From an uncultured candidate division Zixibacteria bacterium (GTDB lineage: Bacteria; Zixibacteria; MSB-5A5; UBA10806): a stretch of DNA of 64,000 bases. The stretch covers positions 1,248,001 through 1,312,000 of the forward strand of contig CAWDFP010000006.1 in assembly GCA_963801605.1 (NCBI GenBank), given 5' to 3'. Made by a program: the position numbers and the translations under genes. The first letter of the stretch is position 1, and each line of letters starts with the position of its first letter. Shown piece by piece: positions 1-64,000 of the stretch. The notes below the pieces were generated by a model. That model did no database searches, was not told the DNA's origin, and saw only the letters and a list, made by a program, of their open reading frames with translations.

Positions 1-459
1 CACTATTCATTCTCCGGGCAAAAAGCGGTTTTGAATATCAAAATAATTATAATTATCGTAGGTAGGCTTGTCAATAAATATTGTTATCGCAAAACTGCCT
101 GTCGATGATTTGGGCCGGCAGGGCAAATTATATCCCAATTGTGCAGCCTGTATTTTTTATCCACGATGAATTTTCAATATTTATTATGAAAATGAATATT
201 AATATCAAAATAATCCTTGACCGGAAACATAACTTTGAATTATCATGTTTTTATGACAAATTAGTAAAGGATGACTGATATGGTTTTTCCGCAAATGTTA
301 AGAAGTCCGATATTGGGAATCGCTCCAATAAAAATCCCGATTAAATCTTTCAAATCATCTACATCATTTTCTATAGGCAAAAAACGCGGAGATCAAATCA
401 TATCCTCGTCCATTTGTGCCAATTTTATAGCTTAGTACAGTGTTAAAAGGAGGGAAGCG

Positions 460-882
460 ATGAGCAGAGAACAAATTTACGCCGAAATCAAGGAAATGCT
501 GGGATTGGTACCCGGTTTCCTAAAAGCTATTCCCGATTCCTCATTGGAACTCGAATGGCGGCTTTTTAAGAGAGTGCAATTCGAAGAGGGGCCCATTCCA
601 AACAAATATCGCGAATTGATTGGACTGGGCATCGCGGCCGCCACCAAGTGTCGTTATTGCGCCTTATTCCATACCGAGGCGGCCAGGCTAAATGGCGCCA
701 CCGAGGCCGAAATCGAGGATGCTGTGCATTTCGCTAAGTCCAGCGCCGGCTGGAGCGCGTATATCAACGGCTTGCAGATCGATTACGACGAATTCAAGAA
801 TGAGGTTCGTCAGATTACCAACTATATCCGTAACAATGCGCCGCAGGAAAAAGTAATGCAGACTGCCAAAATGGGAAGGTAA
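460..882 (+). CDS. Carboxymuconolactone decarboxylase / AhpD-like protein
   Basis: IPNKYRELIGLGIAAATKCRYCALFH (CxxC-xxx-H) and GATEAEI motifs; AGGAGG RBS upstream. Confidence 0.85.
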   Translation: MSREQIYAEIKEMLGLVPGFLKAIPDSSLELEWRLFKRVQFEEGPIPNKYRELIGLGIAAATKCRYCALFHTEAARLNGATEAEIEDAVHFAKSSAGWSAYINGLQIDYDEFKNEVRQITNYIRNNAPQEKVMQTAKMGR

Positions 883-1061
883 ATCGAATTTACCCATAGT
901 CACCGGCGCCAAATTAGGGCCGGCCTTGAGACGGCCGGAAATGAGAATCTGAATTAGGATTTCAGGAGGGGAATTCTTCAGATCGTTTGGCTCATTAAAT
1001 TGGGTAAGCGATCCAAAATTTGGCGTGAATTAGAAGGGAGAAATTAGATACGAGTTTTCAC

Positions 1062-1092
1062 CGGGGGAGAGAATATTTAGATTTCTCCCCCG
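1062..1092. terminator. Strong hairpin, possible terminator
   Basis: CGGGGGAGA...TCTCCCCCG inverted repeat; no clear U-tract. Confidence 0.4.
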
Positions 1093-1186
1093 CAGCATTA
1101 AAAAATCATTTTATGGTTGAATGTTCAAATTTACCTCCTAATTGAGCGTAGAACATTCATACCAAACATTAAAAAGGGAGGGCGTA

Positions 1187-1504
1187 ATGGGTAATCAGCA
1201 GAAAACTGAAACCCGGATTCGCGAAGAAAACAGAACCATGGTTAAAAATTGGTATCTGGTGACATCACCACATACTCAGGAGGAATGCATGCAGGCGCTG
1301 GACAAAGTAGCATCTTTGGGCCAGCAAAACGCATCCCAATGGAAATGGGGCTGCATGTCGGGTGACCATACCGGATATGCCTTTGTTCATGCCGATAGTC
1401 CGGAACAAGCCTTGAAAATGGTTCCTGATATTATCAGGGAAAAAGCCAAAGTAGAAAAGGTAAACGAGTTTACGGTCGATCAAATCAGGGCTATGCATAA
1501 GTAG
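1187..1504 (+). CDS. Small hypothetical protein (DUF3303/dimeric alpha+beta-barrel-like), His/Cys-containing
   Basis: AGGGAGGG RBS before ATG 1187; YLVTSPH...WGCMSGDHTGYAFVHADSPEQA pattern. Confidence 0.6.
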   Translation: MGNQQKTETRIREENRTMVKNWYLVTSPHTQEECMQALDKVASLGQQNASQWKWGCMSGDHTGYAFVHADSPEQALKMVPDIIREKAKVEKVNEFTVDQIRAMHK

Positions 1505-1535
1505 TCCGATAATTTATTCCACATTGTAATCGCAG

Positions 1536-1570
1536 GGAGGAGTCGAAACAAAACTCCTCCTATCATTTTC
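1536..1570 (+). terminator. Intrinsic terminator candidate
   Basis: GGAGGAGT/ACTCCTCC stem followed by a T-rich tract. Confidence 0.5.
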
Positions 1571-1759
1571 TCCCAAATTAGAGATAAAGTACTGTCAAAT
1601 TAATATATCCTTGCTCCTCTTTTCATAAGACTATCAGCGGTTAAGGCTATAACGGCGTAATTGGCGATAAGGCTTGACAATAGAAGAGCCCGTCATATCT
1701 TTACGCCGAATGAGTTCTGTATTCAATTGAACAAACCCGGAGCCATTCAGGCGGATCGA

Positions 1760-4700
1760 ATGTCATTATTCAAGCCTCAATTGTTAAATCTCTCTAAAAA
1801 TACTTCGATTTTTATAATCCTGATTTTTCCGATTCTATCAATCGTATCCCGCGGAAATGCCGCAGAAAAAGATATATGGGCTAAGGATCATTCGGAGAGC
1901 CTCATGCCCAAAGGGTCTGAATTGGACGAACTCCTCAATTTTGGCGGTCCGGATAGTTATGGCTACTATTTTTTTGATTCGCAGGATAGCGCTGCCAACG
2001 CTCCTCATTACCGCTGGGTAGAATTGGCGGCAATCGGCGACAGCATAAATTTATATGAGGACGATCAGATATCCAGTTCACTTGCTATCGGCTTCCCGTT
2101 TTTCTTTTATAACCAGAACTTTACGACTTTTAGAATCTGCTCCAACGGTTGGATAAGTTTCAACTCGACAATCCCCAGCTATCAGAATCGTCCTATTCCC
2201 ACCGCCGACGAGCCCAATAATCTTTTGGCTGCTTTCTGGGACGACCTGGTGCAGGATTCCGGAATGGTCTATTATTATACCAATAATACCGATACCTGCA
2301 TTGTGGAATGGCGTAATTATCACCATTACAACGCCGTCGGCAATTACACTTTCGAAATAATTTTAACCCGTGACAACAGTATCCATTTCCAATATCAGCA
2401 TCTGAGTGGCATACTCGATTCACACACCATCGGCATCGAAAATTCATCCGGCTCATCGGGATTGCAATATGTCTACAATAGCTATCTTGATGAAACAGGC
2501 AGATCGGTTTACTTCGGTACACGCCCGCCGCATTATGCCACTCACGACGTCATGCCATCGGCAATCAGATCGCCCGGGGTCAGAGGTCTGGTGCGCATCG
2601 CAATTGCCCCCTCGATCAGATTCACCAACGCCGGAAACGTATCCGAAACTTTCGATGGCCGCGTAATAATTTCCCATAACGGCGAGCTTTACAATCAGGT
2701 CCGACATCTAACTTCACTTCGTTCCGACAGTTCTCTGCAAGTTTCATTTCCGGCATTCGCGCCGACCGACACCGGCTCTTATCAGATCGTGGCGATAAGC
2801 CAGTTGGCAACCGATTTACTGCCGCGCAACGATACGATCAGTATGTCCTATTTCGCTTATGGGGCCATGATATCGCAAAATTTCGAAACCAATTCCGGCT
2901 CATTTCTGGGCAACCACGATTGGCAATGGGGAACCGCTACGCGCGGGCCGAGTAGCGCTCATTCGGGCGTTAAGGTATGGGGAACGATATTGAACGGCAA
3001 TTATACGGTTGGTCCCCTGCTTTCGACTTTATATTCCGATACTCTTTTCTTAAGCGATAGCGCCATCCTTACATTCTGGCAATGGCATAACACCGAAGCC
3101 CTTTTCGATGGCGGCAATGTCAAGATTTCTACTGACGACGGCATTAACTGGACGCTCTTAACTCCCGAGGGCGGGTACGATGGAGTGCTTTCCAACGCTT
3201 TTGAAAACCCAATGGGGGGACAGCCGGCATTTTTCGGCATTTCGCCGGGCTGGATAATGGAAACTATCGATCTTTCATCGTATGCGGGTACAACCGCCAT
3301 AATAAGATTCGATTTCGGCTCGGATAATTCCGGGGTGTCAACCGGCTGGTATATTGATGATTTCGCTCTAATAGACGGAGGATTGGCAAAGCCCGGTTGG
3401 ATTAGTGGCGTTGTTAGAAATGATTCTGCCCGCGCCATTCCGGGGGCAATGATTCGAGCCGGAAATCGAAATCGTGCTGCCGATTCACTGGGCCGTTATT
3501 TTTTGGAAATCATTCCGGGGACCTATTCCGTTACAGCCTCCGCGCCGTATCATAATACTCTTACATCAAGTGGAATTGTGGTCTATGCCAGCGATACCAC
3601 ATCCCTTGATTTCGCTCTGACTGCTCCGCGTATCGCAGTAGATACCGCGGCTATCGATACCTCATTACGGCAGGAACAAACTATCGATTTTACTCGCCAG
3701 ATCACCAACAATGGAAGCGGCCCGCTTGATTTTAATATCAGAATAAATAGCGAAAATATCATCCCCAAGAACGGTCGGGGAAAGCTCGATGCGAATGGCA
3801 GAGATAACCCCGATAATCCGCCTCAAATTGCTGATTTCGGAGACGAGTCTTTCATATTCGATCCGCAGACTCCCACTCAGGATGACGGCTGCGTTGGAGT
3901 GGAGTTTGACGGCAAATATTTCTGGGTTACGGGACGGCATGGGATCGACGAGTTCCACAAGCTTCACAAATTCAACGCCTCCGGTGAACTAATTGAATCG
4001 TTTGAACAAAACACCCGCTCCGTGTGGGGCTGGCGAGATCTGGCTTTCGATGGCCGCTACCTGTATGCCTCCGATGAAAATGGGCTGGCCGTGATCGATA
4101 CTGCCACCGGGCAAAAAATTGACACTCTTCATGCTCCATCGGGCATTCCGTTGCCCTTGCGCGCCCTGGCTTATGATCCTCGAAATGATCATTTCTGGAC
4201 GGCCAACTTCTCATCCAACATTATTGAATTTGACCGTACCGGCCAAACGATCAGGTCTTTTCCCAATGACCGCCATATCTTCGGCCTGGCCTGGGATGAT
4301 GCCTCCATCGATGGCCCCTGGCTTTGGGTTTTCTCGCAGGATAGTATCCCGCCACTGAAAGTTTCGCAGTTTGATCCCAGAAATGGCGTCTTTACCAATG
4401 TCACCTTTAGCGCCATCGATCATAATGGAGGCGATCCTGATCTGGCAGGAGGCGCCTGTTTTACAACCGAGTGGAATCAGTCCAAAGGCATTTTATTTTG
4501 CATGGTTATGGGACGAACCGATCCTTTCAATATTTTAGACCGAGTTCAGGGATATGAAATCACTCCTGTTAGACGATGGTTGCGGGTAGATCCAATGTCC
4601 GGCACAATCGCACCCGGCGGCAGCCAGGATTTATCAATCTCATTAGATTTCAGTGATTCGCTCTTCACCGCCGATTCGCTCTATCGCGGCGCAATTTCTA

Positions 4701-5050
4701 TCCTCAATAATGGGCCATACTCCCCAACCATTCCAATCACTGTTGGTTTGCTTTCGGATGTTTTGGAGAATGGGCAGACTTTGCCTCGCGAATTCAGTCT
4801 GGAGCAGAACTACCCCAACCCGTTTAATTCCTCAACGATAATCAACTTCTCATTACCGCGAGAATCTGCTGTCAGGCTCGAGGTTTTTAATATCCTGGGG
4901 CAAAAGGTCGTAACTTTGATCGATAAGCGCCTTCAGTCGGGATATTACAGCGTAAATTGGGATGCCAACGACGTGGCATCAGGTGTCTACTATTATCATT
5001 TATCTGCCGATAACGCCTCTCAAATCGGCAAAATGACTCTTCTAAAATAA
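1760..5050 (+). CDS. Large secreted multidomain protein (NIDO-like, Ig/CARDB-like, MAM/immune-inhibitor-like, carboxypeptidase-regulatory-like, beta-propeller) with T9SS type-A/FlgD-like C-terminal domain
   Basis: Hydrophobic N-terminus; GGPDSYGY, GWYIDD motifs; C-terminal FSLEQNYPNPFNSST...GVYYYHL...KMTLLK. Start uncertain (ORF open from 1661). Confidence 0.75.
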   Translation: MSLFKPQLLNLSKNTSIFIILIFPILSIVSRGNAAEKDIWAKDHSESLMPKGSELDELLNFGGPDSYGYYFFDSQDSAANAPHYRWVELAAIGDSINLYEDDQISSSLAIGFPFFFYNQNFTTFRICSNGWISFNSTIPSYQNRPIPTADEPNNLLAAFWDDLVQDSGMVYYYTNNTDTCIVEWRNYHHYNAVGNYTFEIILTRDNSIHFQYQHLSGILDSHTIGIENSSGSSGLQYVYNSYLDETGRSVYFGTRPPHYATHDVMPSAIRSPGVRGLVRIAIAPSIRFTNAGNVSETFDGRVIISHNGELYNQVRHLTSLRSDSSLQVSFPAFAPTDTGSYQIVAISQLATDLLPRNDTISMSYFAYGAMISQNFETNSGSFLGNHDWQWGTATRGPSSAHSGVKVWGTILNGNYTVGPLLSTLYSDTLFLSDSAILTFWQWHNTEALFDGGNVKISTDDGINWTLLTPEGGYDGVLSNAFENPMGGQPAFFGISPGWIMETIDLSSYAGTTAIIRFDFGSDNSGVSTGWYIDDFALIDGGLAKPGWISGVVRNDSARAIPGAMIRAGNRNRAADSLGRYFLEIIPGTYSVTASAPYHNTLTSSGIVVYASDTTSLDFALTAPRIAVDTAAIDTSLRQEQTIDFTRQITNNGSGPLDFNIRINSENIIPKNGRGKLDANGRDNPDNPPQIADFGDESFIFDPQTPTQDDGCVGVEFDGKYFWVTGRHGIDEFHKLHKFNASGELIESFEQNTRSVWGWRDLAFDGRYLYASDENGLAVIDTATGQKIDTLHAPSGIPLPLRALAYDPRNDHFWTANFSSNIIEFDRTGQTIRSFPNDRHIFGLAWDDASIDGPWLWVFSQDSIPPLKVSQFDPRNGVFTNVTFSAIDHNGGDPDLAGGACFTTEWNQSKGILFCMVMGRTDPFNILDRVQGYEITPVRRWLRVDPMSGTIAPGGSQDLSISLDFSDSLFTADSLYRGAISILNNGPYSPTIPITVGLLSDVLENGQTLPREFSLEQNYPNPFNSSTIINFSLPRESAVRLEVFNILGQKVVTLIDKRLQSGYYSVNWDANDVASGVYYYHLSADNASQIGKMTLLK

Positions 5051-5108
5051 CCGGCTTAATTTAAATATTATGTAAACATTTCTATAGATGTGCCGAAACA
5101 GATATTGT

Positions 5109-6032
5109 ATGGTTACGTCTATGCCAGAGAGCCTGCAGCGCTACCTCGATTACCTCAGTCTCGAGAGAGGCTTAGCTAATATGAGTCTCGAATCCTATCG
5201 CAACGATATTGAGAAGTTTCGTCATTATCTCGAAGAGCGTAAGCTTGCTCCGGATAAGCTGCGGCAAACGGACTTGACCGGCTTTCTCGAATACTTGCGT
5301 AAGAGCGGCATGGCGCCCAGTTCTATTGCCAGAAATTTGAGCTCCATTAAGGGATTTTTTCGCTTCTTAAAAAAATCCGGCGAAACTAACAGCAACCCGG
5401 CCGAGTCAATAACCGGCCCCAAGCTTTTCAGGCCGCATCCCGGAGCACTTTCGGTCGATGATGTCTTTAAGCTTTTGGATGGCGCCAGGCTGGCTCGTAA
5501 AAGCGATAAGACCAAAAAATGTATGGTGCTTCGGGACCAGGCGCTTTTGGAATTCCTCTACGGCACCGGGGCCAGAGTATCCGAGGCCGCCAATGCTAAG
5601 AAGGCCGACCTTTATTCCGAGATGGGACTTGTCAGGCTCTTCGGCAAAGGGAGCAAGGAGCGAGTGGTTCCAATGGGCAAAGTGGCCTGGGCGGCGGTGA
5701 AAGAATATCTCGATGGTTGCAGGCCCAAGCTGGTCGGAGCTCTAAGCGCCGATTACCTGTTTCTGAATAATCGCGGCGGGCAACTCTCTCGTATGGGGAT
5801 TTGGAAGATACTCAATAAATATGTGACCCTGGCAGGCATCACAAAAAATGTCAGTCCGCATACGCTCAGGCATAGCTTTGCAACTCATCTTTTGGCTGGT
5901 GGGGCGGATTTAATTGCAGTTCAGGAGCTTTTGGGTCACGCTGATATCACTACAACCGAAATATACACACATCTCGATAACGATTTCTTAATCTCTGAGC
6001 ATCGGGAGTTCCATCCCAGGGAAAAATGGTAA
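5109..6032 (+). CDS. xerD: Tyrosine recombinase XerD
   Basis: LSLERGLA N-terminus, LYGTGARVSE, GKGSKER, HTLRHSFATH, LLGHADITTTEIYTH; start approximate. Confidence 0.9.
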   Translation: MVTSMPESLQRYLDYLSLERGLANMSLESYRNDIEKFRHYLEERKLAPDKLRQTDLTGFLEYLRKSGMAPSSIARNLSSIKGFFRFLKKSGETNSNPAESITGPKLFRPHPGALSVDDVFKLLDGARLARKSDKTKKCMVLRDQALLEFLYGTGARVSEAANAKKADLYSEMGLVRLFGKGSKERVVPMGKVAWAAVKEYLDGCRPKLVGALSADYLFLNNRGGQLSRMGIWKILNKYVTLAGITKNVSPHTLRHSFATHLLAGGADLIAVQELLGHADITTTEIYTHLDNDFLISEHREFHPREKW

Positions 6033-7006
6033 CGCTTTTAGAAAGAGAAGTTGGCCACGAGGCCAGGGTACAATCGCATAAATTACATTGCGGTTTATGC
6101 CAGCGCAATGTTGCCATCGAGGCAATGTTGACTGCTTCGCTTTCCGGTTACGAGGTCGTCATCCATCACTTCGATACCATCAGCGCTCTCTATGAACAGA
6201 ACCAGCGTTCCTATATCGATCTGATCGTCTTTGCGGCCGGCGAGGACCCCGAATGGTTGATGCCCTTAGTGCGCGAGATAAAGGCTCACTCAATTCTGCA
6301 ATTTATCCCCATACTGATCTTTGCGCCGGCGGCGGGGAAAAATTATGTTGTTGAGGCCTACCGCTTGGGAGTCGAGGAGTGCATTACCGGTTTCTGGGAT
6401 CATCAAATCGAGGCTGCCAAGATTGAGATGCTGATATTCCGTTCGCGGCGCGATCTGAGCGTCAACCCATCCTCGAAACTGCCCGGCCCCAACGCCATCG
6501 AATATGAGATCGATAAACGCCTCCAGATCGGTGATAAGTTCGCGGTCTGCTATGGCGATCTCGATAATTTTAAAGCTTATAACGATTATTACGGTTATGT
6601 TTATGGCGATAAAATGATTCGGATAACGTCGCTGATCATCCGCAACGTTGTACAGGATTTAACGCCGCAGGGATTTGTGGGGCATATCGGCGGTGACGAT
6701 TTTATCTGGATTGTGCCGGTGGAGATGGTGGACCCCATCTGCAAAAACATAATCGCTACCTTCGATCGCATGGTGCCGTTTCGCTACGCCGAAACTGATC
6801 GAAATCGCGGCTGGATCGAGGTTGCCAACCGTCGCGACGTGGTGGAACGATTCCCGATCATGAGCATCTCTATCGCTGTGATAATCAATCAGAAGCGGAT
6901 GTTCAAACATCCCGGCGAGATGAGCCACATGATGGCCGATCTCAAGAAATACACCAAATCCCTGCCCGGCTCCAACTACATGGTTGAGCGCCGCAAAAAA
7001 TATTAA
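6026..7006 (+). CDS. Degenerate receiver domain + GGDEF-family (GGDDF) protein
   Basis: DLDNFKAYNDYYG and GHIGGDDF motifs; REC-like N-terminal region. Confidence 0.8.
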   Translation: MVTLLEREVGHEARVQSHKLHCGLCQRNVAIEAMLTASLSGYEVVIHHFDTISALYEQNQRSYIDLIVFAAGEDPEWLMPLVREIKAHSILQFIPILIFAPAAGKNYVVEAYRLGVEECITGFWDHQIEAAKIEMLIFRSRRDLSVNPSSKLPGPNAIEYEIDKRLQIGDKFAVCYGDLDNFKAYNDYYGYVYGDKMIRITSLIIRNVVQDLTPQGFVGHIGGDDFIWIVPVEMVDPICKNIIATFDRMVPFRYAETDRNRGWIEVANRRDVVERFPIMSISIAVIINQKRMFKHPGEMSHMMADLKKYTKSLPGSNYMVERRKKY

Positions 7007-7038
7007 ATCCCAAAAAAATAATTATTTAGCTGCCGTTG

Positions 7039-7282
7039 GTCAGGTCGCCTGCGACCTGACTCTTTTTGATGGCGCATTTTATGCGCGCGAAAAAGTAGCC
7101 GGGGGTCCCTGTGGTCCCCGGCTTATTTTTCATCTTTGGCTGTAGCATCAGGTCCCCGAACCTGATGCATAGGGTAGGTCGGGTTCCGGCGGTGGCATGC
7201 TTCCCGAGTCCCTTGGACGAGGAAAGCTTGTGCAGGGCTAAATGAAAATAAAAATGGCGCCAGGCCGTTTGACCTGACGCCA
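7039..7282. repeat. Cluster of REP-like palindromes (BIME-like)
   Basis: Hairpins at 7039-7060, 7095-7123 (GTAG-led), 7142-7168 (GTAG-led), 7174-7209 (GTAG-led, imperfect) and 7255-7282. Confidence 0.65.
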
Positions 7283-7303
7283 CTTGTAACTCGTAACTCT
7301 CTC

Positions 7304-8552
7304 TTACATCCCGTACATCTCGATAATCTCTTTTTTGCCTTTGCCAAGAATATTGTATTTGGCGCCGACTTTCGTGAAGGCGGCAATAGCCAGATCGAGA
7401 TGATGACTTCTCATGCGCCGCTGAAAGCTGGGTGCGAATCCTGGCCGCGCCTTTGGGCACCACCGGGAAGAAGAATCCTACCGCGTAAATCCCTTCGGCG
7501 TAAAGATCGCGGGCGAAATCCTGAGCCAGCTTGGCGTTGTAGAGCATTACCGGCACGATCGGGCTGTCGCCTTCTTTAAGATCGAATCCGGCTTTCTCCA
7601 AAGCGCTTCGCCAATATTTTGTATTCCATTCCAGCTTATCGCGACGTTCGGTGGTTTTGGAAATCAGGTCCAGCACCCGAATCGCTCCCGCCACTATCAC
7701 CGGCGCTACAGTATTGGAGAATAGATACGGTCTGGCGCGTTGACGGCACAGCTCCACCAACTCGCGACGACCGCTGACACAGCCACCCGATGCGCCGCCG
7801 AGCGCCTTGCCCAATGTGGTTGTGATGATATCGATCTTGCCGACTACGCCGCAATGCTCGTGCGTACCGCGACCGGTCTTGCCGATAAAGCCCGATGAGT
7901 GCGATTCATCGACAAATACCATCGAATCATATTTTTCGGCCAACGCCACAATCTCGTCAAGCTTGGCCAGGTCGCCATCCATTGAGAAAACGCCATCGGT
8001 GATAATCATCCGGAAACGCTTATCCTGATGTTCCTGAAGCTTTTCCTCGAGATGCCCCATATCGGAATGCTTATAGGTGTCCTGCATCGCTTTGCAGAGA
8101 CGCATACCATCGACAATCGAGGCATGCACCAGGCGATCGGCTATCATGATATCTTTATCTGTTAAAATTGCCTCGAAAACGCCGGCGTTGGCATCCATAC
8201 AGGATGGAAACAGCAGGGTGTCCTCGGTGCCGAGGAAGGTTGTCAGCTTGCTTTCCAGTTGACGGTGAATATCCTGGGTGCCGCAGATAAAACGTACCGA
8301 TGACATTCCGTAGCCGCGGGAATCAAGTCCCTCATGCGCCGCTTTGATAACCTCGGGATGGCTCGATAGCCCGAGATAATTATTAGCGCACATATTGATT
8401 ACTTTTTTAAGCTCGGCGCCGTTGGGAAATTCCACCACAATATCGGCGTTCTGAGGAGCGTGAATATAGCGCTCCTCCTTGAAAATCCCGGCATCCTTAA
8501 TACCACGAATTTCAGTTTGATATATTTCGCGGGATTTATCACTGTAAGCCAC
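7304..8552 (-). CDS. kbl: Glycine C-acetyltransferase (2-amino-3-ketobutyrate CoA ligase)-like PLP enzyme, copy 1; +1 frameshift near 7406
   Basis: [37 protein letters not shown]. Removing one base at ~7406 restores ...AAHEKHHLDLAIAAFTKVG...EMYGM* ending at 7304. Confidence 0.85.
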
Positions 8553-8611
8553 GCTTACCTCCTAACATCAACATTTTACGAATTGATCAAATTCTACGCC
8601 AGGTTCGCAAG

Positions 8612-8869
8612 TTATGCTTTTGTGAATCGATTTACCAAATCCACAATTTTGTTGACCGAATCGAATGCTTCCGGCGATGCATCGGCATCCGGTATTGTGA
8701 TAGTGTATTTCCGTTCCAGGAACCGCTTGAGCGAAACCATCGAAAAGGAATCGACGATACCGCCTGAAATGAGCGGGGTGTTCTCGTCCACAGTACGGTC
8801 ATCATCTTCTTCCAGATATTCACGTTTGACGTAGTCCAGTACGACCTTTTTCATCTCATCCATACTCAT
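8612..8869 (-). CDS. Acyl carrier protein
   Basis: 85 aa, acidic, LISGGIVDSFSMV phosphopantetheine-attachment Ser motif. Confidence 0.9.
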   Translation of the reverse strand: MSMDEMKKVVLDYVKREYLEEDDDRTVDENTPLISGGIVDSFSMVSLKRFLERKYTITIPDADASPEAFDSVNKIVDLVNRFTKA

Positions 8870-8971
8870 TCATCCTTTCAGAAATATTGTTAATATTATT
8901 ATTTTTCAATTTCCTTATCACTTACCGGATATTTTCATCCGATAAATGTATGACCCGCGACTCATGACTCC

Positions 8972-10678
8972 CTAATCATTTTCAAGAGTCGAAATATCGC
9001 CGATCGGCTCGCCCCATTCCTGGGCGCGTAATACTCGACGCATAATCTTGCCGCTCCTGGTTTTGGGCAGCGATTTTACAAATTCGATCTCCTGCGGCAT
9101 TGCCAATGGCGACAGCCTCTTTCTGATAAAATTCATGATCTCGAGTTCCAGATCGTCACCGGGTTCAAAACCGGGCTTTACTGCTACAAATGCCTTAACC
9201 ACTTCCATATTGACCGGATCAGGCTTGCCCACGGCTGCCGATTCCGCTACCGCCGGATGTTCCAACAGCGCCGATTCTATCTCGAACGGCCCTACCAGGT
9301 GACCGCCGGTGTTGATAACATCATCATCGCGGCCGACAAACCAGTAATAACCCTCTGCGTCGATACTGGCTCTGTCGCCGCACAAATACCAACCATTCTT
9401 GAATTTATTTTTATATATCTCTTCGTTTTTCCAATAAGTGCGGAACATCGAGGGCCACCCCGGACGAAGCGCTATCAGGCCAACCGTGCCGACATTATTG
9501 ATCGGCTCGAATGTCTTGGGATTGACCACCGTGGCGGTTATGCCGGGGAATGGTTTGCCCATCGAACCGGGTTTAATCGGCATACCGGGATAGTTGGTAA
9601 TAACTATTGAACCGGTTTCGGTTTGCCAGAATGTGTCGTGGAACATCTTCCCAAACGCCTCTTTCGACCAGATGACCGCCTCGGCATTTAGAGGCTCGCC
9701 TACGCTGCAGAGATGACGAAGACAGCTTAGGTCAAACTTTCTGACCAGATCAGTGCCGTCACGCATTAAAAGCCTGATGGCCGTGGGGGCTGAATACCAG
9801 ACCGTGATTTTATGTTTTTGAATGAAGGCGTACCATTTCTCGGAACTGAAACCCGCATCGAGCACTGCCTGCGTTACGCCGTTTACCCAGGGCCCGATAA
9901 TTCCATAGGATGTGCCCGTTACCCAGCCGGGATCGGCATTACACCAGTAGATATCATCGTCTTGTAGATCGAGTACCCATTTGGATGTTAGGTATTGCGA
10001 GATAAGCGAATAATGCACATGTTGGGCGCCCTTTGGCTGGCCGGTAGTCCCCGATGTGTAATGCAGCACTGACGGCGTCTCCGCTACTGAGGGGTAAGCA
10101 TCCCAATTTTCCACGCGAGGCTCGGTTTCCATATTGAAAGCGACCTCACGTTCGCGAAGCAGCGAGGAATCATCTGCATCAACTACAATGATATGCCGAA
10201 TTTCGGGTAGCTGCTTTAGTATTTTGCGCACTTTCGCGACATGCTTTTTCTGAGTCAGTATTGCTGATGTTTTAGCGTTATCAAGTCTCGTAAACAGAGA
10301 TTCATCGCCGAATGCCGAAAATAACGGTTGGGCAATTCCGCCCATCTTGAGGATTCCCAAAAACGAAATATAAAGCTCCGGTACTCTATCCATGAAAATG
10401 CAGATGCGCTCGCCCGGCTTGAGACCCAATTTGGTGAAGAAGCTGGCAAAAGTATTCGAGAGTAGGCGAAGATCGTTGTAGGTAAATGTTTTATTATTGC
10501 CAAGATGATCTTCCCAAATCATCGCTTTCTTGGCGCCTTTGCCCTGGTTGCAGATACGATCGCTGCAGTACCATCCGATATTTATTTTATCGCCTTTTTT
10601 GTATCCAAGCTCTTTTTCGGAAATTGACCAATCAAATCCCTTTAATCTCTGTTCATACGATTCAATGTTTGACATCAC
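8972..10678 (-). CDS. acsA: Acetate--CoA ligase-like AMP-forming adenylation enzyme
   Basis: YTSGTTGQPKG, DTFWQTETG, GRDDDVIN, LPKTRSGKIMRR. Confidence 0.85.
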   Translation of the reverse strand: MMSNIESYEQRLKGFDWSISEKELGYKKGDKINIGWYCSDRICNQGKGAKKAMIWEDHLGNNKTFTYNDLRLLSNTFASFFTKLGLKPGERICIFMDRVPELYISFLGILKMGGIAQPLFSAFGDESLFTRLDNAKTSAILTQKKHVAKVRKILKQLPEIRHIIVVDADDSSLLREREVAFNMETEPRVENWDAYPSVAETPSVLHYTSGTTGQPKGAQHVHYSLISQYLTSKWVLDLQDDDIYWCNADPGWVTGTSYGIIGPWVNGVTQAVLDAGFSSEKWYAFIQKHKITVWYSAPTAIRLLMRDGTDLVRKFDLSCLRHLCSVGEPLNAEAVIWSKEAFGKMFHDTFWQTETGSIVITNYPGMPIKPGSMGKPFPGITATVVNPKTFEPINNVGTVGLIALRPGWPSMFRTYWKNEEIYKNKFKNGWYLCGDRASIDAEGYYWFVGRDDDVINTGGHLVGPFEIESALLEHPAVAESAAVGKPDPVNMEVVKAFVAVKPGFEPGDDLELEIMNFIRKRLSPLAMPQEIEFVKSLPKTRSGKIMRRVLRAQEWGEPIGDISTLEND

Positions 10679-10702
10679 TTTTCCCTCTAATCATGTACGA
10701 AT

Positions 10703-11080
10703 TTATGATTCCAATATCACATTTGCCGAGGCCCATTCTGCGGTATGCGACAAAGAGACGAAGATATTTTTTATCCCCAGCCGCTTGGCCGTTTCCCGCA
10801 CCCCACCGCATAGTATAATAAACGGTTGACCGTTTTCCCTGTTTTGTATATCGATTTCAAGCCAGGACATTTCCGGCGTCAAACCGGTTGAAAGAGCCTT
10901 GAGTAACGCTTCCTTGGCGGCAAACCTGGCTGCAAAATGACGTTCGGGATAGCGCTTGCATTCGCAGTAAGATATTTCTCCCTGCGTAAATATACTGTCT
11001 TTGATGCCGGAACCGTTGCGATCAAGCTCGCGACGCATTCTGGCGACTTCAAAAATATCATTGCCAATCCCGACGATCAT
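10703..11080 (-). CDS. acpS: Holo-ACP synthase
   Basis: MIVGIGNDI, FAARFAAKEA, VSLSH. Confidence 0.92.
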   Translation of the reverse strand: MIVGIGNDIFEVARMRRELDRNGSGIKDSIFTQGEISYCECKRYPERHFAARFAAKEALLKALSTGLTPEMSWLEIDIQNRENGQPFIILCGGVRETAKRLGIKNIFVSLSHTAEWASANVILES

Positions 11081-11111
11081 CTCATTGTATTACCGAGTCT
11101 CTGTATTGTAT

Positions 11112-11145
11112 GCGTCAGGATGGAAAGCTTCCAACATCCAGACGC
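11112..11145. repeat. CGTC-type REP-like palindrome
   Basis: GCGTCAGGATG-N12-CATCCAGACGC; near-copy at 18599-18632. Confidence 0.6.
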
Positions 11146-11159
11146 CTAAACTCACAGCT

Positions 11160-12273
11160 CTACTTGCGCTTCATCGCTTCGTCCAATTCCTTTTTATCCG
11201 GGAACAGAACTATCTTACCGGCTTTTCTTTCCTTAAACGGCACCAGTAACTTGTCGAATCCAGCCGCAAAATCCTGAAGCGCCATTTTGTGTGTTACCAC
11301 CGGGGAAACATCAAGCCGTTTTGGATGCCAATAAATTCCTGACTCGATACCAGGTATCGAACATCTTACGTCCGTTGATACCATGAATCTGGCATCCTTT
11401 GAAAACGATACTGTTATTGTAATCGATTGTCATTGTAGGTTCAGATAACACCCCAAACGCTGAAAAGCGTCCGCCCTTGCGAAGCATCCCGAAACCTTCC
11501 TGGATCGCCTGCTGGACTCCTGCCATTTCCACAACAATATCAGCCCCATAGCCGAAGGTATGATCCTTGACATAGCTTATGCGATCAATCTTGGCGTCAT
11601 CAGCGTAAAGGATATGATCGGCTCCCATCCGACGGCCTAATTCGAGATTAAACGGGCTCATTCCAACCATAAAGATATTAGTGATGCCAACCGCGCGTGC
11701 CACACCCACCGCAAATAGCCCGATTGGGCCATCGCCTAAAATAACCATTGATTTGCCGGCCACGTCATTATCCTCGCCTAATACAGCGTAAGTGGCGTTA
11801 CCCAATGGTTCCTGAATCGTGGCATATTCCGGCGGGATCGATTTGTCATTCACCCAGCAAACCACCTCCGGGATAGCCACATACTCCGCGAAAACGCCGT
11901 CGCGATCCACACCCAGGATTTGCATTCTCTCACCCAGATGCATCTGGCCTAACAGCGCCTGCAAATCACCGGAATAGGGGATATGTGTTTCGGCGGAGAT
12001 GTAATCTCCAATCGCGATCTTTTTGACGAATTTGCCTTTATCGACAACTACGCCCGCCACTTCATGGCCGAGTATCTGAGGCAGGCCCTTGGCCCCGATC
12101 CTCTTGTCCGACCAATCATCCCATTTATAAATATGAACATCAGTTCCGCAAATGGATGTTGCGCTGACTTTTACCAGCACCTCATCATCACCTATAACTG
12201 GCAGCGGTACTTCCAGAAGCTCCGCACCTTTTTCCGCTTTGGTTTTCACCACGGCCATCATTTTTTCGGCCAT
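11160..12273 (-). CDS. tdh: L-threonine 3-dehydrogenase-like MDR zinc dehydrogenase; +1 frameshift at ~11320
   Basis: ICGTDVH, LGHEVAG, QEPLGNA, GDGPIG, GRKMFDTW; C-terminus (RLDVSPVVTHKM...GKIVL) continues in the shifted frame to 11160. Confidence 0.8.
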
Positions 12274-12688
12274 TTATTTCACCTCTTCAAAACACAAGTT
12301 ACACATTTAGTTTCCCAATCTAATTCTTTATCTCCATGCAGGCAAATCATTTTTGGCCATAATAAACTGCGCTTGGTTTTTGCAGGAGAGTTCAAATTCA
12401 ATAACTGCCGTCGAGCATTTTCGCGCCGTCAAATTGCTTAGACAATCATCGAGTCGAACGTGCAACAGATCTTGTTCAAGGCCTTTATAAAACCGATTCA
12501 GAATGGGGTTTCTCCATCGCCTATAGGAATTAATCAATATTTTATCGGGTCTCGAAGTTGCGCCAGGATTTCCTGCATTAAAATAACGCTCGTAAGATAA
12601 TATATCATAAAGATTTGCATATCCGTAAACGCTTGCTCAGAGTGGCATGTTAATTGCCATAATATTGGAATGGAAATTGGGTGAATTT

Positions 12689-13177
12689 ATGAAATTTAGA
12701 TACTTGATTACAATTTTGGCAATCCTCGCAGTTTTTGAACCGGTTGCTCTAGCAGGTCCCGGCCGCACAAGTGCCGTATTTTACTTGTCAGAAAACAGCC
12801 TTGATTATGCCAATAATATTAATTATGTCCCGGATGATACTCATCAGTTGTCTTTTACTTTGCGGTTTGAACATTCCCGGGACGCCATAAGTTTCTCTCA
12901 GGAATCTATTTCACCTCAAAAGCGAGGTGCTGCCAGGTCGGACGCCCAAACGAAGAAAGTGATTTATCTGGTTTGTGCCGCAAGGTACAGCACCAGGGCG
13001 GACGCCGAACGGCATGTGGAAACCTTACGCCGTTTCGGTTTTTCGTCGAAAATCGAATTAAAAGACCGGGACAACTTCAGGGTTGTGCTGGAAAAAACGG
13101 ATCAAAGATTGAAGGCAGAAAAAGCAAAAACCAGTTACGAGAAAAGGGGGGTGTCCTGTTTTATTGAAGAAGAGTAG
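12689..13177 (+). CDS. Exported SPOR-domain protein
   Basis: Signal peptide; C-terminal YLVCAARYSTRADAERHVETLRRFGF...FRVVL resembles SPOR. Confidence 0.6.
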   Translation: MKFRYLITILAILAVFEPVALAGPGRTSAVFYLSENSLDYANNINYVPDDTHQLSFTLRFEHSRDAISFSQESISPQKRGAARSDAQTKKVIYLVCAARYSTRADAERHVETLRRFGFSSKIELKDRDNFRVVLEKTDQRLKAEKAKTSYEKRGVSCFIEEE

Positions 13178-13213
13178 TTTCCTCCTTTTGGGTGAGTCCC
13201 GACCTGTAGTTCC

Positions 13214-13247
13214 AAGGGGGCCTGGTCCACGGCCCCCTTCTTTATTT
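13214..13247 (+). terminator. Intrinsic terminator
   Basis: AAGGGGGCC/GGCCCCCTT stem followed by CTTTATTT. Confidence 0.6.
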
Positions 13248-13261
13248 GACTCTAATTAATA

Positions 13262-13312
13262 GTAGGTCAAATCTCTTCAGAGATTTGACGCTCAGCTTTG
13301 GAGATTTGACGC
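13262..13312. repeat. GTAG-tagged REP-like palindrome with duplicated right arm
   Basis: GTAG-GTCAAATCTC-TTCA-GAGATTTGAC; right arm repeated at 13301-13312; near-identical copy at 53318-53345. Confidence 0.7.
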
Positions 13313-13317
13313 CCAGA

Positions 13318-14412
13318 CTATTTCCGCGATTTGTACATCAAAACAAATCCGACCGAAAGAAAAACAATATCCCCGATAGAGGCCGCCAGAAGCGGTTGCA
13401 GTTTACCCGCGTTGCCAAAACTCTGCCCAATTCGGATGAGGACGAAAAATATAAATGAGATAATAATCGAAATACCAAATCCCACGGCCGGACCGGATCG
13501 TCGAGGATTGGCCGCTAAAGGAGCCCCGATAAGAACCAGGATAAAATTCGCCAGCGGAAATGTAAACTTTAAATACAGCTCCACTTGATCTTTATAAACC
13601 TCCTCGCCAAGCTGCCTCTTTTGCTTGATTCGTTTAACCAGATCAAAGTAGTTAATCTGTCTGGGAGGAATTGGTATCTCTGCCAGCATTTCAGGTGTCT
13701 GAGTAAGGAATGGCGCCGCCAGGGTATCGAATTTCTCGAATCGCACCGGTGGCCCGGCTGGGTCGGGCGAAAAGACCTGTCCCGTGCCCTTTATCAAAAT
13801 CCATCCGGAATTTGTATGCGCCAGCTTCTGGGCAGTGTAAGTTTCCATAATCCTGTTATCGATAATCCTGTGTATCTTTACTCCGGTCGCTGTCTGTTCA
13901 CCGATATTGTAAAGATCGCCGATAATAATCCATCCATTCTCGCCTGGCACTTTAATATCGTTCCTGGTCATTTTGGAAACGGGGGGCCGTTTTTCGATCT
14001 GATATTCCTGAATCTCGTCCTTCCGTCGTTCGGTGGCGGTTAAAACAAATTCGGCAAAAAACATTACCCCGATGGAAATCAATAGCCCCGCGATCAACAG
14101 CGGGTTAACGATTCTATAAAGGCTCAGCCCCGATGCTTTCATGACATCGAGTTCATGATTTTTGGCAAGCGATCCTGTCGAAAATAACGTTGAAACCAGC
14201 ATCGCTACCGGGAATGCCAGGATTATATAGAATGGAAGATAGTTTATATAATAAAGTGTAATTACTTTGACCGAAACATTGTAGCGTTCCATGATACGCC
14301 AGCCGCGTTCGACGAAATCGACCACAAATACAATTACAGTAAACGAAAATACTGTCCCGATTAAGGCAGTGAAAAACTTTTTTAGAATATATCTATCGAG
14401 AATATTAAGCAT
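13318..14412 (-). CDS. lptG: LPS export ABC transporter permease (LptG-like)
   Basis: ILDRYILKKF, ELDVMKASGLS, KFTFPLANF; 3+3 TM layout. Confidence 0.8.
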   Translation of the reverse strand: MLNILDRYILKKFFTALIGTVFSFTVIVFVVDFVERGWRIMERYNVSVKVITLYYINYLPFYIILAFPVAMLVSTLFSTGSLAKNHELDVMKASGLSLYRIVNPLLIAGLLISIGVMFFAEFVLTATERRKDEIQEYQIEKRPPVSKMTRNDIKVPGENGWIIIGDLYNIGEQTATGVKIHRIIDNRIMETYTAQKLAHTNSGWILIKGTGQVFSPDPAGPPVRFEKFDTLAAPFLTQTPEMLAEIPIPPRQINYFDLVKRIKQKRQLGEEVYKDQVELYLKFTFPLANFILVLIGAPLAANPRRSGPAVGFGISIIISFIFFVLIRIGQSFGNAGKLQPLLAASIGDIVFLSVGFVLMYKSRK

Positions 14413-15788
14413 TATACATGCTCCGCTTTTGACCTGCGGAAAAGATCGCGGACCCTATCGAATATTGAAACCACGGTCGATTGGCGAATAAACATGATAG
14501 TTAAGATCACGCCCGCTCCGCCTATAATAAAATTGGGAAGCCACATTGCCCAAAACGCTGGAAGAACATCGATATCCGCAAGCTGTTCACCTCCGATTAA
14601 AAAGGCCCAATATACAATGAAGAATAAAAGCGAAAGTCCGATTCCCGTAGCGAACCCGCCTTTTCTGGCTAATGATCCCAGCGGCGCTCCGATCAACGCA
14701 AAGGCGATACAGGCCGCCGGAATCGAAAACTTCTTGTGTATTTCCACATCCAGCGAATTAATTTCCTGATCGTAACTCTGGGCGCTCTTTTCTAAAAACG
14801 CCAATTTGGCCGCGACTTCCTTATTGTCGTTTAGGACTCTATCTTCCGGTTTTGGAAGTAATGCCGCCAACTCGGGCTTTATATCCCTGGCCCGATATGC
14901 GTTCGATATCGTAGCGCTGATTATGCTGTCCGCTTGCGCCATGACTCCCTGTAACCTCAGCCTCCGCCCCCTGTTCTGTTCTATCATCATTCCGATGGTC
15001 ATTTCCCGATCGCCTCTGGTGCTTTCGGTTGTTCGTTGCATATCCGATGATGCACCAGGTATGGCTATGGTTTGTTTGACAAACTCGGTTCGGGTATATC
15101 CGCTGGGATTCTTGGGATCATAATCCAGCACCTCGCCGGATTCGAGCTCCAAAATCAAAGTCGTGCCGTCGGCTGAAAAAAACATCTTGCCGTGCTTGGC
15201 GGTAATCACCCGCTGGGAATTCGCTGATTCAATAATAACTATATCCGCAATTTCCGATGTCTGCCGTGATACCGTTTTTACCCGGATACTATAACCTTCA
15301 AAACGATCCAAAAAAATGTTTTCTTCGAGCGACCAGGTCGGCTTTTTTCGGGTTATATCGGTCAGGAGCATCCGGGCGCGATGATTCGATTCGGGCAGCA
15401 CCCGATCATTGAACAGTATCATCAGTACCGCTAATACAAAAGCCCCGCCTAACATCGGGACTAAGAGTCGTTTAAATGAGATACCGCAGGCCTTACAGGC
15501 GGTTATTTCGTTATCCGAAGATAACCGTCCAAATGCCATTAGCACCGCTACCAGAACTGCCATCGGAACCGCCAGGGCCAGCATCCACGCTAAATTGAGT
15601 GCAAAAAGCTCTATCACCGTGGCGATATCCAAGCCTTTGTCGATGATGAGATTCATGATATCCACCAAAAAATCCATAATCAACACCAGCGTGATTACTG
15701 CCAGGCCAAAGAAAAATGGCCCTATCGATTCTCGCAGTAGATATCGTGATAGAATCTTCATCCCGTCGATTATACGTGCCATGTCCAT
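14412..15788 (-). CDS. lptF: LPS export ABC transporter permease (LptF-like)
   Basis: ILSRYLLRE, GRLSSDNEITACKACG, EIHKKFSIP; start may be downstream at MKILSRY. Confidence 0.8.
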   Translation of the reverse strand: MDMARIIDGMKILSRYLLRESIGPFFFGLAVITLVLIMDFLVDIMNLIIDKGLDIATVIELFALNLAWMLALAVPMAVLVAVLMAFGRLSSDNEITACKACGISFKRLLVPMLGGAFVLAVLMILFNDRVLPESNHRARMLLTDITRKKPTWSLEENIFLDRFEGYSIRVKTVSRQTSEIADIVIIESANSQRVITAKHGKMFFSADGTTLILELESGEVLDYDPKNPSGYTRTEFVKQTIAIPGASSDMQRTTESTRGDREMTIGMMIEQNRGRRLRLQGVMAQADSIISATISNAYRARDIKPELAALLPKPEDRVLNDNKEVAAKLAFLEKSAQSYDQEINSLDVEIHKKFSIPAACIAFALIGAPLGSLARKGGFATGIGLSLLFFIVYWAFLIGGEQLADIDVLPAFWAMWLPNFIIGGAGVILTIMFIRQSTVVSIFDRVRDLFRRSKAEHV

Positions 15789-15844
15789 TTATCTCAAGCA
15801 GTTTCTGCTTGACATAAGCGCCGCAATTCAAATATTGGTACCAC

Positions 15845-16790
15845 ATGAAGTCCATCTTTGTGATTGATCTATTGGCCGGTAATGCGGTTGACGAGCTTTT
15901 TGCCCTGCGAAAAGTCGAACTTAAGGAATATTCCAACGGCAGGATGATTGTCATCGAGGCGGGGGACCAAACCGGACGAATCAAAGGCGTCATCTGGTCG
16001 GGATCATCCGAGCTATATAAAAGCCTTGCTCCCGGCGAGGTTTACCGAATCAAAGGCACCGTCACCACCTACAAAGGGGAGACTCAGATCACGGTTGAGC
16101 GCATGGAACCTGAACAAAACTACGATCCCCGGGATTTTCTTCCATCGGGCCCCTTTACGCTTGAGGAACTTGAAACCAGGCTCTCTGCCGCTATCGATGG
16201 AATCTTAGATAACGATTACCGTTCGCTGGTTGGGATAATTTTCATAGATGAAAAACTTCGCCGCGGATTTCTTTCCGGAGTTGGAGGAAAACTCTGGCAT
16301 CATAATTATATCGGGGGATTGGCCGAGCACACTTTTGGGGTTCACGATCTTTGCTGCGATTTTGCCGCCAGATATAAGGAACTCGACGGAGACCTCATGG
16401 CTGCCGGTGCGCTTCTTCACGATATCGGCAAGGTGGAAAGCTATTCTCTTGAAAATTTTATCGATTACACTGACAGCGGCCGCCTTATCGGCCATATCGT
16501 TATTGGTGATGAAATCTTAAAATCCGCAATTTCGCGCCTTCCCGATTTCCCGGCCTCGAAAAGCCTGAAAATCAGGCATCTCGTCTTATCGCATCAGGGC
16601 TCTCCGGAGCAATCGTCTCCGGTGCCCCCGATGATTCCCGAGGGGGAGGCTCTTTATATAGCCGATCTGCTCGACAGCAAACTGGCCGCTTACAGGCGAA
16701 TTACTAATAAAGAAAAGCGCGCCGGGGTTAAATGGTCGGCATTTGTAAACCTTTTGGATAAGCACATATTTTTTGGAGATGACAAAGCAG

Positions 16791-16798
<8 letters not shown>
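15845..16798 (+). CDS. YhaM/Cbf1-family 3'-5' exoribonuclease (OB-fold + HD)
   Basis: N-terminal OB-fold (DQTGRIKG); HHNYIGGLAEHT, LLHDIGK, GHI, SHQG. Confidence 0.85.
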
Positions 16799-18502
<1,704 letters not shown>

Positions 18503-18528
18503 CACTAAATAATTTTCATAATGCAGTT

Positions 18529-18632
18529 GCGTCAGGTCTTAGGCTTCCGAGACCTGACGCCTTTATATGTCTAATTGCGAGGAATCCGGTTTTTTTATGC
18601 CTCAGGATGGAAGGATTCCGACATCCTGAGGC
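18529..18632. repeat. Two REP-like palindromes
   Basis: GCGTCAGGTCT/AGACCTGACGC (18529-18560) and GCCTCAGGATG/CATCCTGAGGC (18599-18632). Confidence 0.65.
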
Positions 18633-18774
18633 CGTTGTAACGGCAATCGACCCTAATTTTCTTGAATTTAGCGCAAAATTCATTGACGAAATTCGCCAAT
18701 TATGCTAAATAATGCCGCGTGAAAAATGACGATACGTTAGGATATGCGTTGGGGCTTACCCCGATCAATATAAA

Positions 18775-20277
18775 ATGAATCTTCCCAAAAGCTACGCTAA
18801 CAGAAGCCAGACCCTTCAGGCTCGCGTTCTCAGGCGATTAATTTATCTGTTACTTTTCCTCTGCATCTTGGTGGGAATTCTGGTTTTCGCACCCCAGGTG
18901 TTGGCAGATGAACTTGATAATATCAAATTAGCCGGAGTGATGCGCGTTGGGACCGATGCCACCTATCCGCCTTTTGAATATGCCGATGATAAAACGCGGG
19001 AGATTATCGGTTTCGATATCGACCTCATGAAAGCGCTCAGCGAACGATTGGGGGTCAAACCGGAGTTTGTCGTGGTTCCTTTCGATGCGATCATCTCCGG
19101 ACTCAACTCCGGAAAATATGATTGCGTCATCTCCTCGATGACGATAACGCCTGAGCGGTCTCAGGCGATTCTTTTTAGTGAGCCATACTATGATGCCGGC
19201 CAATCTATCGCCGTTAACGCTGATAACCAAACCATTAGATCATTTGACGATCTTGCTGGTAAGCGGATCGGCGCCCAACTCGGCACCACGGGGGAGATGC
19301 TTGCCAAAAAAATCCCCAATGCCGTCGTTCGCTCCTTTGATAATATCGGCGAGGCTTTCCGCGACATGGCCAATGGAAATCTTGACGCCATCGTTAATGA
19401 TAAACCCGTTTCGCAACGCATTATTATGGCCCGCGGCAAAGCCAAGCTTGTGGGACCTGTTCTTTCTACCGAGCATTACGGTATTGCAATGCGTAAGGGC
19501 GAGGATCGTTTCAAACGCGCTATCGATAACGCTCTCTCCGAGCTTCGGGTGAGCGGCGATTACGCCAGGATAAATGAAAAATGGTTCGGGGCGCCGATTG
19601 CCCTGCAAACCGGCCAATCGTTTTTTCCCATGCTCTGGTCAATCTTGAAATATCTGGCCCCCGCAGTGCCGATGACGATCTTAATCACGCTTTGCTCATT
19701 TCTCCTGGCAGTCATTTTGGGTATCATTGCCGCTTTGGGACGAATCGCTCGTAGCCGAATCGCAGTCAATATCGCCAAAATATATTCTGATGTTATTCGA
19801 GGCGTGCCTCTTATCGTGCAGATATTCTTCATCTATTTTGGTTTGGGCTCGATCTTTCATCTTGGTGAATTCTGGGCCGGCGTGGCTGCCATCGGATTAT
19901 GTTACGGAGCTTACCTCGCCGAGATTTTTCGCGCCGGTATCCAGGCTATTCCTCGAGGACAATCCGAGGCGGCGCTTTCGTTGGGCATGAGCCGTGCGCA
20001 AGTGGATCGCTTTGTAATCCTGCCTCAGGCTATCCGATTGGTGATTCCGCCCGTATCGAATGAATTCATCGCCTGCCTTAAAGATTCATCGCTGGTTTCA
20101 ATTATTGGATTGCGCGAACTGACCCGCGCCGGACGGGAATACCTTTCCTGGTCTTATGTCGATTTCGCAACCTGGCTAATGGTCGGATTACTTTATCTGA
20201 TTATGACTCTTGCTCTGGCGCGTTTCTCGCGAGTGCTGGAAAGCCGTTATAAAATCCCTGGACTGGGGACTCATTAG
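18775..20277 (+). CDS. Polar amino-acid ABC transporter, fused substrate-binding + permease
   Basis: [44 protein letters not shown]. Confidence 0.9.
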
Positions 20278-20279
20278 CG

Positions 20280-21011
20280 ATGCCCATAGTCTCGATAAAA
20301 AATATCAGCAAAAGCTTCGGCGCCACCAAAGCAGTCGATGATGTCTCCTTTGATGTCGAGAAGGGGGAGGTAATTGTCTTAATCGGACCATCGGGCTCCG
20401 GCAAATCAACTTTCCTGCGCTGTATTAACGCCCTGGAACGGATTGACAGCGGCCATATAATTATCGAAAACGAAATTCTCGATAGCGCCGGCAAAAATAT
20501 TCATGATGTTCGGCTGGAAGTGGGCATGGTTTTCCAGCAGTTCGATTTATTCATGCATCTGACGGTGCTTGATAATCTGATGCTTGCCCAACGCGTGGTG
20601 CGCAAACGGTCCCGCGATGAAGCCGAAAAGATCGCCCGGGAATATTTGGCTAAAGTTGGTTTATCAGATAAAGCCGATTCATATCCGGCCTACCTTTCAG
20701 GCGGTCAGAAGCAACGCGCCGCAATTGCCCGGGCCCTTTGCATGAATCCCAAAATTATGCTCTTCGATGAACCAACCTCGGCTCTTGACCCGGAGATGAT
20801 AGGAGAGGTCCTCGATGTTATGAAAAATTTGGCGCTTGGCGGCATGACCATGATCGTTGTGACCCACGAGATCGGTTTTGCCCGCGAGGTCGCGGACCGA
20901 GTTGTCTTTTTTGAATCAGGTCAAATCCTGGAATCAGGGCCGACCAGCGATATCCTCGATTCAGCTAAACATCAGCGTACCAAAGACTTCCTTTCGAAAG
21001 TCCTCAAATAA
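20280..21011 (+). CDS. Amino-acid ABC transporter ATP-binding protein (GlnQ-like)
   Basis: [29 protein letters not shown]. Confidence 0.92.
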
Positions 21012-21072
21012 TCCGGTATCAAGTTTCATTCCAGTCATTTTAATATTATAAACTCTTGGCTTTGCATTTTGT

Positions 21073-21090
21073 TTGTGATTTTTTTCGCAA
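21073..21090. promoter_or_regulatory. Rex/CRP-like operator candidate
   Basis: TTGTGATTTTTTTCGCAA versus Rex consensus TTGTGAA-N4-TTCACAA. Confidence 0.35.
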
Positions 21091-21263
21091 CAAAACCTAT
21101 ATTATCTTAGTTCAATACTTTCGAGATGCAAAACAAGCGCCGGTTCATCCGGTTTGAGTTCATTCCGATTTGAGGGAAATTAATTTTTTAATCTAAAATC
21201 AAAGCCGTTAATTTAAGTGTTAATAAAAATAGTAATATTTACTTAAAATGTTTGATTAATCTC

Positions 21264-21306
21264 TTGACACTATGAAATAGCCGGAGTATTATGACAAAAG
21301 TCATAA
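21264..21306 (+). promoter_or_regulatory. Sigma70 promoter with overlapping palindromic operator
   Basis: TTGACA-17nt-TATTAT; perfect TTATGAC-N4-GTCATAA palindrome at 21289-21306. Confidence 0.6.
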
Positions 21307-21339
21307 AAAACGCATGCATTTCACTGAGGAGGTAGTTAA

Positions 21340-21939
21340 ATGAAGAAAATTGCAGTATTACTAATGTCAATTGCCATGCTGATGCTTGTACTATCGGCCG
21401 TATCAATCGCCCAGGAGAAGGCCGCCCCGCCCGCCAAGGTTGTCCACAAATTTGTCGGAGCTGCCAAGTGCAAGATGTGCCATAATTCACCAGCTAAAGG
21501 CGATCAGTTCAAAATTTGGAGCGAGTCCAAACACGCCAAGGCTTTCGAAGTCTTAGCCACTCCCGAAGCCGATTCAGTCGGTAAAGCGCTCGGAGTTGAA
21601 AAGCCCCAGTTGAGCGACAAGTGCCTGGGCTGCCACCTGACCGGTTATGCCGCCGCTGCCGATGCTAAAGCCGCTACCTATAGCGCCACCGAAGGCGTTG
21701 GTTGCGAGGCTTGCCACGGCGCTGGTTCTGACTATATGCCTATGGGCGTCATGAAAGACAAAAAGGCAGCTATTGCAGCCGGCCTGGTTATTCCTGATGA
21801 GAAGACCTGCGTTACCTGTCACAATGATAAAAGCCCGACTTACAAGACATTCGTGATGGCGGATTTTGTAAAGAAAATCGCGCATCCGATTCCCAAGGCT
21901 AAGACAGAAGAGCCTGCCGGGAAAGCTACAACCAAGTAG
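21340..21939 (+). CDS. Periplasmic tetraheme cytochrome c (c554-like)
   Basis: Signal peptide; four CxxCH motifs (CKMCH, CLGCH, CEACH, CVTCH); GAGGAGG RBS. Confidence 0.9.
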   Translation: MKKIAVLLMSIAMLMLVLSAVSIAQEKAAPPAKVVHKFVGAAKCKMCHNSPAKGDQFKIWSESKHAKAFEVLATPEADSVGKALGVEKPQLSDKCLGCHLTGYAAAADAKAATYSATEGVGCEACHGAGSDYMPMGVMKDKKAAIAAGLVIPDEKTCVTCHNDKSPTYKTFVMADFVKKIAHPIPKAKTEEPAGKATTK

Positions 21940-21961
21940 CAAATTTCTCCTGGTAAAAATT

Positions 21962-21992
21962 AAGGGAGGTCTCTATTCGGGACCTCCCTTTT
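21962..21992. terminator. Bidirectional terminator
   Basis: AAGGGAGGTC/GACCTCCCTT stem between convergent genes. Confidence 0.7.
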
Positions 21993-22011
21993 AATTGTAT
22001 ATCAAATTTTC

Positions 22012-22239
22012 TTAGTCTAAGAATTTTAAATTGTCCTTAATCTTATTTTTCAGAAACTGTGGAGCTTTTTGATCAAAGCAGCTTTCCTGAATTAAGGATT
22101 TGATCTTTTTCTCGAAATCAAAATGATCGCAGCAGCTTTTGCAAATTTCCAAATGACGATCTAACTGCGCAACGGTTTCTTTATCCAGTTCCTTATCGAT
22201 ATATTCATATAACTTTTTTACCGCTTCTTCGCACGTCAT
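22012..22239 (-). CDS. Zinc-binding anti-sigma factor (RsrA/RshA-like, zf-HC2)
   Basis: CEE...LYEYIDKEL...HLEICKSC; AAGGA RBS before ATG 22239. Confidence 0.85.
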   Translation of the reverse strand: MTCEEAVKKLYEYIDKELDKETVAQLDRHLEICKSCCDHFDFEKKIKSLIQESCFDQKAPQFLKNKIKDNLKFLD

Positions 22240-22385
22240 TTCATAATTCCTTTCCATGTCGCTCGTGCTCAAACTGCTGCCAGGGGACATCAAATCCTTT
22301 ACGATTTACCCCCCAAAGGCCGCCAATTTCCAAAATTATCGCAGGACCAGAATATTGTTATCAACTTATTGCCTGCATCATACTT

Positions 22386-22412
22386 AACAACCATACCGCT
22401 CCCAAATGTTCC
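22386..22412 (-). promoter_or_regulatory. SigR/SigH-type ECF promoter candidate for the anti-sigma gene
   Basis: Minus strand GGAAC-N19-GTT. Confidence 0.4.
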
Positions 22413-22656
22413 GGCGCGACTCATAATTGTCAAAATCTCCTTCTAATCATCACACTCAATGTTTATATCGGTCTGATGTGCTTCCGAATTATATTCCTTC
22501 ACTGTTTTTATTCTGATTTAACATAGCGCTTATCAGTCCATGATGCCTTGTTTGCGGGATTAATCGCTTTTCGCTATTGGAAAGAAGAATCATTTTCCCT
22601 TAAGATTTTTGATAATTAATAATGCGAATTTCCGATTTTCGCCCCCGGCGTTACTG

Positions 22657-23268
22657 TTATCCTTTCACTATGCCGCGCTGCCTGGCGAAATCCCATAATT
22701 GCTTCTGAAGTATTTTTCGTCCTCTAAAGATTCGCGATTTGACAGTCCCCACGCTGATTCCCAGGATCTCCGAAATTTCCTGGTAGCTGAATCCTTCAAC
22801 GTCGGATAATAGTACAGCCATGCGGAACTGATCAGGAACGCTTTCGAGCGCCTTGATTATATCGTCGGAAACATAATCCTTAAGGACCGTGGTCATGGCC
22901 TCCGCCCCCTGCGCTTCCGATTTATCGGCGGCGGTAATCTCTTTGACCATTTCGTCGGCTAAGCAAAAATTTTCCACAGCCTCGAAATCAACCATATTCG
23001 GTTCCGCTTTTTTCTTGCGATACCTGGTTCTGAAAGTATTGGTCAGAATAGTTAAAATCCAGGCGCGGGCGTTGGTGCCGCGTTCAAAACGATGGAAGAA
23101 TCGAAAGGCTTTAAGATAACTCTCCTGGACTAAGTCTTCAGCATCTTTTTCGTTACGAGTCATACGGAGAGCGATGCTGTAAAGGTTGTCGAGGAGGGGT
23201 AGAAATAATTCTTCGAACTCTCGTTTTTTTACTTGATCTGTTTTGTTTTCTGTCATAGAATTATCCAC
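22657..23268 (-). CDS. ECF sigma-70 factor (SigR/SigH-like)
   Basis: DAEDLVQESYLKAF, GTNARAW, DVEGFSYQEI...GTVKSRIFRGR; GTG start after AAGGGGG RBS. Confidence 0.9.
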   Translation of the reverse strand: MDNSMTENKTDQVKKREFEELFLPLLDNLYSIALRMTRNEKDAEDLVQESYLKAFRFFHRFERGTNARAWILTILTNTFRTRYRKKKAEPNMVDFEAVENFCLADEMVKEITAADKSEAQGAEAMTTVLKDYVSDDIIKALESVPDQFRMAVLLSDVEGFSYQEISEILGISVGTVKSRIFRGRKILQKQLWDFARQRGIVKG

Positions 23269-23341
23269 GATGTATTCCCCCTTCGAACCAATTCTAAATG
23301 TATGCGAAAGTTTTGTCAAGCCTAAATATCCGGTGAATGCA

Positions 23342-25020
23342 ATGATTAAATTTAATCATGTTTCGATTTCATTTCTAATGCTGCTTACATTCCTTATAAC
23401 CATTGCCTCTGTTTTCTCCGTTATACGCTCAATCCGGCGATACGGGAGAAGAATCCTACTGGATTTTCTTTACTCAAAAAAATTCATTTATCCCGGTGGA
23501 AATACCGCAACAGACTATGGATCGAAGGTTTATGCGCGCAGGATTGACAATCAGGAGCTGGTTCGATCTGCCTGTGGATGAAGCCTTTATCAATAATATC
23601 AGTTCGCGCGGCGGACATGTGAAAACTGTTTCACGATGGCTCAACGCCGTCAGCGTTAAAGCTGATCAGGAGGCGCTATCGCAAATCAGCGGCCTTTCGT
23701 ATGTTTCTAGAATTACTCGTGTAGCGGTATCCTCCAGGCCTCTTCCTCAATTTACTGAGGCAGCCTATTTTCCTGAAATTTCCATGATAACCGCATTCGA
23801 TTATGGCCCCTCATTCAAACAAATTTCTATGCTGGCGATAGATTCTCTGCATAATTCCGGCCTATCAGGCCACAATGTTAAAATCGGAATTATGGATACC
23901 GGCTTTGATACTACTCACGAAGCTTTTACTCAGATGGCCGCCGAACACCGTATTATTGCCACCCGAAATTTCCTGAGCGGTGGCGATGATGTCATGGGAA
24001 GCCCCACTGATATCCAAAGATCGCATGGTACCGCCGTGCTTTCGGTAATCGGAGGGTTTCATGAAGGAAATATTATCGGCCCCGCTTATGGCGCCGATTA
24101 TGTTTTGGCCAAAACGGAGTCGGTGAGCGTTGAAATGCGATTCGAAGAAGATGATTGGGTTGCCGCCTCTGAGTGGATGGAATCATTGGGAGTCGATATC
24201 ATTTCGTCATCCGTTGGTTATATCGATTGGTATGACACCACACAGCTTGATGGTCAAACTGCGATTATTACCCAGGCCGCCAATATTGCAAATCAGTTGG
24301 GAGTGGTTGTTGTCAATGCCGCTGGTAACGAGGGCAGCAATATCCGTTGGAGAAAGGTCACCCCGCCTGCCGATGGTGATTCCGTGATCGCTGCCGGTGC
24401 GGTTGATACCTCGGGCCTGGTGGCCGGCTTCTCCTCGCGCGGCCCTACCGCCGATGGCCGTATTAAGCCCGATGTCTGTGCGCTGGGAGTGAATGATTAC
24501 TTGGCTATCAGCAGCACCGACGGATATGGTCTATCTTCCGGTACTTCATACGCGGCCCCTTTGATAGCCGGAGGCATTGCGCTTCTGCTTGAGGGTCATC
24601 CCCAGTGGAGACTTGCCGATATCATTTCAAACCTCAAACAGGCATCATCTAATGCCGATGAGCCCAATAACGCCATGGGCTGGGGTTATCCCAATTTCGT
24701 TTCCGCTTATTTTGGATTGCCATTTCATCCACCGTCAGAAGTTCCGGAAGTTCTTACTTATTTTACCTCAACCGGCTCGCGATTCGGTGATCTTTAAAAT
24801 TATATTTGCCAATCCTGGTTCGGCAGTGCTTTCCGTCCATGACCTTTCAGGAGCCAAGGTGCAGGAATGGAGTATTACCGCTACTGAACCGTCAATCGTC
24901 ACCCAGGTTTGGGATGGGAAAAACCTTTCGCATGATAAAATCGCCTCCGGTATTTATATCTGCGTCCTGAAGCTCGGCGATACCGAATATCGTCAAAAGC
25001 TGGCTTATTTTTCTAGATAA
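23342..25020 (+). CDS. Secreted S8 subtilisin-like peptidase with FlgD-Ig/T9SS-like C-terminus; +1 frameshifts at ~23400 and ~24758
   Basis: Catalytic triad IMDTG, SHGT, GTSYAAP; signal peptide and C-terminal WDGKN...ASGIY lie in adjacent frames. Confidence 0.8.
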
Positions 25021-25049
25021 TATTAATTGTGTTAGTTAATGTCGGATTG

Positions 25050-25080
25050 GTAGCCGGGGACCCTCGCGGTCCCCGTTTAT
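25050..25080. repeat. GTAG-tagged REP-like palindrome
   Basis: GTAGCCGGGGACCCTCGCGGTCCCCGTTTAT; related copies at 7095-7126 and 30000-30030. Confidence 0.65.
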
Positions 25081-25095
25081 TTTTAATAATCCGGT

Positions 25096-26308
25096 TTATA
25101 TCACTCCGTATTTTTTACCCACTCTCCTGAAGGCTTCAATCGCCATATCAAGTTGCTCTGTTGTATGAGCTGCGGAAATTTGCACCCTGATCCGCGATTG
25201 CCCCTTCGGTACCACCGGATACGAGAACCCGATCACATAAATGCCTTCAGCTAACATATCGCGTGCAAAATCCTGTGCCAGTTTGGCGTCATTAGGGAAT
25301 CGTCCAAACAAAATTGGCACTATGGGATGAATACCCGGCTTTATCTCAAACCCGGCGTTAGAAATCTCTTTACGGAAATATTGAGTGTTACGTTCCAGGC
25401 GGTCGCGAAGCTCGGTGCTTTCCCAGAGCATATTGATTGCCTCGATTCCGGCGGCTACTATCATTGGCGGCATCGTATTGGAAAACAGATACGGCCGGGC
25501 TTTTTGACGAAGCATATCTATTATCTCTTTACGACCGGATACACAACCGCCGCTGGCTCCGCCCAACGCCTTACCAAGAGTAGTGGTAATAATATCGATC
25601 TTGCCCATTACACCGCAATGCTCGATACTTCCGCGACCGGTACGCCCCATAAAACCGGTGGCGTGGGAATCATCTACCATTGTTAATGCCCCGTGCCGTT
25701 TTGCTATTTCTACGATTTGATCCAGCTTGGCAATATCGCCATCCATTGAAAAAACGCCATCGGTGGCGATCAGCTTAATCTTGGCCCCGCCTTTTTCGGC
25801 TTCCTCAAGCTGCAGTTCAAGGTCTTTCATGTCGCTATGCTCGTAGCGGAAGCGTTCGGCTTTGCAGAGCCTGATGCCATCTATAATCGAGGCGTGATTG
25901 AGTGCATCCGAGATAATCGCATCCTGACCGCTGAGGATAGCCTCGAATAATCCTCCATTAGCGTCAAAACAGGATGAAAACAGGATCGTGTCGGCCGTGC
26001 CCAGAAATTCGCTGATCGTATCCTCGAGCTTTTTATGCAGGTCCTGCGTTCCGCAAATGAACCTTACCGATGACAACCCAAAACCATGCGTATCGAGCGC
26101 CCGCTTGGCAGCCGTCTATTAACCTGGGATGATTGCCTAACCCCAGGTAGTTGTTGGCGCACATATTGATAACCTCGCGGCCCGGCGCCACCGTTATTTT
26201 GGCTCCTTGCGGGCTGGTGATTACCCGTTCCTCTTTGAACAAACCTTGATTCCTGATGTCATTCAAAGTGGTGCTTAAATTATCGAGTTTTACAGTATCC
26301 ATATCCAA
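25096..26308 (-). CDS. kbl: Glycine C-acetyltransferase, copy 2 (stand-alone); +1 frameshift at ~26112
   Basis: [44 protein letters not shown]. Confidence 0.88.
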
Positions 26309-26521
26309 ATCCTAATCCTCCAAAATTCGCCAATTAGCCTAATTACGTCCCAAAACTCAAGTAGATTCGCTAAACTTTGTGATTATTCCTTTTGTCTTGA
26401 TAAACCCTTTCCGGGAAACGTTATGTTTCCGGCGGCTTTACCGTCTTGACATTTCACCCCATTCGCTGTAGAATCTTCGCAGTTTATTCTTTTATGAGAT
26501 TTAATTTAGAAAGGAGCGTCG

Positions 26522-27964
26522 ATGAAGGACAGGCTAAGGGAACTTATCGACTATATAAAAAGCAAAAAAATCGATTATGCCGATGCCCGATACGTCGAGC
26601 GTAAAAGCGAATCCATCACGGTTAAAGATGGTCAGCTTGAGGCGCTCTCGCGTGACGAGGGTCGCGGCGTTGGCATAAGAGTCTTGCATGGCGGCTGTTG
26701 GGGATTTGCCTCCAGTGCCAGTATCATGCCGAACGATCTAAAACGGTTGGCTGATAGAGCCGTTGGGGTCGCCAAAGCGTCGACAGTTACCAAAGGGAAA
26801 CCGGCTGCGCTGGCCCCCACGCAAATTTATCAGGATAAGTATAAATCGCCAATGATCGAGGACCCCTTCAAGGTTTCTCTTGACGAAAAAATCGGTTTGC
26901 TCATGAAGGTTAGCGATATCCTGAGAAAGCAGAAAAAGATCAAAATCACCGAATCCAGCCTCGATTTCTTCAGAACCGATAAAATATTTTGCTCCACCGA
27001 AGGCGCCCTTATCGAGCAAACTATCGTTGAATCCGGTGGTGGTTACGAGGCCACCGCGATCGAAAAGGGTGATGCTCAAAAACGAAGCTACCCCAACTCG
27101 CACCGCGGCGATTTCCGATGTGCCGGTTACGAATTTATCCGTGAATTGGACCTGCCCGGCAATGCCGAGCGAGTAGCCGAGGATGCCGTCGCGCTGCTTT
27201 CCGCTCCGCCCTGTCCCGTAGGAAAAACCGATATCATCATAATGGGCGATCAGATGGCGCTTCAGGTTCACGAATCCTGCGGTCACCCGACCGAACTGGA
27301 TCGCGCTTTGGGCACCGAGATATCTCTGGCCGGCGGTTCGTTTATGACACCTGACAAGCTCGGCTCGCTCCGCTATGGTTCTCCCTTGGTCAATATCGTT
27401 CAGGACGGCACTATTCCTTACGCTCTGGGAAGTTTCGGTTACGATGATGAAGGCGTTAAAGCGTCGCGAACTGATGTCATTAAGGAAGGGCTTTTCGTCG
27501 GCTATCTTACATCTCGTGAGACAGCTCAACTTGTCAATGCCGCTCCTAATGGCACCATGCGGGCCGATGGTTGGGATAAAATCCCTCTCATTCGCATGAC
27601 CAATATCAATCTCTTGCCCGGCGAATGGGATTATAACAATCTCGTGGCCGATACCAAAAACGGCATTCTGCTGGCCACTAACAAAAGCTGGTCTATCGAT
27701 GATAAGCGGCTCAATTTCCAATTCGGAGTTGAGGTCGCCTGGCAAATCAAGGATGGCCGGATCACTACAATGTATAAAAATCCTGTCTATACTGGCATTA
27801 CGCCGGAGTTCTGGAATTCTTGCGATGCCGTCTGTAACGCCAACCATTGGAGGATCTGGGGTATTCCGTCCTGCGGCAAAGGAGAGCCGATGCAAAGCGC
27901 GCACGTGGCGCATGGCACCGCTCCGACCCGGTTCAGAAATGTCATGGTGGGGGTGAGCAAATGA
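26522..27964 (+). CDS. tldD: TldD metalloprotease subunit
   Basis: GVGIRV, HESCGHPTELDR, RMTN, CGKGEP. Confidence 0.9.
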   Translation: MKDRLRELIDYIKSKKIDYADARYVERKSESITVKDGQLEALSRDEGRGVGIRVLHGGCWGFASSASIMPNDLKRLADRAVGVAKASTVTKGKPAALAPTQIYQDKYKSPMIEDPFKVSLDEKIGLLMKVSDILRKQKKIKITESSLDFFRTDKIFCSTEGALIEQTIVESGGGYEATAIEKGDAQKRSYPNSHRGDFRCAGYEFIRELDLPGNAERVAEDAVALLSAPPCPVGKTDIIIMGDQMALQVHESCGHPTELDRALGTEISLAGGSFMTPDKLGSLRYGSPLVNIVQDGTIPYALGSFGYDDEGVKASRTDVIKEGLFVGYLTSRETAQLVNAAPNGTMRADGWDKIPLIRMTNINLLPGEWDYNNLVADTKNGILLATNKSWSIDDKRLNFQFGVEVAWQIKDGRITTMYKNPVYTGITPEFWNSCDAVCNANHWRIWGIPSCGKGEPMQSAHVAHGTAPTRFRNVMVGVSK

Positions 27965-29310
27965 TTGGAAAAGAAAAAATCGTCCGTCTCTTAAAAGAAG
28001 TTCTGACTGAATCTAAACTCGAAGTGGCCGAGGCGGTTTTCATCGGCGCCGAATATGGACTGACACGCTATGCCAATTCCGCAATCCATCAGAATATGGC
28101 GGATCAAAATCATAATGTCTCATTCAAAGTGGCTCTTGGTAAGAAAATCGGCGTGGCTGCCACCAATATATTCGAGAAGGAAGCTCTTAAAAGGGCTTGT
28201 CTGAACGCCGTCGCTATCGCCGAACGGGCCATGCCCAATCCCAATTTCGGCGGATTGGCAAAACCCTCGAAATATAAAAAGCTCACCAATTATTTCGATG
28301 TCACCGCCAAAGTAACTCCGGCCAAACGGGCCGCGGTAGTCAAGAAAATTTGCGATAAAGCGCTAAAAAATGGTTTGAGCGCCTCCGGGGCGTTAAGCAC
28401 TTCTCAGTCTGAAATTGCCATCGTCAACACCCGGGGATTAGTGGCCTACCAGCCGAGCACGTCCTGCTCAATTAATATTATCATGTCCTCCGAGGATTCC
28501 TCCGGATATGCTCAGGGCCTTTCGAGAAGATTCGATAAAATTGATTTTGCCGCTCTATCCGATAAAGCGCTTGCCAAATGCCTCAAATCGCGGAAGCCGC
28601 AAACCCTCGAACCGGGGCATTATGATGTTATCCTCGAACCAACAGCGGTTGCCAACCTCATGGAATGGCTGACATTCATCGCTTTTTCGGCCAATCCCTA
28701 CCATGAGAAAACCAGTTTCTTGAGCGACAAGAAGGGCAAAAAGATTGCCGCGACCGCTCTCTCGATCTATGATGATGGTCTTGACCCCAAGAGCATCGGT
28801 TTTCCATTCGATTTCGAGGGTGTGCCAAAGAAAACGGTATATTTTATTCGCAAGGGTCTTGGCGGCGGACCGGTCTACGACTTATCAACCGCAAAAAAAT
28901 ATAAAGCTAAGACTACCGGGCATGGTATGCCTCCGGGCGGCAGCGGCGGGCCAACACCGCTCAACGTTCATATCGCGTCCGGTACCAGGCCGTTCGATAA
29001 GATGCTTGCTTCGATTAAAAAAGGCATCCTCGTTACCAGATTCCACTACATCAATGGATTCCTCGATACACCCAAAGCTCTGCTTACCGGCATGACCCGC
29101 GACGGCACGTTCCTGGTCGAAAATGGCAAGATTGTCTCCGGTATCAAGAATTTGCGTTTTACCGAGTCGATGCTGCGTGCTTTTGGCAATATCGAGGCTA
29201 TTTCGAAAGAAAGCGAACTGGTGGATACCTGGTGGGGTGATATCGGTTGTGTCCAGGCGCCGTCCCTTTTAATCAAGGATTTCAACTTTTCGGGAAAGAC
29301 TGAGTTTTAA
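27961..29310 (+). CDS. pmbA: TldE/PmbA subunit
   Basis: TRYANSAIHQN, PFDFEG, TGMTRDG; ATGA overlap with tldD. Confidence 0.85.
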   Translation: MIGKEKIVRLLKEVLTESKLEVAEAVFIGAEYGLTRYANSAIHQNMADQNHNVSFKVALGKKIGVAATNIFEKEALKRACLNAVAIAERAMPNPNFGGLAKPSKYKKLTNYFDVTAKVTPAKRAAVVKKICDKALKNGLSASGALSTSQSEIAIVNTRGLVAYQPSTSCSINIIMSSEDSSGYAQGLSRRFDKIDFAALSDKALAKCLKSRKPQTLEPGHYDVILEPTAVANLMEWLTFIAFSANPYHEKTSFLSDKKGKKIAATALSIYDDGLDPKSIGFPFDFEGVPKKTVYFIRKGLGGGPVYDLSTAKKYKAKTTGHGMPPGGSGGPTPLNVHIASGTRPFDKMLASIKKGILVTRFHYINGFLDTPKALLTGMTRDGTFLVENGKIVSGIKNLRFTESMLRAFGNIEAISKESELVDTWWGDIGCVQAPSLLIKDFNFSGKTEF

Positions 29311-29311
29311 T

Positions 29312-29923
29312 TTGAAAATCAAACTGGCTATTATTCTGGCGGCTCTGCTCCTGGTAACGGGAGCAGAGTCCAGGGCTGCGGTCTTTGGTATTCGGTTTTC
29401 CAATACCCAGGAACAGCCTTTGAGGGCTTTGGTCGATAAGGGCATTGGCGATTCCGGCGCCAAGGGACGATTCGGTCTTTATGCCGGCACTACGCAGGGA
29501 AGCAGCTACTTTTTGATCGGCGCGGATTATGATCGATTCAAGATGGAGCGCGGCGATTCGCTTCTATATTCGCGACGACTGACGATTGACTTCGGTTATC
29601 GCTACCAGCTTCTCGGGGCGGATAAGGCTAAAGCGATGAATTTCATGCCGTTCTTAGCTTTGCATCTATTCAAGAGCTATTCCAAAGTTGAGGCCGATTC
29701 CGGCACGCTGCGCCCGGCTGAAGTTAAATATTTTCAAGACCTCTCCAATGACGAAGGCGGTTGGCTTTCTGTGGGTGCAGAATATTTCTTTGCGCCGGTG
29801 TTCAGCCTCGGCGCTGAGGGTGGTTTGCGTTACACCCGCGCCAACTCCAAGGCCCTGGGTTGGGATGTTAAAATTCGCCAGTACGATACTTTTGTTGCGT
29901 TGTTGCTGAGCTTTTATATGTAG
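29312..29923 (+). CDS. Small outer-membrane beta-barrel protein
   Basis: Signal peptide; alternating strands (VGAEYFFAPVFSLGAEGGLRY); aromatic C-terminus. Confidence 0.65.
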   Translation: MKIKLAIILAALLLVTGAESRAAVFGIRFSNTQEQPLRALVDKGIGDSGAKGRFGLYAGTTQGSSYFLIGADYDRFKMERGDSLLYSRRLTIDFGYRYQLLGADKAKAMNFMPFLALHLFKSYSKVEADSGTLRPAEVKYFQDLSNDEGGWLSVGAEYFFAPVFSLGAEGGLRYTRANSKALGWDVKIRQYDTFVALLLSFYM

Positions 29924-29939
29924 TTATGCTTGGATTTGC

Positions 29940-30030
29940 GGGTCGGGTTCCCAGCGAACTTCGCGAACAAGAAACCCGATCCCAATTTGTTTTTGGGACA
30001 TAGCCGGGGTGCCTGTGGACCCCGGTTTAT
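29940..30030. repeat. Two REP-like palindromes
   Basis: GGGTCGGGTT...AACCCGATCC and ATAGCCGGGGT-GCCTGTGG-ACCCCGGTT. Confidence 0.55.
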
Positions 30031-30040
30031 TAATTAGACA

Positions 30041-31387
30041 TTACTCCTCAACCACATCCCCTTTTAGTGTTACCGCCGTGGCCGAATGAATCTTAACTGA
30101 CTCATAATCACCGGGCTTTTCGTCATTATAGGGGAAAATCACATTTAAGCCGAAATCGTTTCGTCCGCTCCACTCTGACGATTTTCGCCGGCTGGGGCCT
30201 TCGACTAATACCTCAAATACCTTGTCAATATGACGCTGATTTTGAGTCTTGCTGATTTTATTCTGGATTTCGTTTAAGAGCGTGATCCGATATTTCTTTT
30301 CATCCGACGGTATATCGTCTGGCCAGCGCCGAGCGGCCACTGTGCCCTTGCGTTCCGAATAGTTGAATATAAAAGCCGAATCAAACCTTACTTTTTCGAT
30401 TATCGCGACAGTTTCTTCAAACTCCTCGCGCGTCTCGGTCGGATATCCCAGAATTATATCGGTGGTCAGCGAAATTTCGGGAATTATTTCTCTGATATGG
30501 TCTACTAACCTGAGATACTCCTCGGCGGTATGCCGACGGTTCATCATCTTTAGAATTCTATCGCTGCCCGCCTGTAGCGGCAGATGGATATGTTTGCAAA
30601 CGGGGGGATGCGTCTTTATCACATCTAAAAGATCATCCGGAAAATCTTTCGGGTGAGGCGATATAAACCGCACTCTTTTAATGCCTCGAACCTCTGCCAC
30701 CGCGCGCACCAGAGCGGCAAACGATTTTCCTTCGTGTTTGTAAGAATTGACATTCTGCCCCAAAAGAGTAACCTGGCTATAACCCTCACTGACAAGTTTC
30801 GCAGCTTCGTCCACAATACTCTCAAGGGGACGGCTCCGCTCCCGTCCGCGAGTATAAGGCACCACGCAGAACGTGCAGAAATTATCGCAGCCGCGCATCA
30901 CTGCAATCCAGGCGTTGACGCCATCCTTGCGGGCCGGATAGATATCATCATAAGTCTCAAATTCAGAGAGATCAATCGAGAGAGCCTGTTTGGCGCCATC
31001 ACGAGCTTCGCGTATCAATTGCGGTAGATTTCGGTAGCTATCAGGCCCGGCTACCAGATCGACATGCAGATCGTTTTCGAGAAGTTCAAGTTTGAGATTC
31101 TGTGCCATGCACCCCAGCACGCCAATAGTTAGCTCTTTATCTTTGTAGAGATGTTCAAGTTGTTGAAGCCGTCCATAGACCCGGTTATGGGCATGTTCCC
31201 GTACCGCGCAGGTATTGATTAATACCACTTCGGCCTCGCCAGCATCGGAAACCTCAATAAAATTGCTCTTCAGAAGAATAGCCCGCACCAGTTCGGAGTC
31301 ATACTCGTTCATCTGGCAACCGTATGTCTCAATAAAGACTCTCAGTTTTCCGTTTGAATTCGATATTTTAACTTCGTTGTCATTCAT
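30041..31387 (-). CDS. miaB: tRNA-i6A37 methylthiotransferase MiaB
   Basis: ETYGCQMNEYDS, NTCAVRE, GCDNFCTFC radical-SAM motif, C-terminal TRAM. Confidence 0.95.
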   Translation of the reverse strand: MNDNEVKISNSNGKLRVFIETYGCQMNEYDSELVRAILLKSNFIEVSDAGEAEVVLINTCAVREHAHNRVYGRLQQLEHLYKDKELTIGVLGCMAQNLKLELLENDLHVDLVAGPDSYRNLPQLIREARDGAKQALSIDLSEFETYDDIYPARKDGVNAWIAVMRGCDNFCTFCVVPYTRGRERSRPLESIVDEAAKLVSEGYSQVTLLGQNVNSYKHEGKSFAALVRAVAEVRGIKRVRFISPHPKDFPDDLLDVIKTHPPVCKHIHLPLQAGSDRILKMMNRRHTAEEYLRLVDHIREIIPEISLTTDIILGYPTETREEFEETVAIIEKVRFDSAFIFNYSERKGTVAARRWPDDIPSDEKKYRITLLNEIQNKISKTQNQRHIDKVFEVLVEGPSRRKSSEWSGRNDFGLNVIFPYNDEKPGDYESVKIHSATAVTLKGDVVEE

Positions 31388-31494
31388 AATACGTCCGAAT
31401 GTTAGTGCTAAGTTATCTATAAGTGCCCGAATATCAAGAGAGAATTGTTAATCTGAGGAATTTGATTGATAGTTAATAGGTAATCGGTCTGAAA

Positions 31495-31914
31495 TTATTG
31501 ATTCTCGCAGCCGCTATCGCATGGACCGCAGGCCTTAATCTTATCAACCATGATATCGACCTCGATATCAGCGTCGATAATTACCCCCGATTGATCATAA
31601 TTTATCTCGGCAATCTTACAAGCAGAGCTTACAGCGCCCGATGATTGGCCGGTATATGTTTCGAGCGCCAATTGAAGCGCAAAAAGATGCTTGAGCCTTA
31701 AGAAATTTTCGATTCCACTATCTTTTTCGCTCTGAAATTTAGCTGGTTCCAGAGCCCTGATTTCCGAAATGGACATATCGCGGACCCGATCCAAAATTAA
31801 CGATTCCGCCCCGATAGATTTGCCGCAAGTCATAAGCTGCAACTTGTACGATTTGAGCCGCTCGTCCGAATCGAGTGTAATTCGAATAAGCTCGAGTACA
31901 TTATCGCACGGCAT
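31495..31914 (-). CDS. Cys-containing hypothetical protein
   Basis: 139-aa ORF with six Cys including C-terminal CGPCDSGC. Confidence 0.6.
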   Translation of the reverse strand: MPCDNVLELIRITLDSDERLKSYKLQLMTCGKSIGAESLILDRVRDMSISEIRALEPAKFQSEKDSGIENFLRLKHLFALQLALETYTGQSSGAVSSACKIAEINYDQSGVIIDADIEVDIMVDKIKACGPCDSGCENQ

Positions 31915-32263
31915 CGGATGTCTGCCTTTCAATCTTCACGAAAATCATGATAATGACAATTAATATCAGACGCACTCCAAAGTCAAGTTTCGTGATTAAT
32001 GGTTGCGATTGCCTGTGATCCCCGAACCTTTTGGCCATTTTGTCGCCTTAAATCCAGATGGGATCTGCCGAATGTCAAAACCCCGTCAGTAATTTTGACA
32101 TTATTCATTAATATCTAAATCATAGACTTAAAGATGCCCATACAGCCCGGCCAGATTCAGTTCTCTATTGACGGATTACCTAAATTGACTTAATTGATAG
32201 TATGAAAGGCTTTGTTTTCAGTTCGTTCAAAGCCGTTACTCTTTCCATTATAGGAGCCTGAAG

Positions 32264-33280
32264 ATGTCTCCAATCGATAAATCCGCTCTCTCCAAATTTA
32301 AACGATATTATTTGTTTTACGGCCCCAACGCCTTCAAGCTCGACGAGCGCGTCAGAAGCCTCGGCCAGGCTTTGATTGAACCCGGCAGCGAGGCTTTCGA
32401 TCTGGACCATTTCGATGGTGATAGAGCGGACATTTCCAATGTTATCAACGCTGTCTCCACGCCGCCGGTCATAAGCCTTCTTCGCGTCGTTATTCTAACG
32501 AGCGCTGAGAAACTTTCAGCCCAGTCCCTGAACCGGCTTGAAGCTTTTCTCCCAAAAATCCCCGACTATTCCGTTCTGGCCATGACAGCTATCAAGATCG
32601 ATAAGCGTATCAAGCTCTTTAAAAATCTTGCCGCTCAGGATAAGGTTCATACCTTTTATTTCGATCTATTTTCATCATCGGAGGCCGCCGACCTGGTAGT
32701 CAAATTTGCCGCTGCCCGGGGAAAGAAAATGTCAACCTACGTGGCCAACGCTGTTGTCGAAACCTTCGGCACCGATCCCTATCGACTCGAAAATGAGGTT
32801 GAAAAACTGGCGCTATATGTGGGGGAGAAGCCCGAGATCGAAAAATCCGATCTCGCCTTTGCATCCGGGTTTAACAAGATCGAAACGGCTTACGACTTGC
32901 CGAATCTGATCTTCGCAGGTAAGCCGGAACAGGCCTTGGAGTTAGCCCGTACAGCCCTGGCTTCGGGGATCTCCGAAATTCAGCTTCTCTGGATTCTTAA
33001 AAATCACCTTATTCGCCTTAACGGTGCTCATGCCATCGGCAATCCCAGGGGCATGATGAGCGAACTCCGAATGCCATTCGGGGCTGCCCAGGAACTCCTT
33101 AGGATTTCGAAAAACATTAGCCAAGATGATATAGCAAAAGGACTTACATTTATATTTCGAGCCGAATATGCGCTCAAATCTGCCCGCTTCCCGACTGAGG
33201 TTATCATCGAACTCCTAATTTCAACTCTATATTTAACTTTCAAGGGGAATATTCCCAAAAATAAGTTGTATTCTCTATGA
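32264..33280 (+). CDS. holA: DNA polymerase III delta subunit
   Basis: YYLFYG, LENEVEKLALY; typical length. Confidence 0.85.
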   Translation: MSPIDKSALSKFKRYYLFYGPNAFKLDERVRSLGQALIEPGSEAFDLDHFDGDRADISNVINAVSTPPVISLLRVVILTSAEKLSAQSLNRLEAFLPKIPDYSVLAMTAIKIDKRIKLFKNLAAQDKVHTFYFDLFSSSEAADLVVKFAAARGKKMSTYVANAVVETFGTDPYRLENEVEKLALYVGEKPEIEKSDLAFASGFNKIETAYDLPNLIFAGKPEQALELARTALASGISEIQLLWILKNHLIRLNGAHAIGNPRGMMSELRMPFGAAQELLRISKNISQDDIAKGLTFIFRAEYALKSARFPTEVIIELLISTLYLTFKGNIPKNKLYSL

Positions 33281-33882
33281 GCGACGAAACCGAAAAGAGC
33301 GAGCAAATGGACCAGGACCTGGTTAATCTGGCTCTCAAAGGCGATGAGAGAGCTTTCGAAAAGCTTGTAGAGAAGTATAAAAAACGGGTTTATTATTTGG
33401 CTTATCGAATGACACGCGATCATGATAGCGCCGATGAACTGGCGCAGGAAAGCTTTGTGAAAGCTTACCAGGCACTGGGAAATTTCAAAACAGGCTATAA
33501 CTTTTACACCTGGATCTATCGCATCTGTGTCAACCTTTCGATTAACTTTATCAAGCACGAGAGGCGCACAGTTTCAGCCGACCTCCTGCGCGAATTGGAC
33601 CTGTTGCCTGAGGGCATATCTGGTCTCGACCAGCTTGAAAAGATGATCGCTTCCGAACAGGCGGCCCTGGCCAAACGGGTTCTCGATAACCTGCCGCCAG
33701 AACAAAAGGCGGCTTTCGTGCTTAAAACGTATGATAATATGTCGTATGAACAAATGTCTGATGTTATGCAGTGCTCGATAGGTACCGTGATGTCACGGCT
33801 CTTCAGGGCGAGACAAAAACTAAGGAAAGCCCTGAAAGCAGCCGAAACTGAAAGAGATAGTAGAGATAATTTTGATGACTGA
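33277..33882 (+). CDS. ECF sigma factor (RpoE/SigW-like)
   Basis: GDERAFEKLVEKY, FYTWIYRICVN, GTVMSRLFRAR. Confidence 0.9.
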   Translation: MSDETEKSEQMDQDLVNLALKGDERAFEKLVEKYKKRVYYLAYRMTRDHDSADELAQESFVKAYQALGNFKTGYNFYTWIYRICVNLSINFIKHERRTVSADLLRELDLLPEGISGLDQLEKMIASEQAALAKRVLDNLPPEQKAAFVLKTYDNMSYEQMSDVMQCSIGTVMSRLFRARQKLRKALKAAETERDSRDNFDD

Positions 33883-34828
33883 TTGTAGCTACATAAAGAG
33901 ATTGCAATTATATCTTGATGGCTGGACCGAGGGTGACGCGACTCGTGATATCGAGGAGCATCTTAAAGTCTGTCCGCGATGTCAGGCCGAGATGGTCGAA
34001 TTGGTAGAGGCCAATGCGGCCGCTCTGGAAATTGTGGAGGTAGCTCCCGACCGTTCTTATTGGGATTCTTTCGTAAACAGGGTACATAATAGAATTATTG
34101 CCCGCGATGTTGAGCCCGTCAAAGAAATTAAAAGCTCGTCGACTCGTTTTCCCGCATTCAGATTAGCCTCGGTTCTGGTAATTCTAATCGTCACGATTAG
34201 CACAGCCTTTGTCATGTTACGTCAACCCCTGCGAGGATCCAATTCCGCCGCCATTTCACCTCGAATTCAAGATGCTTCGATTCAGCCTAAATTACAGCCG
34301 CCGGTTTTAAATACCGCTGAACAGGCTATCGCTCAAACCAATAAAACGAACGATCTTTCATCGGAAGCTTCGGCTGACCTTCCCGATGTCAGCTCGATGA
34401 AATCGTCCGATTTATCTTCCGGTGTTCGGCCCTCTACCCGCGGTACGGGAATGCCTGAATTCAAAAATTTATCTGATGAGATTAGAATATCTTCTCTTCG
34501 TGGACAAATTAAATCAGGGCCAAGCAATGAATCAAGATTGCAGGCCCCATCATCATTTGCCGATTATTCATCCGATCCATCTTTTCGCCTTAAAACCGCC
34601 TTTGTTGGACAAAGAATTTTAGCCAGCCTCGGAATGAACGCCCAAAATGACACCCGTGCGTCATCTCAGGGGCCGCTCTACGCATACAATGAAACCTCGC
34701 TAACCGGGGCAGGCGACGATCCCGGCGCCGCCTCCACCTGGGGTTACCTGCGTATCGCTTCCGATACCTCCAGGGCCAGTGAAGTTAAGAAATACTTCAT
34801 TGAGCTTGAGCTTATGCAGGGCAAGTAG
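33875..34828 (+). CDS. Membrane-anchored zf-HC2 anti-sigma factor
   Basis: LYLDG...EEHLKVCPRC, one TM helix, extracytoplasmic tail. Confidence 0.8.
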   Translation: MTDCSYIKRLQLYLDGWTEGDATRDIEEHLKVCPRCQAEMVELVEANAAALEIVEVAPDRSYWDSFVNRVHNRIIARDVEPVKEIKSSSTRFPAFRLASVLVILIVTISTAFVMLRQPLRGSNSAAISPRIQDASIQPKLQPPVLNTAEQAIAQTNKTNDLSSEASADLPDVSSMKSSDLSSGVRPSTRGTGMPEFKNLSDEIRISSLRGQIKSGPSNESRLQAPSSFADYSSDPSFRLKTAFVGQRILASLGMNAQNDTRASSQGPLYAYNETSLTGAGDDPGAASTWGYLRIASDTSRASEVKKYFIELELMQGK

Positions 34829-34918
34829 CAAAAAATTTCCCCTCTTTTTATGTTGATAATTCAAATCCATGTCTTTATATTCACGGGCTGAACTTTACGG
34901 GGGCGTTGGTTTTGGGAT

Positions 34919-36091
34919 ATGTGGGTAATAGCAGTTCTTATTGGAATACTAATTATATACGGCTTCTGGGAATTTCGCAGTCACCAATTTAATCTTAAAA
35001 AACTGCGCGTCAGGATCCATGTCAACGGTACTCGCGGCAAGTCGTCGGTTACCAGGCTTATCGCCGGCGGGCTTCGAGGCGGCGGTTTGAAGGTTTTTGC
35101 CAAAACTACTGGAACTAAACCCAGAATGATTTTTGTTGACGGCAGTGAGGCGCCGGTATTGCGCGTTGGCAAGGCCAACATAATTGAGCAAAAAAGAATT
35201 GTGGCTAGAGCGGCGCGCCAGAATGTCGAGTATTTTGTAACTGAGTGCATGGGAGTCCAACCACACTTGCAGGAAATCCTCGAAAATAAATTCGTCAAGT
35301 CGCAGGTCGGCGTCATCACAAACGTCCGCGGCGATCATCTCGACGAAATGGGTCCCACCCTGGCTTGTGTCGCCGCCTCGTTGTGCAATTCAATTCCCCA
35401 AAATGGCCACCTGTTCACCTCTGAAGAGCATTACCTCGATATTATCGAAGCCCGCAGCAAGATGCGTAATACCGTGGTACATAAAGCTAATCCGTCCGAT
35501 ATCGATAATCTCGATATGCGCGGTTTCACGTATTTAGAGCATAAAGACAACGTTGCCCTGGCTCTGGCAGTCTGCCGTCATTTCGGAGTATCCAAAGAGG
35601 ATGCTATTCGCGGCATGCAGCAGGCTATAGCCGATCCGGGTGTGCTACGGCGATACAAAATCGAAACCCAGGGAAAGAGCATTGAATTTGTCAACGCCTT
35701 CGCGGCCAACGATCCCGACAGCTACAAGATCATCTGGGAGATGCTCCGCATTCATCGCGAGCCTGATAAGAAACTCATCGTCCTGCTCAATTCGCGTAAG
35801 GACAGAATTCAAAGATCGGAGCAAATGGGTGAGTTCATCGCCAAGGAACTTGACGCTGATTACTTTGTGATCTCGGGAGAAATGACCCATGCCCTCGTTG
35901 CCCGGGCAGTCTCCTGCGGTTTGCCGCATAATAAAATCGAAAATCTCGGAGGCAAATCGCTCGAATCGATTTTTGGCAGGATCTTAAATCTAACCGAGAA
36001 AAAATCGCTTGTATTCGGAATTGGAAATATCGTTGGATTCGGGGAGCAGATCGTGAATTACTTTGTTGAAAAGGGGATAGAAATTGGGTGA
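34919..36091 (+). CDS. pgsB: Poly-gamma-glutamate synthase PgsB/CapB
   Basis: HVNGTRGKSSVTRLI, KTTGT, ECMG, TNVRGDHLDEMG, NAFAANDP. Confidence 0.93.
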   Translation: MWVIAVLIGILIIYGFWEFRSHQFNLKKLRVRIHVNGTRGKSSVTRLIAGGLRGGGLKVFAKTTGTKPRMIFVDGSEAPVLRVGKANIIEQKRIVARAARQNVEYFVTECMGVQPHLQEILENKFVKSQVGVITNVRGDHLDEMGPTLACVAASLCNSIPQNGHLFTSEEHYLDIIEARSKMRNTVVHKANPSDIDNLDMRGFTYLEHKDNVALALAVCRHFGVSKEDAIRGMQQAIADPGVLRRYKIETQGKSIEFVNAFAANDPDSYKIIWEMLRIHREPDKKLIVLLNSRKDRIQRSEQMGEFIAKELDADYFVISGEMTHALVARAVSCGLPHNKIENLGGKSLESIFGRILNLTEKKSLVFGIGNIVGFGEQIVNYFVEKGIEIG

Positions 36092-36548
36092 AGCCTTAAT
36101 GGTCGAATCAGTTGGCTTGGGACTGGTCGTCAGCATCATCTTTTCGGAAACTCTGGGATTAGCCGCTGGCGGTATGGTAGTGCCTGGATACCTGGCGCTT
36201 ATGATCCATGAGCCTCTCAGAATTCTGGGGACTATCATCGTCAGCCTTTTAACCTTCTTTATGATAAAGCTCCTTTCCAACTATATCTTCATATACGGCC
36301 GGAGACGAACCGTGCTGGTAATCCTGTTCGGATTCCTTTTTGGATGGGTGTCTCGCAGCTTTTTTGTAATCCCGCTTCCGGGCGGTAACGCTGTGGAGTT
36401 TCAATCGGTTGGATTTATTATTCCCGGCCTGATCGCCAATTGGATGGAGCGACAGGGGGTTATTCAAACCTTGAGCACGATGGTGGTTGCCGCAGTTCTG
36501 GTTCGGTTGCTCCTTATGATCTTTTCCGGCGGGCAGGTGATATCATGA
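36084..36548 (+). CDS. pgsC: Poly-gamma-glutamate biosynthesis protein PgsC/CapC
   Basis: GGMVVPGYLAL, IYGRRR, GFIIPGLIA..M..QG. Confidence 0.93.
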   Translation: MGEALMVESVGLGLVVSIIFSETLGLAAGGMVVPGYLALMIHEPLRILGTIIVSLLTFFMIKLLSNYIFIYGRRRTVLVILFGFLFGWVSRSFFVIPLPGGNAVEFQSVGFIIPGLIANWMERQGVIQTLSTMVVAAVLVRLLLMIFSGGQVIS

Positions 36549-37714
36549 AGGCGCGCGAGGTAAATCCGTCTATCCGGCTACTTGTTCTGTTGGCCATTAT
36601 ATCGTTGGGCATATTCTATCTGGCTGAGTCTACCCGTCATAAAAAACAAGCTCCTTATTACGATCTTAAGATAAAAGCCGCTACTCTAGACCAAAAATGT
36701 CAAATTGCCATTCGCGACGAACTTAAGAAACGTGGAATCGCTATCGATTTCGAAAATGATCCCAATGGCAGCGGCCTTATAGGCGAACAAAGCACCTTGA
36801 TTACAACCGATCTTGGTGATCTCCGCAGCAAATTAAGCTCAACCAATCCTAACTTTTCAGCGGTTTTTGTGGATTTATTTAAGGAGAGCGGGATCAAGCG
36901 CGGAGATAAAATTGCAGTGGCTTTGACCGGTTCGCTTCCCGGAGTAAATATTGCTCTCTATTCGGCTTGTGATGTCATGGGAATCGAACCCGTTGTAATC
37001 ACGTCGGTCGGCTCATCGACCTGGGGCGCAAATAATCCCACTTTCACCTGGCTCGATATGGAGAAACTTCTTTTCGATGCCAAACTTATAAATTCTCGTT
37101 CGGTAGCCGCGTCGTTGGGCGGCGGTACTGATAATGGCCGCGGCCTTTCCATGACGGGACGCCGGCTGCTTTTGGACGCTATTAAGCGCAACAGCGTCGA
37201 GCCTATATTTACCGGTAATCTCGAAGGCGCTCTGGAGAATGCCGGATCGCTTAAGAAAAATATCGAACGCAGAATACAAATCTACGATCGTGAAAGCAAA
37301 GGACGAGCCTACGCCGCTTATGTTAATATCGGAGGCGGTTTGGCTTCTTTGGGTTCCGCCCAGAACGGCAAGCTTATTCCCTCGGGAGTGAATTTTCACT
37401 TCGACCAGGCTAATTTCCCGGCGCGGGGAGTTATCAATATCATGGCTGAGCGGAAAATCCCGATCATCCATGTCATGGAGGTGACCGATATCGCCAATAA
37501 ATACGGCGTCTCGATCGAAGTCACGCCCGCTCCCGTCGTTGGCAAGGACGCCATTTTCCAGCGCGATGAATACTCAATTACTTCGACGATAATTTATGCT
37601 ATTATTCTGATGATAATCGTTGCGGTTTTTATACGCATTGATGTAAAATACTACGTTAGAAAGCAAACCAAGATCCTTTTTCCACCGAGAAGGGATGAGG
37701 ACCCGGAGCTATAA
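36545..37714 (+). CDS. pgsW: Poly-gamma-glutamate system protein PgsW
   Basis: DPNGSGLIG, ITTDLG, TNPNF, TGSLPG, SVGSSTWGAN; ATGA overlap with pgsC. Confidence 0.85.
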   Translation: MKAREVNPSIRLLVLLAIISLGIFYLAESTRHKKQAPYYDLKIKAATLDQKCQIAIRDELKKRGIAIDFENDPNGSGLIGEQSTLITTDLGDLRSKLSSTNPNFSAVFVDLFKESGIKRGDKIAVALTGSLPGVNIALYSACDVMGIEPVVITSVGSSTWGANNPTFTWLDMEKLLFDAKLINSRSVAASLGGGTDNGRGLSMTGRRLLLDAIKRNSVEPIFTGNLEGALENAGSLKKNIERRIQIYDRESKGRAYAAYVNIGGGLASLGSAQNGKLIPSGVNFHFDQANFPARGVINIMAERKIPIIHVMEVTDIANKYGVSIEVTPAPVVGKDAIFQRDEYSITSTIIYAIILMIIVAVFIRIDVKYYVRKQTKILFPPRRDEDPEL

Positions 37715-37715
37715 T

Positions 37716-38612
37716 ATGAATAAGCTTGGAATTATTGTACTGGGTACAGTCCTGCTGGTATCCGGATGCTTATATGCGGCCGATACCACTACTACGGCCT
37801 ATAACGTTTTCACTCCCATCGGCGCCGGCAAGAGCGTTTTAATTAAATCAGGCGCCAAGCAGTACAACTATTTCGTAGTCGAAAAAGGCGTCTCCTTTGG
37901 CTTCGATATTACCGGACCGGATAAGATCAAGATACATACCCGGGCCGAATTTAAACCTGGCCTTAAAGATATCGGATATGAAATCCAGATATGGGAAGCT
38001 AATCATCTGATCAAAGGACGTAAAGTAAATGCCACCCCGTCCGCGCTGACATTCAACAATCAGGCCCTGGGCCTTTCCAGAGATATTATCATCGATGTCC
38101 CTGAAGGCGTTCATAAATATCGTCTCTGGATTACATCAGATCAGGCCGATAGATATTACACCAGGTTTTATCAAACCAATACAGCCGTCGTTGACAATCC
38201 GGTTAGCTACATTCAGCCATCGCAATTTCGCCAGCAGGTAACACTCCTTTCTGGCGGTAATTTGGAAGCCTATTATATTGTCGATACCGCCGGTGGAGTC
38301 ACCTTAACAATTGACGGCCCCGTTATGCTTACTCTTTTTTGCCGCGCGAATTTTGACAAAAACATGAAGGGCAGAGCCAAGTTTACGCTGGGGATGTTTG
38401 AAGGCGACAGAGAAGTAACCCAATTTGCGGGAGCCGTGCCTATATCATCCAAGGCGGCGTTTAAAGAACTCAGCGATCTGGTTCCTTCTACGTTGAATAC
38501 TTATGGCTTTTCCGTACCGCCCGGCAGGCACATTTACCAGTTCAGAAAGATCAATTCGGCCTCGCCCAGCCTGGCGATTAGATTTAAGGCCACGAAGAGC
38601 ACAACTCCATGA
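37716..38612 (+). CDS. Secreted/periplasmic protein with two tandem beta-rich domains
   Basis: Signal peptide; internal repeat Y..V....V...I.GP......RA.F ... VP.G.H.Y occurs twice; starts 1 nt after pgsW stop. Confidence 0.7.
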   Translation: MNKLGIIVLGTVLLVSGCLYAADTTTTAYNVFTPIGAGKSVLIKSGAKQYNYFVVEKGVSFGFDITGPDKIKIHTRAEFKPGLKDIGYEIQIWEANHLIKGRKVNATPSALTFNNQALGLSRDIIIDVPEGVHKYRLWITSDQADRYYTRFYQTNTAVVDNPVSYIQPSQFRQQVTLLSGGNLEAYYIVDTAGGVTLTIDGPVMLTLFCRANFDKNMKGRAKFTLGMFEGDREVTQFAGAVPISSKAAFKELSDLVPSTLNTYGFSVPPGRHIYQFRKINSASPSLAIRFKATKSTTP

Positions 38613-39736
38613 AAAAGAGCAGTCTTACTCTCATTATTGTACCGCTGATTTTGGCGGCTTTTATCGTTTCGCCTGCCGAAGCGGCCAAAAAGAAAAAGCG
38701 TATCAAAGCCCCTGTTAAGACTTTCATTCTCGATGTTACTCTCGGTATTACTTACGATGATAATATCATCAGATATTCGGATGCTGATTTAGATCTTTAC
38801 AGCTTTGACGCTATCCCGTCGAAGTTTTCTATAGAATCAAAAAGCGATTGGATCATTGCCCCTCAAATCCGCCCTCGTATCCAAGGAAAGCTGCTTGGAA
38901 ATCAACCTGCCACTCTGACTTTAGGATATGATTATTTTGGTTACATAAGAAATGATATCCGGCGTTATAGCCGCTTTCTTATCGAGCTCAGGCAGGATTT
39001 CAGTTCTCGTGGCTACGCCCAGGTTTCTTATGGCTATATACCAAAATATTACTACCGCAATCTTTTTATCCGCCATGACACGATCGGTGGCGATATTTAT
39101 GAACCGGCAAATTTCTCCAAAAATACCGTTGGAGTTGAAATCGGTTACGATATCACTAAAACAATCAAAGGTTCGGTGGCTTACCGGTTTCTCAATAAAT
39201 CTTATGACCAAATATTTGATTATCGCGACCTGACTTTAAATGGATTTGAAATTGACGGTATTTGGCGGGCCTCGAAACCCCTCAAATTTTGGGGCATTTA
39301 CGGCTATGAAAACGCCAAAGCTAAAGGCGCCGATAGGCCCGATTCAGTTCTCGACCTATCTTATATCGCCTGGGACCTGACTTTTGGCGTCCGGCATTAT
39401 GCATCTTTTATGCCCAGGCTCAAACCTGAATTTTACACCAGCTTTCAGTACCGTCGTATCATGTATCAATCTGATAAACCTCCGGCCATGTTTGGACGGA
39501 ATGCTTTCCAATATGCGAGAAACGATAACAATTATTTGCTCCATCTGGGAGCAGGCTGCCAGATAGCTTATAAGATACGTCTTGACGCCGATTACGCATT
39601 CACAACCAAGAAATCCAGCTTGCCGGATATATATCCTAACCCTTACCTGAGTATTCCCCAGACCACTCAGCAATTGGAACAGATGCTTAACTATTCGGCC
39701 AATACTATCTCCCTGAAATTTTCCAGACAATTCTAA
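38609..39736 (+). CDS. Outer-membrane beta-barrel protein
   Basis: Signal peptide, first strand LGITYDDNI, Tyr-rich alternating strands, C-terminal ISLKFSRQF; ATGA overlap. Confidence 0.75.
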   Translation: MKKSSLTLIIVPLILAAFIVSPAEAAKKKKRIKAPVKTFILDVTLGITYDDNIIRYSDADLDLYSFDAIPSKFSIESKSDWIIAPQIRPRIQGKLLGNQPATLTLGYDYFGYIRNDIRRYSRFLIELRQDFSSRGYAQVSYGYIPKYYYRNLFIRHDTIGGDIYEPANFSKNTVGVEIGYDITKTIKGSVAYRFLNKSYDQIFDYRDLTLNGFEIDGIWRASKPLKFWGIYGYENAKAKGADRPDSVLDLSYIAWDLTFGVRHYASFMPRLKPEFYTSFQYRRIMYQSDKPPAMFGRNAFQYARNDNNYLLHLGAGCQIAYKIRLDADYAFTTKKSSLPDIYPNPYLSIPQTTQQLEQMLNYSANTISLKFSRQF

Positions 39737-39819
39737 CTTGACCCTCTCCCGATAGCGCCATATAATTATCTTGGGAGTGTTTATTATTCCCGGTTATTAA
39801 AACGGCATATATAAATTTT

Positions 39820-40476
39820 ATGGATGTTATGAATCATCAGGAATTAACCGAACAGCGCGAATATATGATCAAAACCCAGATCGAGGCCCGCGGCGTTACT
39901 GATCTACGGGTGCTCGATGCCATGAGAGTTATACCGCGTCATCTTTTCTTACCCGAAAACCTTCGACGGTTCGCTTTCGATGACTCACCTGTCTCTATTG
40001 GATATGGCCAGACTATCAGCCAGCCGTTTATCGTAGCCTATATGACTGAGCTTCTCCAGACCAAACCGACCGATAAAGTACTCGATATCGGCACCGGTTC
40101 AGGTTATCAGGCTGCCATATTATCGCAACTTGTAAAGGCAGTTTATACTATTGAGATAGTGCCGGAACTAAATGAAATGGCCGATTCTATTTTCAAGAAA
40201 CTGGGTTATGCCAATATCATTTCCCGGGTTGGTGATGGTTATTTCGGCTGGTCGGAGGAGGCCCCATTCAATGGTATCGTTGTTGCTGCGGCGCCCGGAC
40301 GAGTGCCTCAGCCGCTTTTGGAACAGCTCGCCGATGGTGGCCGATTGGTTATACCGGTTGGAGATATGTTTCAATATCTTGAGGTTTATACTCGCGACGG
40401 CGACCAGATTAAACGCGAAAAAAATATCGCGGTGCGATTTGTCCCCATGACCGGTACGGCGGAGGATAAGGAATAG
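39820..40476 (+). CDS. pcm: Protein-L-isoaspartate O-methyltransferase
   Basis: IGYGQTISQP, VLDIGTGSGYQAA, GGRLVIPVG, VRFVPM. Confidence 0.95.
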   Translation: MDVMNHQELTEQREYMIKTQIEARGVTDLRVLDAMRVIPRHLFLPENLRRFAFDDSPVSIGYGQTISQPFIVAYMTELLQTKPTDKVLDIGTGSGYQAAILSQLVKAVYTIEIVPELNEMADSIFKKLGYANIISRVGDGYFGWSEEAPFNGIVVAAAPGRVPQPLLEQLADGGRLVIPVGDMFQYLEVYTRDGDQIKREKNIAVRFVPMTGTAEDKE

Positions 40477-40540
40477 GGGAAAGGCTAATCCCCTGTATAT
40501 TGGGAGATTGCCCCCCAAAGAAAAATGATTATTCCATTTC

Positions 40541-40570
40541 CGTAACTATCTCGGATATTATTTCGTAATA
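40541..40570 (+). promoter_or_regulatory. ECF (SigW/SigX-like) promoter candidate
   Basis: CGTAAC-N17-CGTAATA upstream of pspC. Confidence 0.4.
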
Positions 40571-40596
40571 TAGAGTAGATAAAAAAGGATGGGAAT

Positions 40597-41043
40597 ATGG
40601 CAAAAAAACTTTACAGATCGCGCCATGACAGGATGATCGCCGGAGTCTGTGGCGGCCTGGCTGAGTATTTCGATATCGATTCCACCCTGGTTCGTCTGAT
40701 TGCTGTAGCCTTGACTATCGCAGGCGGTTCCGGGATACTGGCTTATATCATATTCTGGTTTGTGGTGCCGCAACGGCCGCTTGATCTCGCCGCCGTCGAT
40801 AACCCAATCCAGGCCCCGCCTGCCGCTGATACGACTGAGCCTGCCGAGGCGGAAACTAACGAAGTCAGTTCCGCCGCTCTATTTGTTGGAGTGATTCTGA
40901 CCGTTTTGGGTTTTTTGTTTCTGTTGGGGAATTTAATTTCGTTCGCCTGGTTGTCATTTTCGAGACTCTGGCCATTGGTGCTCATCGCAATCGGGATAAT
41001 TATCGTTTTGAAAGGTACCGGGAGAAAAAGCCATGCGAGTTAG
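40597..41043 (+). CDS. pspC: PspC-domain membrane protein with LiaF-like TM tail
   Basis: KKLYRSRHDRMIAGVCGGLAEYF; C-terminal WPLVLIAIG. Confidence 0.88.
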   Translation: MAKKLYRSRHDRMIAGVCGGLAEYFDIDSTLVRLIAVALTIAGGSGILAYIIFWFVVPQRPLDLAAVDNPIQAPPAADTTEPAEAETNEVSSAALFVGVILTVLGFLFLLGNLISFAWLSFSRLWPLVLIAIGIIIVLKGTGRKSHAS

Positions 41044-41965
41044 TTCGGTTCGTTGGGGTGTGATTTTTATCGGAATCGGCCTTCTCTTTTTGGCGATTAA
41101 TCTCGAACTGTTGGATACCCTGGTATTCCCTCGACTTTTTTCGCTCTGGCCGGTTCTGCTTATCGCCATTGGTCTGGAGATAATGTTTCGTCGCACCCGT
41201 CTTTATGTTTTGGCATTTCTCTCACCGATCATTATCGCGGGCGCCTTCATCGCTGCCGCAACCGCTACGGGCGACTGGGGCTGGAAAGCCGATGAGTTCT
41301 GGAACCGCTGGGTTTGGCGGGCTACCGAAAAAAAGGTCGACATTGTTGAGATACCTTCCGATACAGCTGTTCGCGCCTTAAAGCTTGATTTGGAGTGCGG
41401 CCCCAGTGAGGTAACCTTCAAACCATCGTCCGATATCATGTTTAAATCTACGACCGAATATTATCGTCGCAGCCCCTGGGTTGAGCATTCCGTAACCGAT
41501 AGCACCGAGAGTATCAAATACATCAATCGCGAAAAAACCCGGTTGGCGTTGTTCGGTCTTAACATCGCTGGCGCTCAAAATCAGTTTAGAATCGCGGATT
41601 ATCTTCCTGTCGAGGCTAATATCAATGCCCTTGACGATGAGCCTGATTTCGATCTTTCCGACATTAGGCTTTCATCCCTGACAATTCATATACGCTCTAA
41701 TCGCGCTACCTTACGATTGGGCGGATATTCCGATAGCTTGAGCGTAACCATTTCCGGCAAAACCGATGATTTAAATTTAATTATCCCCACAGATATCGGC
41801 TTGGCCATATCCGGCAACTCCTTAAAGCTCAATAGTATTCTTAAGGATGCGGGCCTGCAGTCCAGCGCCGGTGCATTCCTCTCAAACGATTACGCGACTG
41901 CAAATCATAAAATCAATCTTGTACTCGAGGCTGATATTAAATCGCTTTCCATAAATAGAGAATAA
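41033..41965 (+). CDS. LiaF/LiaI-like membrane protein (DUF5668-type TM region + beta-rich domain)
   Basis: WGVIFIGIGLLFL..LWPVLLIAIGLE; overlaps pspC. Confidence 0.7.
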   Translation: MRVSSVRWGVIFIGIGLLFLAINLELLDTLVFPRLFSLWPVLLIAIGLEIMFRRTRLYVLAFLSPIIIAGAFIAAATATGDWGWKADEFWNRWVWRATEKKVDIVEIPSDTAVRALKLDLECGPSEVTFKPSSDIMFKSTTEYYRRSPWVEHSVTDSTESIKYINREKTRLALFGLNIAGAQNQFRIADYLPVEANINALDDEPDFDLSDIRLSSLTIHIRSNRATLRLGGYSDSLSVTISGKTDDLNLIIPTDIGLAISGNSLKLNSILKDAGLQSSAGAFLSNDYATANHKINLVLEADIKSLSINRE

Positions 41966-41994
41966 TATTTCCATTGAAATTGATAAATAAAATA

Positions 41995-42022
41995 AGCCGT
42001 CGGGTAATAAACCTGACGGCTT
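41995..42022. terminator. Hairpin between convergent genes (CGTC-type palindrome / bidirectional terminator)
   Basis: AAGCCGTCGGGT/ACCTGACGGCTT. Confidence 0.55.
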
Positions 42023-42060
42023 CTTAATTGGCGTTTATGCCATCGATAAGAATACTAAAT

Positions 42061-43581
42061 TTACGTAAATATCTGAATTAGGAATACCTCGCCGTCGCGT
42101 TCGACCGTCAAAACCACTCGATAGCCCCGACCGATTTGCGATACAATATTGATATAATCGTTCAGGTTCGGGACCTCATAATTCCCGACTCGTCTGATAA
42201 TATCATTTTCCTGAAGGCCCCAATTGTATGCCTGGCTTTTGGGATCGCTTCCCAATACTATCACGCCGCTGCGGTCGCGCAGCCCCAAATAGCCGGCCAC
42301 GTTAGTCGTAATTTCAGCTACATCCAGGCCGTATTTGTCGGTTTTGTGGGGAGCTTTCCGAGTTGGTATCTCATCTGGTACAACCACTACCGATATCTCC
42401 TTATCACCGCGAATCAGTTTAACCGGCAGTGCTCGGCCCGCCCTGGAATAATTAACTACCTCATCCCAATCGCCGGTGGTGGTCATTTCGAGTTTGCCAA
42501 CCGATACCAGGATATCGCTCGTCTTAAGCCCGGCCCGCGAGGCCGGCGAGTTGGCATTAACCGATGAGACTATCAATCCCCTGGCTTGTTTCAGTTCCAG
42601 GCTATGGGCGAGCTCCGGAGTGATATTTTGAACGTTCAGCCCGATCCAGGCCTTAACAACTTCGCCATATTTCAGGATATCATCGATAACAACCTTGGCG
42701 CGATTTATCGGAATCGCGAAACCAATGCCCTCCGAACCGCGGCTTGATGAAAATATAAAGGTATTTATGCCGATCACTTCGCCCAGAGCGTTTACCAGCG
42801 GCCCGCCGGAATTACCGGGGTTTATTGCGGCGTCGGTCTGAATCATTTTACGATAAAATGCTTTCTGCCCTCGCTCCGGCTTGATATCGCGGTTGGTAGC
42901 GGAGATAACCCCTACTGTCACTGTGGGTCGAGGATCATCGAGCAGATAGCCAAAGGGGTTGCCGATCGCAATCGCCCATTCTCCGATGATTAAATCGTCG
43001 GAATTACCCAAAACTGCATTCTTATATTTCACGGTGTCGGCCATGATTTTTACGACAGCTAAATCGGTGACCGGATCTGCGCCGACTAATTTACCGGGAT
43101 ACTCATCGCCGTTTTCAAGAGTGACGCGAATCTCCTGAGCGCCGTCAACTACGTGATCATTAGTGAGCACATACCCTTTGTTATTTATTATCACCCCCGA
43201 ACCTAACGACATAACCTGCCTCTCTCTTGCTTGCGGGGGCAGAAATAGATCAAATAAATCATTGCCATAGGTCGGGGTATTGCGGGTCTGAATTACGGAA
43301 AGCGATACAACTGTCGGGCCTATCTTCTCAGCGGCCTGAACAATGGCATTGCGCCTCGATGTTTCGATATTTTCTACGGCGCTGTCCCGAATTCGACCCT
43401 GATCCGAGTTGCCGGGCACACTGGTATAATCGGCATTCCGAGTATCCGATGTTCTTGTGATGCTATTAGCCTGACGGTTTCCACCGATGGTGATATAACC
43501 CAGAATCGCCAGCATGAAAATTGCCCCCAGCAGGGCTCCGCCGATAATTGCAATTACAGTTGCTTTATTGTTTTGAGACAT
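42061..43581 (-). CDS. DegP/HtrA serine protease with two PDZ domains
   Basis: LTNDHVV, TDLAVVK, QTDAAINPGNSGGPL. Confidence 0.92.
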   Translation of the reverse strand: MSQNNKATVIAIIGGALLGAIFMLAILGYITIGGNRQANSITRTSDTRNADYTSVPGNSDQGRIRDSAVENIETSRRNAIVQAAEKIGPTVVSLSVIQTRNTPTYGNDLFDLFLPPQARERQVMSLGSGVIINNKGYVLTNDHVVDGAQEIRVTLENGDEYPGKLVGADPVTDLAVVKIMADTVKYKNAVLGNSDDLIIGEWAIAIGNPFGYLLDDPRPTVTVGVISATNRDIKPERGQKAFYRKMIQTDAAINPGNSGGPLVNALGEVIGINTFIFSSSRGSEGIGFAIPINRAKVVIDDILKYGEVVKAWIGLNVQNITPELAHSLELKQARGLIVSSVNANSPASRAGLKTSDILVSVGKLEMTTTGDWDEVVNYSRAGRALPVKLIRGDKEISVVVVPDEIPTRKAPHKTDKYGLDVAEITTNVAGYLGLRDRSGVIVLGSDPKSQAYNWGLQENDIIRRVGNYEVPNLNDYINIVSQIGRGYRVVLTVERDGEVFLIQIFT

Positions 43582-43616
43582 ACCTCATTACCGGATAAAT
43601 TTTGAATTCCTGTCAT

Positions 43617-43644
43617 TATACCCTGAACTGGCATTAAGGTTTCC
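43617..43644 (-). promoter_or_regulatory. ECF promoter candidate for degP
   Basis: Minus strand GGAAAC-N16-GGTATA. Confidence 0.4.
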
Positions 43645-43720
43645 TCTCTTTATTCGAGGATTACTCAATCCCATAAACTAATTCGATATGAAATACATCT
43701 CGGCCTCGGTTTGAGGCTGG

Positions 43721-44653
43721 TCACGGCGTTATGCAGCCGCAGTCTAAATCGGTGCAGCATTCGCATTCAAGCTGCAACGTGGCATGATGAATATTATAAT
43801 GCTCGCTGAGAAGTTCGCGGGCATTCTGCAGGATACGCTGCGAATCATGGGTCGATTGATTCGAAATATTAATATGAGCCGAAAGCGCTAGATTCGCCGA
43901 TGATATCGTCCAGACATGAAGGTCGTGAATCGATAAGACGCCCTCGATTTTTCCCAGATTTTTCTTGAGATCGTCGTAGCTTATCGATCTCGGTACGCCC
44001 TCCAAAAGGATATTGGCTCCTTCCCGAAGAACTCCGAACGCTCCCCAAAGGATTATTGCGCCTACAAAAAACGAAATTATCGGGTCCGCCATATAGTTGC
44101 CGGTAAATATCATAATTAAACCCCCGGCCACTACACCCACCGAACCTAACATATCGCCCACGACATGCAAAAAGGCCGCCCGTACATTGAGATTGTCCCC
44201 GGCGGCATCATGCAGCCTTTTCATAACGACCAGATTGGCTGCCAGGCCGATTACCGCCACAACCAGCATTAAGATAGAACGAACCGGTTCCGGATTAAGA
44301 AGCCTTTGATAAGCCTCGTAGAAAATATAACCCGCCAATGCAAATAGCGTCACCCCGTTTATTATAGCAGCCAGTACTTCCGCTCGATGATACCCATAAG
44401 TGCGTTTGGATGTAGGGGGGAGGCGTGATATTCTGGTCGCAAACAGGGATAGACCTAAAGCCAGAACGTCGCCAAAAAGATGTCCGGCGTCGGATTTTAA
44501 TGCCAGAGAGTTGGAGATAAATCCTCCCACTACCTCCAGCACAAATATTCCCACTGTAATTATCAGCGCCCACCAAAGCCGCTTTTCTATTTCTTGAGAA
44601 TGAGACCCGCTGTGATGGTTATGTTGATGGCCGTTATGATTATGCTCGTTCAT
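43721..44653 (-). CDS. CDF-family cation efflux transporter (CzcD/ZitB-like)
   Basis: His-rich N-terminus, SLALKSDAGH, HVVGD, HDLHVW, HATLQLE. Confidence 0.9.
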   Translation of the reverse strand: MNEHNHNGHQHNHHSGSHSQEIEKRLWWALIITVGIFVLEVVGGFISNSLALKSDAGHLFGDVLALGLSLFATRISRLPPTSKRTYGYHRAEVLAAIINGVTLFALAGYIFYEAYQRLLNPEPVRSILMLVVAVIGLAANLVVMKRLHDAAGDNLNVRAAFLHVVGDMLGSVGVVAGGLIMIFTGNYMADPIISFFVGAIILWGAFGVLREGANILLEGVPRSISYDDLKKNLGKIEGVLSIHDLHVWTISSANLALSAHINISNQSTHDSQRILQNARELLSEHYNIHHATLQLECECCTDLDCGCITP

Positions 44654-45081
44654 TCTATCGAAACCAACTCCAATCCATTTCTTTTCAATAGGGCTGCCGT
44701 CACTCCGATTCCGCTCGTCAAATGCCCTCTTATATATATCATGTTTACCCCGCAAGACGGGCTTTTTTCCTTAAGGATTGCTTTTTTGATTCCCAAGGTT
44801 AGCGCCAGATTCAAGGCCGCCTTTGCGCCATTGAGGAAACTTGCGGTAATATCCGTTCCCTTATCATCTTTTACTTTCGAAAACTCGTCAAGAACATCAT
44901 TCCCATCGCCTTTTTCAATCTCGGCGCGTGAACGAGGGCATGGTAATCCTCCATCCATTTCAGGGCAGATGGAATAGGTCTCGAAGCCCTTTAATCGCTC
45001 TTCGTAGCTGCCATCCAGCAATCTGGCGTCATAACGGCAGCGTTCGCCCAAAAGACAGCGGGATACCAGAACCTTTTCCAT
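44650..45081 (-). CDS. DUF523 / 2-thiouracil desulfurase-family Fe-S protein
   Basis: VSRCLLGERCRYD, CPEMDGGLPCPR, KSPSCG. Confidence 0.85.
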   Translation of the reverse strand: MEKVLVSRCLLGERCRYDARLLDGSYEERLKGFETYSICPEMDGGLPCPRSRAEIEKGDGNDVLDEFSKVKDDKGTDITASFLNGAKAALNLALTLGIKKAILKEKSPSCGVNMIYIRGHLTSGIGVTAALLKRNGLELVSIE

Positions 45082-45255
45082 GATTATTAAATATAGGATG
45101 TCATAGTATAAAGGCAATAAAAAAGACCGGGCTAAGCGCCAGATGAGTCTATACAATAATTTGAATATATATAAATTAACCATGATTTAGACTATGCCAT
45201 CCCCGGCCATACTATTAGCTTGCGATAAGTCGCCGGCAACTATTATAATCGGTGT

Positions 45256-45348
45256 GGAAGAGGATGGGGTCTGGTGGCCCCCGCGGCCTTCAAAGCCGTA
45301 GGCGGTCGGTGTTCCCGGTCGCGGGAGGTTCGAGTCCTCCCCCTTCCG
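45256..45348 (+). tRNA. selC: tRNA-Sec (UCA), CCA not encoded
   Basis: 6-bp D stem with UGGU loop, anticodon loop CUUCAAA, 8-bp variable stem, T arm GGAGG-TTCGAGT-CCTCC, G discriminator; upstream of selD/A/B. Confidence 0.92.
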
Positions 45349-45371
45349 CTTTTTTATCAGGCATACTTCAA

Positions 45372-47345
45372 ATGAATGAGCCGAAATTGACAACTCGCGA
45401 CGATTCAACCTGGTTTAATCTTATAATTCTTCTCCTGGCCTCCGTTTCAATTATGGCTTCGTTCAACCCTCAGTGGCATCTCTGGGGACTTGATTCCGCC
45501 AAAATATTCCCAATATGGATAAGGTTTGTTATCCTCGCGCTTTTGCTGGTATTTACGATACCTAAAATAAATCGTCCCGTTGGAGACGCCCTTTCCAATC
45601 TCCTCGAAGGATTAGATACAACCCGCTTGAGCTTAATCTATTCCATTCTCGCAATCGCCTTAGTTGTTCTTTTCGTGCTTTACTCCTCTAAAAATCATTT
45701 TATGGGTGATGGTTACGCTATTCTTGGATGCATTAAAGTCGGTATCAAATTTTTCCCGGCTGAGCCTCTTGATTACTATCTCCATCAGGGAATAGCCCGT
45801 ATCCTGGGAACAACTGAAAGAGCTTTTTACTGGTCTTACGCCGGATGGTCTTACCTGTGCGGCATATCCTTTCTGATCGCGCTCTATTATTTTATCGAGG
45901 ATAAAGCTAAGTTAATTTTATCATTGGCGGTCATTTCCTGTTTTGCGGTCCTGCAATTTTTCTTCGGATACGTTGAAAACTACACCTTTCGATTTATTTT
46001 TATGTTCTTCTATTCTCTTTCTGCCATTAAGGATTTGGGAAAAAACAAGATCTCGCCTCTTACAATTGTCTTGCTCGCCTTCGCGATTCCCTTTCATCTA
46101 AGCAGCGCCGTATTGGTGCCGTCGGCGGCCTATCTCGCTTTGGGAAAATACTCTGACCGCCAGAGATATTTATACCTGTCCATTGCAGCTATTGCCGGCT
46201 TGGTGCTCGGAGCTGTTTATCTGATGATTTTTAGCCACGTCAAGCTCCTTAGAATTATCGTACCAATCCTGCCGACATCGACCAACCCCTATACGCTATT
46301 CCTCGGCCAGCATTTTATCGATCTGGCAAACTGGTTTCTTCTGTCAAGCCCGCTTCTCTTATCTATATTTTTAATAAAAGGTTTAAGGGAAAAATTCTTT
46401 CATCCTTTCTATTTATTGCTAATCGGACCAGCCATTATATTTACGCTTCTTGTAGATCCTATTCTCGGCGCTTATCGTGATTGGGATCTGATGTCAATAG
46501 CCGCTGCCCCCCTTATGGCCTTTTTTATTGATACTTTGATTCTGAACAAAGCTCAGGAATCTATCCGCACTTATGCTATATTTCCCACTCTTCTCCTCTT
46601 TGGCCTGCTTCACACCGGTGGCTGGATTGCTCAGAACGCCTCATCTGACGCCTCCTACGCCAGCGTCAAATTAGCTCTTCGTCAGGATATCCACTATTCG
46701 AAAGCCTGCAGTCATGGTGACCGTAATAAATCCTGGGCATATCTGGTCGCTAAATATAAAAACGATACCAAAGAAGTCGTCTGGGCTGCATCCGAAAGAT
46801 ACGCCGGCGATCCGGATGATACCCTCAATACTTATCAGCTTGCGGGCGCTTATCTTCTCGATGGCGATACCGCTCAGGCCATCAATATTATTTCGGAAAA
46901 TAAAGTTCGTTTCAATGGCAATATTAGCGCCGTATCTTCAATGTCTTGGACTATGGCTATGGCCGGCCGTTACTCCGAAGCCGAACAGATGTGCCATAGT
47001 TATCTTTCATTAAAAGGGGGAGAGCCTCATATCTTTTTCGGCCTGGGAAATATCAAACAGCTCGAGGGTCAGACCGATTCCTCATTTTACTATTTCGATA
47101 AAGCTTATGAACTCGATTCCGATTCCACCCTTTCAAAACAATTCAAATTGTATCTCGATTCGTTTTTATTCGGTTACGACAAGCTGGCGCGCTCCGGGCT
47201 TGAAAGGATATTGCTCAAACTCGATCCCGGCCCCAAATCGCTGGCCATCGAAATATTAAGGGACCTCAACGAGCCTGATCCCGTCAAAGCCGATTCGCTT
47301 AAAACGGCTACCAGAACCTATCTGAAACAACAGGGCTTTTACTGA
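45372..47345 (+). CDS. Polytopic membrane protein with C-terminal TPR-like domain
   Basis: Many hydrophobic segments followed by helical TPR-like repeats; start moved past the tRNA. Confidence 0.7.
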   Translation: MNEPKLTTRDDSTWFNLIILLLASVSIMASFNPQWHLWGLDSAKIFPIWIRFVILALLLVFTIPKINRPVGDALSNLLEGLDTTRLSLIYSILAIALVVLFVLYSSKNHFMGDGYAILGCIKVGIKFFPAEPLDYYLHQGIARILGTTERAFYWSYAGWSYLCGISFLIALYYFIEDKAKLILSLAVISCFAVLQFFFGYVENYTFRFIFMFFYSLSAIKDLGKNKISPLTIVLLAFAIPFHLSSAVLVPSAAYLALGKYSDRQRYLYLSIAAIAGLVLGAVYLMIFSHVKLLRIIVPILPTSTNPYTLFLGQHFIDLANWFLLSSPLLLSIFLIKGLREKFFHPFYLLLIGPAIIFTLLVDPILGAYRDWDLMSIAAAPLMAFFIDTLILNKAQESIRTYAIFPTLLLFGLLHTGGWIAQNASSDASYASVKLALRQDIHYSKACSHGDRNKSWAYLVAKYKNDTKEVVWAASERYAGDPDDTLNTYQLAGAYLLDGDTAQAINIISENKVRFNGNISAVSSMSWTMAMAGRYSEAEQMCHSYLSLKGGEPHIFFGLGNIKQLEGQTDSSFYYFDKAYELDSDSTLSKQFKLYLDSFLFGYDKLARSGLERILLKLDPGPKSLAIEILRDLNEPDPVKADSLKTATRTYLKQQGFY

Positions 47346-47419
47346 TCCACTTTCAATTCGCTTGAAATGCATGATGAAAAAGCGTTATATTCGCCCTAAG
47401 CTCTAAGTTGAAGGGTTTT

Positions 47420-48475
47420 ATGGATAAGAAAGAAGAGATATTCAGGCTGACTCAATATGTCGCCTGCGCGGGGTGAGCGTCAAAATTGGCGCGAAGCGAC
47501 CTCGCCCAGGTGCTGGGCGACCTGAAATTACGTGGAAATAAAAATGTGATCGTTGGCCCGGAGCTTTTTGATGATGCCGGCGTCGTCAGGCTTTCCGATG
47601 AGCTTGCCATTGTCACCACCGTGGATTATTTCACACCGGTAGTTGATGATGCTTTCGATTTTGGCGCCATCTCGGCCGCCAATTCGCTCTCCGATCTCTA
47701 CGCTATGGGCGGCTGGCCGATCTCGGCCTTAAATATTGTCGGCTTTCCGAATAATACGTTGCCCCTTTCGGTTCTGAGGGACATTATCAGAGGGGGGCTT
47801 GATGTGGCCACTGAGGCAGGGATACCGATAGTAGGCGGCCATACGGTCAAATCGCCTGAACCGTTCTACGGTCTTTCGGTCACCGGCGGTGTTCATCCTG
47901 ATAAGATTCTCACCAACGCTACCGCCCGACCCGGCGACTATCTCTACCTCACTAAGCCTATTGGAACCGGTCTTGTTACTACGGCCCAAAAGAACGGCAA
48001 GTGCAAACCGGCGTGGCTTAAAGCGGCCGTTGCGGAGATGAAAACGCTTAATAATGCGGCGTCGGAAGCTGTCTTGAAGGTTGGCAATTGCGCTGTTACC
48101 GACGTAACCGGCTATGGTCTTTTGGGACATCTTTGCCAGATGATGGCCGCCTCTGGAGTTTCGGCATTGCTCGATTATAGCAAAGTACCGCTTTTGCCCG
48201 GAGCGCTGGAATTAGCCAGGGAAGATGAATTCCCCGGCGGTAGCCGTTCTAATCTGTTAAGTTGCGAACCAGATATGGAATGGTCCGGCCATTTCGAAAA
48301 ATATGAGAAATTGATACTTGCTGATGCTCAAACATCGGGCGGCCTGCTTATTTCAGTCAAAGCCTCATTAGCAGCCAAACTCGAATCGGAGCTCAAAAAA
48401 AGGCAAGTTAAGCACGTTCGTATCGGAGAAATCCAGGACAAAGCAAAATGGCTGATAAAAGTCGTAAAAGGGTAA
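47420..48475 (+). CDS. selD: Selenide, water dikinase SelD, selenoprotein (Sec at UGA 47474-47476)
   Basis: MDKKEEIFRLTQYVACAG-U-ASKL in frame with the downstream ORF (DDAGV, TVDYFTP, GGHT, DVTGYGL, DAQTSGGLL). Confidence 0.93.
47502..47520 (+). promoter_or_regulatory. Bacterial SECIS-like hairpin
   Basis: TCGCCCAG-GTG-CTGGGCGA, G-led apical loop about 33 nt after the UGA. Confidence 0.65.
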
Positions 48476-49845
48476 AGTCCAAAGCATCTCCAATAGCGTC
48501 AAACAAGAATCTGCGCAATTTCCCGAGCGTCTCCTCGATTCTTGAAGATAGCGCGGTTAAATCCTTGATCGAAAATTGGTCATTTCCATTCGTGTCTTCA
48601 GAATTAAAAAAGTTATCTTCGGAACTTAAAAAAAGATCCATTTCCGACGGCGCCATTCCCACTTCAGCCGATTTCGTGGCCGAGCTTCAGGATATATTTA
48701 AATGTTATGCGCGCGAGCTTATTCAACCCGTTATCAATGGCACCGGAGTTATCCTGCATACCAATCTGGGCCGCGCTCCGATCTCTTCAGACGCCTACGA
48801 GGAGCTAATCGACGCCGTTACCGGTTACTCCAATTTGGAATTTGATCTCGACTCGGGAAAACGGTCTAAACGCGGCCGCATGCCAGGACGGCTTCTCGCG
48901 GCGTTATCCGGCGCCGAATCGGGTATGGCCGTTAATAATAATGCTGCCGCTGTTTTTCTCATTGTGGCAAATCTCGCCGGGTCGGGACGAGAAGTCATCA
49001 TATCGCGCGGGCAGTTGGTCCAAATCGGAGGCGGTTTCCGAATACCGGATATCATCGAACGTTCCGGCGCAATCCTGAAAGAGATCGGTACCACTAACAA
49101 AACATCTCTTTCCGATTATCAGCGCGCGATCAATAAAAATACCGGCCTGATTCTCATTGTGCATAAAAGCAATTTTGTTCAAAAAGGCTTTACCGAGGAA
49201 CCCGAACCTTCCCGCATCGTCGAAATTGCCAAATTGAAAAAGGTTCCCGTATGCTATGATCTTGGGTCGGGCTTGATAGATAAAAATGATTCATCGATAG
49301 AGTTTGCTGAGCCAACCGTATCATCAGCTTTTCATTCGGGCGCCGATCTGGTTTGTTTTTCGGGCGATAAGCTTCTGGGTGGACCGCAGGCCGGCTTGAT
49401 TATCGGACGGGAGAAACTCATCTCGGCCCTGCTGAAAGACCCGCTATATCGTACGTTCCGTCTCGATAAGCTTACCATCGGCCTTCTGGAGCGTGCTCTT
49501 CTCAGCCATTTGCGCGGCGATGCCTTGCCATGCTGGGAATTGGCAACTCGTCCTATCGATGAGCTAAAGCAGATTTCAAATGAGATAGTAACATCAGTCA
49601 ACAGCCCGGCGATCAGCGCCGTCGCCCTTAAAAGCTCTTTTGGAGGCGGTTCGCTTCCGGAATACGAATTTGAGAGTTACGGTCTTAAGATCACGGGCGA
49701 TCCGGTTGCCATATCTCAAAAGCTGTTAGAATATCATATTCCGGTGGTCTGCCGCACGACCTCCGATGGAATATTAATCGATATGCGCACCGTAATGCCG
49801 GAGCAGATAAATATTCTTTTTGACGCCATAAAATCATGTTTGTAG
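48448..49845 (+). CDS. selA: L-seryl-tRNA(Sec) selenium transferase
   Basis: INGTGVILHTNLGRAP, VNNNAAA, GGGFRIP, FSGDKLLGGPQAG. Confidence 0.95.
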   Translation: MADKSRKRVKSKASPIASNKNLRNFPSVSSILEDSAVKSLIENWSFPFVSSELKKLSSELKKRSISDGAIPTSADFVAELQDIFKCYARELIQPVINGTGVILHTNLGRAPISSDAYEELIDAVTGYSNLEFDLDSGKRSKRGRMPGRLLAALSGAESGMAVNNNAAAVFLIVANLAGSGREVIISRGQLVQIGGGFRIPDIIERSGAILKEIGTTNKTSLSDYQRAINKNTGLILIVHKSNFVQKGFTEEPEPSRIVEIAKLKKVPVCYDLGSGLIDKNDSSIEFAEPTVSSAFHSGADLVCFSGDKLLGGPQAGLIIGREKLISALLKDPLYRTFRLDKLTIGLLERALLSHLRGDALPCWELATRPIDELKQISNEIVTSVNSPAISAVALKSSFGGGSLPEYEFESYGLKITGDPVAISQKLLEYHIPVVCRTTSDGILIDMRTVMPEQINILFDAIKSCL

Positions 49846-51702
49846 TTGGAACCGCCGGACATATAGATCACGGTAAATCGTCGCTGGTTCTTAAAATGAC
49901 CGGCATCGATCCCGACCGTTTGCCCGAGGAAAAAGAACGCGGCATGACGATTGACCTCGGCTTTGCCTGGGCGGAATTACCGTCAGGGCGCCAGATCGGT
50001 ATCGTTGATGTGCCCGGGCATGAACGCTTTGTAAAAAACATGGTTGCGGGCGTGGGAGGAATTGACGCCGTCATTTTTGTCATCGCCGCTGACGACGGCT
50101 GGATGCCGCAATCCGAAGAGCATTTCCAGATCATAAATCTGTTGGGCATCAAAACCGGTTTGGTCGCTTTAACAAAAAAAGATTTGGTCGATGAGGAGTT
50201 TATCGATCTCCAGATCGAGGCCATCCGCACCCGGCTTCAGGGAAGCTTTTTAGAGAATTGCCCGATTGTACCCGTATCCAATACCACCGGCGACGGAGTC
50301 CGACAGGTGCTCGAATCTCTGGATAAGGTTTTATCGGATCAAATGCAGCGTCCTGATATTGGCGCGGCCCGCCTCTTCATCGACCGCCGTTTCACCATAC
50401 AGGGGATGGGCACCGTGGTTACCGGCACTCTTCTTGGAAGGGAAATTTACGGTCGACCAGCAGGTCGAAATCCAGCCATCGGGAGCCAAAAGCCGTATCA
50501 GAAATTTGCAGACTCATAAACACAAACTGAACGAGGCCACCCCCGGCAGCCGCGTTGCCATTAATTTGGCCGGCATTGAAAAAAGCGCTATCGACAGGGG
50601 AGAGGCAGTCTGTTTGCCAGGCACCATCGTTCCCACGCAAAGGATCGCCGCCGAGCTTTCGCTTCTTGAAAGCGCCAAACTCGCTCTTAAAAACGGCTTT
50701 GAGGTGTCATTCCTTCTGGGCACTGCCGACGTTTTAGGACGAATATATTTTATCGATACCGAGACCATCAAACCGGGCCAAACAGGATTTGTGAAAATAA
50801 AACTCAACGATCCCGTTGCAGCCAAACTTGGAGATCGATTTATCATCCGCCGTATTAGCCCTCAGGATACCATTGGCGGCGGAGTCGTCCTCGATACCGA
50901 TTTCTTGCCGAGTGTCAAGGACAAAGCCCTGCAAAAACAAATCCTTGAAAAAAGGAATAACCTGAGCGCGGAAAACATCATCCTGACAGAATTTGATAAG
51001 GCCATCAGGGTGCCGCTTAATAAAATCTATCAGAACATTCCCTTTACCCGTCAATCAATGGAAGTCGCCGTCAAAACCCTTATGGATCGAAAAGAACTGG
51101 TCATATTCGGCGAAAGCATTCTCTCCCGAAAAGCGCTCGATAAATTCCTCGGGCCTGCTATGGCCATCATCGAGGCCGACCATCAGCTTCGACCCTGGTC
51201 CGATGGTTTAGAACCCGGTATAATCGCCAAGAAACTCAAACTAACTCCCGAGCAGCTTCCGGCAGTTGTAGACTATCTGGTGTTAACCGGCAAAATTACT
51301 CATGACAAAGGCTTTCTCAAGCTTGCGGGCCACGAGGCACAACTAAATCCCGATCAGCTTCGTTTGCAGGGACGGCTGAACGCCCGCTTGTCGGCCAGCC
51401 CCCTATCCGCTCCCACCCGAAAAGATTTTATCGATGAGGACCCTAAGTATGAGGTCGTCATCAATTTTTTGCGCGATAAGGGAGATATCATTGAGCTTAA
51501 GGGAGGAATACTATTTACTCGGCGTGATTTCGATCAGATAATCCGAAGCCTGAGCGATTATCTTAAGAGCGCCGGTAAGGCCACCGCCTCCGATCTAAAA
51601 ACGCATCTTAAATCCAGCCGCAAATATGTAATCCCGATCCTGGAAAAACTCGATCAGATGGGCATTACTGTCCGTGAAGGCGATTACCGCAGGCTCGCCT
51701 GA
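49836..51702 (+). CDS. selB: Selenocysteine-specific elongation factor; +1 frameshift at ~50436
   Basis: GTAGHIDHGKS, RGMTIDLGF, DVPGHE; C-terminal SRKYVIPILE..D..G.T.R winged helix in the shifted frame. Confidence 0.92.
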
Positions 51703-51728
51703 CTTTAGCCTCAAAAGTGAGTATAACC

Positions 51729-53321
51729 ATGGATAATAATAAAATCTTCATCAATGGCCGATTCCATACCTGCGATTTCGCAACCGACGGTACCCAGGCA
51801 ATTGCCGTCGAAAACGGAATTATCACTCAGGCAGGCGATAACACCACCATCAAGCCTCTGGCTCAACGGGGATTTGATGTTATCGATCTCAAAAATAAGC
51901 GTGTTTTACCGGGGCTTATCGATGCCCATCTTCATTTCCTGAGTCTGGGGCAAAGTTTCAATCGCGTTAATCTCGATGGTGTTGACTCACTCGATAAAGT
52001 AAAAAATAATCTGCGTAATGCCGTCGCTAATCTTTCGCCCGGTCAATGGCTTCTGGGACGGGGCTGGAATAAAAACCTCTGGGGTGATGCTTTCCCCGAT
52101 AAAAGCATTTTAGATAATATTACTAATCATCCGGTAGCCCTGAGAAGCAAAGATGGTCATCTCCTTTGGGTTAATTCCGCCGCCCTGGAATTCTTCGGAA
52201 TCGATAAAAATACTCCTGATCCTCCCGGCGGTGTTATTGATAAAGATCGCTCAAGGCGTCCCAACCGGCATCCTCAAAGAAAACGCCGCGGATAATGCTA
52301 GCGAACTAATTCCCAAACCTTCATATCAGGACAATCTCACATCGATCAAAGCCGCTCAAAATCATCTATTAAAACTTGGTATAACCGGTGTCGGTGATTG
52401 CGATGAGGAAGCCGACCTGTTCAAGGCTTATAACGAACTCGATCAGCAAGGCCAGCTCCATGCTTCGAGTCTTTAAGATGATTTCAAGAGATGGTTTTCG
52501 TAAGGCTATCGAATTAAAACTCAAGACCGGCGATCGGAAGCGAGCATTTTCGAACTGGATGCCTTAAGCTTTTTGCTGATGGCGCTCTTGGTTCCCAATC
52601 CGCATTAATGTTCGAACCATACGACCATTCCTCCGGAAACTACGGTGTTGAAACCCTTAATCAATCCGGTATTGAGGAGTATGTCCGCACTGCCCTTGAT
52701 GCCGAAATTTCCATTGCCATCCATGCCATCGGGGATAAAGCCAATTATCAGGCGCTAAGCGCCATCGGCAAATATCAACCGGACTATCAGAGGCAAAACC
52801 TCAAACCGCGCATCGAACACGCTCAATTGTTGCGGAAATCTGATATCGATCTATTCAAGGTATACAATATTATCGCATCGGTGCAGCCGATTCACGCCAC
52901 CTCCGACCGTGATACCGCCGACAGGTATTGGGGACAGCGTTCGCGCTACGCCTATCCGTTTAGAACGTTCCTTGAAACCGGTATAAGAATGGCATTTGGT
53001 TCTGACGCTCCTATCGAAACCGCTAACCCCCTGGCCGGAATTCACGCCGCGGTGACTCGTCAGCGCGCCAGTGAAAACCGTCCTGGATGGTATCCCGAAG
53101 AGACAATTACCGCGAATCAAGCCGTAGACGCTTATACCAGGGGATCGGCCTATGCGTCATGCTTTGATGATATCTGCGGAAGTATCTCAATTGGCAAACG
53201 CGCCGATTTGGTTGTCTTGTCCGATGATATCTTTGAGATCGAGCCATCCCAAATTGCGCAAACCGAAGTCCTGATGACCATTATCGACGGCAAAACTGCT
53301 TTTTCCCGGGATTCCTGGTAG
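51729..53321 (+). CDS. YtcJ-like amidohydrolase (Amidohydro_3); three +1 frameshifts (~52248, ~52458, ~52535)
   Basis: PGLIDAHLH, TGILKE, KLFADGALGS, IHAIGDKA, RIEHAQ, FGSDAP. Confidence 0.8.
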
Positions 53322-53345
53322 GTCAAATCTCTTCGGAGATTTGAC
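53318..53345. repeat. GTAG-tagged REP-like palindrome
   Basis: GTAG-GTCAAATCTC-TTCG-GAGATTTGAC; 27 of 28 nt identical to 13262-13289; the GTAG contains the stop codon. Confidence 0.7.
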
Positions 53346-53408
53346 ATTCATCTTATCATTTCCGATAATACTTGACAACCGGTCCTATTCTGGGCTAAAT
53401 TATATGCA

Positions 53409-54731
53409 ATGAAAAAAATATTTATCGTTCTATTCATCCTGATGGGTGTCTCTGCTCTATTAGCACAGGATACCACAAAATCAGTTGCTAAAGCCCTTTC
53501 CAATGAGCGATCGGGCCGCACCGTCACGATGCTAAAAATCCAATCTGCCATTGGTCCGGTAACGACTCGGGAAATTGCCGCCGGTATCCGCCACGCCCAA
53601 AAAACTGACGCTGAGGCTCTGGTAATCGAACTCAATACGCCCGGCGGTCAGATGGAGGCTACTTGGGATATCATTCGTGAGATTCTCGCCTCCGAAGTTC
53701 CCGTGGTAGTCTATGTCTATCCGCCCGGATCGCGCTCGGCTTCCGCCGGCGTCTTTATCACTTATGCCGCCCATATCGCTGCCATGGCGCCTCAAACCAA
53801 TATCGGATCAGCTCATCCGGTTGGCATGGGTGGCGCCAATATCGATTCTACTCTGGGTGAGAAGGTTACCAATGACGCCGTCGCCAAAATCAAAACTCTC
53901 GCCAGCAAACGCGGCCGCAATATGCAGTGGGCTGAGGATGCTGTCAGGAAATCGGTTTCGATTACGGAATTCGAAGCTGTCAAAGAGAATGTCGTCAATC
54001 TGGTCGCCGCCGATATCGAGGACCTGTTAGCTAAAATCGATGGCGATACGGTCGATGTTGTTTCCGGCACACGCGTTCTTCATACCAGCGGAGCTAAAAT
54101 TGACGAAATCAGTATCGGTTTTGCCAATCAACTGCTCGAAGTGATTTCCGATCCCAATATCGCATATATTCTCATGGCAATCGGTATGCTGGGGCTTTAT
54201 TTCGAGTTCGCCAATCCCGGCGCTGTGTTGCCTGGTGTTATCGGAGGTATTTCCCTGATACTGGCCTTATTCTCTTTTCAGGCTTTGCCGATTCGCTTTG
54301 CCGGAGTCTTGTTGATTATATTGGCTATGATTTTGTTTCTGCTGGAAGTTAAAATTACGAGCCACGGAATTTTAGGAGGTGGTGGCGTGTTAAGCCTCTT
54401 TTTTGGTTCGCTGATGTTGGTTAATGATACCGAATGGCCTTATAAAGGGATCTCTCTTTCTGTTATAATCCCAACGGTTATTGTCTTTACCGGCTTTTTC
54501 TTTTTGGCCGCCTATATGGCAATGCGCACTTTCAAACGCAAGGTGACCACCGGCGAGGCAGGATTGAAAGGGGAGATCGCACTTACCAAAACGCCGGTTG
54601 GCCCCGATGGTGGCAAAGTGTTCGTTCACGGCGAATGGTGGCAAGCGGTTTCGGACCAGGCCATTGGGCCTGACAAAAAGGTGCGAGTTATCGAGGTTCG
54701 CGACCTGGTGCTGAAAGTGGAATTGATGTAA
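53409..54731 (+). CDS. nfeD: Long-form NfeD membrane-bound protease
   Basis: LNTPGG, ASAG, IGSAHPV, TM region, C-terminal OB fold (GKVFVHGEWWQA). Confidence 0.9.
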   Translation: MKKIFIVLFILMGVSALLAQDTTKSVAKALSNERSGRTVTMLKIQSAIGPVTTREIAAGIRHAQKTDAEALVIELNTPGGQMEATWDIIREILASEVPVVVYVYPPGSRSASAGVFITYAAHIAAMAPQTNIGSAHPVGMGGANIDSTLGEKVTNDAVAKIKTLASKRGRNMQWAEDAVRKSVSITEFEAVKENVVNLVAADIEDLLAKIDGDTVDVVSGTRVLHTSGAKIDEISIGFANQLLEVISDPNIAYILMAIGMLGLYFEFANPGAVLPGVIGGISLILALFSFQALPIRFAGVLLIILAMILFLLEVKITSHGILGGGGVLSLFFGSLMLVNDTEWPYKGISLSVIIPTVIVFTGFFFLAAYMAMRTFKRKVTTGEAGLKGEIALTKTPVGPDGGKVFVHGEWWQAVSDQAIGPDKKVRVIEVRDLVLKVELM

Positions 54732-54755
54732 TGCAAATTATAAACGGAGGATGGA

Positions 54756-55557
54756 ATGCCTGATCAAACCGTAACTAATGTTTCTTTTCTTTTCCCCATA
54801 GTCGTGGTCATAATCCTGGTTTTGTTCATACTGGGAAATGCCATCAGAATATTGAGGGAATACGAACGCGGCGTAGTTTTCAGATTGGGACGCCTGGTTG
54901 GCGCCAAGGGTCCGGGGTTGATCCTGCTTATCCCGATTGTCGACAAAATGGTAAAAGTCAGCCTGCGTACTGTAACCATGGATGTTCCCCCGCAGGATAT
55001 CATCACTCGCGACAACGTTACCGTCAAAGGTCAGCGCCGTTGCTTATTTCCGAGTGATTGAGCCTACCAAAGCTATTATTGATGTTGAAGATTATAACTA
55101 TGCAACTTCGCTTATTGCGCAGACCACACTCCGCTCGATCCTTGGCCAGGTCGAGCTTGACGATCTTCTTTCTAATCGCAACAAGATTAACGCGGAATTG
55201 CAGGCCGTAATCGATCAGCAAACCGAGCCCTGGGGCGTGAAAGTCGCCATCGTCGAAATTAAGAACGTCGATCTTCCGCAGGAAATGCAGCGTGCTATCG
55301 CCAGGCAGGCCGAGGCTGAACGCGAACGTCGCGCCAAAGTTATTCATGCTGATGGCGAATTTCAGGCTTCCGCCAAGATCAATGACGCTGCCAATATCCT
55401 GGGCCAGAATCCGGTGGGCGTCCAGTTGAGATACCTGCAAACCCTTGTGGAAATCGCCGCCGAGAAAAATTCTACTACTATTTTCCCGATTCCGATCGAG
55501 CTTTTCAGGCCGTTTATTGACAAGTACTATAAGGATCAGGAACCAAAGAAACAGTAA
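54756..55557 (+). CDS. Stomatin-like (slipin/SPFH) protein; +1 frameshift at ~55027
   Basis: [39 protein letters not shown]. Confidence 0.88.
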
Positions 55558-55582
55558 CCGGCTGAATTGTTTTTATAATTGC

Positions 55583-55618
55583 AATCGAGGTCCCTGTTGG
55601 GGCCTCGATTTTTTATTT
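55583..55618 (+). terminator. Intrinsic terminator
   Basis: AATCGAGGTCCC/GGGGCCTCGATT stem plus T tract. Confidence 0.7.
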
Positions 55619-55654
55619 CAAACGGGCATTTTTGGTATGACACTTGTATGTTAT

Positions 55655-57049
55655 CTAAAACTTAGCATTTCTCGGCGTTCTCGGGAATGGTATCGCATCT
55701 CGAATATTAGCCATGCCCGACATGTACATCAACGAGCGTGTGAATCCCAGGCCGAATCCGGCATGCGGCACGGTGCCATAACGCCGAAGATCGTAATACC
55801 ATGAGATGCTTTCCTCTTTTACATGATGGAACTTCACCTGCTCCTTGAGCGTCTCAAAACGTTCCTCTCTCTGGCTTCCCCCGATAATTTCCCCAATTTG
55901 CGGCACTAATACATCGACCGCCGCTACGGTTTTATTATCATCGTTGAGACGCATGTAAAACGCCTTGATCTGCCGAGGATAATCATGCACCATGATTGGT
56001 CCCTGTACATGCTCCTCGCAGAGATATCTCTCATGCTCGGCTTGCAGGTCGAGACCCCATTCTACGGGAAATTCGAATTTCTTTTTTGATTTTTTGAGGA
56101 TTTCAATTGCCTCGGTATATGTCATATACTCGAATTTTGATTTTACCAATGCTTCCAATGTCTCAATTCGATGAGATTCGATTCGCTCATTGAAAAACTT
56201 CATTTCCTCGCTGCACTCGTTGAGAGCATAATTGAACAAATACATCAGAAATTCGCCGGCTAACGCCATATCCTCATTAAGATCGCAAAACGCCATCTCC
56301 GGTTCGATCATCCAGAATTCCGAGAGATGCCGGGAGGTGTTGGAGTTTTCGGCCCGGAACGTTGGCGCGAAAGTGTATACATCCCCCAACGAAGTAGCTA
56401 ATATCTCAGCCTCAAGCTGGCCCGAGACGGTCAGAAAGGTCTGATCACCGAAAAAGTCCTTGTCGAAATCAACCTCGCCCTTTTCATTGCGCGGTACCTT
56501 GTTAAGATCAAATGTCGTTACCCAAAATTGCTCACCGGCGCCCTCGGCATCGGTTGCCGTTATAACGGGGGAGTGTATGTAATAAAAGCCGCGTTCCTGA
56601 AAAAACTTATGAATTGCAAACGCCATTTTGCTGCGAAAACGGTTCATGACTCCAAAGGCATTAGTGCGCGGCCTGAGATGTGCAATCTCACGCAGATATT
56701 CGAACGAATGTCGCTTTTTCTGCAACGGATATTCAGGCGGGCAGAGTCCTATTAGCTGCAGTTCCCCGGGATGCATCTCGATTTTATGTGGCCTCTCCGG
56801 CACTGGCACCAGATTTCCAACTATCCTTACCGACGCTCCCAGGCTAATCTGTTCTAAGTCGGGGAAACGATTCTTGTCTTCGATAACGATCTGAAGATTG
56901 CCAAGCGTGCTCCCGTCGTTTACTTCCAGGAAAACCAGATTGGCCGAATCGCGTCTGGTCCGTATCCAGCCCATTACTATCACGTCCTGACGAGCTACTT
57001 CAGATTCAGTAATGATCTTTGCTACTTTAGTGCGTTTAAAATAATCCAC
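55655..57049 (-). CDS. asnS: Asparagine--tRNA ligase
   Basis: LTVSGQL, FRAENSNTSRHLSEFWMIEPE, GEIIGGSQRE, PHAGFGLG. Confidence 0.96.
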   Translation of the reverse strand: MDYFKRTKVAKIITESEVARQDVIVMGWIRTRRDSANLVFLEVNDGSTLGNLQIVIEDKNRFPDLEQISLGASVRIVGNLVPVPERPHKIEMHPGELQLIGLCPPEYPLQKKRHSFEYLREIAHLRPRTNAFGVMNRFRSKMAFAIHKFFQERGFYYIHSPVITATDAEGAGEQFWVTTFDLNKVPRNEKGEVDFDKDFFGDQTFLTVSGQLEAEILATSLGDVYTFAPTFRAENSNTSRHLSEFWMIEPEMAFCDLNEDMALAGEFLMYLFNYALNECSEEMKFFNERIESHRIETLEALVKSKFEYMTYTEAIEILKKSKKKFEFPVEWGLDLQAEHERYLCEEHVQGPIMVHDYPRQIKAFYMRLNDDNKTVAAVDVLVPQIGEIIGGSQREERFETLKEQVKFHHVKEESISWYYDLRRYGTVPHAGFGLGFTRSLMYMSGMANIRDAIPFPRTPRNAKF

Positions 57050-57227
57050 TGCTCCATCCTTTCAGAGCAACTTATATACCTTATCTGAATCCGAAAATCA
57101 AGCTCGACAATTAATCGGTGGATAAGTATGCCGGATGCTTTTGGTATTCCCATCCGGATAAATTTATTGCTAAATCCATTTGCGATTTAACTGCTTTTAT
57201 CCTTTATTAAAACACCTGAATCAAATT

Positions 57228-57260
57228 AAAAAACAAAAGCCCCGGCGCATTTGCCGGGGC
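57228..57260 (-). terminator. Intrinsic terminator
   Basis: GCCCCGGC/GCCGGGGC stem followed by TTTTGTTTTTT on the minus strand. Confidence 0.7.
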
Positions 57261-57283
57261 CTTTATTAATTATTTTCAATTTA

Positions 57284-59249
57284 TTATGGCACCGGCGGAC
57301 AATCCGGACAGGGATGGATAACTGGTCCGCCCTTTAAATAACTCACCATATACGTTACATCCAGACCATTAAATGAGCATGAGGCATTAACATCGCCTGC
57401 CACATACCAGACATGACCGCTTCCCGGAGGACATTCGCAGCTATACATATCGGGCGGAGTGCCTCGGAAATAAGCAAACGGCAAAAACCACATCAAGACC
57501 GTTGAATGTTCCGCTGTTGTTAATATCTCCAACCACGTAGTGGCAATCATTGCCCGTGGATTGCAGGGCGATAGCTACATGGGTTGTCTCATTCTCGGCG
57601 ACCGAAATCAAGTTTACTGTCGTATCGAGATATCCCGCCTTGCTGAATGATTCCGAAAATATCCCGGGAGGAAGCGTAATATTATACACGCCTTGCACAT
57701 TCGTTGTATCCATTGCAACTATGCCAAGCGTGTCTTCTGTAACTACCGTAACGCCTTCGATCGGAGTTGTGCCATCGGAACGAGTTACCAGACCTCTGAT
57801 ATGGCCATGAGGCGCTGCTATCGGTCCCAATGTACCGTCAGCATTTACGTTTTGCAGGAAAATATCGCCGTCAGCATCAGATCTCATATCTTTCCAGGTG
57901 ACGATAAACTGACCAAGTGGATTGATACAGGACATAAGTTTGTCTTTACTGCTTAGAACCGAACACATCGTTGCAGCCGGAGGTGCCCAGACCGGAGTTC
58001 CGGCGCCGGTAATCCGAATCGCTTTGATTCGGGCGTTGGTAACGTCCCCGGCAGGTTTTTCAAAATAGCTGACCACCGCGCCGCTATCGATCATCTTAAC
58101 ATTGACATATCCCCGTTCCTGAGTGCTCAGGGGCACAAGTGCCAGCGCATTAGTTGTCCATTGCCGCGCCCCGGCTGAGTTGAATTTCTGGCCATAAACA
58201 CCCCATTGGTTCTGGTCGGTGTTTTTATTTAGATAAAAAAGTATCAACTCGTTTGTAGTCGGGTTATAAAAAGCGTCCGGACTGACCTGGATTTGACCGA
58301 CAGCCGTGGAAACCACTACACCATTGGCTGTCCAGTCTACTGTGCCATGGGACGAGATATGTTGAGCGTAGCAATGAAGAACATTGCCTCTTGAATCGTA
58401 CCAGAATGAGAATGCTCCACCGGCTGTATCGGGAGTGATATCGGGAGCCATATATATTTGAACTGAGGCCGCATTGTTTATCAGCACCCCGTTTGCGCCC
58501 CAGAGATCGGTTCCCAGCGAATCATACTTATGAGCATACATATACCAGGGATTATAATACTGGGAACCCTGATGAATTATTAGCTGAAGAATAATGCCAT
58601 CATTGTCGGTTCGCGCCAGACGCGGATATCCCACACCGTATGTGCTGGTGAGGACTTTTATGGATGGTGTCCAAAGGTCGCTCCCATTGATATCGACTTT
58701 TCTCATCCGAATAACGCCTGCCGCAGTTATGTCGCTCCAGGCAAACACTATATTACCATTATTGGTGACAGTGGCCTGCGGAAAAGCATCCGAATTGGCA
58801 TCATTGGAAACTGTCAAACCGTCCGGTCCCCATAAAAATTCACCCGCCGGATTTATTCGATAAGCATAAATATCCCAATCGCCGCCGGCTCGAATATCAT
58901 TTAACGCCAGAATTGCGCAATCGGTGTTGTCGACCGTGAGAGTATAATCCGTGATCCATGAATCCTGGGCATGATTGCTGATTAGCATGCCATTGGATCC
59001 CCACATGACATCTCCATTGGCGTTCAATCTCTGCATGTACATGCAGTAATGCCCGGAAGTGTTATCCCACCAACTCACATAACATCCGCCATCGGATGTT
59101 GCTACAATATGCGGGTCGGTTCCTTCGCCTGACGTAAGACTCAGCCCCAAATTTAACGCCGGATTATCTGGCCATTGTGCAAGGGCTCCTGAGGCGAAAA
59201 GTACGCATAGCGCCAATACAAGCCCCGCAGCTTTCTTTGAAATTACCAT
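57284..59249 (-). CDS. Secreted beta-propeller + carboxypeptidase-regulatory-like domain + dockerin-like C-terminus; +1 frameshift at ~57477
   Basis: Signal peptide; repeated W.D.R..DIY.Q.I..G..W..NG; two GDxNxSxxFNGLDV repeats. Confidence 0.75.
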
Positions 59250-59677
59250 GTTGTCGGCTCCTTGCTAAATGCCCGTAAGTGGAATAAATGTTTATCTTTA
59301 GTTAAAATAACATGAATGATAGATTAGTCAATTTGTTTCTATCGTTTTCTTTGGGAAAATATTATAATGATCGAATTAAATTCATGCTTTGTTAATCTAT
59401 TGATAGGTAGAATGTTAGGAGACAAGCCAAATTCAATTAGTTGGCATTATCGAGCTTTGGTGGATTCTGTCCAGTCGACCTTGTAATCCACAAAGCTATT
59501 GACATTAGCCATAATAAATGGCATATTACAAATCTATGAGATATTGGTCAATAAAACTATTCGACCATTGATTCCTTTTTGGCTTAGCGGCTAATTTAAT
59601 CCGCCGCCTGCTTATTAATTTTAAATCAGTATCATAATATTTGTAACAATTGCCAATGTGGAGAAGTTGAGGCATTT

Positions 59678-61042
59678 ATGAATAGAAAACGAATACTAAT
59701 CATGGGAGCGGCCGGACGCGACTTTCACAATTTCAATCTTCTTTTTAGAAATAAAAAGGAATATGAGGTCGTCTGTTTTACCGCTACTCAAATTCCCGAT
59801 ATCGAAGGCAGAAAATATCCTGCCAAACTTGCGGGCAAGCTTTATCCTCGTGGAATTCCCATCTACCCCGAAAGCGACCTGTTGAGCCTGATCGCCGGCA
59901 AAAAGATTGATGAGGTTCTGTTCTCATATTCTGACGTTAAGTACAGCTATGTAATGTCTAAGGCCGCTCAGGTTAATGCCTGTGGCGCCCATTTTAAGTT
60001 GGCTGGCGGCTTTCCCACCATGCTTAAATCGACTAAGCCGGTTATTGCGGTTTGCGCCGTCCGGACCGGTAGCGGCAAGTCCCAGACCACCCGCAAGGTC
60101 GCCGAGATACTAAAGGGGATGGGCCTTAGGGCCGTGGTGATCCGTCACCCGATGCCTTATGGCGATCTTACCAAACAGATCTGTGAACGCTTTGCCACCT
60201 TAAAGGATCTCGACAAGTACAAATGCACTATCGAGGAACGCGAGGAGTATGAACCTCATATCGTTCGCGGCCAGGTGGTTTACGCCGGAGTCGATTACGA
60301 GGTGATTCTGCGTAACGCCGAAAAAGAAGCCGATGTTATTATTTGGGATGGCGGCAACAACGATCTGCCATTCTACATGCCCGATCTGTATATAACCGTT
60401 GCCGATCCTCATCGGCCCGGGCATGAGCGCAGCTATTACCCCGGCGAAACCAATATGCTTTTGGCTGATATCATCGTCATGAATAAGATCGATACGGCTC
60501 CCATCGAGGGTATTGAGGAAGTGCGCGCCTCCATAAGTAAGCTCAATCCCAAAGCCATCGTCATTGATGCCGCCTCGCCTATTACAGCCGATAAGCCGGA
60601 GCTTATCACCGATAAACGCGTTCTGGTCGTTGAGGATGGCCCGACTCTGACCCACGGCGAGATGGCTTATGGCGCCGGTGTTGTCGCTGCTCAGAAATAC
60701 GGCGCTAAGGAACTGGTCGATCCCCGTCCTTATACGGTTGCATCGATCACGGCCACTTTCCAGAAATATCCCGCCATCGGCACCCTTCTGCCCGCGATGG
60801 GATATGGACCCAAACAGGTTAAAGACCTCGAAACTACGATTAATCGCACCGATTGCGATACCGTGGTTATTGCAACTCCTATCGATCTGGCTCGGATTAT
60901 TAAAATTAACAAGCCAAAAGTTCGAGTCGAGTATGAGTTGCAGGAAATCGGAATTCCTAATCTTTCCGACGTTCTCATTGAGTTTTTCGGTTCCGATGAA
61001 AAGGAAAAACCTGCCAGGAAAAAACGAACGGCAAAAAAGTAA
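59678..61042 (+). CDS. arcE: COG2403 P-loop NTPase (annotated cyclic 2,3-diphosphoglycerate synthase-like); probable arginine synthetase
   Basis: MGAAGRDFHNFN, AVRTGSGKSQT, RHPMPYG, EREEYEPH, EDGPTLTHG; adjacent to carbamate kinase. Confidence 0.75.
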   Translation: MNRKRILIMGAAGRDFHNFNLLFRNKKEYEVVCFTATQIPDIEGRKYPAKLAGKLYPRGIPIYPESDLLSLIAGKKIDEVLFSYSDVKYSYVMSKAAQVNACGAHFKLAGGFPTMLKSTKPVIAVCAVRTGSGKSQTTRKVAEILKGMGLRAVVIRHPMPYGDLTKQICERFATLKDLDKYKCTIEEREEYEPHIVRGQVVYAGVDYEVILRNAEKEADVIIWDGGNNDLPFYMPDLYITVADPHRPGHERSYYPGETNMLLADIIVMNKIDTAPIEGIEEVRASISKLNPKAIVIDAASPITADKPELITDKRVLVVEDGPTLTHGEMAYGAGVVAAQKYGAKELVDPRPYTVASITATFQKYPAIGTLLPAMGYGPKQVKDLETTINRTDCDTVVIATPIDLARIIKINKPKVRVEYELQEIGIPNLSDVLIEFFGSDEKEKPARKKRTAKK

Positions 61043-61074
61043 TCGCGGCATCCTGCCGTCAATTTTAGGACAAA

Positions 61075-62034
61075 ATGGCCAATACGAAAAAAAAGAAAAA
61101 AGCGGTGATTGCGCTGGGCGGCAACGCCATTTCGGCGCGGGACCGGGCCGATACCATTTCAAATCAATTTGATAATACAATTGCCAGTTTGGGATCGATC
61201 CTCGAACTCATCAAGCATGGTTATCAACTGGCTATTACTCATGGCAATGGACCCCAGGTTGGCAATGCTTTGCTTCGAGTCGAACTGGCGCGTGGCAAGG
61301 TTCCGGCTTTACCGCTTTTTGTCTGTGTAGCCGATCTCCAGGGCGGTATGGGTTACATGATCGAGCAATGCCTTCAGAATCGCCTCAAGGATGAGAATAT
61401 CGGGCGCAATGTCGTGACAATGGTATCCCAGGTGGTAGTTGACGAAAAAGATCCTGATTTTAAGAATCCCACCAAATTCATCGGTCAGTTTTATTCCAAA
61501 CCGACTGCTCAAAAGATGGCCAAGGAGATGGGATGGCAGAAGATTGTGCAATTCCCCGGCGATAAACGCTGGCGTCGCGTGGTGCCGTCACCTCAGCCGC
61601 TCGAAATTATCGAGGGTAATACCATCAAGCGCCTCGTCGAGGAGGGTACGATTGTCATCGCCGCCGGTGGCGGAGGAATCCCCGTTCTGCGCAAAAAAGG
61701 CAGATTGGTTGGCGTCGATGCAGTCATCGATAAAGACCGCGCCGCTGCGGTCCTGGCTCGGCAGATCGAGGCCGAACTGCTTATAATCCTAACCGATATC
61801 GACAGGATAGCCATCAATTATCGTAAACCCAATGAGACGTGGCTGAATAAAGTGCCGTTGAAAAAGATGATTGAGTATCATCAGATGGGACAATTCCCGC
61901 CCGGCTCGATGGGCCCTAAGGTTGAGGCCGCTATCAGCTTCCTTAAAAATGGCGGTAAGCAGGTCATAATAACATCGATTGAAAACGGATATGATGCGGT
62001 TCGGGGCAAAGCGGGGACACGGATTGTCAAATAG
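61075..62034 (+). CDS. arcC: Carbamate kinase
   Basis: IALGGNA, THGNGPQVG, PTKFIG, RRVVPSP, GGGGIP, VIDKD, GSMGPKVEAA. Confidence 0.95.
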   Translation: MANTKKKKKAVIALGGNAISARDRADTISNQFDNTIASLGSILELIKHGYQLAITHGNGPQVGNALLRVELARGKVPALPLFVCVADLQGGMGYMIEQCLQNRLKDENIGRNVVTMVSQVVVDEKDPDFKNPTKFIGQFYSKPTAQKMAKEMGWQKIVQFPGDKRWRRVVPSPQPLEIIEGNTIKRLVEEGTIVIAAGGGGIPVLRKKGRLVGVDAVIDKDRAAAVLARQIEAELLIILTDIDRIAINYRKPNETWLNKVPLKKMIEYHQMGQFPPGSMGPKVEAAISFLKNGGKQVIITSIENGYDAVRGKAGTRIVK

Positions 62035-62044
62035 TATTTGTATG

Positions 62045-62069
62045 GGCGCGGTCATCGCGCCTTTTTATT
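62045..62069 (+). terminator. Intrinsic terminator
   Basis: GGCGCG/CGCGCC stem plus TTTTT. Confidence 0.6.
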
Positions 62070-62096
62070 AAGTTTCCATACAAATATATTAACATG

Positions 62097-62120
62097 GTGT
62101 CGGGTCCCCGAACCCGACAC
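62097..62120. repeat. REP-like palindrome
   Basis: GTGTCGGGT-CCCCGA-ACCCGACAC; same loop as 7145-7168. Confidence 0.55.
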
Positions 62121-62228
62121 TAACAATTTCGCCATCAGGTTCTGGGAACTGACGGCACGCGTAATTTCCCGTTTCTCTCAAAAGAAAATACTGGAACCAT
62201 AAATCAGTCACGCTTATTATATTGCTGC

Positions 62229-63590
62229 ATGAATAACCAATTGCTGCATTCCGAACTCATCCGGGTAATTACTTTACTAGGCAGGCTCTATGAGGTTGGC
62301 GGTTCGGTTCGTGATTCGCTGATTTCTCAAGAGACCGAAAATAAAGACCGCGATTATTTAGTTACCGGAATTCCGATTGATGAGCTAATGGATATCCTGC
62401 GGCGTTTCGGCAAGGTTGATCTGGTTGGGAAATCCTTCGGCGTTATCAAATTTACTCCTCGGGGTGAAAATGAAGTTGTTGATATTGCTATTCCGCGCAC
62501 TGAACGATCAGTCGGAGTAGCGCACCGCGAATTTGAAGTTACCTACGATCACAATCTTCCGATCGATATCGATCTCAAACGTCGCGATTTCACCATCAAC
62601 GCCATAGCCCGCGCTATTCCCTCGGGAGAGATAATCGATCCATACGGCGGCCAGGCCGATCTCACCAATAAAATAATAAGAATAGTTTTTCCCGAGGCCG
62701 TCACTGAGGACCCGCTGCGGATTCTCCGAGCCGCCCAGTTTGCCGCCAGATTCGAATTTACCATCGAACCGGAAACGCTAACGGCAATGAAAACCGGCGC
62801 TCATCTGATTGACACCGTTTCGCCTGAGAGGATTGCTGATGAACTTAATAAGATGCTATTGAAAGCCAACCGCCCCTCGATTGGGTTTCACTATCTTCTC
62901 GATATCGGCGTTTTGGAACGCATCCTGCCCGAGTTAACTCAAGGTGTCGGTGTAGAGCAGCCGGGCGGTTATCATCGTTGGGATGTTTTCGAGCATACCA
63001 TGGTCGCGGTTGACTCTTCGGCCAGGAGACTCCTGGTTAGGCTGTCAGCGCTTTTCCATGATGTTGGTAAACCGGCTACGAGAGAGCTTGTTGAGGATGG
63101 CGCTACTTTCTACGGCCATGATAAGCTTTCTGCCCGGATGGCGGAGCAGGCTTTGAAAAGATTGCGATATTCCAATGATGTTATCGATAATGTTTCAACC
63201 CTGATCGGGCGACACATGTTCAGCGATAGGGCGGGGGACAAGGGGATTCGACGCCTTATTCGCGCCGTGGGGACTGATTTGATTTACGATCTTCTCGATT
63301 TACGCCGCGCCGACATTATTGCCCAGGGAATGGGGCAGGAGCCATCGGAGGTGGATGATTTCGAAGCGAAGGTTACCGCGGAGATTGAAAAGAAATCGCC
63401 ATTTGGTCTCGCTGATCTCGAAATTTCCGGCGACGATATTATGAAACAGTTCAACCTTCAGCCCGGCCCGCTCATCGGCGAAATTCTCAACGATCTCCTT
63501 GAAATGGTTTTGGATAATCCCTTAGCCAATTCTTACGATACTCTCATCGCCCGCGCTACGCAGTTTCTGGCAGAGAGAAAGCCAGAGTAG
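62229..63590 (+). CDS. cca: CCA tRNA nucleotidyltransferase with HD domain
   Basis: VGGSVRD, DRDY, DLKRRDFTINA, EDPLRILRA, LFHDVGK. Confidence 0.88.
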   Translation: MNNQLLHSELIRVITLLGRLYEVGGSVRDSLISQETENKDRDYLVTGIPIDELMDILRRFGKVDLVGKSFGVIKFTPRGENEVVDIAIPRTERSVGVAHREFEVTYDHNLPIDIDLKRRDFTINAIARAIPSGEIIDPYGGQADLTNKIIRIVFPEAVTEDPLRILRAAQFAARFEFTIEPETLTAMKTGAHLIDTVSPERIADELNKMLLKANRPSIGFHYLLDIGVLERILPELTQGVGVEQPGGYHRWDVFEHTMVAVDSSARRLLVRLSALFHDVGKPATRELVEDGATFYGHDKLSARMAEQALKRLRYSNDVIDNVSTLIGRHMFSDRAGDKGIRRLIRAVGTDLIYDLLDLRRADIIAQGMGQEPSEVDDFEAKVTAEIEKKSPFGLADLEISGDDIMKQFNLQPGPLIGEILNDLLEMVLDNPLANSYDTLIARATQFLAERKPE

Positions 63591-63648
63591 CTCAAGACCT
63601 CCGCGTTTACCCGCCGGTGGCGGGGTCTTGACATTATGCTTAAAAAAA

Positions 63649-63676
63649 AGCCGTCAAACCTGATAGCTTGACGGCT
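63649..63676. terminator. Hairpin between convergent genes
   Basis: AGCCGTCAA/TTGACGGCT stem preceded by an A run (U tract on the minus strand). Confidence 0.6.
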
Positions 63677-63684
63677 GATTCCAA

Positions 63685-63999
63685 CTATTGTCCCGATTTA
63701 GCGGGCGTTACTGCCTCCCCTTTCCTGGCCACGGCTGCTCGTGCCACCCTATCCGCCGTCTCACGTCCAACACCGGTGATTTCGATTATCCGATCTATTG
63801 CTCGATCCAGCCACACAGACCAGTGCGCCGTCGGAAACTTGAGACGGAAATAATCGGTGACATCGTCAGCGATCACCAGGATATACTCCGCCACCTCCCG
63901 GTTTTTCTGAACCATCAGCAGCGGTACCAGATGCTTTTTTACAAGCACCCCGATATAAATCATCAGTATCGCCCCAAGTGCGGCCAGTGATTTCTCCGT
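63685..63999 (-). CDS. Small membrane protein, 5'-truncated by the window edge (holin-like layout)
   Basis: Frame stays open to the edge: TEKSLAALGAILMIYIGVLVKKHL...; one TM followed by amphipathic helices. Confidence 0.5.
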   Translation of the reverse strand, partial: TEKSLAALGAILMIYIGVLVKKHLVPLLMVQKNREVAEYILVIADDVTDYFRLKFPTAHWSVWLDRAIDRIIEITGVGRETADRVARAAVARKGEAVTPAKSGQ

Positions 64000-64000
64000 T

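What the first reader, a model, noticed from the sequence alone, without database searches (positions are those of the whole stretch)
7304..12273. Candidate ACP-tethered glycine/acetate/threonine pathway: tdh-like, acpS, acetate ligase, ACP, kbl-like
Seen: five co-oriented genes in which a PPTase, an AMP-forming acetate ligase and a free-standing ACP sit between a Tdh-like and a Kbl-like gene. A second stand-alone kbl lies at 25096-26308. Established: canonical Tdh/Kbl threonine cleavage uses free CoA and needs no ACP or AcpS. Ligase + ACP + alpha-oxoamine synthase is the logic of Caulobacter-type bacterial sphingolipid synthesis. Inference: the acyl group travels on a dedicated ACP. Either (a) acetate to acetyl-ACP plus glycine gives 2-amino-3-oxobutanoate, reduced to threonine or aminopropanol; (b) CoA-independent threonine catabolism recovers ATP by reversing the ligase; or (c) a short amino-alcohol product is made. 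I know of no described system with this composition.
Basis: partly seen in the sequence, partly recalled or inferred. Interest (0 to 1): 0.82.

Follow-up and report, generated by a model that had tools for sequence, protein, structure and literature searches.

The report
Carrier-protein version of threonine-glycine enzyme Kbl
A four-gene set (a small carrier protein, the enzyme that arms it, an acetate-activating enzyme and a special copy of the threonine/glycine enzyme Kbl) recurs almost unchanged in uncultured bacteria of many phyla and likely handles acetyl groups on a private carrier instead of coenzyme A, which would let a normally threonine-degrading reaction be pushed towards synthesis.

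Summary
Five co-oriented genes span 7304-12273. tdh, kbl1 and the second kbl each carry one frameshift, probably assembly errors. The conserved unit has four genes, (acpS)-acs-ACP-kbl: kbl follows the ACP in 92 of 92 loci, acs adjoins in 80 of 93 and acpS in 61 of 85. A threonine dehydrogenase is present in only 11 of 94. Ligase-ACP and AcpS-ACP fusions occur in independent assemblies. The cassette Kbl is its own clade. It keeps the glycine gate, lacks a basic CoA-site residue and has Arg where E. coli BioF has Arg130. The ligase keeps the acetate pocket and gains a basic patch. Acetyl transfer on the private carrier is likely (about 0.85), but untested. Direction is open. I favour acetate + glycine to 2-amino-3-oxobutanoate, then threonine (0.42), over ATP-recovering threonine cleavage (0.30). 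Hosts are broad amino-acid auxotrophs and some also make threonine canonically, but a third have a soluble pyrophosphatase. It works like AasR-AcpR-SPT but is not a sphingolipid system. No description was found in the searches run. This scan found the same cassette before in other genomes (8 notes listed).

The parts
11160..12273 (-). Zn-type L-threonine 3-dehydrogenase-like gene, accessory to the cassette; catalytic-Zn motifs kept, all four structural-Zn cysteines missing; one frameshift near 11320
   Evidence: intact 81% identical orthologue in G004 (L016); a 73% identical Cys-less Tdh sits next to a canonical kbl in G015 (L121)
10703..11080 (-). AcpS-type phosphopantetheinyl transferase, second copy in the genome (the other, at C6:1120244, is 39% identical)
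   Evidence: upstream of the ligase in 61 of 85 loci; fused to the carrier in P0130, P0133, P0134
8972..10675 (-). AMP-forming acetate ligase, B. subtilis AcsA type; acetate pocket kept; clade-specific basic patch at residues 141-157; predicted acetate:carrier ligase
   Evidence: fused to the carrier in P0126-P0129 and relatives
8612..8863 (-). Free-standing acidic carrier protein, 83 aa, Ser in the DSFS motif; resembles stand-alone PCP/DltC-type carriers, not AcpP
   Evidence: DSFS in 95 of 95 carrier sequences; housekeeping AcpP is at C11:153083
7304..8552 (-). Kbl1, glycine C-acetyltransferase of the cassette clade (415 aa in relatives); one frameshift near 7420
7252..7285 (-). Terminator-like hairpin (15 pairs, T-rich tail) closing the operon
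   Evidence: consensus match only
25096..26308 (-). Kbl2, canonical CoA-type Kbl outside the cassette clade; one frameshift near 26115

Best explanation
The acpS-acs-ACP-kbl genes form a conserved module in which AcpS likely arms the private carrier, the ligase likely loads it with acetate at the cost of ATP to AMP + PPi, and Kbl1 would condense acetyl-carrier with glycine to 2-amino-3-oxobutanoate, which a threonine dehydrogenase would reduce to threonine. Shown: gene content, linkage, fusions, separate clades, retained glycine and acetate specificity residues, changed CoA-site residues. Inferred: carrier use (about 0.85), direction and end product. Rationale: a carrier pool kept apart from CoA can be driven to a very high acetyl:thiol ratio, which is what the uphill condensation needs, while a separate CoA-type Kbl handles ordinary cleavage.
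For: Linkage: kbl after the carrier in 92 of 92 loci, ligase adjacent in 80 of 93, acpS in 61 of 85, in MAGs labelled with at least 12 phylum-level names. Full-length ligase-carrier fusions in five distinct sequences (P0128, P0297, P0300, P0306, P0129) and AcpS-carrier fusions. Kbl1 clade 83 of 83, support 0.997. Position 157, by count from the catalytic His the equivalent of hsALAS2 Lys299 at the succinyl-CoA adenine site, is Arg in 31 of 32 other Kbls and Q/T/H/N in 79 of 82 cassette Kbls. Position 140 is R/K in 82 of 82 cassette Kbls against A/S/T/E in 31 of 32, and aligns with E. coli BioF Arg130. Val86 (ThAOS Val79 glycine gate) is kept in 82 of 82. Ligase residues 141-157 have median net charge +5 against +1 in 78 other ligases; the carrier has median -5. 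Precedent runs forward: AasR-AcpR-SPT (PMC9386255). A second Kbl is kept in 38 of 50 cross-phylum genomes and 7 of 19 relatives. A Tdh is found in 17 of 19 cassette-bearing relatives; homoserine dehydrogenase in 0 of 19. Family I pyrophosphatase is present in 19 of 59 cassette genomes, and G000 has acetate kinase, so ATP recovery does not need the cassette. An estimate from recalled energies gives synthesis at -4 to -22 kJ/mol at high energy charge and low PPi, against +10 to +12 with a CoA pool.
Against: Hosts look like general amino-acid auxotrophs: hisD in 1 of 19 cassette-bearing relatives and 2 of 61 overall. Homoserine dehydrogenase is also missing from 38 of 42 relatives without the cassette, so its absence is not a specific gap. 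26 of 50 cross-phylum cassette genomes have homoserine dehydrogenase, and 5 have it next to an above-cut-off thrC (G071, G074, G078, G080, G098). Tdh lies in only 11 of 94 loci, and often sits beside a different kbl. In 4 loci (L016, L027, L029, L031) a CoA-type kbl follows Kbl1 on the same strand, which would undo the condensation if co-expressed. G000 has a membrane pyrophosphatase and neither soluble family was found (genome 86.9% complete), so PPi may be high and the same estimate turns positive. The ligase passes a curated acetate--CoA ligase cut-off. The role of BioF Arg130 in ACP binding is recalled; the paper was not held.
Confidence: 0.42

Rival explanations
1. Same carrier-bound chemistry, run the other way. 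Tdh oxidises threonine, Kbl1 cleaves the product onto the carrier, and the ligase turns acetyl-carrier + AMP + PPi into acetate + ATP. The private pool would capture thiolysis energy and work without free CoA. The module may be reversible and set by energy charge.
For: Hosts lack hisD and homoserine dehydrogenase, consistent with peptide fermenters. The cassette Kbl is the only above- or near-cut-off Kbl in 11 of 19 relatives and in 12 of 50 cross-phylum genomes, one of which has a partial second copy. No threonine dehydratase was found in 0 of 5 tested. In G004 the cassette sits between tdh and the canonical kbl. G000 has a membrane pyrophosphatase and no soluble one was found, as in Syntrophus aciditrophicus, whose AMP-forming Acs makes ATP (PMC4992975). 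40 of 59 cassette genomes lack a family I pyrophosphatase hit.
Against: Family I pyrophosphatase is present in 19 of 59 cassette genomes, with no depletion against relatives without the cassette (4 of 19 vs 4 of 21). Acetate kinase was found in 3 of 5 tested. 38 of 50 keep a second Kbl, often beside tdh, that could already do the cleavage. The described ligase-carrier-oxoamine synthase module read here runs forward. The loop linked to ATP-forming bias in SaAcs1 (PMC13404658) is absent from this ligase type, so it could not be tested.
Confidence: 0.3
2. Forward acetyl loading, but the useful product is not threonine. It is aminoacetone or aminopropanol after decarboxylation, or acetyl-carrier used as acetyl donor by an unlinked enzyme.
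For: Tdh is absent from 83 of 94 loci. 2-amino-3-oxobutanoate decays to aminoacetone (PMC9814548, listing and passages). Asn142 next to the catalytic His and Phe119 are changed in the clade. An earlier scan note (e1-9841510) links such a carrier to an MBOAT in another genome.
Against: No conserved sixth gene: neighbour clusters are lineage-bound, and 63 of 105 co-oriented flanking ORFs scanned show no shared family and no MBOAT. CobD/CbiB was not found in G000. Two unrelated Tdh families were recruited next to the cassette.
Confidence: 0.14
3. Ordinary enzymes: the ligase and Kbl1 use CoA, and the carrier is incidental or only regulatory.
For: Both pass curated CoA-enzyme cut-offs. Their closest solved relatives are CoA enzymes. 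Arg151 at the CoA site is kept. One locus (G055, L026) has no ligase near the carrier, and 8 of 92 lack it within 4.5 kb.
Against: Carrier-kbl linkage in 92 of 92 loci, a dedicated AcpS, two kinds of fusion, an invariant carrier Ser and clade-specific changes at the CoA site. G000 has a separate canonical Acs and Kbl.
Confidence: 0.12

Closest known systems
AasR-AcpR-serine palmitoyltransferase module of Caulobacter and other Rhodobacteria (PMC9386255)
   Same: ANL-family ligase, dedicated stand-alone carrier and alpha-oxoamine synthase, co-encoded; there the ligase acylates the carrier and not CoA.
   Different: Long-chain fatty acid and serine give a sphingoid base there. Here the ligase has an acetate pocket and the synthase is a glycine-gated Kbl (SPT families score 217-309 bits against cut-offs of 500-670). 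A private AcpS is included and no lipid-tailoring gene is conserved.
Tdh-Kbl threonine pathway (E. coli 1FC4, Cupriavidus necator 7BXP)
   Same: Kbl1 is 53-54% identical with the same fold and catalytic residues. Tdh is adjacent in some hosts.
   Different: The canonical pair uses free CoA and has no carrier, PPTase or ligase. Kbl1 has changed CoA-site residues and a C-terminal extension.
Bacillus subtilis AcsA (9G79) and Syntrophus aciditrophicus Acs1
   Same: Same AMP-forming family (about 50% identity class; 569 bits to 9G79). Acs1 shows that the ATP-forming direction can be physiological.
   Different: Both use CoA. The cassette ligase forms its own clade with a basic patch and hydrophobic C-domain changes, and occurs fused to a carrier.
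E. coli BioF with pimeloyl-ACP (crosslinked structure 8DLE, title seen)
   Same: An oxoamine synthase that works with an ACP thioester; shares the D-R-L-x-H-A-S motif and lacks the basic residue 14 places after the His.
   Different: Uses housekeeping AcpP, alanine and a C7 diacid, decarboxylates, and is only 31% identical.
Stand-alone adenylation enzyme plus carrier pairs (DltA/DltC, PigI/PigG, PltF/PltL)
   Same: The carrier's best solved matches include PigG, PltL and DltC.
   Different: Those load amino acids for envelope or natural-product pathways (recalled); none is paired with Kbl.

Membership tests
Kbl (glycine C-acetyltransferase) | TIGR01822 above cut-off, PLP and substrate residues (N57, H143, D192, D215, H218, K249, R373) | tested here: met
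   565 bits vs 493; each residue 82 of 82
Kbl (glycine C-acetyltransferase) | Valine gate for glycine | tested here: met
   V86 in 82 of 82; role from PMC11906848 passages
Kbl (glycine C-acetyltransferase) | Canonical CoA-site residues (N142, R157, small residue at 140) | tested here: not met
   V142 in 81 of 82; position 157 Q/T/H/N in 79 of 82; position 140 R/K in 82 of 82
Kbl (glycine C-acetyltransferase) | Activity with acetyl-CoA | not testable with these tools
   needs assay
AMP-forming acetyl-CoA synthetase (AcsA type) | Family score, acetate pocket and catalytic lysine | tested here: met
   NF003313 761 vs 729; ADPGWVTG, SVGEP, WQTETG and PKTRSGKI conserved; residue roles recalled from Salmonella Acs
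AMP-forming acetyl-CoA synthetase (AcsA type) | CoA-binding loop with R191/R194 | tested here: inconclusive
   Loop absent here but also absent in B. subtilis AcsA; loop described in PMC13404658
AMP-forming acetyl-CoA synthetase (AcsA type) | CoA is the thiol acceptor | not testable with these tools
   needs assay; fusions and linkage point to the carrier
AasR-AcpR-SPT sphingolipid module | Ligase, dedicated carrier and oxoamine synthase co-encoded | tested here: met
AasR-AcpR-SPT sphingolipid module | Synthase is a serine palmitoyltransferase and the ligase takes long-chain acids | tested here: not met
   SPT models far below cut-off and Kbl model above; long-chain ligase models below cut-off
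AasR-AcpR-SPT sphingolipid module | Ligase acylates the carrier but not CoA | not testable with these tools
   needs assay
Zn-dependent L-threonine 3-dehydrogenase | Family score and catalytic-Zn motifs | tested here: inconclusive
   Best family, but 334 bits (frameshifted) and 351-375 for intact orthologues against a cut-off of 458; CGTDxH and GHE present
Zn-dependent L-threonine 3-dehydrogenase | Four structural-Zn cysteines | tested here: not met
   0 of 4 in the window and in L016, L017, L121; 3-4 in other relatives
Housekeeping AcpP of fatty-acid synthesis | TIGR00517 above cut-off | tested here: not met
   19.6 bits vs 70.45; the true AcpP is at C11:153083

The most novel reading that the evidence does not exclude
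A widespread primary-metabolic pathway in which a CoA-independent acetyl-carrier pool couples the threonine/glycine C-C bond directly to the ATP/AMP + PPi state. It makes threonine from acetate and glycine when energy is high, and yields ATP from AMP and PPi during threonine fermentation when energy is low. It would be both an undescribed threonine biosynthesis route and an undescribed form of substrate-level phosphorylation on a protein carrier.
Probability: 0.25. Interest if true: 0.85.

Novelty: new variant of a known kind. Interest (0 to 1): 0.66.

Why it matters
Pipelines label all four genes as housekeeping (acpS, acetyl-CoA synthetase, ACP, kbl), so the unit is invisible and genome models of many uncultured anaerobes would mis-assign its fluxes. 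If the carrier replaces CoA, it extends the dedicated-carrier strategy from lipids and natural products to a two-carbon central reaction. It would then give either a short threonine route from acetate and glycine in apparent auxotrophs, or a PPi-using way to make ATP. It also offers an acetate:carrier ligase and a carrier-specific Kbl as CoA-orthogonal parts for engineering, and four small soluble proteins make it directly testable in vitro.

Tried and rejected
Five-gene system with Tdh as core: rejected, Tdh is in 11 of 94 loci.
Sphingolipid or natural-product cluster: rejected, by family scores and the lack of a conserved sixth gene (63 of 105 co-oriented flanking ORFs were scanned).
Replacement of the aspartate route to threonine as sole role: weakened. 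The G000 thrC-like hit at C6:72323 lies in what reads as a nucleobase-catabolism cluster (my reading of the sequences).
Aminopropanol for cobalamin: CobD/CbiB not found in G000.
Glycine plus acetate fermented through threonine dehydratase: 0 of 5 genomes have it.
Glycine reductase GrdA: search uninformative, the controls were silent.
Loss of the A8-loop Arg in the ligase as a marker: rejected, it also occurs in unlinked ligases.
Cys-less Tdh as cassette-specific: rejected, it also sits beside a canonical kbl in G015.
Codon bias as a proxy for expression: uninformative, the bias is too weak.
Fold of the natural ligase-carrier fusion P0128: pLDDT 88.9, pTM 0.78; Foldseek returned only Acs enzymes and says nothing about docking.
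Sequencing runs: none was listed.
Plasmids: only distant carriers, under 60% identity.
Literature: 0 papers hold 'acyl carrier protein' + 'glycine C-acetyltransferase' + 'acetyl-CoA synthetase'; none of the 25 listed of 58 holds 'acetyl-ACP'; one unrelated paper (checked). Searches found no readable source for BioF Arg130 or R. capsulatus Lys156. Most subscription journals are not in the library.
Full report
1. Observation. The five genes are present and co-oriented on the minus strand from 12273 to 7304, with short gaps and a terminator-like hairpin after kbl1. The ligase passes NF003313 (761 vs 729 bits), Kbl1 passes TIGR01822 (565 vs 493) and AcpS passes TIGR00516. The 83-aa carrier passes no curated family; its solved look-alikes include the stand-alone carriers PigG, PltL and DltC. 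tdh, kbl1 and kbl2 each carry one frameshift against intact G004 orthologues of 79-87% identity. rpoB is also in four pieces in this assembly, so these are probably assembly errors. The genome (3.06 Mb, 86.9% complete) is unnamed; its same-family relative G004 matches a record titled candidate division Zixibacteria (L032). It also has a canonical Acs, a second AcpS, a housekeeping AcpP and Kbl2, so the cassette duplicates housekeeping functions.

2. Conservation. The carrier has at least 8000 relatives at E <= 0.001, the best 120 at 76% identity or more. It is found at high identity in 19 of 61 genomes (own plus relatives). I mapped 94 loci: 16 relatives plus 80, minus duplicates L032 and L052. 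Kbl follows the carrier in 92 of 92 with enough flank. The ligase is adjacent in 80 of 93 and within 4.5 kb in 84 of 92; acpS is present in 61 of 85. The loci were picked by the carrier alone, so these counts are not circular, but they cover only carriers of about 63% identity or more. A Zn-type Tdh is in 7 of 77 loci with enough flank, and an SDR-type Tdh in 4 more: 11 of 94. No other neighbour recurs across lineages. A Pfam scan of 63 of 105 co-oriented flanking ORFs shows arbitrary genes. The module is four genes and self-contained.

3. Evidence that the carrier replaces CoA (inferred, about 0.85). Fusions: ligase-carrier of 659-664 aa in five distinct sequences and AcpS-carrier of 231-239 aa in several assemblies. 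Apparent carrier-Kbl fusions look like frameshift artefacts and are not counted. The carrier Ser motif is invariant (95 of 95) and the protein is acidic. Cassette Kbls form one clade (83 of 83, FastTree support 0.997) nested among canonical Kbls, with Kbl2 outside. Cassette ligases do likewise (75 of 75, 0.985). Both sets were delimited by identity to the window proteins, so monophyly is partly by construction. Comparing 82 cassette with 32 other Kbls (two distant synthases, L070 and L078, left out), catalytic residues and the Val86 glycine gate are identical in all, but the CoA entry differs: A140R, N142V, and R157 to Q/T. Position 157 corresponds, counting 14 residues from the catalytic His without gaps, to hsALAS2 Lys299, which PMC7272653 places at the succinyl-CoA adenine site (passages). 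The other residue named there, Arg293 (R151 here), is kept. Arg140 aligns with E. coli BioF Arg130, and BioF also lacks the basic residue at 157. E. coli makes pimeloyl-ACP (PMC9544090 passages) and a BioF-ACP crosslinked structure exists (8DLE); that Arg130 contacts ACP is recalled and not checked. The ligase keeps the acetate-pocket motifs and carries a conserved basic segment (residues 141-157, median +5 vs +1 in 78 other ligases) plus hydrophobic C-domain changes. No complex model was obtained.

4. Direction. An estimate from recalled standard energies shows the sum acetate + glycine + NADH + ATP = threonine + NAD+ + AMP + PPi to be near equilibrium. It is favourable at high energy charge and low PPi (-4 to -22 kJ/mol) and unfavourable at low charge and high PPi (+1 to +18). 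With a CoA pool at ratio 1-3, synthesis is +10 to +12. A private pool therefore has a rationale either way. For synthesis: the precedent AasR-AcpR-SPT runs forward (PMC9386255 abstract and sections 14-15). A second Kbl is kept in 38 of 50 and 7 of 19 genomes, often with its own tdh (my tally of hits of 395 bits or more). Homoserine dehydrogenase is in 0 of 19 and Tdh in 17 of 19. Family I pyrophosphatase is in 19 of 59, with no depletion against controls (4 of 19 vs 4 of 21; 40 of the 50 cross-phylum genomes and 21 of 42 controls were searched). Acetate kinase is in 3 of 5. For catabolism: hisD is in only 1 of 19 and 2 of 61, and homoserine dehydrogenase is missing from 38 of 42 controls too. 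It is present in 26 of 50 cross-phylum genomes and next to thrC in 5. Kbl1 is the sole Kbl in 11 of 19, and a CoA-type kbl follows Kbl1 in 4 loci. G000 has a membrane pyrophosphatase and no soluble one was found, as in S. aciditrophicus (PMC4992975 passages). The bias loop of SaAcs1 (PMC13404658, parts 1-2 of 5) is absent from this ligase type. These are incomplete MAGs and kin are not independent. I commit to synthesis at 0.42, catabolism 0.30, another product 0.14 and ordinary CoA enzymes 0.12. That E. coli Tdh and Kbl can make threonine from glycine and acetyl-CoA is recalled, not read here.

5. Comparison. It works like AasR-AcpR-SPT but fails membership: the synthase is a Kbl and the ligase is acetate-type. 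Kbl1 is a Kbl by family score and glycine gate but fails the canonical CoA-site pattern. The Tdh is closest to Zn-type threonine dehydrogenases but scores under the cut-off and lacks the structural-Zn cysteines. Its pairing with a canonical kbl in G015 supports the Tdh call.

6. Novelty. Searches found no description of this gene set; the library lacks most subscription journals, and no supplements were read. Also seen, not used for a claim: PMC9814548 (passages), PMC13674496 (passages), 10.1101/2022.09.28.509898 (passages), PMC10979478 (passages). The scan's own notes list the same cassette in other genomes (8 shown), with the same open direction; my reading was entered before I saw them and they are not independent evidence. 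Verdict: real, widespread, apparently undescribed, a new variant of the ligase-carrier-oxoamine synthase kind applied to primary metabolism. Interest 0.66.

Noticed in passing
G000-G060: Relatives of this class almost all lack homoserine dehydrogenase (4 of 61 have it) and hisD (2 of 61), yet most carry Tdh and a Kbl: broad amino-acid auxotrophy.
   Followed up: partly
window 11160-12273; L016, L017, L121: A Tdh subgroup has lost all four structural-Zn cysteines (loop ETHIPYSGDLQALLGQ) while keeping the catalytic-Zn motifs; two others keep only three (L023, L146).
   Followed up: partly
L026 (G055:C42): tdh-acpS-carrier-kbl with no ligase in 17 kb; several Aminicenantes loci also have the ligase displaced or absent.
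   Followed up: no
L051, L064, L066, L076, L077, L082, L086, L087, L093, L094: A tandem universal stress protein gene lies near, mostly just upstream of, the cassette in 10 acidobacterial loci.
   Followed up: no
L078:6425-7666; G054:C22:39881-41077: An extra, distant oxoamine synthase (about 35% to Kbl1) lies directly upstream of, or near, the cassette.
   Followed up: no
G000:C6:870557-877110 and C10:20575-23284: Two other ligase-plus-carrier systems in the genome; the C6 one has AsnB-like and NadE-like neighbours and sugar-modifying genes (my reading). Both ligases are in two pieces.
   Followed up: no
G000:C6:72323-73573: A thrC-like gene above the TIGR00260 cut-off sits in an apparent nucleobase-catabolism cluster in a genome with no homoserine dehydrogenase hit.
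   Followed up: partly
window 45255-45349 (C6:1293255): tRNA-Sec gene.
   Followed up: no
window 23403-25020; G000:C6:1494604-1498138: A subtilase and rpoB are split across frames, like tdh and both kbl genes: frequent indel errors in this assembly.
   Followed up: partly
window 1661-7006: Convergent neighbours: a 1129-aa secreted protein with a C-terminal sorting-type tail, a XerD-like recombinase and a GGDEF protein; not conserved beside the cassette elsewhere.
   Followed up: no
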